From assembly GCF_026571515.1 (NCBI RefSeq), contig NW_026854550.1, positions 1-64,000 of the forward strand: 64,000 nt of DNA, read 5' to 3'. The notes below the pieces were generated by a model. That model was not told where the DNA came from. It saw nothing but the letters and a program-made list of their open reading frames with translations, and made no database searches. The first letter of the stretch is position 1, and every line of letters begins with the position of its first letter. Shown piece by piece: positions 1-64,000 of the stretch. This DNA is from Ruditapes philippinarum. Its lineage: Eukaryota. A program made the position numbers and the translations under genes.

Positions 1-3000
1 AAACAAGTTGTTATTAACTGAATTATAATTTTACGTATTTATGACTGTGCGATCTGGATCGAGTATCAAATCAGTAAGGCATGACCAATAAAGTCCCTAG
101 GATGATCCATAACAAAATTCGGACCATAAATATTTTGACAACTAACAAAAGTAATGTAATCTGATGTAATGTTATAACTCTAAAAAATGCAACCTGGTGA
201 TTTATGATATCACAGCCAAGTGCCGCTTGTATATACGACATATGTACCCTTTTAATTAATAAGTTACGGCCCAGTGGCGCTTATTTATCTATGAAATAAG
301 TTGCTGGGAAAAGGTCTTTAAAGAATAGATTTTAGAAGTTATCTTATTATCGTCTGTTGCGAATCTAAAATTATAAAAGTCAATGCCACATGGTTTTCGT
401 TCTTTCCGGAATATTTATAAAATTATATCCTTCACTGGTTCTTTGAAATATTTTTTATACGGCGTAATGAAAAAGAATCAGTAAGTATTGACAATATGCA
501 TTCTGTTATTGTTCTATTAAAGCTTGAAAAACAATCATTTAAAGACATTGGCAATCTTATTTTCAACACGGATTTATATTACTAATGTAATATAAATCCG
601 TGTTTTCAGGTTTGTCACAAATACGCCAGAATTTTCTAAATGACAGAAAATAACACAGAAAACTAGAAAATGGCCATTTAAATTTATAATAGGCAATTTC
701 GGTGTGTATAGGTGTTTGTAAAATATTAAAATTTGATTTAGTTACTAGCTTTTTATCCTGGCATTTGAGAAAATCTAGATCTAATAAAAAATATTCACTT
801 TGAAATTTCGCTGTTTCACTCCGTTGCGACATGTAAATTTATAAATCTGTGGTAATCTCAAACTTTGCTTTTGTATTTTTTTTCTATTGTCTTGATATTG
901 AATTTATGTATGCATGCCTTAATTTTTACATGTTATAATCATAATTGAACGATCAGTATTTACGCATTTAACTTTTCAATAAGCCAACTTTCTATGCGGC
1001 ATGCATAGTTTTATCCCCCATTTACGTCACATCCGGTAAGGGAAGTAACTCTTCACTGACTGTTATCGCTTAAATGAAAGGGTCTATAGGATGCCTTTTT
1101 TAAAAGTTAATATCTACATTTATAAAATTCACTCTATAAACAACGGTATAATAAAAAAAATATGCTTTAGAAATCTCTCTGCTTAATGTTACGACTTGTT
1201 AAACAAAACAATATCGGATAAAACAACATGGTCGCTCAACGGATAAGGTCAATTTCCTGGACAATCATTGGGTGAGGTCAACTCAGGTTAGCTTCAGTAT
1301 TTCAACATTTTAATTCAATGTAAAATTGATAAAATCAAGTTATGTCTATGCCATAGTTCGATTATTTAAAGTTACCTTGACCGAAAACTAAAATAATCTA
1401 GTTTGTTGATGAAAAAAAGAGTAGTAAAACCTTTGTATACATTTATCTAATAAATTGGCGGAAAATGTTTTCGTTTGTCACGACTTATTAAACGATGTCG
1501 TTATAAAAATACCCGGTCGGTCAAGGATAAGGTCAGCTACCCGGACAGTCATCGGGTGAGGTGAACTAAGGTCAGCTTTCTGATGAATTCAACGGGAAAG
1601 GTCACATTGGGATGATTTCAATTTTTAATAAATTTTAACAAGTACGTAAGTAACGACTTTAATTAATGAGGCTAGCACATTCGGTTTCCCGATTTTCCAT
1701 GTGGAGGTTTATCCTTCTTCTTCCAAAATAGTACCATCACAAATTGATTTTGAATTTTATTTTTGTCGAGTAATATTTATCTGTATAAATTCTAGTTTAT
1801 AAGTTAGTACTTTTAGCAGATCACATCTTTTTTTAGTAATTTCTTACAGCTGTGTTTAGATATTTACCTACTAATAAAAAATAAGAGCATAATGTTATAC
1901 AATAATTTAAGTATTGAATAGCTAAATTTAAAGGTAATACATATTTTATATAATTGTAATTGCGCGAATCTTTGTTATGCTTGTGGATATTTACATATAG
2001 AAGTTGTTTCATTTTATAAAAAATATGAGTTAATACACGATATTAACTTGAAATTTGTATTAATCAAAGAAGTCCCTTATTTAGGTACGAATACAAAAAC
2101 TTAAAACCATATTAAAATTAACAAAATGCTTTTTATAGTTTCAATTGTATATTAACTTTATGTTCAACACTTTAAATTTTATTTATTTATTTTATTTATT
2201 TATTTATTATTTTTGATAAATATTTATTGTTTTTGTAAAACGACCCTATTTCAATTGCTTCAAAGATAAACAAACAAAAATTGTCTACTCGATTTAGTTT
2301 CATTATTTATATTTAAACGACAACTTCCTCATATATTCGTAAATTATTAATTGCTCAATACTCATTGTTTTTGTAACATTATACTATTTCAATTGCACAA
2401 GGATAAACAAAAGAATTGTCTACTTGAATTAAGTTTCATTATTTTTATTTTTATGACAACTACCTCATATATTCGTAAATAAAAAACGTTAAATCATTCT
2501 TAGGTTTTTTTTTATGAGAACGACCTTTAAAATTTGTGATACTAACATTTCATATAAATTTACAAAGATGCGTAATAATTAATTGCAAGATACTGGTTTA
2601 TTAAAATAATTTTGATTTAAGCATTACTAAGATAAAGAAAAGAAAACAATATAAATCTATGTAATTAAAAAAAATGTAAAGGCATAAAAAATAAAAATTC
2701 TTTTGAATGTACAGGACTGTATACTATTTGTGTCTACAAAAATGCACTCTCAAAAAATCGTACATCACACCAATACTATTCAAGCTGGTAAAGTAATATG
2801 TTCAACTTGATACTTTTTAATTCATACTCTGCTTATCAAAAATTTTAAAAACCACAAAAAAAAACAACAAAAACAAGTTGTTATTAACTGAATTATAATT
2901 TTACGTATTTATGACTGTGCGATCTGGATCGAGTATCAAATCAGTAAGGCATGACCAATAAAGTCCCTAGGATGATCCATAACAAAATTCGGACCATAAA

Positions 3001-5443
3001 TATTTTGACAACTAACAAAAGTAATGTAATCTGATGTAATGTTATAACTCTAAAAAATGCACCCTGGTGATTTATGATATCACAGCCAAGTGCCGCTTGT
3101 ATATACGACATATGTACCCTTTTAATTAATAAGTTACGGCCCAGTGGCGCTTATTTATCTATGAAATAAGTTGCTGGGAAAAGGTCTTTAAAGAATAGAT
3201 TTTTAATATCAAAATTATCTTATTATCGTCTGTTGCGAATCTAAAATTATAAAAGTCAATGCCACATGGTTTTCGTTCTTTCCGGAATATTTATAAAATT
3301 ATATCCTTCACTGGTTCTTTGAAATATTTTTTATACGGCGTAATGAAAAAGAATCAGTAAGTATTGACAATATGCATTCTGTTATTGTTCTATTAAAGCT
3401 TGAAAAACAATCATTTAAAGACATTGGCAATCTTATTTTCAACACGGATTTATATTACTAATGTAATATAAATCCGTGTTTTCAGGTTTGTCACAAATAC
3501 GCCAGAATTTTCTAAATGACAGAAAATAACACAGAAAACTAGAAAATGGCCATTTAAATTTATAATAGGCAATTTCGGTGTGTATAGGTGTTTGTAAAAT
3601 ATTAAAATTTGATTTAGTTACTAGCTTTTTATCCTGGCATTTGAGAAAATCTAGATCTAATAAAAATATTCACTTTGAAATTTCGCTGTTTCACTCCGTT
3701 GCGACATGTAAATTTATAAATCTGTGGTAATCTCAAACTTTGCTTTTGTATTTTTTTTCTATTGTCTTGATATTGAATTTATGTATGCATGCCTTAATTT
3801 TTACATGTTATAATCATAATTGAACGATCAGTATTTACGCATTTAACTTTTCAATAAGCCAACTTTCTATGCGGCATGCATAGTTTTATCCCCCATTTAC
3901 GTCACATCCGGTAAGGGAAGTAACTCTTCACTGACTGTTATCGCTTAAATGAAAGGGTCTATAGGATGCCTTTTTTAAAAGTTAATATCTACATTTATAA
4001 AATTCACTCTATAAACAACGGTATAATAAAAAAATATGCTTTAGAAATCTCTCTGCTTAATGTTACGACTTGTTAAACAAAACAATATCGGATAAAACAA
4101 CATGGTCGCTCAACGGATAAGGTCAATTTCCTGGACAATCATTGGGTGAGGTCAACTCAGGTTAGCTTCAGTATTTCAACATTTTAATTCAATGTAAAAT
4201 TGATAAAATCAAGTTATGTCTATGCCATAGTTCGATTATTTAAAGTTACCTTGACCGAAAACTAAAATAATCTAGTTTGTTGATGAAAAAAAGAGTAGTA
4301 AAACCTTTGTATACATTTATCTAATAAATTGGCGGAAAATGTTTTCGTTTGTCACGACTTATTAAACGATGTCGTTATAAAAATACCCGGTCGGTCAAGG
4401 ATAAGGTCAGCTACCCGGACAGTCATCGGGTGAGGTGAACTAAGGTCAGCTTTCTGATGAATTCAACGGGAAAGGTCACATTGGGATGATTTCAATTTTT
4501 AATAAATTTTAACAAGTACGTAAGTAACGACTTTAATTAATGAGGCTAGCACATTCGGTTTCCCGATTTTCCATGTGGAGGTTTATCCTTCTTCTTCCAA
4601 AATAGTACCATCACAAATTGATTTTGAATTTTATTTTTGTCGAGTAATATTTATCTGTATAAATTCTAGTTTATAAGTTAGTACTTTTAGCAGATCACAT
4701 CTTTTTTTAGCAATTTCTTACAGCTGTGTTTAGATATTTACCTACTAATAAAAAATAAGAGCATAATGTTATACAATAATTTAAGTATTGAATAGCTAAA
4801 TTTAAAGGTAATACATATTTTATATAATTGTAATTGCGCGAATCTTTGTTATGCTTGTGGATATTTACATATAGAAGTTGTTTCATTTTATAAAAAATAT
4901 GAGTTAATACACGATATTAACTTGAAATTTGTATTAATCAAAGAATTCCCTTATTTAGGTACGAATACAAAAACTTAAAACCATATTAAAATTAACAAAA
5001 TGCTTTTTATAGTTTCAATTGTATATTAACTTTATGTTCAACACTTTAAATTTTATTTATTTATTTTATTTATTTATTTATTATTTTTGATAAATATTTA
5101 TTGTTTTTGTAAAACGACCCTTTTTCAATTGCTTCAAAGATAAACAAACAAAAATTGTCTACTCGATTTAGTTTCATTATTTATATTTAAACGACAACTT
5201 CCTCATATATTCGTAAATTATTAATTGCTCAATACTCATTGTTTTTGTAACATTATACTATTTCAATTGCACAAGGATAAACAAAAGAATTGTCTACTTG
5301 AATTAAGTTTCATTATTTTTATTTTTATGACAACTACCTCATATATTCGTAAATAAAAAACGTTAAATCATTCTTAGGTTTTTTTTATGAGAACGACCTT
5401 TAAAATTTGTGATACTAACATTTCATATAAATTTACAAAGATG
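1..5443. repeat. Tandem repeat, 2,870-bp unit (one full copy 1-2870, partial copy 2871-5443; may extend left of the window)
   Basis: Sequence at 1 (aaacaagttgttattaactg) recurs at 2871 and stays almost identical, with a few SNPs/short indels, until atttacaaagatg at ~5443. Each unit also holds a diverged ~140-bp internal duplication (~2224-2480). Confidence 0.97.
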
Positions 5444-5855
5444 TTATTAAGCATTAAATAAGAGCGTTGTTATTAATTACTGCAAATTGCTTTGTATATT
5501 TTCAATTTAATAATTATATGCTGTTGCTGTTGTTTTTTGTTTACAGTTCAGTTTTAAATAAAACATTTTGAAGAAGAAAGACTTTGTCTTATTTAAAGGA
5601 AAATAGTTTTTATCTTTATTTTTAACCCATATTTTGATAGGTTGGTCTCTACCTCGTCCGTAAAGGATGCGTAAAAGGTTAATCTTACGTTATATTAAAG
5701 TATTGTAAAGACAGACAGCTGACAACTAACATATTTAAATGATTAAGAAAGTCATTACTTTTGTTTAGTTTAATGTTTAAATGCTACAACATTATATTGC
5801 ATCATGCTGATCATGCCCTGCAGGGATGGCTGGTAATAACGGATCAGAATTGATT

Positions 5856-6047
5856 TTAATATGGTTGTTGGTTTAATGATAAGCTTTTTTTAAAATGATT
5901 ATCGAAGCATGTTTTCCAGGGTTTTATAATGAGTAAATAACCATTAGAAAGTTTACATTTCATTTTTAAATTCGAGCGGGAAATGAAAAGTATTTCTTTG
6001 GCTTTATTCAATGTATAAGTGATAAAATTAAGTTGTCCCTGTGTCAT
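5856..6047 (-). CDS. Small ORF (63 aa), paralogue of 6539-6757, unknown function
   Basis: MTQGQLNFITYTLNK...SRSNLKMKCKLSNGYLLIIKPWK aligns without gaps over ~45 aa with the 6539-6757 ORF. Confidence 0.45.
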   Translation of the reverse strand: MTQGQLNFITYTLNKAKEILFISRSNLKMKCKLSNGYLLIIKPWKTCFDNHFKKSLSLNQQPY

Positions 6048-6538
6048 TGTTGAATTATATAAAGTACGAAAACATATGATTAAGTAAGTTGACGGATAAA
6101 GAGTAAAAACTTTTTTTAAATTTATATTATAAATTAGCGGACAAATATTAACTCGTTTGTCACGACTTGATGAACAAAATCGGAAAAACTACCTGGGTAG
6201 TCGATAGATAAGGTCAGCTACCCGGACAGGCATATTAACTCGTTCGTCATGACCTGATGAACAAAATCGGAAAAACTAGCTGGGTAGTCTAATACTGGTT
6301 GTTCATTGAGGTTCACCTGCTAAATTGTCAGAAGTCAATGTATGATAATATAAGGTCAAACACAAGTCACCAATAAGACCTCTAATAAGTATTTATAATA
6401 TGGTACATTATATTTCTAAAGCTATTTTATGGAATAAAGTGATTTTATTTTAAAGTGGGTTTATATATATAAATAAACTATGAATTTTGTAGGGTTTTAT
6501 TATTGAATAGCACTACATTATCTTTCTAATAGGTAATA

Positions 6539-6757
6539 TCAATGGTTTACAACACTAACAATTGCAAAAAAAAAAAATCTTGTTTGTTTCCCCTCCTTTT
6601 CTAAAATGATTATAGGAGCTTCTTTCCAGGGTTTTATAGTGAGCAAATAACAATTAGAAAGTTTACATTTCACTTTTAAATTCGAGCGAGAAATAGAAAG
6701 TATTTCTATATCTTTATTCAATGTAAAATTGATGAAATCAAGTTGTGCCTGTGTCAT
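6539..6757 (-). CDS. Small ORF (72 aa), paralogue of 5856-6047, unknown function
   Basis: MTQAQLDFINFTLNK...SRSNLKVKCKLSNCYLLTIKPWK. Stop-riddled remnants (LDFINFTLN) also occur at ~1298-1354 and ~4172-4228. Confidence 0.45.
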   Translation of the reverse strand: MTQAQLDFINFTLNKDIEILSISRSNLKVKCKLSNCYLLTIKPWKEAPIIILEKEGKQTRFFFFAIVSVVNH

Positions 6758-7715
6758 TGTTAAATTAAATAAAGTACCCTAATTGAAAACATGTGATTAA
6801 GTAAAAACTTTTTATAAATATACATTATAAATTGACGGAAAATATTAACTCATTCGTCATGACCTGATGAACAAAATCGGAAAAACTAGCTGGGCAGTCG
6901 ATGTTTAAGTTGACGGAAAATATTAACTCGCTCGTCATCGCCTGATGAACAAAATCGGAAAATCTAGCTGGGTCGATGGTTAAGGTCAGCTACGTGGACA
7001 AACATCTGGGCAGTCAGCGGATAGGCTCATTAAGGGGCATCAGATAAGGCCATCAAAAGGTCACCGGATCAACGGAACCCCAGTTTTCTACTACTCATCG
7101 GCACCGTCTGATCATGGTTAGCACTGATAAATTTTCAGTCAATATATACTTATCTAGATATTTTCCTTTAAAATGATGTATGATTTTGTTTCGGCTGAAA
7201 GCTAGACACGCCCATTTATAATTTAGGTTAAAAGAACATAAACTTAGACCTACAATAACATATTTTGGTTGGCTCCGACGTAAATGACGTTGACGTCATT
7301 TCATAAAACAAAAGTATTGTCACTCTATAATACTGTCTTTCAATGATCGTCTTTCAATAGCTTTTATTTATAGATTTTTTTTTAAATTTTGCTTGTTTTT
7401 CTCAATAACGCTCTAATACTGGCCGCTAATTTAGACTTCATGAGCTATTTACCTCTTTTGACTTGAACCGCATTTAACGTTTTCGGTGAAAAGTTTATGT
7501 CATAATCGATAAATTTGGTAAATTCATCTTGATTTTCTGATGACAGCAGGAAACTCGTGACTATACCTCAATGTTAAAAATATATCGCCGCCGGCAACTC
7601 GATGATTTCCCGACGAACTATCCAATCATTTAACTTTCTAATGATATGAAATTATAGATATTGATATTATTTTTTGACCGTCTTAAGTGAATTGTGGATA
7701 AAGATAAAATACTAT

Positions 7716-8226
7716 AGTCAAGTCAAGTCAAAAGATTTATTCAGTAAATAAAGGCCACCGGCCCAAAATACATGTCATACAAAATATGATATTTAACATT
7801 ATAAGGTTGTGTCTTTTACAAGTTTTGACAATCATTACATTTAAATGCTACTGTGCTATAGATATCATGAGGTGGTAAATATAAGTAGAGATTTTCTTAA
7901 TTATAAAAATATCATTTGATGAGAGTAGTTCATAAAAGTTATGTAATTCATTTCCGGAATTATACCAGTTTAGTAAATAGGTATTTCTAATTTCTAAATA
8001 TTTTTTACAATGAAAAAAAGCATGATATTCACAGTCAATATGATAAGTTAAATGATTTTCAAGACAAAAGTTGCAAAAGCGTTCTTGAAAAGGTATATTT
8101 AAATGCCTACCGATTTCAACATTAAGTTTGTGATTTGAACATCGAAATTTAGCATATGCTTTCTTATGTTTTACAGGGATTTCTATAAGAAGATACCGTT
8201 CTACATTTAATAAGCTTTTAAAATTA
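7716..8226 (-). mobile_element. 5'-truncated LINE 3' fragment (RTE-X-like C-terminal zinc finger)
   Basis: Minus strand encodes FKSLLNVERYL...AKFRCSNHKLNVEIGRH...ERFCNFC...EYHAFFHC, followed by AATAAA and a (GACTT)n tail at 7716-7741. Confidence 0.85.
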
Positions 8227-9730
8227 CTGCGTAATTTATTACATGTCTGTTTGTTCGTTAAATATTGACTGCGGAATTTGGAACGTTCTAAAAGATTTAC
8301 TTAAACAACGTAAAATTAAAAACGTCAATATTTTGCTTAACGGATGAAAATGAAATGACTAACAGTAACAACAAGTTACAACATCTTAAATTATAATAAC
8401 AACGATAAACAAATTTGAAAAAAAAGCTAGAAAACAGAAAACATAACGTTACTAATTCTTAGATAAAACAAAGAAAAGTATTTGGATTAATTCGACATTC
8501 AGTAAAAAAAAGATATTTTCAAATCAGTTACTAGTTGAATTAAAAATGAAGTTTATGAAATCGTGCTAAACTAAACACATAAAATCAAACACTTAAGGAC
8601 GCTGCGTAAACAATGGAACCAATTGCACTGGCAAGAAAGGGTAAAAAGAAGAAAGGAAAGGAAAACAAGGACGAAAATACTGATGAAAATATAAAGAAAA
8701 GACCGGAAAGAAACGATTTTCCACGGTTTCCAACTTAAGTTGATATAATGTTGGAAATAGTGGGCAGAAATGTAGATCTTATACAAACTTGTACAATGGG
8801 TAAAAAAAGTAATCAATTTTTACCATCAGTCTTATAGCCTGTGTTAAATTTGTGCTTGGTACATATAGTGATTGATAAATCTTCTCAAACACTTATTTAA
8901 GATAGTATTTCGGATTGAAATATTTTCCCGAAATTTGTGTATCATTTGATGTAAGTTAGGTGTAATAATTTCCGTGCAAATTCTCAAATCATTCTTTTAC
9001 GCAGTTTTTAGCAAGAATCAACAAAAACAACCGATATTCTATGTAATACTGATTATATTTCTTAATTATTCTTTTACAGAACTTTTTTTCCAGTTTAAGG
9101 GATTCACAGTGTTACATTTGACAAGACTTTAAGTTTCATTTTGAAATATACAAACTATACAAACGATGTTAATCTTTTTCCCGCCTAAAAACAAAAACAT
9201 AACAAACATTTACATGACAACTGTAAAACATTTCCGTTGAAAATAGGGACGTGTCCCATGCAAAACAGTAGTTCTGGTACACTTAAAATAAATGTAAAGT
9301 TAATTATGCGTGTTTTGGACCAAATTACATGTTTTTATTATATAAGAGAAAATGAAATTCATTTAGGATATATGATTGAGTCTACATTATTTTGTATTTA
9401 TTATCTATTATCAGTTATTACACTGTTTGACATACTGCAAGTTACCAAAGTCCCATGTACTGTAACATTATTATTTCTGTAAATGAAATCCATATAAACA
9501 AAATACATGTAATTATTTTTAATAGTTATTGTCAAGGTAAATAGTGTCGTGTTCCTTCGAGAGATTTCGCGAGATGTTACGTCTGGACAGACGTGCATAT
9601 ATTACTGATCATCTTATTATTTGAAAACAATGTACGTGCACGTCCCTGCAGTGAAAATTTATACACCGACCTCCACCCAAACTTTAGAACAAGCATAGCT
9701 TTTCAAACACTATTTTTGTTCTATCTTCAG

Positions 9731-9854
9731 ACATAAGGGGACGGGACAGGACGTGTTGTAACTCAGCTAGCAGATGTTTTGATGATGTGAAAGGAGTTGT
9801 TGATGAGTTAGTCAACACACCAGTAGATGCTTTCTCTCGCATGTCGGCATGCAG
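9731..9854 (+). CDS. Receptor gene 1, Cys-containing ectodomain exon (first identifiable exon; signal-peptide exon not located)
   Basis: ttcag| acceptor and |gttaaa donor; encodes IRGRDRTCCNSASRCFDDVKGVVDELVNTPVDAFSRMSAC; phase 2 end matches the next exon. Confidence 0.7.
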
Positions 9855-10524
9855 GTTAAATATCATATTCATTTTAATTATATAAAAGTAATATCCACAT
9901 GGTGTTTAGTGTTAACACATTGTCATAACTCTGAACATCTGTTTAATTATGTTATATCTTAATACAAAGCTACGTTTTTGTTGTTAAATCAAAGTAACAA
10001 GTGTCAATTTAAATAAGCCTTTCACTTTTAGCTATGTTACGCACGTCTAGTTTTATATTAAAATATCTACACCAATAATACACTCATATCATATAACTGA
10101 TGTAAATGGATCGTTTGTTACCTGTTTTCTATCTTTCAACTGTTCATCATGCAAAAATACTTTGAAAATGTACCAATCCCTGTTTATATGCAAAGAAATA
10201 AAATACATGGCTTTTATAGTTCATTAATATGCCTGAAGGTATAAAAACTTAACTAATAATATCTAAATGTACAAATGTTTATTAAATCCGTAAAACTCGT
10301 TTGAATTTGATCTTGGACGAACATATCAGTATTTTTAATTTATTTAGAAAGCAGTTGAGGTGACACAGATATTTATTATTTTCATTGCTAGTTAAATATT
10401 TATTAGGCGCTGGAAAAAGGCGAAATATCCCAAAGTTTTCCGAACTTTAGATCAATGTAATACTTAAAGTTTGAGTCACATATATGGTCTCAGAGTCGGT
10501 ATGGTCTTAACTTTTACTTTTCAG

Positions 10525-10745
10525 AAAAGTAAGCGCAGAGTTGAAAAGAGACAAAGTTTGTGTTCAGCGTTCACTATCTCGCTGTGGCGGCCCGGACAGG
10601 ATCATCTTACAGAGAAGGTTCGATAACCGTGTAGACAGACTGTATAACCAGTTTTATAAACACTGTAGCATACGTCCAACAAATACATCATCAACCACCA
10701 CCCAAATAACGCCAACTACAACACTAGGAGGTTCCAGGATTTCTG
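10525..10745 (+). CDS. Receptor gene 1, ectodomain/Thr-rich stalk exon
   Basis: tttcag| ... |gtatgt; KVSAELKRDKVCVQRSLSRC...KHCSIRPTNTSSTTTQITPTTT; phases 2/1 consistent with neighbouring exons. Confidence 0.8.
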
Positions 10746-11124
10746 GTATGTACTGTATGCTAAATTCCCCATCATTCTAGTACAAGTAAACAGGGAACCG
10801 TGTTTTTTTATTTATTAAAAGCGATTGGTGTTACATGTATTTGTTAATATTGTATTATTTCACACTGAACCATAAAACCATTTATAGATGGAAATAAATT
10901 GTGTTGCAATTTATAAATGACGTCACTAGTAGTTTGTAACCAGTCTTTTAACTGAACAATATCTGTCAGTTACCTCAAAGATACTTTTAAGTCGCCTTTT
11001 CTTTGCTGTTTATTACATTGTTTTCCAAAAAATTAAAGAATTCTTTTGCATGTGTGTTCACGTTGGAACATTTGTAAACGCTGCCATAGAATTTTATTTT
11101 AAACATTTACAAATGTCATTGAAG

Positions 11125-11386
11125 GTATAACACGAAAAGAGGAGACCACCCCTGATCCTCATATTCCATCAGCGGTACAGCCCACATCATCATGGACCAA
11201 CGCATTTCCGGAAGTTACTCCACATGATCATAGAGGACACAGTCATGGAGGACATACCGTAGGTGGCGCTGAGCATACCCCTTCTACTTCCGGTGCAATA
11301 ATCGCCGGGGCGTTAACAGGCGGTATAGTTCTGGGATTGGTTCTTTCCGTGGCAGTGATATTATGGTGCAATAACAGACGAGACAA
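11125..11386 (+). CDS. Receptor gene 1, stalk + transmembrane exon
   Basis: Open frame with hydrophobic AIIAGALTGGIVLGLVLSVAVILWC followed by NNRRD; donor |gtaagt, phase 2. Confidence 0.85.
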
Positions 11387-11850
11387 GTAAGTGAGATGAA
11401 GGAATGCACATAAATCAATTATAATTGTTCAAAAGTAAATTGAGACGAATGTTAAATTGTTAATAAAAGGAATGCCGAAATCATCCAAACCAACCAATTT
11501 TGTAAACTCTAATCTACAGAACATAAATATTATAAAAGTGTACAGTATATATCTGAGAATACATATTTTAAGAATATGATTGGTTTGTTCAAGTAACAAG
11601 TCTAAAAGGGGCATAATAATATGTAAATACTCCCACACACGCATGCCTATATACATTTTCCGGATTTACAAGATAAACGTGTATTCAGTGAACGTTATTC
11701 AGAACCACGTCTTGACTTGCCTCTAACTTAAACCGCATCCAGCAAATTTTATGATTCCTTCAGCAGTAAAGAAAGCAAACCATTGTGTCGATAATTCTTT
11801 GAGATTTCCATAAAACTCTATTTTAAATTTTTTTTTGTTAATAATTTCAG

Positions 11851-12004
11851 GAATGGTTCGACTGGCTCGTCGGATAGTGCTGGCATTTTCTTTCAGAAGC
11901 GACCAAACATGATCCCTACGGAGAGACCACGTGCAGAAAACAACAACAAACCGTCTGTAACCAGACAAGAATCCACAATATATGCCGAAATAGATGAAGC
12001 CATG
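11851..12004 (+). CDS. Receptor gene 1, cytoplasmic exon with ITSM-like TIYAEI
   Basis: tttcag| ... |gtaagt; NGSTGSSDSAGIFFQKRP...ESTIYAEIDEAM; phases 2/0. Confidence 0.85.
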
Positions 12005-12439
12005 GTAAGTAATGACACACACACACACACACACAAAATAATAATAATAATAATAATAAAGAATAAATCGAAATTATTCATTAAATGATTTAATTCTCAA
12101 AGACAGTTTTTATGTGTGAGTTTTTTTAAACAAATTGAAATTGATGTGTCACTTTTGTGATTATTATAATTTTGCATATATTGCTGGTTTTCATTGGAAA
12201 ATTAAGACGATTATAATTATCTATATACACGACCGCTCAAAATATGAATTATATTTTTCTTTCATTAAACCGTCATAATTATATCTTTATAACTAATAAT
12301 TATTCTCTGTAACCAAAAGCATTTTCGAATTAAAAAACATTGAAAGAAATTTAAGCGGTCTTTTGTATTGTCATTCCTTTATATGCTTTTGAAGTATAAT
12401 TTGAATTATAAACGTATATATATATCACACTTTTTGTAG

Positions 12440-12649
12440 GTTAATCCTGGATACAAACCTCCCGTTCCTGACACTCATATGGGTTACCTCAATCCTGTAA
12501 GCGACGGAGATCCAGATTCATACACACCACCGCCAACTTCCGGTCGGGCAGCCAATGCTCCAGCGGTCACCACTCGCGGTCAGCTCAGTTATGGACCAAT
12601 ACTGGCAGCTAATGGTGGACCTGGACAAAACAAACACCTGTTTTACGAA
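12440..12649 (+). CDS. Receptor gene 1, 5' half of terminal exon (interrupted by LINE)
   Basis: tttgtag| acceptor; VNPGYKPPVPDTHMGYLNPV...LSYGPI...KHLFYE, then the LINE tail begins. Confidence 0.8.
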
Positions 12650-15600
12650 GAAGCAGAAGAAATAGTTTATTTCGGTAACTTATACATTTACAGTATCTCG
12701 TTACATACAATAATTACAAATATAATAATTATGTGGTTACATGACAAAAGCAAAGAAAAATATAACAAGAGGGCCATGATGGCCCTGAGGTCGCTCACCT
12801 GTATATAGCCCCCCCCCCAAAAAAAAAAAAAATGTTGCAGGGCCAATTTAACCCAAGGGCTTTTATTTGCACAAATCTTGGTAGACACCCATAAGAAGAT
12901 GTTTCATGCTAAACATCTAAGCTCTAGCTCATTGGGCTTTTTTAAAGAAGATTTTTTTAAAGTTTTTACTATACACATATAGTTAAAAACAATGACACCC
13001 CTGGGGCCGGGCCAGTTTTGACCCCAGGGCTTTTATTGAACAAACTTTGTAGACACTTACTAGAAGATGTTTCATGCTAAATATCTAAACTCTAGCTATT
13101 TGGGTTTTTTCAAAGAAGATTTTAAGTTTTTGCTATACACATATAAAGAAAATCAATGACCCCCGGGGCGGGGCCAATTTTGACCCCAGGTCTTTTATTT
13201 GAACACACTTTGTAGACACTCACTAAAAGATGTTTCATGCTTAATATCTTAACTCTAGCTATTTGGGTTTTTTCAGAGAAGGTATTTTAACTTTTTGCTA
13301 TACACATATAAGGAAAATCAATGACCCCCGGGGTGGTGCCAATTTTGACCCCAGGGCTTTTATTTGAAGAAACTTGGTAGACACCTATTAGAACATGTTT
13401 GATGGTAAATATCTTAGCCATAGCTCTTTGATTTCTTTAAAAGAAGATTTTTTAAGTTTTTACTATATGAATATAGGGAAAATCAATGACCCCCCCCCCC
13501 GGGGCGGGGCCAATTTTGACCCCAGGGCTTTTATTTGAACAAACTTGGTAGACACTTATTAGAACATGTTTCATGCTAAATATCTTAGCTCTAACTCTTT
13601 TGGATCTTTAAAAGAAGATTTTTTAAGTTTTTACTATATGCATATAGGGAAAATCAATGACCCCCCGGGGCGGGGCCAATTTTGACCCCAGGGCTTTAAT
13701 TTGAACAAACTTGGTAGACACCTATTTAGAACATGTTTTCATGCCTCAATATCTTAGCCATAGCTCTTTTGAGTTCTTTAAAAGAGATTTTTTTAAGTTT
13801 TTTACTATATGCATATAGGGAAAATCAATGACCCCCCGGGCGGGGCCAATTTTTGACCCCAGGGCTTTTATTTGAACAAACTTGGTAGACACCCATTTAG
13901 AACATGTTTCATGCTAAATATCTTAGCTCTAGCTCTTTGGGTTCTTTAAAAGAAGATTTTTTAAGTTTTTACTATATGCATATAGGGAAAAATCAATGAC
14001 CCCCCGGGGCGGGCCAATTTTTGACCCCCAGGACTTTTATTTGAACAAACTTGGTAAGACACTCACTAGAAAGATGTTTTCATGCCAAATATTCTAAGCT
14101 CTACCTCTTATGGTTTTTCGAAAAAGAAGATATTTAAAGTTTTTTCTTTCGGTTGCCATGGCAACCAGAGTTCTGCATGGAATTAAATTCTTTGAACAAT
14201 TTGTAAAGGTGACCACCAAAGGAAACATTTCCTGTGAAGTTTGGATGAAATTGGCTTTTAGTGGTTTATGAGGAGATGTCATTTAAAGTAAAAGTTTACG
14301 GACGGACGGACGGACGACGGACGGACGACGGACGGACGGACGCCGGACGAAAAGCGATCACAAAAGCTCACCCTGTCACTTTGTGACAGGTGAGCTAATA
14401 AGAAGTAATATAAATTTTTTTTAACTGATGACATTTTAACGGAGAACAGACAGCTGCAAATAAAGGAACAAAGAACATCACAATGTCATTATCATTCATA
14501 GAAATAAAAAGTTCCAGTAAGAAGAAAAACAACAAAAACAGAAAAGACGTGACAATAACAGCGTCAAAAGTAAGGTATTACATGTATCTTTTTAACGATA
14601 ATAAGGATAAAAAGTTGAACCAATTAACATTTCAAAATGTGATATTGAATTAACAACGGGTCAGTAACAATTCTTGTTCGCTTTTTATTAGCTACATCTA
14701 TATATTTTTCCTAAATTTACATTGTACATCTTTATTATCTGATTGTTAGTAAATCTACTAATTTATACATAGAAGGTCTAATATAGTAATAACGCTTGAT
14801 AAATCTTCTTCGAATATATTGATAACATGGACAAACTAAAATAAAATGATATTCATCTTCAATTTCTGGTAAGTTACATAATTGGCATAATCTTTCATTT
14901 CTTTGTGTTCTATTACGTCCGTATCTACCGGTTTCTTAAGTTATGAGCAGATATTCTAATTCTACAAATATTCATACGTATACCTTTACAATAAATATTT
15001 CTTAAATAAAGTTCCAAACAAAAGTCTTTTTTGATATAACTATACAAAGTGTTTAGTACGATATTGTTTTCTATGTCTGAATGCCATTTTTTGCCTAAAA
15101 CAATCAATAACTCTTTGCTTAAATTCAGATAAAAAGAAACTACTTTTGATATTTATTGGGTTGTCCCACACATAAGAAAAGCCAAATTCATTTAATATGG
15201 ATTTTACATTTTGAGCGCAATTATATTTACACCAGTTCAAACTATTGCTTACTGTATATCTATAAATTTCTTTCTATGATATATTATCCGTATTTGACAA
15301 GCTTAAGCCAAAATTTAATGATTTGTACGTATCTTTGATATGTTAAGGGGTATCTACCTAATTCGTCATACACTGCATTAGTTACTAGCACATTGTTTTA
15401 CTCCTAATATTGATTTTCAAACCTTAAGGTGTTACCCTTTCTATATTCTTTAGATTTTAGTAAAACCCCAAACCGGACATGCATAATTAAGTAATTGAGC
15501 CAACAACGGCATTCAACTAATTGTAGTGAAACACGAGGATTTAAATGAAATTTCTGTCTATCTTATTCAATAAAATGGCTCATAGCTTTTAAACCTTTTC

Positions 15601-18600
15601 CCAACTAAGCACTGCGTATTTAAAACAAAAGAACCTGTATAATTAAAAACAACCTCTAGATAATTTAAAATCGTTAAACAACTTCAATGTGTTTTCCATT
15701 ATTATACCATTTTTTCACTTAATTTGACCTAGTCCTCTTTTACGGAAGACAACAATTTTTTGGTTTTATCCGTATTGACCTCAAGTCCCCATTTATTGCA
15801 ATAATCGCTACAAGGGTATTAAGCGATTTTTGTATGTTTTCTTGTGATCTGCCAAATTATCACCATATCATCGGCAAATAATAAAAACAATAATACATAA
15901 TTCATAAATATTGAGACCACAATCCATTCGGTTTTGTTAAAATTAATCCTCTAAAAATAATGCGAAAAAGTGCCGGAGAATTATTTTTGTCCCTGCCTTA
16001 AACCTATCGATATATTGAAGAAGTCAGAAAATGTATTACAATGTTTTTTACACAAGATGTTTACAACTGAATACATAGCTTTATAATATATTTAAAATTT
16101 TTACCATCAAGCCCATCTTAAATAAGTTATACCATAGCGCGGTTTCTATACACAGAGTCAAACGCTTTTTTTAAGATCGACAAAAGCGCCACGCCCGAAA
16201 TCTTTTATTTTTAGATAACAAATGATGTACTAAATTATGTAAAACAAAAATTGCATCCACAGTGCTGAGCCCTTTTCTAAAACCGAACTGGGCGTCTGAT
16301 AACATATTATTATCATCAAACCATTTTTCTACCCTTGAAGTTAAAATACTAGTAAATAATTTACCAAAAATTACTGATTAATGTTATACCCCTGTAATTA
16401 TTTGCATTTCTATTATGCCCCTTTTTATGCAAAGGTACAATAAAACCTTGTGTCCACAATTCTGGAAAATAACCTGCGTTAAAAACAATATTAAATAAAT
16501 CTTTAATAAGCCCTACCAAGATATCAATAGTTTCAATAAAATATTCATTAAGTAAATTGTCACTTGGCGATGCAGATTTGTTACGATTTAAATTGCGAAC
16601 AGCGGCACGAACTTCATCACAGGTAATCGGCATGTTCAATTCAACAAAAGTAGGGTTATTTGCATTAGTATTTCCGTCATCAATAAATGTTTCAACCTCG
16701 GGAATGATTGTTGTTTTTATTTCATTAAACATTTCAAAAAAATATTTTTCAAATGCTTTAGCAGATATATCGTCCCCTGTACGTCTATTTTGTTGTTTAA
16801 AATATTGCCAAAATTCTCTTGGTTCACGGGTTTTTAAACTAGTAAATTTTTGCGACTTCTTTAAATTAAATGCTCTTGTCTTTTTTCTCAAAATCATTTT
16901 ATACGTCTTTTTAGAATCACATAAAGATAATCTGTTTAAACCTGACTTATCATTGTTAAAAATATACAACTTTTCTTTATATATGCGTTTCGCATCAGCG
17001 CATTCAGTATCGAACCAAGAGTTATCATACCTTTTTGCACTCTTACAATAAACATTTTTCTTAAAAAACAAATCAGCTGATTCACAAATCAAGTGAGAAA
17101 AATTTGATACTTAAATCATTTACAGTACTTATTTCTTGAACATTATTTACACTCATGATACTATTAAATTAATTCATTTTTCCCAACAATGACCTTCAAA
17201 ACAACATTTTATGATCGTCATTCCATTTATTAATAAACGTAATGTTTTTATTGTAAACATCATAATCCGGTGGTTTATCGCCACATATCTTAAAACTCAA
17301 TGATGCATGGTCACTAAACAAGTCAAACTGGTTAACAGTGAACGATTGAACGATATGAAAATCAATTTCTTTTAACAGTAAGTATCTATTGTACTGCATG
17401 ATTGCTGACCATAATATGTATATTCACCGGTTACGCAATCATGTCCCAATCGTCCGTTGGCTAAACGTAAAGAGTTGGCTTTACAAAATTCTAACAGTTT
17501 TACGCCACGTGCATTGCATACAAGGTCACTTGAGGTTCTGCATAAGGTTTCTTCTGGGAAGTAGTCAATATCATCAATATTTTGTCACATCTGATAAAAT
17601 CTGTTTTTTTACCCACACGACAGTTCCAATCCCCTTCCACAAGGACGCTACCTATCTGTTCATAATTAAAAACATCTTGCTCTAATAGGTTAAATAAATC
17701 AATATTGTTTACACTTGCAGCCGTAGAATCATCTCCCCACATATATACACCTGCCAAAATACATCTTTTGTAAAATTGAAAATATTTCCATGAATTTTCA
17801 GCCATATTATTGTATCAAAATGGTTTTTAATGATTGAAACACCTGATTTTATATTGTTTTATATATATCACAATACCCCTACTGTTACTTTTAGCCCTTT
17901 TATGCTTGAATTTTCTATAGAAATTATAACATGTAAAGTTGTCAGTATCAATGTTAGACTCACTATCCATCCAAGCTTCCGATAATATAACAATATCATT
18001 TTTACTAATTTTATCAATAAAATCTGGATCATTAAGTTTTCTTTCTGTTAAACCATTACAATTCCACACTAATATTTTGGGCCCATTCTCCGATGCATGT
18101 TTCATATTCCAAATTGATTGGTTTTCCATCGATAAATAATGTGTCATAAGAGATTCATGCATTATGGTTTTTTGCTCTCGCCTCACGAAGTTTAGGAATT
18201 AATCTCTTACGTTTTGCCACGACCTCAGGCGGGAACTGTTCATGCATAAAGAATTGTTTACCATCAAGTTTGAAGTGCTGCTTCCTTACAGTTTCTCTAT
18301 CTTTGAAATACGCAAGTCTGCATACAATTTTCCTGTTGATTAATTTTGATGGATCAGTTGATTGGTACCCCATTCTGTGGGCTCTTTCTATCTTCACGGC
18401 ATCTACTGTATCTTGTGCGAGTCCCAGCTTATTAACCAAATGCTCCCTTAGTTTGTTTTCAGTTTCTGTTGCTTTTTCATTCAGCGACTCAGATATTCCA
18501 CCAAAAATGAGATTATTTCTCATAGACTGGGATCGTAGATAAGACAGGTCTTGTTTTATTTGGTCATTTTCTTTTTCCAATGATTCAAGTTTTGACAACT

Positions 18601-18871
18601 TCTCTACGTTAGAAATTTCAACATGGCTTATGCGATCGTCAAACTTTAATAGCTTATCATCTGTATCCTTTTTTATATCATGTACATTTAACCATAATGA
18701 TTTTAAATCTCTCTCAAATTTGTCAACTTTTGATTCTAAAACATCTAAAGTTTTCAGCTTAATGTCAATATTTTCCAATTTTGATTCAATTTGTATCAGA
18801 TGCTTCATAATTTCAGAATTTGAAGGGATACACGCTTCGACTTCAATGACTGACACAAATGTTCATAATCG
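12650..18871 (-). mobile_element. LINE (RTE-X-like): ORF1 (coiled-coil/RRM-type) + frameshifted APE-RT ORF2, 5'-truncated inside ORF1
   Basis: ORF1 18155-18856 (RSQSMRNNLIFGGI, IERAHRMG, EQFPPEV). ORF2 motifs VWNCNGL, GDWNCR, SDH, YRGITLIS, LLFADD (~15870-15890), RISAHNL...C..C...EDEYHF. AATAAA plus (TTC)n-like tail at 12650-12672; CGAA duplicated at 12646-12649 and 18872-18875. Confidence 0.9.
12764..14398. mobile_element. HINE/Helentron-type non-autonomous element with ~8 x ~167-bp internal satellite array, nested in the LINE 3' UTR
   Basis: Begins aacaagagggccatgatggccctgaggtcgctcacctg; tandem units gacccc..ggggcggggccaattttgaccccaggg at ~12840-14100; (GACG)n at ~14298-14350; terminal palindrome gctcaccctgtcac-ttt-gtgacaggtgagc. 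Confidence 0.88.
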
Positions 18872-18875
18872 CGAA

Positions 18876-19407
18876 ACTATTTTGTCACCCAGAAACTTAC
18901 CCCCAGTAACCGGAAACGGAAGTGGATCCCCAGACGACAATTATTTGACTGCTGAGTCCATTGAATCTTCTCATGACGGCAGTTTGAACGATTACGAGGA
19001 ACCAGTAAGTTCATACAACTCTATACGGTATACTGACCTAACAGATGGTTCCCCGCCCGAACACAATGCACCGGATGTTCCACCGGAAACAAATGTCAAA
19101 AGTGCTCCAAAAACTACTCCTAAGAAAAATTGGAATACAAGTTCTTCCTTCGAATCCATTTAAACCATTCGGCTCTTCTCAAGATTTACAATCATCTGAC
19201 TCTACTCAACCTATTGCCAAACCTAGACGTAAGAAACCCGGAGTAGATAACGTATCGCAGAAAACAAGTCCACGTGCAGTGTCGGCTGCATCTGAGAAAC
19301 AGGGTGAAATGGAACTTTTGAAGAGATCGGATGCAATGGCTTCCAACAGAGATTCAGCAATGTCTCAAGCACTAAATCAATCATCATTATTTCGTCCTGG
19401 AGCCTGA
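18876..19407 (+). CDS. Receptor gene 1, 3' half of terminal exon (one +1 frameshift in A-run near 19125-19129)
   Basis: TILSPRNLPP...DNYLTA...DYEEPVSSYNSIRYTDL...PKK/IGIQVLPSNPFKPF...FRPGA*. In frame with the 12440-12649 half when joined at the duplicated CGAA. Confidence 0.75.
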
Positions 19408-20263
19408 TCACGACCACATGGACTATGAACATTCGGTCAGCTCCCCAAAACTAGTGTAGGTAAACTCAAGGAATACTACTTTTTATAAAAAATGAAAGAA
19501 TGTCTGTTTTCCTGTTTTCGAATGTGACTTTTATCTTTTTGTAAAAGAACCCTTTTAATCAAACTGCTGGATTCGGTTTTGAGGAATATTTTCTCTATAT
19601 AAAATATATATTTTATAGTTATATCATATTGTACAGCTACATGTTTTAGATTGTTCAAGACAATCCGCTGGCGAATGGTCAATTGTGAAACTTACTAATG
19701 GAAATAATCGTACTTTATGACAACGTTCTTCTTTCTATTAAAATTTAAACATATATTTTATTATGTGGTATAAAATTTTTGTTTATATGACACTTAAGAA
19801 TTGTTATTTCAAATGTACATGTACATGTTTTAAGTAAATGATGAAAATACTACTTTGATGTCTTTAATCTCTGGAAATGACGAAAAGAAAATAAAATGTA
19901 TGTTTGTATAAAAATTGGTTTATTTTCAAACACAATTGAACAATTTGTATGTACACGAATATCAAAATCTAAACATACGAGTGATATGTCATTCTTTTTG
20001 TATCAAGCCTGCAAAGGCCCATTAATTAAGCCTAAATAATGTTGTCATTTTAATTTAAAAACGAAACACTTCTTAAATATAAATAAAAAATAATAAAAAG
20101 ATAAGACAATAGTATAAGTAATCCCATGGTATCATGGTTATTCTACACATTAATTAGTACTTTGCGTTTGAAAATACCAGCTACTTTCATGACATCGTAT
20201 CGCGTAAATCAACATTTTCAAATCGACACATTTTTGCAGTCACATGGCATTTCCGCGTGTCCT

Positions 20264-20265
<2 letters not shown>

Positions 20266-20324
<59 letters not shown>

Positions 20325-20330
20325 GATATA
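20266..20330. repeat. (TA)n microsatellite
   Basis: Long tatata run seen directly. Confidence 0.95.
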
Positions 20331-20950
20331 GTATAATTAACGAACACAATGTACCGGATGCTCTACCAGATCTAGACAAGTGTGCCGATATCAACCAAAT
20401 GTTCACCGTTCACTAGCGGAAATAATATACCTATGAAACATGGGTGTTATACGTAACTTAACTAAAATTATTTACAATGCTTCTGTACATCACGTAAAAC
20501 AACGAAAACTTCCGATGACGTAAGTGTATGATAGATTACAATTACGGAATTTGCCAGCCCTACCAAGCATTAGGTTGCTCATTGTAGGGGTTCTTGCAGA
20601 GTTTCTCAAACAAACAAAGAGGTTAACTTGACATCCGAAAAAATCTATCAATATATAACCATAACCCTTTTGATAATGCAGGGACATATTTCATTTTTCC
20701 ATACCATAATTTCTTTTCACCTATTTGTTGTTATACCGAGAAAACAAAGCACCATAAATTTCATTTGTTGGACATATATGTTTAGATTTTGCATATAAAT
20801 AATGTTCAAAGTTTCCATTTAACTATTTCTGCATTAAATTAAAAAAAAAACAAGGTTCATAAAGACAAAGTAAGATAAATACATAAAAGGCACTGTTGGA
20901 GAAACGTACATGTATGTGTCAGCTAGTATTCCATTAAAGTGTCAGGATTT

Positions 20951-21589
20951 TCATACAGGTGGGGTTCTACTCTCCAAGTCAGAGGAGCTCCTCCTGTATT
21001 CTTTCACATCCTGCTGCATTGCAGAGTTACTTTCTTGAAATGAAGGTTGTTCAACATTAGTATACATATGAAACGAGTCATAAAATGTTTCCGGCATCGG
21101 AGCAATGTTTCTATCCGGATTCCGGCCATACTCTGCCGTGTCGTATTCACTTACCTCGAAAGATGGCACGGCATAAATGTTTTCACTTCCGAAAACGTCG
21201 TTTGGCATAGCTTCAATATAAACATAATCTCCTGAAGAATCCGATCTAACATCTGTAAAACGCGGTCGACGAGTTAAAAAACTTTTCTGACTACTCAGCA
21301 CCGTTTTCCCATCGTTTTTACCAGTTGACAATTTGGAGGTTAATGATTGGTTTATATGAAATGACGTAATCGCGTCATCGTCTTTTCGAATTAAAGCTAG
21401 CGGACTCAAAGGTTCTATGGCCACGATACTAGTTTCAGTGGTTGTTTTGGATTTGAGAGTATCCCTCGACGATATAATAGCACCCTCGTTAAAACTACTC
21501 TCGTAACACATGTTGAACTGTGAATTTGAGCTGACTCTGTCTCGACCAATAGCTGGCTTTTCTTTATCATACCGATATACAGCCTCCAT
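20951..21589 (-). CDS. Receptor gene 2, terminal cytoplasmic exon (multi-tyrosine tail)
   Basis: gttgcag| acceptor, phase 0, 213 codons to stop; contains GDYVYI, ENIYAVP, SEYDTA, MYTNV. Confidence 0.8.
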   Translation of the reverse strand: MEAVYRYDKEKPAIGRDRVSSNSQFNMCYESSFNEGAIISSRDTLKSKTTTETSIVAIEPLSPLALIRKDDDAITSFHINQSLTSKLSTGKNDGKTVLSSQKSFLTRRPRFTDVRSDSSGDYVYIEAMPNDVFGSENIYAVPSFEVSEYDTAEYGRNPDRNIAPMPETFYDSFHMYTNVEQPSFQESNSAMQQDVKEYRRSSSDLESRTPPV

Positions 21590-22144
21590 CTGCAACGAAA
21601 ACTACATAAGTAAGATAAAACAAATGGCAAGAACATCTGAACAACAACATTCTCTCTACCTTTATATAAATAATGCAAACGGTTTGAAACATATCTAATA
21701 AGACAATTGTAGAAGGTAGTCAGAGATGTAGTAAACTGATTCGTATTATAGTATCAGCATATAACTCGGGTCACATGTGCATTTGAACTGATGGAAACAT
21801 TAATTTTTTTTAAAGTTCCCTAGAACAGCTTCATTATTTTTCGATCGCATGATATCTACCGATTTTATATCACCATAGTTATTGGTTGTTTTAATCCCCC
21901 CCCCCCGACACTGTTATGTTGACAGGTGCCACCCCTTATTTATCTTGTTTATGTGCAATTTCTGAAGAGCAATAAAAAGAAAACGAAAACATCCCGTTGT
22001 CTTTTTTATCTTTGCACTCGTGGAAAGCGTTAAGTTATAAATTGGCAGGAATATGTTCCAACCTTTTATTCTTAGGTCCATGCTTTATATAAATCTTAAA
22101 TATCTAAATGAAATAAGTCAAGAGTTCATAGCAAAGAAGATGAA

Positions 22145-22336
22145 ATGAGCCGCGTCATGACAAAACCAACATAATGGGTTTGCGACCAGCATAAATCCAG
22201 ACCAGATCCGCGCAGTCTGATCAGGATCCATGCTGTTCGCTATCAGTTTCTCTACTTGTAATAGAATTGGTAAGCGAACAGCATGGATCCTGATGGTCGC
22301 AAACCCATTATGTTGGTTTTGTCATGACGCAGCTCA
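22145..22336. mobile_element. MITE with long terminal inverted repeats (intronic in gene 2)
   Basis: atgagccgcgtcatgacaaaaccaacataatgggtttgcgacca ... tggtcgcaaacccattatgttggttttgtcatgacgcagctca; same family at 56064-56300 and a fragment at 61817-61840. Confidence 0.85.
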
Positions 22337-22356
22337 AAACATGGCGAAATACATAC

Positions 22357-22493
22357 GAAAGCTTCGTCAAATTCAGCGTAAATCTCAGTATCGTCGTTCT
22401 CCGACCTAGCTTTTTTTTCTTGGAGACTGGAAAAACCACGTAAACAAACTTGGCTTCCCAGCTGGCTCCAGAGAGCCCCCAGAATCCGAGTTC
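22357..22493 (-). CDS. Receptor gene 2, cytoplasmic exon (EIYAEFDEAF); one extra base in the T8 run at 22411-22418
   Basis: tttcag| ... |gtatgt; NSDSGGSLEPAGKPSLFTWFFQSPRKK/ARSENDDTEIYAEFDEAF, homologous to gene 1 exon 11851-12004; phases 2/0. Confidence 0.8.
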
Positions 22494-22812
22494 CTGAAAC
22501 ATAAATAATACGTACATGAAAGAAGGAAGAAAGTTGGGAATATTTTGGCTTCATACTTTATATTTTAGTCGAAAACATTTGAACATTAAATGTTTTTAAC
22601 AAATGACAAGGATGATTACAAACATCACTTAGATTGTTTTAGGTTCATAATAACAAAAAATATCTTTTATTGATAAAAAAAAGACCCTGCAGGTTCTGAA
22701 ATATGATCTTTATTCATATAAATACAATTTACGTTAGATATTCCTCGCTTTACAAAGATTGTTTCACATTTAAACGATAAATGAAAATTTTTATAGACAC
22801 GCCTGAACTTAC

Positions 22813-23089
22813 TGTGACTGTCTCTTCTTGTGCAAGATAAACATGAAAAGACCGATTGCACACAGCAGCAAAATTCCTCCAACTGCTGAAAAGACAATAG
22901 CAATAGTATTATCACTTCCGGTCTCAATTTTAATTTTAGAAAAACCGGAAGTAGCGTTGTTGACAGAAGTTGTTGACGAAGTTGATGAATTTGTAAATAT
23001 TGCAGTTGATCTTTCCGGTTCTAAAGTCCAGTCAGTTGATTTTTTCGTTGTCCAAGGATGTTTTGATGGCTTTGTTTTCTCCCCTGGTA
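22813..23089 (-). CDS. Receptor gene 2, stalk + transmembrane exon
   Basis: tttaag| ... |gtaagt, phases 1/2; IAIVFSAVGGILLLCAIGLFMFIL followed by HKKRQS. Confidence 0.85.
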
Positions 23090-23736
23090 CTTAAATATAA
23101 GGGATAAATTCGTTTAAAATGTCATATTTTCATTCAAATAATAATAAAAACTACATTACCTACACTCAAAGATATATAGGATTAACATTACAAATAAAAT
23201 AAATCAGAGAAAAACAGAAAAACGACAAACATTTGAATCTATTAATTAAATGCAAATCAATCAACCAATACAATTGCTTTTTGTACCCTAGTTGTTTTAC
23301 ATGCATATATCAATATTTTCAAAATGGCGGCTAAATATTTTCAAACTTTTAAAGTATTCGGGACCATTTATATTTTGTTTAAACAGAAAATAATGCATTT
23401 TGTTAATATCGTTTGGTGTTTATGTATTAAGAAGTCACTGCACGATGATTTCGTTGGTAGTGCAAATAGTCTAAACAAAATTTTTGGACCTTAAAAGTAA
23501 ATGCTTGCAACGACCAACACACAACAAAGCCGGGTAGAAGTAAAGGAAAACAGACCCACACTACAGAGGACAAACAACTTAAATATATTTCAAAATATCA
23601 CAATTTTAGCTAGTATACTTATTGCTATGGAACAGGTTGTTAAAATATTTGTAGTTGTATACATGCACTTCAAAATGATGATTGTGAAAATAGATTATGT
23701 CTTTGAACGTTAATTCGATTGTCAGAATATATTCAC

Positions 23737-23983
23737 CGGCTGAATTAGATTCTACAGTTGTGACGTCATCGGTTGTTGTCTCGGTCTGTTCTGTCGCATC
23801 TGCTGTTACCAAAGTCGAACTCTCCACATTTGTGGTATTTTGTCGTGCAGTAGTTGTGGTAATAGTCGTCGTCGTGGTCGTGGATGATGATGACGTCGAT
23901 GATGTGGATGCTATTCTAGTGGTGGTAGGCGTGGTTCTTGTAGTTATGGTTTTCTTTGTAGTAGAGGTAGTAGTAACAGGTCG
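23737..23983 (-). CDS. Receptor gene 2, mucin-like Thr/Ser-rich exon (5' boundary uncertain)
   Basis: RPVTTTSTTKKTITTRTTPTTTRIASTSSTSSSSTTTTTTITTTT...ESNSA; donor |gtgaat, phase 1; in-frame stops just upstream (23984-23989). Confidence 0.7.
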
Positions 23984-25039
23984 TTATTATTCAAATGATT
24001 ATCATAAAACAATCTTACAACCATTTCAATGGAAAACTCTATATACAGTATACATTATACGTGCACATCGATATCAATTGCTCCAGCAAAGTAGCTGCAA
24101 TATCTTTAGGGTTCGAGCCCTAGCCGCGGCGATTGCTTCCAACAACACAACAGTTTGATGACAAAATGATGAAAATTGTGAAACAGAAACCACTTTATTT
24201 CTGTCTAAACATATTAACTAGAGTATGGTAAATTTATCACGTTTATTTGTATTTTGCATGACTTATTTCTTTCTCTTTTTATTATATACAAATGAAGTGT
24301 AGTGTCATTCTGGTAAATTCCGTAAAAAAACATAAGTAATGCATTTACACTGAACATTAAACATACATAGTCGATAAAAAATAGACATTGATAGCGCAAA
24401 AAACACGAGGACAACAATAAACGATCATTCTACATGGGTATGTTTGTGAAACGCGTTATCCACGTCCCAGATACATTAAAAGACAAAACATTCTTTGAAA
24501 ATATATACAACGTTGAAAGAAAGATGAGGGACATGCAATGTTTAATATATTTAATATAGATGGAAAACCTTATCTGCACTATTAAAATGCGCTTATATTT
24601 TTCTAAATAATAATCAGGATATTGACCCTAAAGGAATTCCACTAAAGTCAAAAGGCACAACACAAAAAATTCGATTTCTTTTAAAGTGAAACACTTTAAA
24701 TTGAAAAATATGCGTTCGATAATAAAAAATACACTAATGTCTTATAATCAAATGGTAAATCGATAAAACGTGCAAATATATGTCTGATTGGAGTGAAAAA
24801 CGTTGTAACGCTGTTCATTTTTATGTTATTTTGAACAGCAAAAATGATCATTTTGGAAAAAAGTGGTGAGTGAATGATCTGAAGTTGCACACAAGTTACT
24901 GGTTTAGACCTATATCAAATGGTACACAAATTTTGAAATATATTTCCAGTTCCCTCAAAAAACCTCAGCGCAGTCTCCGACTGGTATTACATCTCAATGA
25001 TACTTATAATATCATATTTCATTATAATTCAGTGTATAA

Positions 25040-25390
25040 CGGATTAAGTTTGTACATGAGGGATAATGAAATAGTGTAACATCCCTCAAGCCCACAATCA
25101 CCGGAAGTGCTACCCAATTTTCAACACTTAAACACGCTGGAATCAATGGTACCGAAGGACCAGAAAAATATAACAACGATGAAGTGAATGAAGTACGGGG
25201 CAACTTTTTACAGCTGCCACACGCCACTTGACACCTGTTATTGTGAAGTATAAAAATTTGGGGGGGGGGGGGCATTATCCCTCGAAAAGCATTAATCACA
25301 AAACAAATTTAAACTTTTAAAATTTGAAAAAACGGTTTGTTTTAAGTTTGTATATGGGGGGGGGGAAAATAGACTTGCAAATTAGCGGGG
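25040..25390 (-). repeat. Structured repeat family A, diverged head-to-tail copy (~1.2 units)
   Basis: Reverse-complement match to 38341-38645; a second unit restarts at atccctcgaaaagcatt (~25277). Confidence 0.75.
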
Positions 25391-26414
25391 GATGCATTTT
25401 TTAAATTAGTTTTTTGGCCAAAAATAAGGGTCATTTTAATAGAAAAAAATTTTTTAAAATTAAACAAAAATCAATTAAAATTTTAGGGGAGGAAAATATT
25501 TTTATCAAAAATTTACTTTTCATGCAGATCTTTTAATAAAAATTTACGGGGGGTTGTTTAAATTGTTAAATTGTACCCTTTACGTTCAGGTTTGGTAGGT
25601 TTTTTTAAACAGTTTTGGTTCAAAAATTCATTTTTTGCGGATCAGAAAAGAATGTCTTTGAAGGGCTGGGGTCAGACTTTTGAGCTTTAAAACTTGTCAT
25701 GACAATTTTCCCTTTCCATGATACCGTAAAATTTCCCTTTTTTGCCTGGAGATCTTTTTTTTAAAACCCGGGGGAATTGGTGAACTCAATATCCGTACGG
25801 AGGGGCCTTTAAAGGGCATATTAGGTACAAGAGGGGGGATTTTTTTTAAATAAATGCCCTGAGGTCAGCTTTGCTTGTAAATTATAAACATTTTTGGGCC
25901 CTTCCCAATTTAGTATAGGAATTTTCAGCATTCAGGAGAGATAAAGAATTTGGGTTGTTTTTAAATTTTGGGGGGGGTAATGTTTTTTGGCAATTTTTTT
26001 AAAGGGGGTTACTAGCAGTGCGGGTTTAGGTTTGTATATTAAATTTTACTATTTTTTCCCAATAAGATTTAAAATTTTTATAAAAATGGGGTGGGGATGG
26101 GTCATTATATACAAAAGTAAATACTAATTGTTTAAAAATCCCGTTGTATATAGAAAAAATGAAAATTTTACATTTATCTTTTTGGCCACTTGACTCTTTT
26201 ACTTTTTTTGGGAACAAAACTTATTTTTTATGAATTCTGGTGAACTAAATTATGGTTATGAAAAGTAAAGTTAAAAATATTAAATGTTTGTTTCATTTTC
26301 ACTTTCAATGAATTCTATTAGGAAACAGTGTACACAAAACCTATCGTTATTTTCACATAATATGTACAAATCACTTATGATCCATTAGTTTAAATACAAT
26401 GTATATTGTTTTAT

Positions 26415-27880
26415 TTATTGCCTATGTTGTTGTCTTACTCTGCGCGGCCGGTAGATAGTATCAATATATTTATTCCAGATTTGGTCTCTGCAGTTGTAGT
26501 TGTAAGGCTTGTAATTCTTTTTTACCACGTTGCCTGCGTGGTGCTCGTGGATCTTTTTGGATTCCATACTGATGTATGCTCCCGGTCAACATTGTGATTC
26601 CAATGCAGAACACTTTGCATTGACCGGACTTGATATGTGTCATCACTGAATGCAATCCTCTTATCCTGGAAGATGTTCATCACATAATTGAACGATTCCA
26701 CGTATGATGTGTCCCTAGCCAGTATATAGTCTTGGGGAGATTTATAAATCACCGACTTTTCAATGACAGTCTGTTACATTTTTTTCTGCTTTTGGGTCAG
26801 TAATGACTGTCCTTGAAGGTTCAAAGTTAGGATCCTTTTTGCATCTGGATGTTTGGTAACAATCGCTGTCAGCTCATTTTTATAATGTGAGGTAATATTC
26901 TTCAGAAGTTTCTTCAGATTTTCCGGATTGCTCGCGCAGTTTCTGATTGCCCAGTGAAAATGAGTGGCAATTGGTTCAACCTTGTCTACCAACTGCTCCG
27001 ACCAAGTATTCCCTTGCTTGTATTTTGGTCCAGAAGATACCACTTTCATTGCTTTCTTCACAGATTTCACTCCATGCCATGAGTCATTCTGGTTCAGAGT
27101 ATCAGGCCTGTCTTTCACCATCTTATTAATGGACATGTTCCTGTCGTGTGTATGCACATTCACAGTTACATCTTTGGAATCAAAGTATTCATATGCTTTT
27201 TCAGTTCCAACTTTCTCATGTCTCTGTGACACAATATCATCAGACTTTGTTACAGTCACACATTGAAGGACTTTGTGTGATTATTCACCAAGCGCAACGA
27301 TGCTGCTGTCTTTGGCATTTTTCTCCAACCATGCCGAGCGTCAGTCATGATGTCAATGCCATCGAGGTCTTCATACCAGGCGATTTCCTCAAGTAAAGCT
27401 TCATCAATTGATGATTCATATGCCTCCTTGACACTTTGATTGAAGACCTTTGATATGTTTTGTCTCTTTGGTTTTGTAATACTACCAATATTTGCTGTAT
27501 CAGCAAACCTTGTGTAGTGAACAGGCAGCATTCCACTACATGTTATTGCATGATGCATTCTGTGGTTGACAAGAAATTCATTATTTGGCAGTAGGGTGAC
27601 TACGACCACTTGGTAATGTGTGGGTTCTCTGCATTATCGCACTGTAATGTATTTACCACTACATGTCCACGGTACACAGTTTTTACAATTTTCTGTTTAT
27701 GTCTACATAACCTAGCATGATTTTCTGATATTGTCACCAGCCGTTTGCAACGATGTTGATGCCGTCACAAATAGGCTATCTTCAGTGTCTTTTCTGTCCC
27801 ACTTGTGCAAAAGATGTAGTTGTTGAGTCGTCTTTCTCACTAGGATCATGACTGTCAATCCAATAATTGAGAACAGAAAT
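26415..27880 (-). pseudogene. Kolobok-like DDE transposase (multiple frameshifts)
   Basis: Consecutive ORF pieces give IMTDARHGWRK, HTHDRNMSI, QNDSWHGVK, TSYVESFN...QDKRIAF...RS...HWNHNVDR. This parallels the DxR / TDR / DxWH / E...KR..F / NxNxxR motif order of Kolobok transposases. Confidence 0.65.
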
Positions 27881-28723
27881 CTAAAATATCACCATTGTTG
27901 ACTGCTCTGTTTAATAATTCTGTCAATCTGTCCCCTTACATGTTGCATTTTTTTTTGCATTAAATTCCTGTTTTTTGTCAGATTCACCAGGTATTTAAAT
28001 TTTAAAACTAGGTGGTCTTCTTCTATTCATGTTCAATAATTCCCAATGATCAACCTTGTATACGTGTATAATATTCCTTTTTATTTTTAGTCACAAAGAG
28101 TTGAAGTCTGTCCTTTTTGTGTTTGGGGTCCGCCTGGGCTCCTTGCCGTTGGTTCTTGTTGCTGGGTCATATGGGGGTTGCGTTCATTGAACGCCGCCTT
28201 TCCTTGTTGATCTTGTTTTTCATATTTGATAGGGATTTGGTATATATCTTAGGTAATTAATTATTTGGGGGAGTCCTTCTGTATCTAGGGTGAGGAAGAC
28301 GGGAAATATATTAATTTCAATCAAATTATGGCATTGTCAAAATTCAAGGTATTATACCTTAGATGTGTTTCAATTGTAATATAGACTGTGTACATGAACA
28401 GAGTCGAATTATATACTAAATAATAATGCATTTACTTCACTTTTTCTTTAGATTACATACTTTACCTATTACACTAGATAGACTATTCCAATTTTGTGTT
28501 AGAACTGTCCAATACCTCACCACTTGATCATAAAGTAATAACAGTGATTTTATCTATAGTGCAAATGAGAAACACATGTTTCATGCTGTGTACTTGTGCA
28601 GTGTGTGTCAATAATCAGTTTTCAGAGAAAGATCATTCTGATATATATCTAAATTATAACATTTACATGTATATATAAATTATTGGTGTGCTAATAGTGA
28701 TTTGGACTTGGATACTTTGTTCA

Positions 28724-29261
28724 ATGGCTGAGGAAACTATCAGGGTAACGCTTGAATTATTACCAGAGCAATTAGAGACAATTAATCAACTGTTTAATTA
28801 TAATGACTGGGACTACAGGGAAATTTCAAAGACAAAACATTAGTTCAGAAGTGTCAACTCAAACTTGTAGAGAAGATGAAAATGATAGCAATGTGACAAA
28901 CTTTCGGATCCAACAAGATCATGACCAAGAAGAGCGTATTTACTGTCTGTGTAGGCCATGCATAACAGATGAAAGGAACAGGCAACTTTGGTGGGAATCT
29001 AAAAAATAGCCCTCCCAACTCAAGGAATAGCAGCTTACGCAAGGAATTATACAAGCACTTTTGGACAATGCTACTTCATCGTAATGCATGGTCAGATCTG
29101 CGTTATGTCGAAGCAAAAACTGCTGCTCTACAGGGGACAGGCGATTTAGAAAATATGTGTGGCACAGGCGTGATATTATACCGAAATGTGTTTTAAACAT
29201 TGTGAGGGAGTGGTTCCCGAATCCAGTTGGTGAACCATACATGGGCCACTTGTGGGAATAG
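28724..29261 (+). pseudogene. P2X7 C-terminal (ballast)-like protein, probable second Kolobok ORF; about 3 frameshifts
   Basis: Reconstructed MAEETIRVTLELLPEQL...YCLCRPCIT...LRKELYKHFWTML...RRDIIPKCVLNIVREWFPNPVGEPYMGH* matches the RxxIPxCVxxxIRxxFPxxxGxYxG signature. Confidence 0.65.
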
Positions 29262-30349
29262 ACAGTGATGCACATTTGGGTGATACATAAATTTGTCCAT
29301 GAATGTTTCTTTTACAGAACAATCAATATATCAACAATTAACTTATAGTGATGTCATTTCAAGTTAATAAATTCATGATTGTAGGGATGGAATATAAAAA
29401 AATCAATAAATAAAAATTCAAGTTCATTGCTTGCATAGTATTTCTCTGGTAGTATTTATTGCCCTAGTATTTATTTCCCCGCCATCTGTCAAACTCTACT
29501 GTGAAAATGTTTATACCTAGAGAGATGTAGTTGGCTGAGAGAAAGGTCAAAACCTCTGTACAACTGTCAATCAAATACACAGGGAAATTTGAATTTTTAA
29601 CTGTTTTCAAAAAAAGATTTTTTTAAAGTAGTACTTCTAAGTATCACAGAGATCTGTAACTTTCAAGGAATGCTGCTTACATGATAAAGAAGTGATGTGC
29701 CAATTTATAGCAAATAATATGAGGTATGTCTCTCTAAATTTTGAATTTCATTTTTTCTATCTCTCTCTGATTATGCTAGCAGTCAGCATACAGAGTTCAA
29801 CAGCAGTGGCCATTTTTCTGCTTTTAATACTTGTTCCCAGGCCTTTAAGTTTACTATGTGAAAATAAGAAGGGGAAGTAAGTAGACATTTGTAGACATAT
29901 GAATGGAAATCAAAATTAAGAAAAAAAAATACAAACAACAAAAACATAAATATGTAAGGTGTCTTGTCCTCATGCAGTCCTATACGGGAAAAATCCATAT
30001 TGGTCAAAAACAAGTTCAATATACTCATAAAGCCCTTTTAAATTAATGATATGCTTTCCTTAATAAATTAACCCAAAAAACCTAAAACAAGTCCCCAATT
30101 TTTCCAACATTTTCTTATTTATACCAAAATTTTTATAAACATTAATAAACCAACTAAAAGGGGAAAATTTTTATAAGCAATTATCCGATAAAAATTTAAT
30201 TAAAGTTTGATCAAAAAAATCTTCTTTTCAAAAAACACCAACTCAAAAAATGAAGTTTTTGCAAATAAAGCACGTATCTCCCCCAAAAAAGTTTTGGAAT
30301 CCTTCCCCCGGGAACAACTCAAAAAATAATTAAGCCGAGCCCTTTTTTT

Positions 30350-33300
30350 TAATTTTATTTTTTTTTTTAGTTTTTGTTTTTTTTGTTTTTTACGGCACGT
30401 CAACACATAACTGGCCATATCGTCCCGAAGCTATAAAGGTTTTAAAATTTTATGAAAAACATTGAAAAGACAATGAAATAGAATTAGATCCTAGAATAAA
30501 ATTTTTCCTTTTAAAAAATAAATTTTATTTTTTAAATTTTTTAAAAAAATTCTTTGATAAATTTTAAAAAAAATTTTTACCCGGGAAAAAAACATTCAAA
30601 AAAAACACAGAAAATTTTTCATTAAAACCCTAAAAAAAGGGGCTTGCTTTTGTGGGGAGAAAAGATGGGTAATTTAGTGTGCCAATTCGGCATCGAAAAA
30701 AGACGTTTGATACGGCTTTTTGACAGAGATAAGATTACTTCAAAAGATGGGTTTATATCGGAATTTTTTTAAAACGCATTGCCCCAATTTTTTCCATTCA
30801 GGATACGGTTTTTTTATACGGTTAAAAATCAAACAGGAAACAAAATCAGTTTTAAATTTTAATTTTATTTTTTACAAACACTACTTTTTTTTCCCGTACC
30901 CCAATGGTTTGGAACCCAAAATTTTTTTAAATATTTTTTTTAATACATGAAACGAAAAAAAATTTTTTTTCCCAAATTTTGTCTTTTTTTTTTTTAATGG
31001 ATTTTAAAAACAGAACGATCAAAAAACAAAATTTACGGGGTTTTTGCTGTGCTATAAAACAAGCTAAATAATTTTTCTTCAGCAAAAAAATTGGCTTTTA
31101 TTTAACCTAACTAAAAAAACTAAAAAAACACCGCCCCATTTTGAAACCCTTTCTTTTGAACCGTCCGTATAAATATGTATAAAATCTCAGTTTTTTCCTT
31201 AATTGCAGAAATTCTTTAAAAATTTAAGTAAATTTTGATCCCTTTTTTTAATTTTTAAAAGGGTTTAATATTTTTTTCCCGGGGGAATTTAAAAAATCCA
31301 AGGGAACACCCTATCCTTTTTAAGGATACTGGGGTTTAATTTTTAATTTTACTAAATATTTTTTAAACGGACCTAATTTTAATTTCCTTGGTTCTAACAA
31401 ATTTTTCAGTGTAACTTGGTTTGAAAATAATATTTTTAGCTGGATTTTTCCTATTAGATGAAATTCTAGTTGCATATTGAAGTGATAGTTTTTTACGACG
31501 AAGATAAAGCGATGGTTCCCCAGCTTCCGCATATAGACTTTCTACAGGTGAAGTGCGAAAAGCACCTAAAGCTAAACGTAAACCCTGGTGATGTATGGTA
31601 TCTAGCATTTGAAGATATGATTTTCTTGCGGACCCATATACTACAGAACCATAATCTAATTTTGATCGGATAAGACTTCTGTATAATTTCAGTAATGTGG
31701 AAGAATTTGATCCCCAATTTGTACTTGATAAAACCTTGAGTAAATTTAAAGCTTTTAGGCATTTAGTTTTCAAATGTTTAATATGTGGTATAAAAGAAAG
31801 TTTTTTATCAAATATAATTCCTAGAAACTTAGCTTCATCAACTACTGGAATTTTAGAACCAGATATGTAAAGTTCAGGGTCATTATGTTGTTTTCGCAAT
31901 CGGCAGAAATGAACACATTGAGTTTTTGACTTTGAAAATTTAAACCCATTTTCTATTGCCCACTTCTGAATTTTATCTAAATTTTGTTGAAGTTGCCGTT
32001 CAATTGTTCTCATACTTTTCGATCGATAGCAGATAAGGAAATCGTCTACATATAGAGAACAATCTATGCCTGGTGTAAGAGCGCTAGCAATATTGTTTAT
32101 TTTAAGGCCAAAAAGTGTAACAGAAAGTATGCTTCCTTGAGGAACACCTTGTTCTTGTTGGTGATCCTCAGAAAAAGTTGAACCAAGTCTTACTTTAAAG
32201 TGCCTATCGTTTAAAAATCCAGAAATGAAAAGAGGAAGTCTGCCTTTAAGTCCAGCATCCTTTAGATCTTTTAGGATACCATATTTCCAAGTAGTATCGT
32301 AAGCCTTCTCAAGATCAAAGAAAATTGATACCAGGTGTTGTTTATTTACAAAGGCTTCTCTAATAAAAGTTTCAAGTCGTACAAGATGATCGTTTGTACT
32401 TCGCTGTTTACGAAAACCTGACTGAAAATTAGTAATAATTCCATTATTTTCTAGATACCAAACTAACCGATTATTTATCATTCTTTCGAATGTTTTGCAG
32501 AGGAAACTCGTCAGTGAAATTGGGCGATAATTTGTAGGGTCAGTTGAATCTTTTCCAGGTTTAGGGATAGGAATAACCAACGCATTTTTCCAAGTGTTAG
32601 GAAATTCACCAGAAACCCAAATTCTGTTAAAAATTTCTAGAAGCAAGTCAAGAGATTGGGGCGGTAGGTGTTTAAGAAACTGGTAGTAAATTTCGTCCGG
32701 GCCTGCAGCACTGTCTTTTGCAGTTTTAATTGAATAAATTAAGTCGTCAATAGAGAAAAGGGAATTATAGTCTTCGTCATTTCTTGAAGTAAAATTAATA
32801 TGTTCTTTCTCAGCTTTACATTTGTGCTGTTGAAATTAACTTGAATAATTGTTTGAAGAAGAGTTCTTTTCAAATGTTTTAGCCAAAGTTTCTGCAATAT
32901 CCGTTTTTGTTTTGGCATATTGGCCATCACCAGTTTTCAAGTGAACAATTGGACTCTTTTTATACTTACCACTTATTTTCCGTACTGCATCCCAGACTTT
33001 CTTAATAGGAGTATTTGAATTAATATTTGAAACATATGATTGCCAGGATTTGCGTTTAGACAAACGAATTGATCTTCTAGCTTTAGCTCTAAATATTCTA
33101 TAATTTTCAAGGTTTTCTGTTGTAGGGCGATGTTCAAACTTTTTTAGTGAAGCTTTACGTATGCGAACAGCTTTTTTACATTCATCGTTAAACCATGGCT
33201 TTTTGATTTTGTTACTATTACTTTTTGTTAATGGAACAACTTTGCAGGCAATAGTATGTAATGCTGAAGAAAACGTTTCAGCTATATCAGCAGAAGTGAA

Positions 33301-36050
33301 ATTAAATTCATTTTTTGTTAGATCAATGGAACAGAGCCTAGAAAATGTTTCCCAATCTGCTTTCTTAAATTCAAAAAATTGACGTCTTTCATCTGGTATA
33401 GAGTCATTTGATGTAAGTAACAATGGAAAATGATCACTGCCGTACTGGTCATCTAACACTTTCCAATCGAAGTCCAAGAATATAGCAGAGTGGACAATCG
33501 AGAGGTCGATGCAAGAAAACGTACCTGTAGCTGGATGTAAATATGTAGGTGACCGATTGTTTAATAAACAAAGCTGAAAGTTATCTATCAATTTTTCAGT
33601 TATATTACCCTTGTTATTTGTAGATGTACTGCCCCACATAGGATTATGAGCATTAAAGTCGCCTAAGAGAAGGAAATGTGATGGTAATTGTCGAACAATA
33701 CTCTCAAGTTCATCACTTGTTACCGTTATATTTGGAGAAAGGTATAGAGAACAAATTGTAAGAGGTCGATGTAAGGTCACCTGCACAGCTATGGCTTGTA
33801 ATCTTGTATTAAGTTTTAGTTCTTTTTGTGGAACGCAATTTGCGATAGCAATGCTTGTACCACCTGATGTTCTGGCGTTACTAGTGCATATATAGTTATA
33901 TAGTGTATAACCTTTTTATAGAGATATTATCTTTAGGAGATAACATGGTCTCCTGAAGACATAACACATTTGGAGATAATTTTGATAAAAGTAGAAGTAG
34001 ATCATTATAATTTGACTTTAGACCACGGCAATTCCATTGTAGGATAGAATGATTTCTATTATCCATTTTAAAGAAAATTTATATCATTTAGGAAACTTTA
34101 TTGGACTTCTGCTATTCGGAGTTGGAGGAGGGGAGAGGTATAGGTCCTCATCCTCCATCAATTGGGTGTCGTGAAGTGGATCGAACCGATTTTCTGTGTT
34201 GATCGGGTTCCGCATTGCTTTTTTTTCAACCGATCTGTGATGACAATTCGCTCTTTAGGCGATTGTTTTTGAATAACTTTCTCAGAAGATGCTATTTGAA
34301 TGCTTGCGGTTTGCTTCTTTGGAGAAGACTTTAATGGTGACTGAGTCTGCACAGAGGTAGACTGCTTACTTTGTGAAGCTGTATGCTTTGAAGGTAATGG
34401 TAACTTAATTGGGGGGCATTGACATAAGTTGACCTGTACTGCAGAGTCAACCATCTTAACAGACTTTGTAACTGCAGCTGAATACGACAGTTATTTTTGG
34501 TCCTTGTGATTCAAACAATGCTTACGTGCATCTTGAAAGGAAATATTTTTGCGTATACTTCTGACGTAGAATTTTCTTTTTCCTTTAACCACAAGGGGGC
34601 ATGACCGGGAGGTGGCGGTTAATGCTCTCCTCCACAGTTGGCACATTTGACAGGGGACCTTACAACTCATTTTTTTCATGGTTTTTGAACTGCATTCTCG
34701 GCAAATAGTCTGCCGCACAATTTGATTCATTGATGACCAAATTTTGAAGCATTTTGTAACATTTGTTGGGTTTGAATGTAAACCACAACGCGATCTTTAA
34801 GGTAACCTACTCGAATCGATGATGAAAAGAATGGGTTATAGAGAATGTAACTATGAGGCTATTCGTCTTGGCACTTTATTCTTTTGTAGAATAAATGCGC
34901 TTGATATTGAAACTTTGTGCGATTTTAACTCTTCAGCAATATCATTTCTCTGCCATTCCAGCAAGGTCAGCACATTTTGATAACGCCCTTGCTGGAGTTC
35001 AGAGACTGGTGAGGCGTGGCAGTTGAATCGATATTGAAGAAGGTTGTGCATTTCAAAATATTTTCTGCTTGTTGCTTTCGCTCTACCTCTATCAAGAGTC
35101 CACCATTGCGGAGTTTCTTGACAGATTTAGGCGTACAATTAAAGCTGAAAGTTGTTTTTCTATAATGAAAGGGCTAAGTTCAGTTAGTGATTTTGAGCTG
35201 TTTGATTTAATTATCAGAAAACGGGGAAAACTTCCATCAACTGAATCGTTACAAATTGAATCTTCTTGCGATTTTCGTTTTTTGGTTTGGGAATCCATGA
35301 TAAATATATGAAAAATTCGTCTCCCGGGTTCCCCAGCCACCTCGGACTCCAACATGGGGATGTGCGATGGAGACGGATATCCAGTCTCCGCACAACAAGG
35401 CTACCAGAGAGATATACTTGTATAGATTGTAAATAATTACAATTTACACAATTAGCCCATTAGCCACCGCCTTCTTGGATATGTTATAATGTATTTATAA
35501 TGCAAATGTGAAAGATTGTTGTAATATAACGGCACCCATAATTACAGTTTTAGTAGGAATTGAAAGGTATAATAGAATCACAAGTAGGAATAAAAATTGA
35601 ATTGTATTCATTTCGGGACCGTGTAAGTTCAATGAAATCTGCAATTGGTTTAGAAATATATATCCAAGGGCAAGGCATGACCAGCCGATTGACCAAAAAG
35701 CCGGGCTCACTTGGCCACCCGTCTACCCTAAATCAGAGGCCAAAGCAGTGTGTTGGGAGTACTGGAGATCCCTGGGTATCCCTCAACTACCAGGACCCTC
35801 TTTTCTAGGTTACGGGACGCTGCCCACGGCAAACAGGCAGTCTGGGTGTTGGCCATATGTCCGTCATACAGGCACACAGCAGCGTACCTCCATAACGGAC
35901 ATATGTTACTCCTCCTCACCACGTAGAGGAACCCAAAAGAGGAGGCTTTTTCTAGGTACGGAGTTATACATTTTATTGAACACATACCGGTATGCTTTGT
36001 GCATATCCTGGTTACCAATAGCCTGAAGCCTGACGCTTGAAAACGATGTT
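30350..36050 (-). mobile_element. Near full-length Nimb/I-clade LINE (ORF1 with zinc knuckle; ORF2 APE-RT-RNase H)
   Basis: ORF1 ~35298-34084 (PRFLII...SPFIIEK, frameshifted). ORF2 from ATG 34066 (ILQWNCRGL, GDFNAH, SDHFP, YRPISLTS, DLEKAYD, QGSILS, YVDD, IYTDGSK at ~31150-31170). 3' tail atatggcc..tgttgacgtgccgtaaaaaac at ~30370-30425. Confidence 0.92.
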
Positions 36051-36661
36051 TCCATCGTGGCTAAACATTGCCGAATACCGTCGCAGCACTTCCGGGCTTG
36101 TCCGTGATAATCTAAAATTAAATAATAAGGTAGGCTTATACTTGTACCATTTCATTATTTACATGTTCTTTTAATTATTTTTTACTATTTAAGAAGTTTC
36201 TAAATGCAAAGAAAAATCTCTAAGATTCCTTGAAAAATACATCATGGTTAAACGTATCTTTTCCCAATATATTCTCGTGTTTTACATTGATTTACATTGC
36301 TATGAGATTCTGAAGTTCTGAAATGATATGAAAGAAAGACAAGTCTTGATATCCGTGTAATATTTTTAGTTTATGTTTAAAAGGAGAGATTCCTGGTACC
36401 AATAATAATAGCATATCAACCAAGCTGGAACTTTTGGGTCAAAATGGAAAAATGTCTCATGTTTTACTGTTGAGCTATATGGTAAATACAGATACGTCTT
36501 GTAGATGTATTTTTCGATTTACTCACATATATAATGCGTCATTTTCGCGACGTCAAGTGTCAAAACATGATCTTATAAATGGATAAACATTTTAACCTAG
36601 CAGACGGTTTCAATATCGTACTTTTTCACAAAAATACACACATTTGATATATCGTATTTCA

Positions 36662-37231
36662 TTCCCTGTCATTTGATGTGCTATATTATCTGAAAAGGTT
36701 GCCTAGGCAACGAGAACGCGCCTATGGAATAAATATTGATCTTCTACCTGGGACTTCGATGTCATGACATTCCTATAGTCAACAAATAAGCTCTTCTCGT
36801 TATCAAATATATTTCCCTGACATTTTCATTAAAGTATTAGTTAGTTTTGCCTGTTTGGTTGGCTTGTTGGGGTTTGAGTCAAATCAGCACTGTAATGTTT
36901 AATCAGCGAATGACCAGCTTTACTGGTGGCTAAAGATCTTGGGTGCCCCTCCGTGCAATATTCAGCCATGGGCGGGAAACTGAACTTATCGTCACTGACC
37001 TTAGTAAAAAACAAGAAAAGCTTTCGATATCACATTTGAGTGTAATTCAAATCGCTTTCCCTGTCATTTGATGTGCTATATTATCTGAAAAGGTTGCCTA
37101 GGCAACGAGAACGCGCCTATGGAATAAATATGATCTTCTACCTGGGACTTCGATGTCATGACATTCCTATAGTCAACAAATTAGTCATAAATAAGCAAAT
37201 ATATTTCCCTGACATTTTCATTGAAGTATTA
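36662..37231. repeat. ~175-bp direct repeats (36662-36839, 37057-37231) flanking a duplicated SINE 3' segment
   Basis: ttccctgtcatttgatgtgct...aagtatta occurs twice; the intervening 36840-37056 matches 38329-38340 plus 38646-38853. Confidence 0.9.
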
Positions 37232-38340
37232 ACAAATAAGGAAAAAATAATAAAAACGACAAACAAGTTATTAATACGTACATATATATGTACTTTTATT
37301 TGATTCTGGTGAGATAACGAATCAATATATGGCTAATAATGTTTTATATGTTTATCGCATCTATATACGCAGGAAAAAATAATTATTTTAATGAAAGGAA
37401 TACCAGAAAAAGAAACGGGAATTGTCAAAATGAATTTATATTAGGCTCCATACGTGTGACAGCATAAAATTACCAGCCTATATCACACCTTTAACGTTAC
37501 GGCCTCTGTTGCAATGAATCATTATTTCGTTTTCGACTAATTTCTTCATTCTTTTTTCAAAGACTTACAACAGCCTATTATTAAGTATATGAAAGTATGT
37601 TTTGAAAAGAAAAGTCATTTTCCAGCAGTTTTCACATGGCATTGACAGTGGCGGTATAATTCCATTCAAACTGTTCAGCAAATATATTCGAAGCTTGCTT
37701 TAAAATATTTTAACTCTGAAGTTCGCCCACATTTCATTAAACTTAAATGCCTAGATAAATACATATTTTCTCTTACAATTTTTAGAAAATAAGAAACATA
37801 GGGTCATGATATATTGTTACATGCTTAAGATGCGTCATGCGTGAAGTCGACACCATGTCCAAATGCATGTACTCAGATATGCGCAAATATTACATATAAA
37901 ATCACCAGGTATAGCACTCACATAACAAAACATAAATATTATATAAGCACATGAATACCTTGACAGAAAGTGTATATCTCCCCAACTGTAGATTTCAGTG
38001 CTTTCACCAACGTATCCACTGGAAATTTATCATTTACAACGTCGTCGGGTCCATCTATCCAACCCATGTTTTCTTCTCTTTCACTTAACCATCCTTATGC
38101 TTTGTAAGACAATATATCTGTTTAAAGCTCATTTCAAAATATAATTATCCCCCTTTGTATTCAGCGTCATCTCATTATATGATGTACATTACCTGAGGAA
38201 ACCATCGATTTCAGAAAGTAGTCCAGCGCATTAGAATTCGCTGCGCGGAAATGATGCGCCCTCGAGCCGATATTAATAGTGGTTTTCCGTTTATATATTT
38301 AACACATTCAGCCCACCCCTTTTTATCAGTTAGTTTTGCC

Positions 38341-38645
38341 ACTTTGTTTCCAGAATTTTGTACTTCACAACAGCAGGTGTCAAGTGCTGTGTGGCAGCCG
38401 TAAAAAGTTGCACCGTACTTCACTTCAGTGTTGTTATATTTTCTGGTCCTTCGGGATCATTGATACCAACACTATAAAGTGTTGGGAATTGAGTACCGCT
38501 CAAGCCGGTGCTAGGGGGCGTGAGGGATGTTGCACTTATTCATTATCCCTCATGTACAGACTCAATCAAACCGAGTCTGCAATTCTTGTGTTATTTTGTT
38601 GTGATTAATGCTTCCGAGGGATCACTTTGTTTCCAGAATTTTGCC
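38341..38645 (+). ncRNA. Structured repeat family A: 283-nt unit with ~21-nt terminal redundancy, putative structured mobile RNA
   Basis: Several hairpins including cUUCGg (tggtccttcgggatca) and a pseudoknot core shared with family B; cactttgtttccagaattttg at both ends; ttttgcc duplicated on the flanks. Confidence 0.55.
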
Positions 38646-38900
38646 TGTTTGGTTGACTTGTTGGGGTTTGAGTCAAATCAGCACTGTAGTGTTCAATCAG
38701 CAAAATGTCCAGCTTTACTGGTGGCTAAAGATCTTGGATGCCCCTCCGTGCAATATTCAGCCATGGGCGGGAAACTGAAGTTATCGTCACTGATCTAAGT
38801 AAACAACAAGAACAGCTTTCGATATCACATTTGAGAGTAATTCAAATCGCTTTCACGCACACCGTGGTGCGAAGTCATCACCCTAACGAGACTGCCTCGA
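38646..38900 (-). mobile_element. Degenerate SINE (bivalve-type core)
   Basis: Minus strand gctgaatattgcacggaggggcatccaagatctttagccaccagtaaagctgga...aaccccaacaagtcaaccaaac resembles the common mollusc SINE core and tail. Confidence 0.65.
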
Positions 38901-39274
38901 AGTGAAGAAGCAGCTACCATGACTTGTGCATACACAGGTTGATATAAGAAACAAATGAAAAGCGCCTATTCTTACGTGTATGTAATTTGGTAAAGAAATA
39001 AGTATACATAGTTGGGATTGGAATTATTTGAAATTTCGTATTACAAGTAAACAATTACTATTTCTGCCGTGCTTTTAAGAGAAACGAATGGATTATCATA
39101 TGGTGACAATTTTACGAAGGAATTAGTTTTATTATCAATAACCTTGCTTATTTTAAGGAGAAAAACATCAAAGAAACAAGCAAAGTGAAACGGATCGAGT
39201 GCTTTTATGTGTTGATGATGTAATGAAAAATAAAAAAAAATCATCCAACTAGTTGGGATTCTTAGTGAGTCCCC

Positions 39275-39653
39275 GGTTTATGAAATAGATAAATACAAAA
39301 TCCCTAAAGAAAGCCCAACACGGCAAAATTGAAAACGTTTCAGGCTCGGTTTGATTGAGCCTGTTCATGGACGGTACTGGAAAGTGCAAGTTACCGTCCA
39401 CGCCCCCTAGCACCGGCTTAAGCAGAATTCAACATTGAAACATGAAATAGTAAAATTTTGAATTTAGAAACATCCGCAGATGTGTTCATACGGCGGTTAT
39501 CATGGAACCTTCAATGTGACACTTCCGTGCCATTCCATGAAAAGCGGCGTATGGTCCCCAAGTAATAAAAAGCGTGTGCCCTAAACGAGAAAACAATGGG
39601 CGGAACTAAATAAAATGGAATATTGAAAGGGGATCATAGGTTATGAAGCCTGC
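39275..39653 (-). repeat. Structured repeat family B, copy 1 (5'-truncated)
   Basis: High similarity to 54645-55160 and to the reverse complement of 59517-60030; long stems (catacg..catggaa / ttccatg..cgtatg). Confidence 0.9.
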
Positions 39654-39859
39654 GTTCATGAAACCGTTCTTTACTGCGTCCTGTCTATCTGTCTATGAGT
39701 CCCCTCAACATTCTAAGAGAGTAATGTCCTTCTACAAAAATGTGCACACGAACCATTCTGCGCAAGTAATGATGACGTCTAAATAGACTGGAACCTTCCC
39801 TGTTGATTAGCTGCAAATTTAGGTGGCGCGTGCACGCTCCGTGGGAAATGAGAGGTATA

Positions 39860-40430
39860 CAATAGCGCTGCGAATTGTTTTATAGAGGTCTTTAATTCAA
39901 TAAGAGACCTCTCTTAATCAATTTGAGCGCGGTGAAATTCAATTTTATATATCTTAAATTCATGCAAAATTTACATATTCACATGTAGTTATTTATTTGA
40001 AGAGGTCTTCTAATTTTTCGAGAGCTCTGTTATCTATTTAGAGAGGTCTAAAATTCTGTCTGTCTAAAATTCTGATATCTAACCGAATTCCAAACCTCTA
40101 TAAATTTATTTGTTGCGGGCTATAAAACATATAGGGACCACTTGACCTCTTCAATTCAATTACAGAGCTGTACCAAACAGCTGAAATTCAACTTAACTTT
40201 TGAAATGTTCATTCTTCAATTAAATTGGAGAAGTTTTCAATTCAGTTGTGGCGCGCTTTAATTCATTTTTTTTTCATATAAAAATGAATTTGAAAAACTT
40301 CAATCATTCATTTTAAAGACCTATCTATGACAATTATTTTATTCTTTAAGCTATAATTATTCGAAGATTCCTCTTATTGAAATCGAGACATTATTGCTCT
40401 CCAAATATCTAAAGACCAGTTCAAATACTT
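39860..40430. repeat. Degenerate short-period repeat array (gagaggtc/gagctct/ttcaatt motifs)
   Basis: Recurrent agaggtct, agagacctct, agagctct and aattcaatt motifs. Confidence 0.45.
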
Positions 40431-42223
40431 GAATATATGCATTCCTTATTAATAAACCGCAGAAAAGCAGAGTGGGCAAATGATCTGAAAGTTTGGTCAC
40501 AAGTTCGCACTGGCCCCATCGTTGCGGCGGTGGAGCTATCGTCGCAGAAGCGGTGGATAATTATGTCAGTAGCTGTCATCCGTAAGTTTAATTAATACGG
40601 AGTAATACTTTAAATTTTATCGTTTTACTGGAAACATCAAGTGAAACTGGAGTCCACATACTCTTTCAATTCTTTACGATTGCAAAGTGCAATTCCTTGC
40701 CATTCTGTACAGTTTGACGGAGGCCGCCGCTTTTAACAAATTTTGGTTAAAATTGGTGCATTTTTTTTTCAAAACGGCCACGAATAGTTTCGGCGTCGCA
40801 TCGTGTATGTATAATACTTCCACAAACCACAGATTTAGCTCCATGCACAAACCAACCAATTTTTTGTCATTTTGGGATTTGTTAATAAGTGTATATCTGG
40901 GAAGGGCTCAATCTAATGTTGCAAGTCGTTTTGCCCAACCCTTTTGCTTTTTGTTATAATATATACTTATTATTTTTATATTATTAATACTTCACATGTT
41001 GGTGTCGCTATAAAATTTTTTTAAATAAAAGATAATATATATATATTATACAGTGCAATAAGATACTATTGAATTACTTTCTCTATAATCCTTGTACAAT
41101 CTTAATAGAATTTGTATGTACCTTTTTATGGTGTTTATGCATATTTTTAGTATTGAGAAAAAAAAAATAAAACGAAATAAAATTCAAATGATTTAAAAAA
41201 GTGGCTTTACACTACGTTCATTTTTTCGCTGTCATAAATCTTAAATAGATCTAGATCTACCTAACAGCAATTTTCCAAATAATAGTCATAAACAAAATTA
41301 CAAATCAGGTAAGACATGTAAAACAAAATAATTCTAAATTACTATGTTTTAGTAAATCTATATCATCTAGTAAATGTGCTGCGCATTGTGCGGAACCAGG
41401 TGGGTACCGATACAACAATCGTCCAAAATACGCAGAGCGTTTGAATTCCCGCTGTTTTGATCACGCGCCGCGTCCGCGCATTGCATTACGGGAACCAAAT
41501 GCACTGTAATGGCCAACATTGGTAAGGCAAATTGAAATTTTGAGTATTTATATACTTTACTGAGGAATAGTCATTAAATAACTATAAAATTGAAGAAAGT
41601 TTGTTTCCAATTGTATTGTATCGTTTATTAATTGCACAAAATGCTCAATTAATATGATAAAACTGTTTACAATATCTATAAAATTATACTTCCGTAAAAT
41701 GTCAACAGACAATTCACAACTGTTCAAGGTCTCACCGTTCTCGTCACATAATTGAATTCACTCAATATTTTCAATAATATTGCTGTAAGTATTGATTCTT
41801 ACACATATTACTATGTTTGACCAGATCATGACATCAATATTTAATAGAAAGTTTTCCAAAAGTTTTTAAGTTCGGAGAATATCCATTTTCTAACATAATA
41901 ACATGTGCAATTCTCGCGACACTAAGAGGTAGACAAGCCCCCTTTGAGAACAAAAATTAACAAGGTAGATTGTTATTAAATGAATGCATCCACAAAACAT
42001 ATACAAGCATGTGAGCAATATAGAACCACCGGTGAACATTCAACTTCAAGCAGGTAGCCCAACTTGGCTTCCGGTATGACTAAATACCGATTATGAATTC
42101 ATATTCACGGATATGAACGGGAGTACCGAATATGAATATTATTTTCTTAAAATCAGCTTTTATGGGATTACTTACGTCAACAGAGACTATTAATTACTTG
42201 TATCATATGGTCTTAATGAAAAA

Positions 42224-42448
42224 GCCGCCTGCGTGGCCGAGGGGTTAGAGTCGATGACTTCTAATCCAGTTACCTCTCTGGCGTGGGTTCGATCCCCGGG
42301 AGATGCTTTGGTAGTTTAGCGCGGAAGAAGGTAGTCTTGTACTGGTGTAACTCTCCAGGAACGATGGTTAGGAAACTACCCGCCTATATGACTGAAATAC
42401 TGTTGAAAAAAGGCGTAAAATGAAATAAACAGACAAACAAACAAACAA
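42224..42448 (+). mobile_element. tRNA-derived SINE with Nimb-like 3' tail
   Basis: A box TGGCCGAGGGG (~42234), B box GGTTCGATCC (42286-42295), tail atatgactgaaatactgttgaaaaaaggcgtaaaa plus (AAAC)n; ttaatgaaa duplicated at 42213 and 42451. Confidence 0.88.
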
Positions 42449-42645
42449 TTTTAATGAAAGAAAATAAATTCTGATCTTTGGTTGTAAATTAATTACTGTG
42501 ACCAAAAAGTTACCCGAATATGAACGGGAATGACGAACATGAACCTTACTATTTAAACAGTATATAAAATAGCTCACAGAGGTATAGAAATAGATATTTC
42601 AAACTATAACTTGAAATGAAACCTTGTTTTAACATAGATGTCACG

Positions 42646-43456
42646 CAGGGTTTTTTTTCCAGTATTTTGGGAACATGACCCATACCCTTGAGATTGGGAA
42701 TTTTAGCGGCATTTTGCCCAAAATTGGGAAAAAAACAACATTTTCAAGTTTCCTGAGGCAATATATTCCTTTACTAATAGGATTTAGTTCACAAAAGTAG
42801 GTCTCTGGATTTCATATTTTGATCTGTGTTATTGTATTACCTGGACCATTTATGAAGACGTTGTCATCTGTAGCTGAAAAAAGCTTCAACTGGTATTTGT
42901 TGGAACTAAATAACCTTTGATCAGGGACAGGGACAACTGTATCTGACTTAGACTCGTCGCTAGAACTTTTAAAACCCCTAGAAGGAACATCATTGTGGTA
43001 ACTTACGGTCACCGTTGAAGCAGGTACGTACCTGGTTGAAGGCAATTTCTCACTAGTACTTGCAGTTTCCTTCGCCGTAAGTACAACTCTTTTCCGAGAG
43101 AGTCGATCGCTTGCTTAAACATTAAATCAATTTTTCTATCTTTATCAGTGCTTTTTTAAGTATTTTAACGTAATATTTTGAATTGTGAAACATTTTTATC
43201 TACTTTCACTTTCGAAGGTCGTCGCTATCGTTAGACGCTCGATAAACTAATACTGAGAAATCAAGCGTCTACTTAACACGTGGGTTGTTTAGACGCCGGC
43301 TATTCGCACAATTTTACGTTCCCCAAAGATCGATTTTTAAAAAAATAATTTAAGTTTTCAATTGGGAATTTTAGTATCAATATTGGGAAAAAAACATACT
43401 ATTTTCAGTTGGGAACATGACCGAATAACGGCTATAAAATCGGCCAAAAAACCCTT
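42646..43456. mobile_element. Non-autonomous hAT-like DNA transposon
   Basis: Termini cagggttttt / aaaaaaccctt with repeated subterminal ttgggaa motifs at both ends; no clean 8-bp TSD. Confidence 0.55.
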
Positions 43457-44652
43457 ATGACAGTTTAAATTTGCTCAGTAATTTAGTTACTGTGACTCGC
43501 TATACAGTACTGTTAAGATTTAATTCATATTCGTAACAGAATAAGAACGAGGATACCCAATATGAATATTAGATAGATATAAATGAACTTTGTCTGAAAT
43601 AGTTTCGTAAACAAAGACTAATATTATATACTTGCATCATGTCATTGAATGAAATTAAATGAATTTAATGCATTGGTTGCAAATTATTTATAAATTTCTG
43701 ATTTCATTGCAAATCTATAAAATTGTTACTTTTAAAGTACAAACTGATAATATAATGTAGTCAGAGTTAGTTTTTAGTAATTTTTTGATTGATTTAACAA
43801 AACATTATCTTGTTAATTGAGTTTTGAATGGTGATGTGCTATGCCATATCACGGTTGGTAGATAACCCAATCACATGACTCAACCGAGAAAGCATTTTTC
43901 GTAAATTTGGTCTGTCTCCAGACCATTCTATTTGAAAGACCCTGCTCAATGGTAATCAAGTCTTCCATCTTTAATAGTAAAGTCTATATTGTCTCTGGTA
44001 TTTGCCGATCTATAGAGACCGGATCTGCCATATTCATTTTATTAAAAGTTATTACTGAATTGATTTTTTACGATGACGCACTCATAACACATCCACCGAA
44101 TAAATAGTAGGGTTTCTTAATCGGACAAAAATCATAATTGATCATCAAAAAAAATGGAACAACCCTTTTCGATCAATCATCGATTATATAATTGTAACAT
44201 TTACAATAACAAAGTAAATATGTACAATGTACATATCATGCTTTAATATTTATAAGAATTCCATTAATATTTTATATTTTGTGTAACTACCATCATTGTC
44301 AATTAGAGCTGAATTGACTTTATATTTCAAAAGATTGACTGTATAAATGATGTTTGACCAAAAGATTATATTGGAAAATGTTTAGGAAAAATTTAATATC
44401 TGCCTAAAATAGATTGCACGTTACAGGTAAATTCTAAATGATATTTACTGAAATTTCGTTTGAATTCGGTGGTTATTTATTGTTTATGTAAATTATTAAA
44501 TCAAAAGGAATTTTGGCTAAATTGTGTATTTTTGTTGTGATGGTTTGTCTGTTCTGTTTTAAAATGTCATTTTCAGTTTCTTTTATTTTTATCTTTTATT
44601 CATCCATGGCTGCTCATAACATTTCCTTTGCATTTCGTTTTCTTACTTCCCA

Positions 44653-47600
44653 ATGGGTAATATAAGCATTGCTGCTTGGAGAGCAGCTATAGGATTGTAT
44701 TATAATGGAACACATTGTTTACATTATTCATAATTTTTTAAACAATACCCACAAAAACACTCTTCTATATTTTTGGTTTGTTTATAGCAATATATGTTAG
44801 AAGTTTTTTTTTTGTACTCTGGGTTTTTGTTTGCTTAAATTTATATTTTTTATCAACATTTTTATTCTTCTTTGCAATAATAACCTCAAAAAAATTCCCA
44901 TAACATTACAGAATGTTTACGATTATTTTACTTTATAGGTTCTCAGGCTCTTTTTCTGTAAAAGAACTATTATTATTGGTATCATGTGCCATAGAAACTA
45001 ACCCGGGTCCTAACAATCAAAATGGATGGATATAGATGTTTATATAGGAAGGATAACACTGCCCATTCAGGGGGGGATAATTATTTATACGTCAGATAAA
45101 TTGGTAACAAAAAGAGTTTTTGAATTAGAAATGTATTCTGATGAATCAATATGGATTAATGTTAAAGATAAGGAGAAGAACATTTTGATAGGCACTGTTT
45201 ATCGTCACCAAAATTCTACTGTTGAGTTTTGGTCAAAACTGGATAACTGTTTAGAAAAGGCGCATGAATTGTCGAAGTACATTGTTTTACTTGGTGATGT
45301 AAATGAAGATCAACTCAATTATTCAAACCATAAACTACGTGATATCTTAATTATTAATAATATGAGTAATGTTATCAATCAGCCGACTCGTGTATCAAAT
45401 ACATCTGCCACACTTATTGACCCAATAGTAATTTCTAGTGAAATAAAATCATTTGACTTTGGTGTTTCAGAAACTCCGAGCGATATTAGTGATCATTATG
45501 CTACTTATATTTTTATTCATTTTGAAGCGCTTCCTTTTAATACTTATAAGCGTTGTGTTTGGAATTATAATAATGCGGACTTTGTTCGGTTAAATGAATT
45601 GATAACTAATGGCACTGTAGACGAGGCTTCCGATTTATTTACTTCTTCATTTTTAGATTTGACAAAACGATGCATTCCATATAAAGAAGTTACAATACGA
45701 CCATACGACAGACCATGGTACGATTCAATAATACGAAGAACTTCCCGGAAGCGTGACAGACAAAAATCACGTGCAATTAAAACTAATAAATCGTCAGACT
45801 GGATTTTATATAAAAAATTAAGAAACAAGGTTAATAATTTAAAAAAGCACACCAAACAAGTTTTTTTTTAATAATTTAGAATTTACAATCAACGATATAA
45901 GTAGTAATAATCCTCGCGAATACTGGAAAATTGTGAAAATGTTAGTTAAAGATAATAAACAATGTGAAATAATACCGCCATTGAGACTTAATAATGACTT
46001 GTATGTATTTACTGATAAAGAAAAGGCAAATGCGCTCAATGATTACTTTGTCTCTGTATCTTCTATTGATGATTCTAATACTTCTTTACCCATTTTCAAT
46101 CTTAAAACAAACGAATCTTTGTGTGACATAATAATTAACGAAGAAGAAGTTAAAGACATTCTTTCATGCTTAATAATAAAAAAGGCTAGTGGACCAGATG
46201 CGATAAGTCACCGTATGCTTAAAGAAACATCTTCTAGCATTTGTAAACCTGTATGTACACTTTTTAGTCGTTCCTTTCAAGAAAATACATATCCCACATG
46301 TTGGAAAAACGCAAGTGTTATGCCATTATTTAAAAAAGGGGAGCACGATCTTTGTTCTAATCACAGACCAATTTCTTTAATAAGTTGCATAGGAAAAGTT
46401 ATGGAAATAATTATATTCAAATATATTTACAACCATTTACATATGAACAATCTTATTTACAAATATCAATCCGGGTTTATTCCAGGGCATTCTACTGTAT
46501 ATCAATTAATTGACATTTATCATCAAATATGTAAAGCTTTTGATGAAAAGAAATCAACTTGTATAGTGTTCTGTGATACCTCTAAAGCATTTGACCGTGT
46601 TTGGCATAAAGGTCTACTGTTTAAACTGCATCAGTACGGCATTACAAATAATTTGAATACTTGGATTGCTAGCTATCTTAAGTCGAGGAACCAAAGCGTT
46701 TTTGTTGGTTCTTTTTTTTCTGACACAAAATTCATAAATGCTGGTGTCCCTCAAGGATCTGTGCTTGGTCCTTTTCTTTTTTTGATTTATGTTAATGACA
46801 TTGCTGAAAACTTACTTAGTTTGACTCGTCTTTTTTGCAGATGATAGTTCTTTATCAGTAACAAGCGATGATTCTAAATATATAGAAATGACTCTAAATA
46901 TTGATCTTAAAACTATTACTGAATGGGCAGACCAATGGCTTGTAACTTTTAATCCTAATAAGACAGAAGTATTATTTTGTTCTCTTATTAGAAATGAAAG
47001 ACCTTTTTTGTACTTTAACAATGTTCAACTTAATTACACTCAACACCACAGGCATTTGGGGTTAACCTTAAGTGATGATGGAACTTGGCATGAACATATT
47101 AATAATATAACTAACTCGGCGTCCAAAATATTAGGTTCTATGCGTTTATTAAAGTTCAAATTAAATAGAACAACATTAAATCAAATTTATATTTCCTATA
47201 TGAGGCCTTTATTAGAATATGCTAGTGTTATTTGGGATAGTTGTACCTTATATGAAAAAGAAAAAAATGAAAAAATGCAATACGAAGCTGCGCGCTTAGT
47301 AACTGGTTTGACTCGCTCAGTGTCTATAGAAAGACTTTTGCATGAAATAGGTTGGGTCTCTTTAGCAGATCGTCGTTTAATGCAAAAATTATCAATAATG
47401 TATAAAGCTAAAAATGGGGAGCTTCCAAGTTATCTGGACACTTTGTTCCCAAATTTTGTATCAGAAAGTAACCAAATTGATATAACCTTAGAAATAACGA
47501 TAATTACGTAACAATAGCACGACGAACAGAAATATTTTCTAGATCATTTATACCCTCAGCAATTTCGGCATGGAATAGTCTTGATAATGAGATACGTGAC

Positions 47601-48006
47601 TCGACTTCTTAAAATGTGTTCAAAACTAAACTCAAGGATAAATTCAAACCCACACTTGTCCCTAAATATTATTTAATTGGAGAAAGGTTAACATCTGTTT
47701 ACCATGCACGTTTAAGAAATAGATGTAGTAATTTGAATGATGATCTGTATAGAAATCACTTAGCAAACTCCCCTGTTTGTGAGTTTTGCCATATCGAGGA
47801 GGATGCTGAACATTTCTTTTTTAACTGTAAACTTTTTGGTGTTCAAAGACTCCCAACTTTTCACTTCCACTCGCCCTTTTCATCCATTAAGTACAAGTAC
47901 TGTCCTTTATGGAAAAGAAAATTTATCAGTCGATGAAAACTCTTTATTATTTCATGAGGTTCAAAAATATAAAAAAATACACATAGATTTAAATAATAAG
48001 AAATAA
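44653..48006 (+). mobile_element. CR1-type LINE ORF2 (leader with 2A-like NPGP, APE, RT, C-terminal CxxC), frameshifted
   Basis: MGNISIAAWRAAIG leader; LLLLVSCAIETNPGP (44967-45011); GGIIIY, GDVNED, SDH; RPISLIS, CDTSKAFDRVWH, GVPQGSVLGP, LFADD across a frameshift; HARLRNRCS...CEFC...EDAEHFFFNC. Confidence 0.92.
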
Positions 48007-51000
48007 GTACATGTAAAAATAACAATCGTTGTTCCAATATTAATTCTTCTAATTCCCCTTATAAATGACATATTTTGACAGCCATACAAACCATCACATA
48101 CTGCAAGTGCAGGGAAATTACTATAATAATTTATATTTAATTTAGCAAATGTCGTTGTTGACAAAATGATTAGAGCATGTTGACGAAAGGCTTATTGTTA
48201 ATATCTTCCTGTCAAATACGATATATTGATGGGTTAGCACACAAAGAGTTCATATGTCAAGGTTGTAAGGCCATAAACTATAAAACCTGTTATTGTTCAT
48301 TGGACACTTGTTTTAAACAAATCCTTGATTAATCTTGCGTGCAACCTGAGATGTTCGTAAATGTACAAAAAACATTCATCGGACAGAATATTACTATATT
48401 AATTAAGATGCGGATTTATAGTCGTAATCGTACTAAAACGAACTTACCGGACAATAATTATATTTCTTTACAATATCCTGTAAACAAAGTTTAATTTGTC
48501 AATAATTGTATTGCTAGAAACAAAAAATAACTTTTTTAAGGGATTCAACATTCACATATTTATTGATCGATATGTGTAAAACGTTTGTACAAGACATTAA
48601 AATTGAATGTTTAGGCAATGCACAGGTTTTGAACTATGGACATAATGCAAACACCTTATTCGATATGATGATATTGATTAGTCAAACTAATAACGATAAA
48701 TTCATCAAAACTGTTTTATAATTATGCCATTGTATCATATTGTTATAATGTTATATTATTATAAGTAATAACAAGGAAAGTTTAGTTTAAAGATAAGGTA
48801 TGGCAAAAGTTTTTTCTCATTGATAGAAATGTACAAGAACTTACAAGCTAAATAAAAACATGTTGTGTATATAAAGAAAGTGGTTATGAAATTGCATCAC
48901 TTCTTTCAATCTGTGTTTTGAATACAAAATTAAACATCTGATTCTTACATGTTGAAATACGAAAGACTTTAGACATATTTTCTTTTTTCCTGGGAATAAT
49001 TATTGTTATTATTGTTTTTCCGTTTGTTTTGCTCTTTATTTGGTAATGAATTTTATCTTTGCAAAAGAAGTATTTAAAAAAAACAACAAATGTGTAACAT
49101 TGAAGCTGTACCACTGTTATATTCAATTAATACATAATGATAATTCATTTGTTTTAAATCATATTTGTTTTTAAGTATTTAAAAAGATTGAACAAAAAAC
49201 CTAAGTATCAATTAATCTAAATTATAATATATAAAACATGTTATTAAATAACTAATTATAATTATTCATTAATCTAAGTTTTTTAAATTAATGTGAAACA
49301 AAAATTCTTGTTGTCGAATTCGGTTGAAATGTTCGTAAGTTTTCTGTATTTGTATTATATTTGTGAATTTATGTTAAATTTATAATAGTAATTATTAGTT
49401 GTATTATGAAAAAAATAAAAATTACGAGCAGTCATGTGATTATTTATTTTTTCAGAATTTATGTGAAAATGATGATGAATAATTGAGAAAATTTACAGAA
49501 TTTACAATGTCAGATATGAAAGTGAATATTCTACCTGCAATAAAGTCTGTATAACAATTTCATTTACAAAACTGAATTGAACGGTGTAGACTGCGACAAA
49601 CTATCAAATTGTAATCTAATCTTTTATTAAGTTCCGCTGTTTGTTTAAAATTTCAGTGCCTAAAACGACATACATCCAGATGAGAACAATAGTTCTAAAA
49701 CTGCATACCTTAGAATAATGCCCTTAAATTTATGTACAAATATTCACAAAATATGATGAACAAGATCAACAAGGGAAGGCGGCGTTCAAATACATAGGCG
49801 TTGAAGCCTGTGTAATCTTGAAAAAGTAATTTGCAAAATATAATATTATTACTTTTGGCATAAAGTTCTGCTCAAGTTTAAACGGAGTAAGATACATTTC
49901 TGTATTTGTTTGCCTTTTCCGTGTATACCAAAGGATTTAGCTTTGAAAATAGATGTATGCATTGTATCTTGTAATGTGACAAACATTGTTGCCCTTAGTT
50001 TGTTATAAGTCGTCAACGACAGGTTTTCCTTTACCCTTCATTATCCATTTTACATCTCCTTGCCCTACTTGTCACTTTCAGCCTTTTGGTTCTTTGCATG
50101 CTGTGTTCCGTGAATGCCATGCCGCCTGTCCTTGTTGATCTTTTTTTTATATTTGGTAAAATCACTAAATTTGTGTACTTTTAAATTTATAAGTTTTTTT
50201 TTATAAAAAATACAAAAATTAGTAATCATGTTGCCTTAAATGATAGCTCAGCTAATCATCAAAGGTGTTATAGAATATTGAACGTTTAGCTTTTATTGGA
50301 TGAAAAAACTTTCCATGATATGTATGCTTTTAATGATTTGGTTGTTCTTTATGTCATAACTGAAACCATCCATAACTGGTAAAGCCCGTCTTTCTGTTTT
50401 ATGTCCAGAATATCAACAAGGAAAATTTGTGTTGAAATGAAATAGGAAATAAAAGGAAAATACTTGTATTACCGGATAATAAAACGTCTCGACTTCAAAT
50501 TAATATATTGCCAAAGGTGACATTAAATTATAATTTTTTTGTTGGTTTATAACCCATTATTTATTTTGATTTTCATTGGGTGGAATTAAGTTCCCCGCCT
50601 TATAGATGATGATTTAGTATTAACAAATATCTTTTCAATTTCGATTACGAAAGAAAATATGTAAGCACACACTTTCTCTAAAAAGACAGGTCTGTGTCAC
50701 AGGCATACATTTCTTCCTTACAACGGTCTGACTTGACGGGGTTGAACCAATTTAAGGCAATTTTTAAATGTGATTATCAGCAATACACATCCAATCCGAT
50801 CGTCAGAATGATATTAACCGGTTTTAAATGTAAAATAAATTGTAAAGAGGGTATTTTTTTATATTGTGTTAGATTTGTGATACATATAATTTTGAGAATA
50901 TTAGATGCAATAACATCATGTTATGAGCTTCAACCTCAATAATAAGATTTTAACAGGTGAACCCTGTGTATCATAATCTTATCTAATTGCTCTTTAATTG

Positions 51001-51889
51001 AATGGTATATATTGAGAAAATTGACAGAGTTCCAAAAGCCTTAGAAACATAAAAATTTCTTACATGTATCACTTAGGCATTTAAAACAGATCATTTATGC
51101 AAAGAGTAGTTAAGAAATAAGAAATATACATCAGAATGAAATTGAAAATCGTATTTCGTTCTAATCTTAGCCCGATAGCGACGAAAAAACAATTAACACT
51201 TTTTAAGTAAACACGGAATTTATATCGCTCAAATAATTTTAAAATAAATCAAATTTAATTGCTCTTGCTTATGCTATATACAAGTTTATTTTGAATTATT
51301 AATAAAGGTAAATTTAAGATATTAATAACTGAGATTGTACAGTACAGCCATTATTTTAATCAAACATTTTCATTATTATTACATTACATTGCATTACATG
51401 TACAGTACTGTTTTGCGTTGAAAATATTTTAATCCAGTAATAATATATTTGAGTCAAAATTATCTGTTCAGAATATAAATAGAAACAATTATACAATCCG
51501 TGTTTAACTGTAAATATGTAAATTTGTAAATGAAATGAAATAAAATAACATACCGATTGAAATAATAAAACTACGATAACGGCTTATGTTCAAATAGAAA
51601 ATAAGGTTAAACGTAGATTGATCTTATAAAACATGCATGTTTTTTTATTAATGCGCATGTCTGAGGAATCTAGAAATAAACAATGTCATCTCATCCTTTA
51701 AAAGGAAAACGTTATATGCAGAGATTGGAGAAATTAGAATGATGCTTTACGTGATTTTACTTTGAGACGCAGTTACAAAACAGAGAAAACTGGAATCGCT
51801 AAAGAAGCCCGAGCTTCTCAATTCCTGTTCTAGTAAAGTAATATAAATGTCAACGTTTCTCGGGAGATACATGTATTTGCAACTAGGAT

Positions 51890-52030
51890 GATTTCTATTT
51901 AGAGAATGGTTATTTGTTACTGCCAGAACGTATTTGTCCTTCATGATCTCATTTCCAGATACAGTGTGGATACTGATCATGTTTGTAATTACATTTATCA
52001 ATTCCTCATTTGTGTCAACAAAGGGATTTG
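51890..52030 (-). pseudogene. Unknown multi-copy coding fragment D (diverged copy)
   Basis: FVDTNEELINVITNMISIHTVSGNEIMKDKYVLAVTN aligns with the copies at 55.3, 59.1 and 61.1 kb. Confidence 0.55.
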
Positions 52031-54644
52031 TGATGTTAAACAAGAAATCTTGAATTTTCTATAACTTAAGATATTACAATCTGATTAAATTCGAAGAAGA
52101 TACAGAATATGTTATCTATTAGGTGAACAATTATTTTATTAGGTTACATTCATCGTTTTCTTCCTAGTCAATAAATGAACCGTTTTACTTTAAAACTTCA
52201 AAATACGTGACCTGTTTGTCTTAACTGATGTGCCAATCTTAAGTCAATTCTCTTTTTTGCTAAATTGTTTGCAATACCGATCCCTTTTACACGAACTGAG
52301 AGTTATTAATCTTTCTTATTCAAAAGTCATATGATGCTAAAGTTGATTATTGATACCTTTTGTATTTTGTTGATTCCTTATTATTTAAAATGGTAGGACG
52401 TTAATTGATTTCATATCGTTATGAAACACGCTTTGATACTGTCACAGTGTGGATGTCTGAATTTCTAGTTAAGAATCTCATCTTTTTCATGGAAAAGCAG
52501 AAAAAACTATGTTGAAAGGAAAAAAGACTTGATAAATGTCATTGCATATCAAATGAAACAGACGCAACGGACTAGAAAATGAGATTTTGACAATAAATTC
52601 AATCTAACATTTACTGTTACAAATTTGCTGTTTTGAAACGGCAAATGTCGTTCCAGAATTTGAGCTTTTGCATGTATAAAGACAGTTTAAATTATCAAAT
52701 ATGATAGTATAAGGAAAGAAATGAAATAACGTAATGTAATATGCAGTATGTCAAATGTATAATTAAAGGAACGCCTACCAGGTTTGAGAGTGTTTTTGTA
52801 ATTCCAGGACTGGAAAATTAAAATATGTTTTCAAGAACTTAAACCATTTGATTTTTTTCTTAATTATCTGAAACTGAAAATCGTTAAACGTTTTAAACTT
52901 ATAAAACGTCTATAAAACGCACAAAATAAACATGCAACTTACCTCTATATAAGTATATGTCTTGGTTATTGTATTATTTCTTCAGTTATAGGCGCCCAGT
53001 TGATCTATGTAGGCTTTTCAAATTAAAGGTTTCAGACTATTGAACCTCAGAATATCTTTAATAAAACAAAACAAGACCTTAATTAAATACAGGATTAGAT
53101 TTACATTAATGTTAGAGTTCTTCGTATGCTTGACAATCTCATTTACTACAGATAAATTTACATTTTACTTCCAGTATAAAGTAGACTAACTCCAATTTTG
53201 CAAGAAATTATCAATTGAACAGACACAGGCTCGGAAGAAGGGAGCAGGTATTGCTTTCGCCGAGCCTGATACGTGTACACATATTACAAGATAACATGTA
53301 GTGACTTCATTCATAGATTATGAATTGACCTGTGTACAACATACGTAACAGCAATTTATTTTCTAAATCAGCAAAAGTATGTTTACTTTATCATTTTAAT
53401 TATTTGGCAATCATTTTGAATAATACAAAAAAATGAAAATGCAGTAACACGGTTCAAGTTTTTATCATAATTATTATTATAATTAAAAACACTATTTTCT
53501 GTCGTTCTTGTGTCATGTTTTAAGTGCAAAAACTCGATAGTATTCAATTTCAACAACTTCAGAACGCTACTATCTACCTTGTATTATGATGAAGCAATTG
53601 TTTTATAATAAAGTGTATTTAAGCATGTCACTAAATGGGGTCCATCCTTATCATCATACTAAAGTTATTGGTACATTCGTGACAATATGAACATTATAAT
53701 CATATATAACGAAGCACAAACAATTTTAATATACTTTTAAAATGCTACCAAGATTTGAAAGGGAGCAAGTTCAATGAAGAATCAGTGATGATTATATTAT
53801 ATCAAAGAAGGTAATAAGCCTATGTTGGCATTTAACATGATTACATTATTTTAGATCATGATAAGTTGCTGTATTGAGTTTTGAACATTCTTTAATTTTT
53901 CAAAGCAATAATTATTTAGCGCTTTAAGTATTTTTAACTAAATTATTTATAACGATTAAAATCAAATAATGAAAGAGCAAGTGATATTTTCAAATTTCAT
54001 TAATCACCATTTAGAGTTAGATAACTTTGTAATAACTGCACTTTTGAAGTCTGAATACCCATGCACAATTTAAACAATGCACTCAGTTGAAGCGAACTAG
54101 TTTGAAATGTTATATCACAGCAACACCAGATAAATTATTGATCTGGTGTCTATATGTAACCATCTATCTATCATTCTAGTGATTAAAGGCCATGGATTTA
54201 TTTACTAGTAGATGTGAAAATGATCAGGTCTTTACAGCATTGAATAAATCAATATTTACGAAGTAAATGGTTAGAGATGCACTGTCTACAAAGTGTTTCA
54301 TCAAAGAAAACCCTATTCGGCATTGTTTACACAGGCATGTAATAGATCTTAAAAGTAAAAGAGACCTATTGTTATATTTAAATATTATAGAGATTTACTT
54401 AAAGGGATTATCCCCTACGTGTATTTGAACTTTCTCTAGCAAATAAACAAAACGTAAATAAACAAAATAATTGGAGTACTTAAAAATATTTAAGACATAT
54501 TAACCAATGAAGGTACCGATGGAACTTCGATGTGATTAATTCGTAAATGACTTTGTGTAAGTCAGTCATATATTATTATTATTATTATTACATGTATTAA
54601 ATTGCAACTAGATTGCTGTAAACCAGTTTTTAAATGATATATAA

Positions 54645-55160
54645 AAAGTAAAGTATAGAAGCAAATAAAGATTCCCTTTAGAAAGCCCAACACGGCAAAA
54701 TTGAAAATGTTGTAGTCTTGGTTTGATTCAGCTGTTCATAAACGGTACTGGTAAGTGCAAGTTACCGTCCACGCCCCCAGGCACCGGCTTTAGCAGAATT
54801 CAACATTTAACATGATCTGGTAGAATTTGGAATTTTGAAACATCCGCAGATATGTTCAAGTGGCGGTCATTATGGAACCTTCAATACGGCACGTTAGTGC
54901 AATTCCATGAAAAGCGGCATATGGTCCCCAAGTAAAAAAAATGCACGTGCCCTAAACGAGAAAACAATGGGCGGAACTGAATAAAATGGAATTTTGAAAG
55001 GGGATCAGAGATTATGCAGCCTACATATCACAAATTTGACGTCAAAAACAAATTTAAAAAGCAGGTCACATGTCCTAAGGGTGAATCAACAGTATTTAAA
55101 TACTGGAACTACTCAACAAGAAAATAGCCGAGTAGAAAGAACTAAAATACCACAGGCACA
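54645..55160 (-). repeat. Structured repeat family B, copy 2
   Basis: Matches 39275-39653 and extends ~140 bp further in common with 59517-59660. Confidence 0.85.
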
Positions 55161-55271
55161 ACAATAATAATTATCATAATGATCTTGTTATGATTTTAAA
55201 ACAGACTTTTTTTAAGTATTGTAAAATTACAATGTTGGTTATATTTGCAGTTCATTAATTATACTAGCTTC

Positions 55272-55560
55272 TATGTTTTATTACGAGGAAGATAATTTGT
55301 AACTGTCACATTACATTTGCCATTCAATATCTCATTTCCCAGTCCAGTGATTACACTGGACATGTCGGTAATGACATTTATTAAATGCCCATTCCTGTCA
55401 ACAACATGATGTTTGCTGTATATTAGAATACGCATTCGATGATCAACATTGATTTATTTTAATACTTTGTAAATGTGCCACTTATTTGGGTTAAAGACAT
55501 GTCTCCAGAAAACACTTCCAAAATCTTTATTGCATTATGGTTGCATTTAATCAAGTTACA
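55272..55560 (-). pseudogene. Unknown multi-copy coding fragment D, upstream of family B copy 2
   Basis: CNLIKC...KHHVVDRNGHLINVITDMSSVITGLGNEILNGKCNVTVTNYLPRNKT*; many third-position differences versus 61095-61240. Confidence 0.6.
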
Positions 55561-56063
55561 TTTAAAATAATTTGGAATATATATGATATTTTAGAAGAAG
55601 TGAAGAAAATAAAAATTGAAATAAAGCTGGGTTGACGACTGATGATATAACTGGTACTCAATTTAAAAAAAAAAATCAATTCAAAATACATGTTACAAGG
55701 ATGTTTGTTTGTGAGTTTTTTTTTGTGTTGCTTTTTGTTTTTGTTTGTTTGTTTTTTGTAGTTTTTTTTTTCAAAAACAATCTCGGAATTTTATCATGAA
55801 GTCATAAACAATCGATAAATTTAACATGTATGTTATAGACATACAAGGTCACGTAATCATTTAATATTTTGTGAAACCTAACAGATCAAAGTTTATAGTT
55901 AATCACAGATGCTATGTATCATATTTAAAAGAGATATATTTATTTACTGTAAGTATGTACATTCAGAACATCTTAAGTGACTAATCATTATTTTCAGTTT
56001 TCGGATCTTACTTTGGAAAAAGCAACCCAATAGTTATTTACACATAAATCATAGAAATATTAA

Positions 56064-56300
56064 ATGAGCCGCGTCACGACAAAACCAACATAATGGATTT
56101 GCGACCAGCATGGATCCAGACCAGCCTGCGCATCCGCGCAGTCTGATCAGTATCCATGTTGTTCGCTTACAAATCCTATAGTTTGTAGAGAAACTGATAG
56201 CAAACAGCATGGATCCTGATCGGACTGCGCAGATGCGCAGGCAGGTCTGGATCCATGCTGATCGCAAATGCTTTATGTTGGTTTTGTCATGACGCGGCTA
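56064..56300. mobile_element. MITE, same family as 22145-22336
   Basis: Long inverted repeats atgagccgcgtcacgacaaaaccaacat ... atgttggttttgtcatgacgcggct. Confidence 0.85.
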
Positions 56301-59094
56301 AATGTAGCAAACCGTGCTATTTCAACATGACACATTATATAATTTATGAAGTCTAAACCAGGCCGTATGTCTGATATAGAATATTTCAGAGGGTTTGACT
56401 CCTCAAATATATGTTAAAAAGCTTATTGTCCAATATGTATAACAGAAACATTATTATTTGGAAGGTTATTTAAGAGGGGTGTTTTACTTAAAATTTGGTA
56501 CTAGAATGCACCAACTGATTAATTCTCCGTGTGTTTGAGATGATGCTACTAGTAATTTACTTTAATTTGTATGTGTATCGCTTTTAAAATGTACATAATT
56601 TTTTCTATGTGTTATTGCATATTATATGAAAAGCATGTTGTACCAGTATATCGGACCGCACCTTTTTAATGATAGAAATTGTATTTTATTTTTGTGTTCA
56701 CATGGCAGAAAATTTTTCTATAAATTTGAATTTACAACTCTAATGACATGCTTATTTACATGTTTATAAATTGCTGCTATTCAGTTTTGATACAGTAATA
56801 GTCTATTAAATAGTAGTTATTTTCTTATTTTGCAGACCTCGTAAATCTATTAACGATCTCACGGGAAATTATTCGCAAATTATATATCCCATCGAGCATC
56901 GTGCACTGTGTAATGCCATATTTTTCATTCTACAATAATTGTATCTTTAGATAAGATGATAAACACGCGAATGCTTTATTAATACTGGATATCACATTGA
57001 ACAGATTTTGCACTTTTCTATCAATATGTTTAGCTAGGTTTTATTGTATATGAAATTCTTCCTGACTGTCTTTAAAAAGAGATATATTATCTGTCATACT
57101 AGAAATATTTATTTTGTTTATGTATGTAACTTCTTACCTATTTCTTTAACTTGTTATCATGATCAATTTTGTTTGTATTATCACACTGCAATTTCTTTTA
57201 CAATATAATCACTGGGTCTTTACGCGAGTAACGAGTAACGAAAAATGTTCCACAACGTAAGCTTAGGTGAAGGTTGCGATTCGAAAGTTTGTTTAAATTT
57301 CTCGATCAGATGGGCGTGTCTGATTTCTTAGATGTGTTGCTTATGTTTCTAAGGTTTATTGATTGTCCTAGGAGCAACTTTTGTGTTAAAAGTGCTATAA
57401 TGGTAAATATCTATTATCATTGATTTGTTTGTTTTATAAATTGAACGTTTAACAGTCATATTATGCAAAAAAACATTAATTTTATTACAAGTAACATATT
57501 CCACGATAAAATTCATTGTTAATATTCCTTTATGTTGGAAATATGTTTACTAAAGAAACTAATAATATACAACGTTTTATTAAATTTCTATGCTAGAAAA
57601 ACAAAGAAATAAATATTTTTTTCGCCCATCAAAATGAGTAGGAGTATCACAGAGTACGTGTATGTTGCTAAACAAAAATATTTCATTAGGACGTAAATCA
57701 ATGAAAACATTTCATATTTCAAGTAGTAATACGTCACGGAGCTTATGAACACCCAGAGGACTACCTTCCCTACTCGATTGAGCCAGAAGGGCTCATAAAG
57801 TGTATAAGCAAAGAGGGTAAGAACATTTGAAGTATTTGCCAGAGATGTTGCTCCGAAACGCAGACAAATTAATGTTTTGTGAAATAAGTCGTATATTATT
57901 AATTTCTATGTCTCAAACATTTGACAATCCTAAATTAAGAAAGCATCAACAATGTTTTAAAAATTTTCAGCACATTAACATGATTAGCACATGTCCAAGA
58001 AATATTAACTTGAAAACACCGTTTAAAGTTGTTAATCCTTTATATCTATAAGCCGTCCTGAAATGTAAGGAAAATAGCTGTTGTCGTCTGTGCTAAACAT
58101 GCTCGATCTCTGTGTGCTAAACTCTCACATATTTCGTTTTCGTTTAGAAACATGCACAAAAGTACATGCACAAAAGTATCCAGGGTGGAAATGTTACTTT
58201 TTTCCAAAAAAAAAAAAAAAAATGCAGCTAAGCTATAAAACATAAACTATAAGATTTTCTGGAATAAATACTTCTAGCAAAAAACATATGTGTAATTCAA
58301 TTAATTAAAAAATTGAACACAGTTCACCTCCCTAAATTAGAGATAAAAGACATTTTACAAATACATTTATTCAAAATCGTCTTTTCGAAAATATAAAAAA
58401 ACAGCAAAATATCATATTTTTAACAATAAAAATTACAGCCTTGATTGCGCTTAATGTGTGCATTTAGCTGGAATTTCCGGTCAAATAGTGTGTATCTCTG
58501 AATACACAAGGTTGTAAAATGAAAATATTGTAATAAATGTATGTATTTGAATTTATTTTGAAGAGAAACACTCACGCTTTCGTTGAAGAACAAATGTCGT
58601 TTCTCGCGTCAGGGCCCGGTGAAATCACTTAGATTAAATTTATCAAATAGAATACGTTTCATTAACAAACAAGTACATGTATATCTACTTGATACAATGT
58701 ACAGAAAAAAACACTTAGTCTATATGTGAAACTTCTTGATCCATATAATGTATTTACTACGTTGTTTCTTTAATCATTTGTATACAATTTTGAACATTTG
58801 TGCGCAGATAAATTAGTTTTACCGCCGTGATATTTTTTTTTTAAAAATGGTAAAGCGTGATTCTACTTGATGTTTAAAAATTCCAAAATAAACGTAACAT
58901 TCTGATATGTACATCTAGTTATTATTACATTTTGAAACGCATTTTGAAATGTTTGAAGTGTAAAAGTTAACTGCAGAAATAAAATCTGCTAATTCTGTTT
59001 TTCCTCTTACTTATTTCACATGTTTGCTGATGAAATTTATCTCAAAAACATCAAGGCAACATAATAAACTTCACTTCCTGCTACAAGTAATTGT

Positions 59095-59203
59095 CTTGAC
59101 AAGAATAAGGGGCTAATTAATGCAATTTCCGTCAAGATCAGTGAATACAGAGGACAAGTGGATAATAAATATGAATGAAACATTCTGTTTGACAGATACA
59201 AAC
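59095..59203 (+). pseudogene. Unknown multi-copy coding fragment D, upstream of family B copy 3
   Basis: LDKNKGLINAISVKISEYRGQVD/..MNETFCLTDTN (one frameshift), a weaker match to the D consensus. Confidence 0.45.
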
Positions 59204-59516
59204 AGGTCATTGATACAAGAAAATGAAGAAAGAAATAAAATTTATAAACTAAAACTTAAGAAAACATTTCAATTTGATATTCATATCTCAATAAATTGAA
59301 ATATAGAAGTATTATATAGAAAGTACAATAAGAACCACATTTCTGTGAATCAAAATAAGTTCAGTTTTAGTGAGACTGTTCAATTTTACCTGCATTAAAC
59401 GACTGTCGAATTGGCGAAAACCCTATCAGCTGTACGCCATTTGTAAAACTTTATTCAATGATGTTATATTTTCGATCCATAAAGATCGTACAGCACGACA
59501 CTATTGTTGTGTATAC

Positions 59517-60030
59517 ATGTTATGTGGTACTTTTAGTTTCACCTATTCGGCCATTTACAACTTTGGTGGTTTCAGTATTCCTACTGGAATACTGTATAAT
59601 CACCCTTAAGATATGTTGCCTGCTTTTTAAATTTGTCTTTTGACGTTTAATCTGTGATATGCAGGCTTCATAACCGCAGATCCCCTTTCAAAATTCCATT
59701 TTATTTAGTTCTGCCCATTGTTTTTCGTTGAGGGCAAACGCATTCTTTTACTTGGGGACCATACGCCGCTTTTCGTGGAATGGCACTACTGTGTCACATT
59801 GAAGGTTCCATGATAACCGTTGTATGAACATTTCTGTGGATGTTTCTAAATTCAAAATTTCGCAATTTTCGTGTTAAATGTTGAATTCTACTTAAGCCAG
59901 TGCTAGGGGGTGTGGACGGTAAATTGCACTTTACAGTACCGTCCATGAACAGGCTCAATCAATCCAGGCCTGCAACATTTTCAATTTTGTTGTGTTGGAC
60001 TTTCTGTAGGGATTCTGTTTTACTCTATTT
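59517..60030 (+). repeat. Structured repeat family B, copy 3
   Basis: Reverse complement of 54645-55160 and 39275-39653; core aagccagtgctagggggtgtggacggt...ttgcactt...accgtccatg. Confidence 0.88.
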
Positions 60031-60807
60031 TGCAGAACAGTTACTGTTGTAAATAGCTTTGATGTGATTCATAAATAATAGTCCGTTTTTACTTTATAAT
60101 GTAATACATATATAGCAAAAGTGGATTATTCTATTGTATGCAACTTTTCCTTAAATCCAGAGGAACTGCATTGCGGGGTCATTGTGAAATGATTATTTGC
60201 CAAATTTTTTACCCTTTACTCTTTCTGTAAAATTGATATACTAATAAAGAATGTTTGTCTGTGCCAAAAGAATGTGTTATAATGTTAAAAAAATCTGTAT
60301 ATTTCAGCCAAAATGATCTCAAAACAAAATCCAGTATCACAGAATCACCATCAAGACTTCTAACAGGGCACCACATGAAACAAAAAAAAACAGGAGATGA
60401 CACAATTGCAAAGCAAACAATTAAGATATTCTTCTGTCTACAACTTCTACTACCTTTCAATAGATGTTTGAAATAAATCAGAACTGTTTTTGTAAAGTGA
60501 TTTCTTGATATTGACAAGATTTTGAAATTACCAAATTCTCACGGAAAGCATTGTTTGTTCTTATTGCAGATCATTAGTCAACCTGTTATTGAATTACATT
60601 TTTTTGATATTTGCAACTTGATAGTTTGCAAAAAGATAACAAAATTGTCCACATTTTTAGATGACAGCCACTTATATCTGCGAGTTATTTCAAAAAAGAA
60701 ATTATCAAACTGATCGATCTAAGAGTGGAATAACAATTTCAAAATGTCAGCAGACTTTCTAAGCAGGCGCTATGTGACAGACAGAGTGTCTTGCTGATAT
60801 TACACTG

Positions 60808-60880
60808 TTTCATTGTCCCTCATGTACAGACTCAATATAACCGAATCTCCAATTATTTTATGTGAATGCTTCCGAGGGAT
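60808..60880 (+). repeat. Structured repeat family A, 3' fragment
   Basis: ttcattgtccctcatgtacagactcaat...gaatgcttccgagggat matches 38539-38622 and stops exactly at agggat. Confidence 0.8.
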
Positions 60881-61094
60881 TTTAAGAGCTATTACAATAT
60901 GTTATATTCATATCATCTAACAAAAGTCAAAAAAAGAAATCAAATGTCGCGAATGAATTAACATGTGTAAGAAATACATAATAACATGCGATATATATTA
61001 TAAAACAACTCGCGATTGTGCATAATCTGATTATTTCACAAAAGTTTCTTTGAATTTAGGAAAGTATTGATTATTAAATCCTTATTCTCATCTC

Positions 61095-61240
61095 AAACAT
61101 CATCCCGTCGACAGGAATGAGTATTTGATCAATGTAATAACCGACATTATCAGTGTAATCACTGGACCCCATAATGAGATATAGAATGGCAAGTGTAATG
61201 TGACAGTTACAAATTATCTGTCTCGTAATAAAACAAACCG
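61095..61240 (+). pseudogene. Unknown multi-copy coding fragment D
   Basis: KHHPVDRNEYLINVITDIISVITGPHNEI*NGKCNVTVTNYLSRNKT; CNLIVC at ~60612-60630 matches CNLIKC upstream of the 55 kb copy. Confidence 0.6.
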
Positions 61241-64000
61241 GAAAGAGCGTGGGCAATGAACAGAAAATGCTTAAGCTCCGTCGTTTACACAAATCAAACT
61301 GAAACTATATTTATGAACAAACTATCATTGAGGGAAAATATAATATATCAAAAGCTGGTTAACAAATTAACTTTCATATGACACGAGTATTTTATGTAAT
61401 TTAGATAATGCACAAATTGCACGTCAGGTCTTTTACCGCCAGAGATGCTAGAAATTCGCCATATAACCTTAACAATATTACACACCACTTAATAAATAAA
61501 TCAAAATGAATGGACCTTTTTGATACCTAATTATTATATTTCCAAGTAAATAATAATGTCAAAGTCAAGAGATTATATTCTACTATTATCAATATCAACT
61601 TTATTTTTTTGCAAAAAAATTAAGAGCACATTGTAGTCTTCATAGTAATTAGATATTATACTCATTTCATTAGCATTATCATCATAGCAATATTTCTTTA
61701 AAGAAAATCATCATAGCAATATTTCTTTAAAGAATATGAGGATTTCAAATCGTCACAAATATAGCATTAGACGTGTTTTAAAAACAAGCAAGAAATATAA
61801 AACTACTAGTCTTAATGGGTTTTGTCATGACGCGGCTCATTTATGGACTTTAATGCATTATGCGTTTTGCTTCAAACAACTCTTTAATTGATAAAATCTT
61901 GATTCCATTTGCTTGGCTATAAATCATACTTTGTCAAAACATTTTCTTTTTCTAACAAAAGCCTATCAAATTGAAACTATTACTTGTAAGACTTTTGTAA
62001 AAGAATTTGACCTCTTAATTTGGTAAAAGCTTATTTAATACAACTATTGAAAAAGGTGTACATTTTAAGTTTTCATTGTCTTTCTTTTGACAAAATACGT
62101 CTGTACTACGTCTGCCTGATTTTGAAAAGGTATTCCTTGTTTGACTGAAATCCATCTGATATTTTAATATCTTTAACATCTGCAAACTACTTTTTGTATG
62201 AGTATAAAAATAGCAATTTTGAAAACATATATAATTATTTATATTGCGTTCTCTTTCACATTTTTGATTAATCAAATATGAAAGAGACATCGATCATTAA
62301 CAAGGTGGGACGGAATACAAAGAAAGTATCACCCATCAAAAACAGCAACATAGCAAGAAGCCCAGCAGGACACCAAAGTATAAACATGATAATAATACAA
62401 TTTAGACAAACATATTTCTCAAAAGGAACACAGAACATACTTTCTTGCAAAATGTTTCTCTTAAATTCCATTTTTCTGAATTAAGTCGTGAGTCTGAAAG
62501 TTGTTTTTGCATTATCACAACACAATATAAATGAAATAGTTTTAAGCTGTTCATCCCCAAGAATTTGTGCTTACGGTATTACAGTGTTATTCAATGTGAA
62601 ACAAGCAATGATTGCCTATGAATAAATAGAATGAAGATGTAGTGTTAGATGTTGTTGTTTGATAATATTTAGTTGTTGTTTTTATCACTTTTCTCAGATA
62701 TGATATGCCGCGATAAATCGGCATGTGTCAGAACAGTTTTATTTAAAGTGTTCAGTATTTACAGTCTTAATGTATGTTTGATGAAATAACTTTTCAATGC
62801 TGTTTTATTAACCTAATGGCTGTTTCTTGAAATATTTCATGTACTTAATATACATGCAGGAAACAGAAGAAAATGTTCCGGAAATAAACTTTCTGCTGTT
62901 AATTTTAGTTGGTTAAGCCCGACTTCCTGTTGATAAAATACGCTTTCAATTTTCTTTCATTTTAGGTTATCGGTAATATTTTTCTACAATTGAATAAACA
63001 ATAATTTTAGTTTTGTAGTTTAATGTTATTGGAGTCTATGCATCTCCGAGCTCCAGCAGGTGTGAATGTTTTAATAGCTGATGTTGCTTTGAGTTTGTAA
63101 CACACGAGAAAAGGCAAAATCATTTTTCATATTTCGGCGCCAGATGACGTTAGATGTGTTGTTGCGCCGTATAACCAAACGCAACGAACTTTGCTATTAA
63201 AGCAGTTAAACAAAATATTGGCTTCTTGTTTAGTTTAATAAACCACTACTTTACCCGAAAAATAGTTCGTATCATACATATCAGATAACGAACAATATTT
63301 CCATTTATACGTTAAATATATTAATATAAAGAGGATATTTAATTGTTTGTGTGTAAGATGAAATTTCATTTCATCGAGTGAGCTTTAAAAACAGCATTCT
63401 ACTGATTTTAACTTTCAAGAGATGAAATATTCTTACATCTAACACAATAAACAAATTTACTTTTTCTTTTTTGCTTAAAAATAAGTTTAAATAATTTCCT
63501 TGATATTAACTTTAATATTAGAATCTGTTTTTCCCTGTGGTAGCCTCATTTAGATGAATTTCTCATAAAATACAAGAAATCTTGGGCTGAAAATAAGTTC
63601 GACAATCAACGTTAAATGGCGATGGTACTATTAATATTATTCAAATGATATAAATGATTGCTTGTTTTAATAATGAAAACAAAAAATTCTAGTAAGAGAA
63701 AACGTCAAACCATCCATCCTTATTTCTGTTACTTGCGGCAATTATATCAGACCTGGCTCTCGGAAGTGTAAGCAGCCGCCATTTTTAAATGTTTTGTATT
63801 TCACGGGAGGAAAATAATTGTGTTTGATTCAGAGGGATTTCATTTGGTTTTGTTAGTCATACATCATTTTAGAAGAAGGAAAACTTATAAGGATTGATAC
63901 GTGTTGACCGATGTGTAAGCATTCAAAAAGTGGCTATGAAATTGAAAACATGAAATTTTTGAAAGGCTGCCTTTCGAATGCTGTATTGTTTACTTATTTT

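What the first reader, a model, noticed from the sequence alone, without database searches (positions are those of the whole stretch)
38341..38645. Family A: 283-nt hairpin-rich unit with terminal redundancy and a head-to-tail copy, suggesting a circular RNA intermediate
Seen: relative to the empty site at ~36839, the insert is one 283-nt unit plus a ~21-nt repeat of its own start (cactttgtttccagaattttg), flanked by duplicated ttttgcc. The 25.0-25.4 kb copy starts elsewhere in the unit and runs through the junction into a second unit. Hairpins cover most of it: cacaacagca/tgctgtgtg, gcagc/gttgc, tggtcc-TTCG-ggatca, ccaacact/agtgttgg, accg/cggt. The cUUCGg loop and G-U pairs favour the + strand as RNA. 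Known: metazoan retrozymes are 170-400-nt units copied from circRNA, but they carry hammerheads, and I find no CUGANGA/GAAA core here. Inference: a retrozyme-like element using a different or no known ribozyme.
Basis: partly seen in the sequence, partly recalled or inferred. Interest (0 to 1): 0.75.

Follow-up and report, generated by a model that had tools for sequence, protein, structure and literature searches.

The report
Clam biv-TRIM is a Naiad hitchhiker
This abundant 283-base clam repeat is the already published element biv-TRIM, but its one fixed end, ragged other end and front end shared with a Penelope-like jumping gene (Naiad) show that it is not an LTR-type element; it is likely copied by the Naiad enzyme from a folded, possibly circular RNA, although no known self-cutting RNA motif and no abundant circle was found.

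Summary
The unit is real: 283 nt, thousands of copies, head-to-tail arrays. The 21-nt "terminal redundancy" is not a fixed end. Copies share one T-rich 3' end (82 of 103 and 78 of 100 arrays) and break off anywhere at the 5' side, so this copy is 1.07 units long. The family is biv-TRIM (PMC6934838), published on the other strand as an LTR-type TRIM with no partner; copy ends ignore its proposed borders. Its first ~100 nt match the start of an active Naiad Penelope-like element of this genome. A sister family (630 nt) shares that start, and all three form mosaic insertions. In all three, different sequences keep one stem that pairs the 3' tail with the segment behind the shared start. Units within an array often share one haplotype. 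A second, covarying four-helix fold matches no ribozyme tested. Best reading: a non-autonomous Naiad passenger copied from RNA that runs through the junction, likely a circle (about even odds against a linear multimer plus local amplification). Cleavage and circles are not shown; RNA-seq levels were low.

The parts
38340..38359 (+).
   Evidence: 5' starts spread over the unit in 103 + 100 arrays
38360..38642 (+). one complete 283-nt unit of family A (= biv-TRIM, read on the other strand and in another permutation)
   Evidence: 98.6% to the majority unit; published primer and inner-domain motifs match on the minus strand
38365..38461 (+). module 1: shared with the first ~100 nt of the autonomous Naiad unit and of family B; likely enzyme-recognition and/or promoter element
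   Evidence: local alignment score 96 against 35.8 +/- 4.7, 0 of 200 shuffles; weak consensus fold, -0.86 kcal/mol
38440..38471 (+).
38485..38586 (+). module 2: four-helix junction conserved in families A, B, C/E and in metagenome contigs L167-L169, absent from the Naiad; function unknown, candidate processing or ribozyme element
   Evidence: 10 of 31 pairs change on both sides, 84% of cells paired; z -5.4; no Rfam match
38594..38624 (+). 3' arm of the long-range closing stem
   Evidence: cognate duplex -33.4 kcal/mol against -12.6 to -16.2 for non-cognate arms
38625..38642 (+). T-rich fixed 3' end; inferred start point of reverse transcription
   Evidence: 82 of 103 and 78 of 100 arrays end in the last 6 nt
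38334..38340 (+). 7-nt target duplication, left copy (the right copy 38639-38645 overlaps the element's T-run)
   Evidence: not a family-wide feature
38643..38854 (.). host repeat interrupted by the insertion; uninterrupted paralogue at 36846-37059
   Evidence: 94% identity
25042..25360 (-). older family A copy that crosses the junction
60796..60880 (+). decayed family A fragment (77%)
39283..39655 (-). 5'-truncated family B copy (positions 257-629 of the 630-nt sister unit)
   Evidence: 98%
54663..55168 (-). older family B copy
   Evidence: 84%
59450..60031 (+). older family B copy
   Evidence: 86%
28108..28227 (+). 3' tip (120 nt) of the autonomous Naiad
   Evidence: 95%
49748..49789 (-). 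3' tip (42 nt) of the autonomous Naiad
   Evidence: 95%

Best explanation
Family A is a protein-free tandem retroelement (published as biv-TRIM) with one fixed 3' end and a 5' start shared with a Naiad Penelope-like element, and it is likely inserted by the Naiad reverse transcriptase/endonuclease from an RNA that runs through the head-to-tail junction, most likely a unit-length circle. Shown: fixed T-rich 3' end, scattered 5' ends, inverted 5' pieces, exact junctions, single-haplotype arrays, the shared 5' module, mosaic insertions with Naiad and family B. Predicted from folding and compensatory change: a stem that pairs the 3' tail with the segment behind module 1, so that the T-run and module 1 sit together in one structure in A, B and the Naiad. 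Inferred: the enzyme binds this structure, primes on a nicked T/A-rich target at the T-run, copies backwards through the junction for 0.2 to 10 units until it stalls or jumps to a B or Naiad RNA. Inferred and weakest: module 2 cuts or directs cutting of the transcript so that it can close into a circle, standing in for the twister-like fold of the Naiad. My odds: Naiad passenger 0.85; circle, given that, a little over one half.
For: Ends: 82 of 103 arrays (first, biased sample) and 78 of 100 arrays (70 loci taken in contig order) end in the last 6 nt; 5' starts cover the whole unit; 40 of 100 cross a junction. Partner: A 6-102 aligns to the start of the 4266-nt Naiad unit (0 of 200 shuffles), B 1-87 is 92% identical to it; the partner has GIY-YIG before RT (E 9e-13 and 4e-20 against a canonical PLE), a DKA motif, in-frame TGA codons and a SECIS match (E 1.5e-4, just under the gathering score). 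Joint insertion: 12 distinct A-Naiad, 19 A-B and 31 B-Naiad direct joints; A or B in 11 of 30 Naiad loci (10 within 35 nt) against 3 of 30 canonical-PLE loci (Fisher p 0.03). Stem: cognate duplexes -33, -28, -38, -20 kcal/mol (A, B, Naiad, L167) against -9 to -22 non-cognate, each below the minimum of 300 shuffles. Continuous template: 90 of 96 and 47 of 58 junctions have exactly the same spacing by pattern, 2 have one extra T, the rest are substitution-damaged; no strong pile-up of 5' ends. One template per array: within-array distance 0.010 against 0.023, and 0.024 against 0.042, 0 of 1000 permutations each; the L270 haplotype occurs 3 times in the assembly, all in that array; the four units of L235 share a deletion plus two substitutions found together nowhere else among 7 matches.
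Against: No ribozyme found in A or B: hammerhead, twister and HDV-like descriptors negative on both strands (the HDV pattern had no positive control), Rfam negative. RNA is scarce: per base read, A is about 60-90 times rarer in two RNA-seq runs than in a DNA-like library, with 5 and 11 junction reads and no start or end pile-up; the libraries are unstranded and may lose structured circles. A 9-nt deletion in the most conserved stretch of module 2 is carried by whole arrays (L235, L283), so that stretch looks dispensable in cis, or arrays grew after insertion. Some arrays are mixed (L010, L097, L002), and one shared variant tested is a 5% subfamily variant, not private (154 against 2731 matches). 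The 3' tails of A and B are not more similar to the Naiad tail than chance (140 and 11 of 200 shuffles), nor is module 2 (23 and 29 of 200). 5' starts are not perfectly even (chi-square p 0.013; 6 of 100 in the first 5 nt against 1.8 expected). The junction count excludes joints with more than 4 extra bases, which my array definition splits. Naiad 5' ends do not pile up at the predicted twister cut (2 of 99 within 5 nt).
Confidence: 0.5

Rival explanations
1. Same Naiad partner, but no circle and no ribozyme: read-through multimers or terminally redundant linear RNA are copied, the panhandle stem lets the enzyme hop back onto the same RNA, and arrays may grow later by unequal crossing-over.
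For: All end, partner and stem data fit equally; the stem also forms in the linear monomer; low RNA level and few junction reads; module 2 deletion tolerated; private haplotypes need no missing source if arrays grew in place. In Chlamys-3 the start site lies in the pLTR and the promoter at the pLTR/body boundary (PMC8557442, section 10), where module 1 sits.
Against: A defined RNA 5' end should leave a pile-up of 5' ends; the one candidate (positions 250-253) failed to replicate (0 of 40). Module 2 is kept with compensatory changes across families and a second animal, which needs a function.
Confidence: 0.33
2. A is moved by another retroelement (a canonical hammerhead-bearing PLE or a LINE), and the Naiad link reflects ancestry and shared T-rich targets only.
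For: Canonical PLEs are present and active; 3' tails are not significantly Naiad-like; only one Naiad family and 50 GIY-YIG loci were examined; B also inserts into canonical PLEs (L090).
Against: None of the 50 canonical-PLE loci carries either module as its own sequence; the closing stem is shared in structure with the Naiad; joints with Naiad are frequent.
Confidence: 0.08
3. Family A is a dispersed satellite or DNA-level rolling-circle repeat; RNA plays no part.
For: Tandem arrays with internal homogeneity; low RNA level.
Against: One fixed end with random truncation at the other, inversions, strand-specific folding with G-U pairs and compensatory changes, and homology to a retroelement start.
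Confidence: 0.04
4. It is a TRIM, a miniature LTR retrotransposon, as published.
For: Dimers can be drawn as repeat-inner-repeat; a purine run lies before the published repeat start (PMC6934838).
Against: Copy ends ignore the published borders (1 of 203 arrays at one border, 6 of 203 at the other, below the chance rate); the fixed end lies inside the 'terminal repeat'; no regular TSD; the authors found no primer-binding site and no partner; the 'PPT' is part of module 1 on the antisense strand and is also in the Naiad.
Confidence: 0.03
5. It is an ordinary hammerhead retrozyme with a missed or permuted core.
For: Size, tandem layout and PLE dependence fit non-LTR retrozymes (PMC7229834; bioRxiv 10.64898/2026.07.22.740005).
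Against: The sense strand of A has neither core strand in any order; near-matches on the antisense strand are not kept in B or L167; the scan found the control hammerhead in L083.
Confidence: 0.02

Closest known systems
biv-TRIM (Satovic et al. 2019, PMC6934838; parts 1-3 of 5 of the text and passages read; supplement searched without hits; deposited sequences not seen)
   Same: Same family: period 279-298 bp there, 283 here; one primer matches 19 of 20 nt, the inner-domain motif 13 of 14, the other primer 14 of its first 16 (16 of 16 in B and in the Naiad), in the published order; tandem arrays and mostly fragments; found in many bivalves.
   Different: Described on the opposite strand and permutation, filed as an LTR-type element, no partner, no mechanism. 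Here the ends, the partner and the fold place it with Penelope-like elements.
Non-autonomous Chlamys elements such as MRC1, and Naiad PLEs (Craig et al. 2021, PMC8557442; sections 6 and 10, passages, supplement parts 1 and 23)
   Same: 5' truncation, partial and multi-copy head-to-tail insertions, inverted 5' pieces, no canonical hammerhead, partner with N-terminal GIY-YIG.
   Different: MRC1-type elements resemble their partner at the 3' end; A and B share the 5' start of the Naiad body and only the pairing pattern of the 3' tail. The passages read describe no non-autonomous Naiad.
Animal non-LTR retrozymes (Cervera and de la Pena 2020, PMC7229834, passages; Li et al. bioRxiv 10.64898/2026.07.22.740005, parts 1-3 of 5)
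   Same: Short tandem non-coding units, PLE-dependent, likely rolling template.
   Different: Defined by a type I hammerhead in each unit and by abundant circular RNA; A has no hammerhead and no abundant RNA in the two runs examined.
Twister ribozyme, type P5 (blocks from Table 1 of PMC8501958, section 17; P1 dispensable per PMC5408937 abstract and PMC11662667 passages)
   Same: The Naiad partner's 3' UTR has all printed blocks in P5 order with a compensatory change in the T2 pseudoknot; module 2 sits at the corresponding place in A and B and also has a CCGG-centred linker.
   Different: Module 2 lacks the L1 strands and the L4 sequence; the descriptor does not match it and it is not similar to the Naiad motif by sequence.

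Membership tests
biv-TRIM sequence family | published primer sites, inner-domain motif, purine run and period | tested here: met
TRIM / LTR retrotransposon | insertions begin and end at terminal-repeat borders | tested here: not met
   1 of 203 and 6 of 203 array ends at the two borders
TRIM / LTR retrotransposon | regular short TSD | tested here: not met
   duplications of 6 nt or more in 5 of 34 arrays against 3.2 by chance; 5-nt matches were low-complexity
TRIM / LTR retrotransposon | tRNA primer-binding site | not tested
   the describing paper could not identify one
Non-autonomous Penelope-like element | fixed 3' end with variable 5' truncation | tested here: met
Non-autonomous Penelope-like element | partial or multi-copy tandems and inverted 5' pieces | tested here: met
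   40 of 100 arrays cross a junction; inverted A, B or Naiad piece at the 5' end in 17 of 103 and 6 of 100 neighbour counts
Non-autonomous Penelope-like element | terminal sequence shared with an autonomous PLE | tested here: met
   5' module shared (0 of 200 shuffles); 3' tail not shared by sequence
Non-autonomous Penelope-like element | mobilised in trans by the PLE protein | not testable with these tools
   inferred from mosaics and shared structure
Naiad (partner element) | GIY-YIG before RT, DKA and CxC motifs, in-frame UGA with SECIS in clam families | tested here: met
   Pfam itself gave no family; no tree was built; resemblance to Naiad_Mmer and Naiad_Scon judged by eye
Non-LTR retrozyme | type I hammerhead in each unit | tested here: not met
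Non-LTR retrozyme | abundant circular monomer RNA | tested here: inconclusive
   low depth and 5 and 11 junction reads in two unstranded RNA-seq runs of unknown selection
Non-LTR retrozyme | self-cleavage in vitro | not testable with these tools
   bench assay needed
Twister ribozyme (module 2 of A) | L1 strands, L4 loop, T1 and T2 pseudoknots | tested here: not met
   descriptor negative on both strands of A and B
Twister-sister, pistol, hatchet, hairpin, HDV-like (module 2 of A) | match to the family model | tested here: inconclusive
   no Rfam match at E up to 10 and 5, but Rfam also missed the Naiad twister-like fold; the HDV pattern was recalled and uncontrolled

The most novel reading that the evidence does not exclude
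Module 2 is a self-cleaving ribozyme of an undescribed class. It replaces the Naiad's twister in two passenger families, cuts read-through transcripts into 283-nt monomers that close into circles, and the Naiad enzyme starts inside the circle at a stem-framed T-run. biv-TRIM would then be a hammerhead-free retrozyme spread across bivalves and a minimal substrate that explains how Penelope-like elements make their pseudo-LTRs.
Probability: 0.15. Interest if true: 0.88.

Novelty: new variant of a known kind. Interest (0 to 1): 0.5.

Why it matters
How Penelope-like enzymes choose their RNA, where they start, and why they leave partial tandems is unresolved. Here three elements of 283, 630 and 4266 nt share only a ~100-nt module just downstream of the start point and a stem kept by compensatory change. 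That narrows the likely cis-signal to about 170 nt and gives a small, high-copy, recently active substrate for a direct assay. It also corrects the class of a published element that was cited as one of the few animal TRIMs, and points to a conserved RNA fold with no known family.

Tried and rejected
Canonical C-terminal-endonuclease PLEs as partner: 30 + 20 GIY-YIG loci carry classic hammerhead cores in the families inspected and hold A or B only as insertions. A Pfam RVT_1 search listed 150 places that I did not follow. A preferred 5' end at unit positions 250-253 (5 of 52 multi-unit arrays in the first sample) was written down as a test and failed (0 of 40). A pile-up of Naiad 5' ends at the predicted twister cut was not seen. 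The variant shared by 8 of 10 units in L091 is not private; a second variant has 43 matches. Homology of module 2 to the Naiad twister region looked plausible by eye but was not above chance. A second Naiad family carrying module 2 was not found in 285 loci (one 45%-identical inverted piece in L174 was not followed). Published Naiad consensus files gave no meaningful hit for six A motifs (file cut when stored, line breaks can hide matches). Viral contigs gave two 20-nt matches without context and no twister match. No RNA holder was listed by the run search. Runs X21 and X22 are filed as RNA but behave as restriction-ligated DNA libraries, so they were used for copy number only. Laying RNA runs on the Naiad junction gave too little depth to show a cut or a start. 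By-eye resemblances of the modules to pistol, hatchet, hairpin, twister-sister and SECIS came from recall and did not hold across families. My notebook count of 14 of 30 Naiad loci was by eye; the computed count is 11 of 30.

Full report
Observation. The insert at 38340-38645 is one 283-nt unit preceded by 20-21 nt of the previous unit's end, with a 7-nt duplication whose right copy overlaps the element's T-run; a paralogous uninterrupted site at 36846-37059 supports the boundaries. The 25 kb copy crosses the junction on the minus strand. The window lies in a 1.4-Gb animal assembly. One 27-mer of the unit has 2731 exact matches and one variant of it 154; read depth in a DNA-like library suggests about 14,000 units, a rough figure because that library is cut at GATC sites.

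Anatomy of the family. In a first sample of 103 arrays (loci picked with A, B, C, GIY-YIG and Naiad queries, hence biased) 82 end in the last 6 nt of the unit, while 5' starts cover the whole unit. In 70 further loci, the first 100 places listed merged by locus (two overlap one locus of the first sample), 78 of 100 arrays end there and 40 cross a junction. Arrays hold up to 10 units. Junction spacing is constant: 90 of 96 and 47 of 58 by pattern, 2 with one extra T, the others damaged by substitutions and read by eye; joints with more than 4 extra bases are split by my definition and not counted. Duplications of 6 nt or more are no commoner than chance (5 of 34 against 3.2). This pattern is that of target-primed reverse transcription (established knowledge) and matches the description of Penelope-like insertions in PMC8557442, section 6.

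It is published. An earlier scan note pointed to biv-TRIM. I tested it: the paper's primer, inner-domain motif and purine run lie on the minus strand of A in the published order, and its period (202-218 plus 77-80 bp) brackets 283. The paper reports 27,489 loci and arrays up to 58 repeats in the Manila clam draft, no primer-binding site and no partner. Array ends do not fall on its repeat borders (1 of 203 and 6 of 203), so the sequence family is biv-TRIM but the class TRIM fails.

The partner. Canonical PLEs of this genome carry hammerhead cores and share neither module. A flank of locus L002 read like the clam Naiads in the supplement of PMC8557442. It belongs to a young family (4485 first-look candidates, best 150 at 94-100%) with a 4266-nt unit, GIY-YIG before RT, a DKA motif, in-frame TGA codons and a SECIS-like hairpin (Pfam gave no family). 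That unit begins with module 1: A 6-102 aligns with score 96 against 35.8 +/- 4.7 (0 of 200 shuffles), and the 630-nt sister family B is 92% identical over 87 nt. The 3' tails and module 2 are not above chance against the Naiad. The three elements form mosaics: 12 A-Naiad, 19 A-B and 31 B-Naiad direct joints, several with A's 3' end fused to a truncated Naiad. A or B lies in 11 of 30 Naiad loci against 3 of 30 canonical-PLE loci (p 0.03). Template switching by one enzyme is my inference; nested insertion into T-rich targets explains part of it.

Structure. The + strand folds far better than shuffles as a circle (z -7.1; - strand -2.3). In A, B, the Naiad and a relative on metagenome contig L167, the last ~50 nt pair with the segment just behind module 1, although the sequences differ; cognate duplexes are -33, -28, -38 and -20 kcal/mol, non-cognate -9 to -22, and each beats 300 shuffles. 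The segments were chosen after I saw the folds. Across a junction it frames the T-run and module 1 in one local structure of about 170 nt; in a linear monomer it would be a panhandle. Module 1 itself is conserved in sequence more than in fold, so it may be a promoter as well as, or instead of, an enzyme-binding site. Module 2 is a four-helix junction: on 10 hand-picked rows (of 28 clusters, plus three contigs) 84% of cells pair and 10 of 31 pairs change on both sides, mostly in helices 1 and 3; helix 2 shows none and pairs in 67%. The rows are related, so the shuffle counts are not probabilities.

Ribozyme search. A and B match no hammerhead, twister or HDV-like descriptor on either strand; the hammerhead control was found. 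The sense strand of A has neither hammerhead core strand in any order. Rfam finds nothing, but it also misses the Naiad's twister-like fold. That fold has every block of Table 1 in PMC8501958 in P5 order, with a compensatory T2 change and P2 changes against the two published clam Naiads (by eye). My descriptor, written after seeing it, hit 1 of 500 shuffles of the 900-nt tail and gave 5 rows on the whole plus strand whose places I did not list. Its predicted cut lies 436 nt before the Naiad's fixed end, yet Naiad copies run through it without a pile-up (2 of 99): if it cuts, the template must be rejoined. That is an argument for circles in this system, but an indirect one.

One template per array. 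Units in an array are closer than units between arrays in both samples (0 of 1000 permutations). One haplotype is confined to its three-unit array; another, with a 9-nt deletion in module 2, to its four-unit array, although the deletion alone recurs at three other loci on other backgrounds. A third shared variant is a 5% subfamily variant, and some arrays are mixed. So arrays often derive from one unit, as rolling copying predicts, but a homogeneous source array or later local amplification gives the same picture, and the deletion argues that this part of module 2 is not always needed.

RNA. Two RNA-seq runs hold A at about 0.11 and 0.16 depth per million letters against 9.9 in the DNA-like library, with 5 and 11 junction reads and no defined starts or ends. 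They are unstranded, of unknown selection, and genomic tandems would give the same joints. They show no abundant RNA; they cannot exclude a circle.

Verdict. A works like a non-LTR retrozyme or MRC1-type passenger of a Penelope-like element; it is not a retrozyme by definition (no hammerhead) and not a TRIM. Naiad dependence is well supported (0.85); the circle is a little better than even given that; a new ribozyme is possible but unproven (0.15). In the library searched, 'biv-TRIM' occurs in two papers, the second seen as a listing only; a search for Naiad, non-autonomous, bivalve and retrotransposon together found none; searches found no description of this link in the listings. Subscription journals, Repbase and Dfam were not searched, and the supplements of the bioRxiv preprint are closed. 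Other papers were seen as passages only (PMC7229834, PMC10085705, PMC6765202, PMC11662667, PMC6154101, PMC11620745) or in their first part (PMC5408937). Several earlier scan notes reach the same reading; they are not independent support, and I reached the Naiad link and the twister before seeing them (against 80, 113).

Noticed in passing
L204:5632-5729 (Naiad 3' UTR; also L177, L171-L199): Type-P5 twister-like fold with a palindromic linker in place of a normal P1, in a clade reported to lack canonical hammerheads; the same blocks are in the published Naiad_Mmer and Naiad_Scon consensus tails. Missed by Rfam.
   Followed up: partly
window 39283-39655, 54663-55168, 59450-60031; L033, L047, L208: Family B, a 630-nt tandem sister element with both modules and the same end pattern (75 of 106 arrays end in the last 6 nt).
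   Followed up: yes
L107/L108, L114-L116, L124; L090:2935-3060: Rarer or older subfamilies with variant module 2 (C, E) and a variant module 1 (D).
   Followed up: partly
L167, L168, L169 (metagenome contigs): A relative of about 78-84% identity in another animal's sequence, with both modules and its own compensated closing stem; one copy sits downstream of a glutathione S-transferase-like reading frame (label recalled, untested).
   Followed up: partly
runs X21, X22: Filed as RNA-seq but reads break and rejoin at GATC sites like a restriction-ligated DNA library.
   Followed up: partly
window 28108-28227, 49748-49789; L204:6064-6118: Short Naiad 3' tips of 40-120 nt are very common; many start at the outer border of the closing stem.
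   Followed up: partly
L200 (minus strand), 5' region of the Naiad: A pyrimidine tract and acceptor-like site about 215 nt into the unit suggest an intron in the 5' leader, as in Penelope; not tested.
   Followed up: no
L062, L064, L070, L083, L147-L149: At least four canonical PLE families with minimal hammerhead cores in their tails; two have a second reading frame after the endonuclease; one targets (TA)n.
   Followed up: partly
L283: Three-unit array in which the first and third units share three variants that the middle unit lacks (X-Y-X), as a dimeric template would give; single case.
   Followed up: no
window 12840-14144: Array of about 8 copies of a ~170-nt unit, of the kind found inside Helitron-like elements of bivalves (label recalled).
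   Followed up: no
window 1-5700: Near-identical tandem duplication with a period of about 2874 nt; may be real or an assembly artefact.
   Followed up: no
window 22146-22336 and 56065-56299: Two related fold-back elements with long inverted arms.
   Followed up: no
window 25260-26000: Homopolymer-rich stretch that looks like uncorrected long-read error; it garbles the junction of the 25 kb copy.
   Followed up: no
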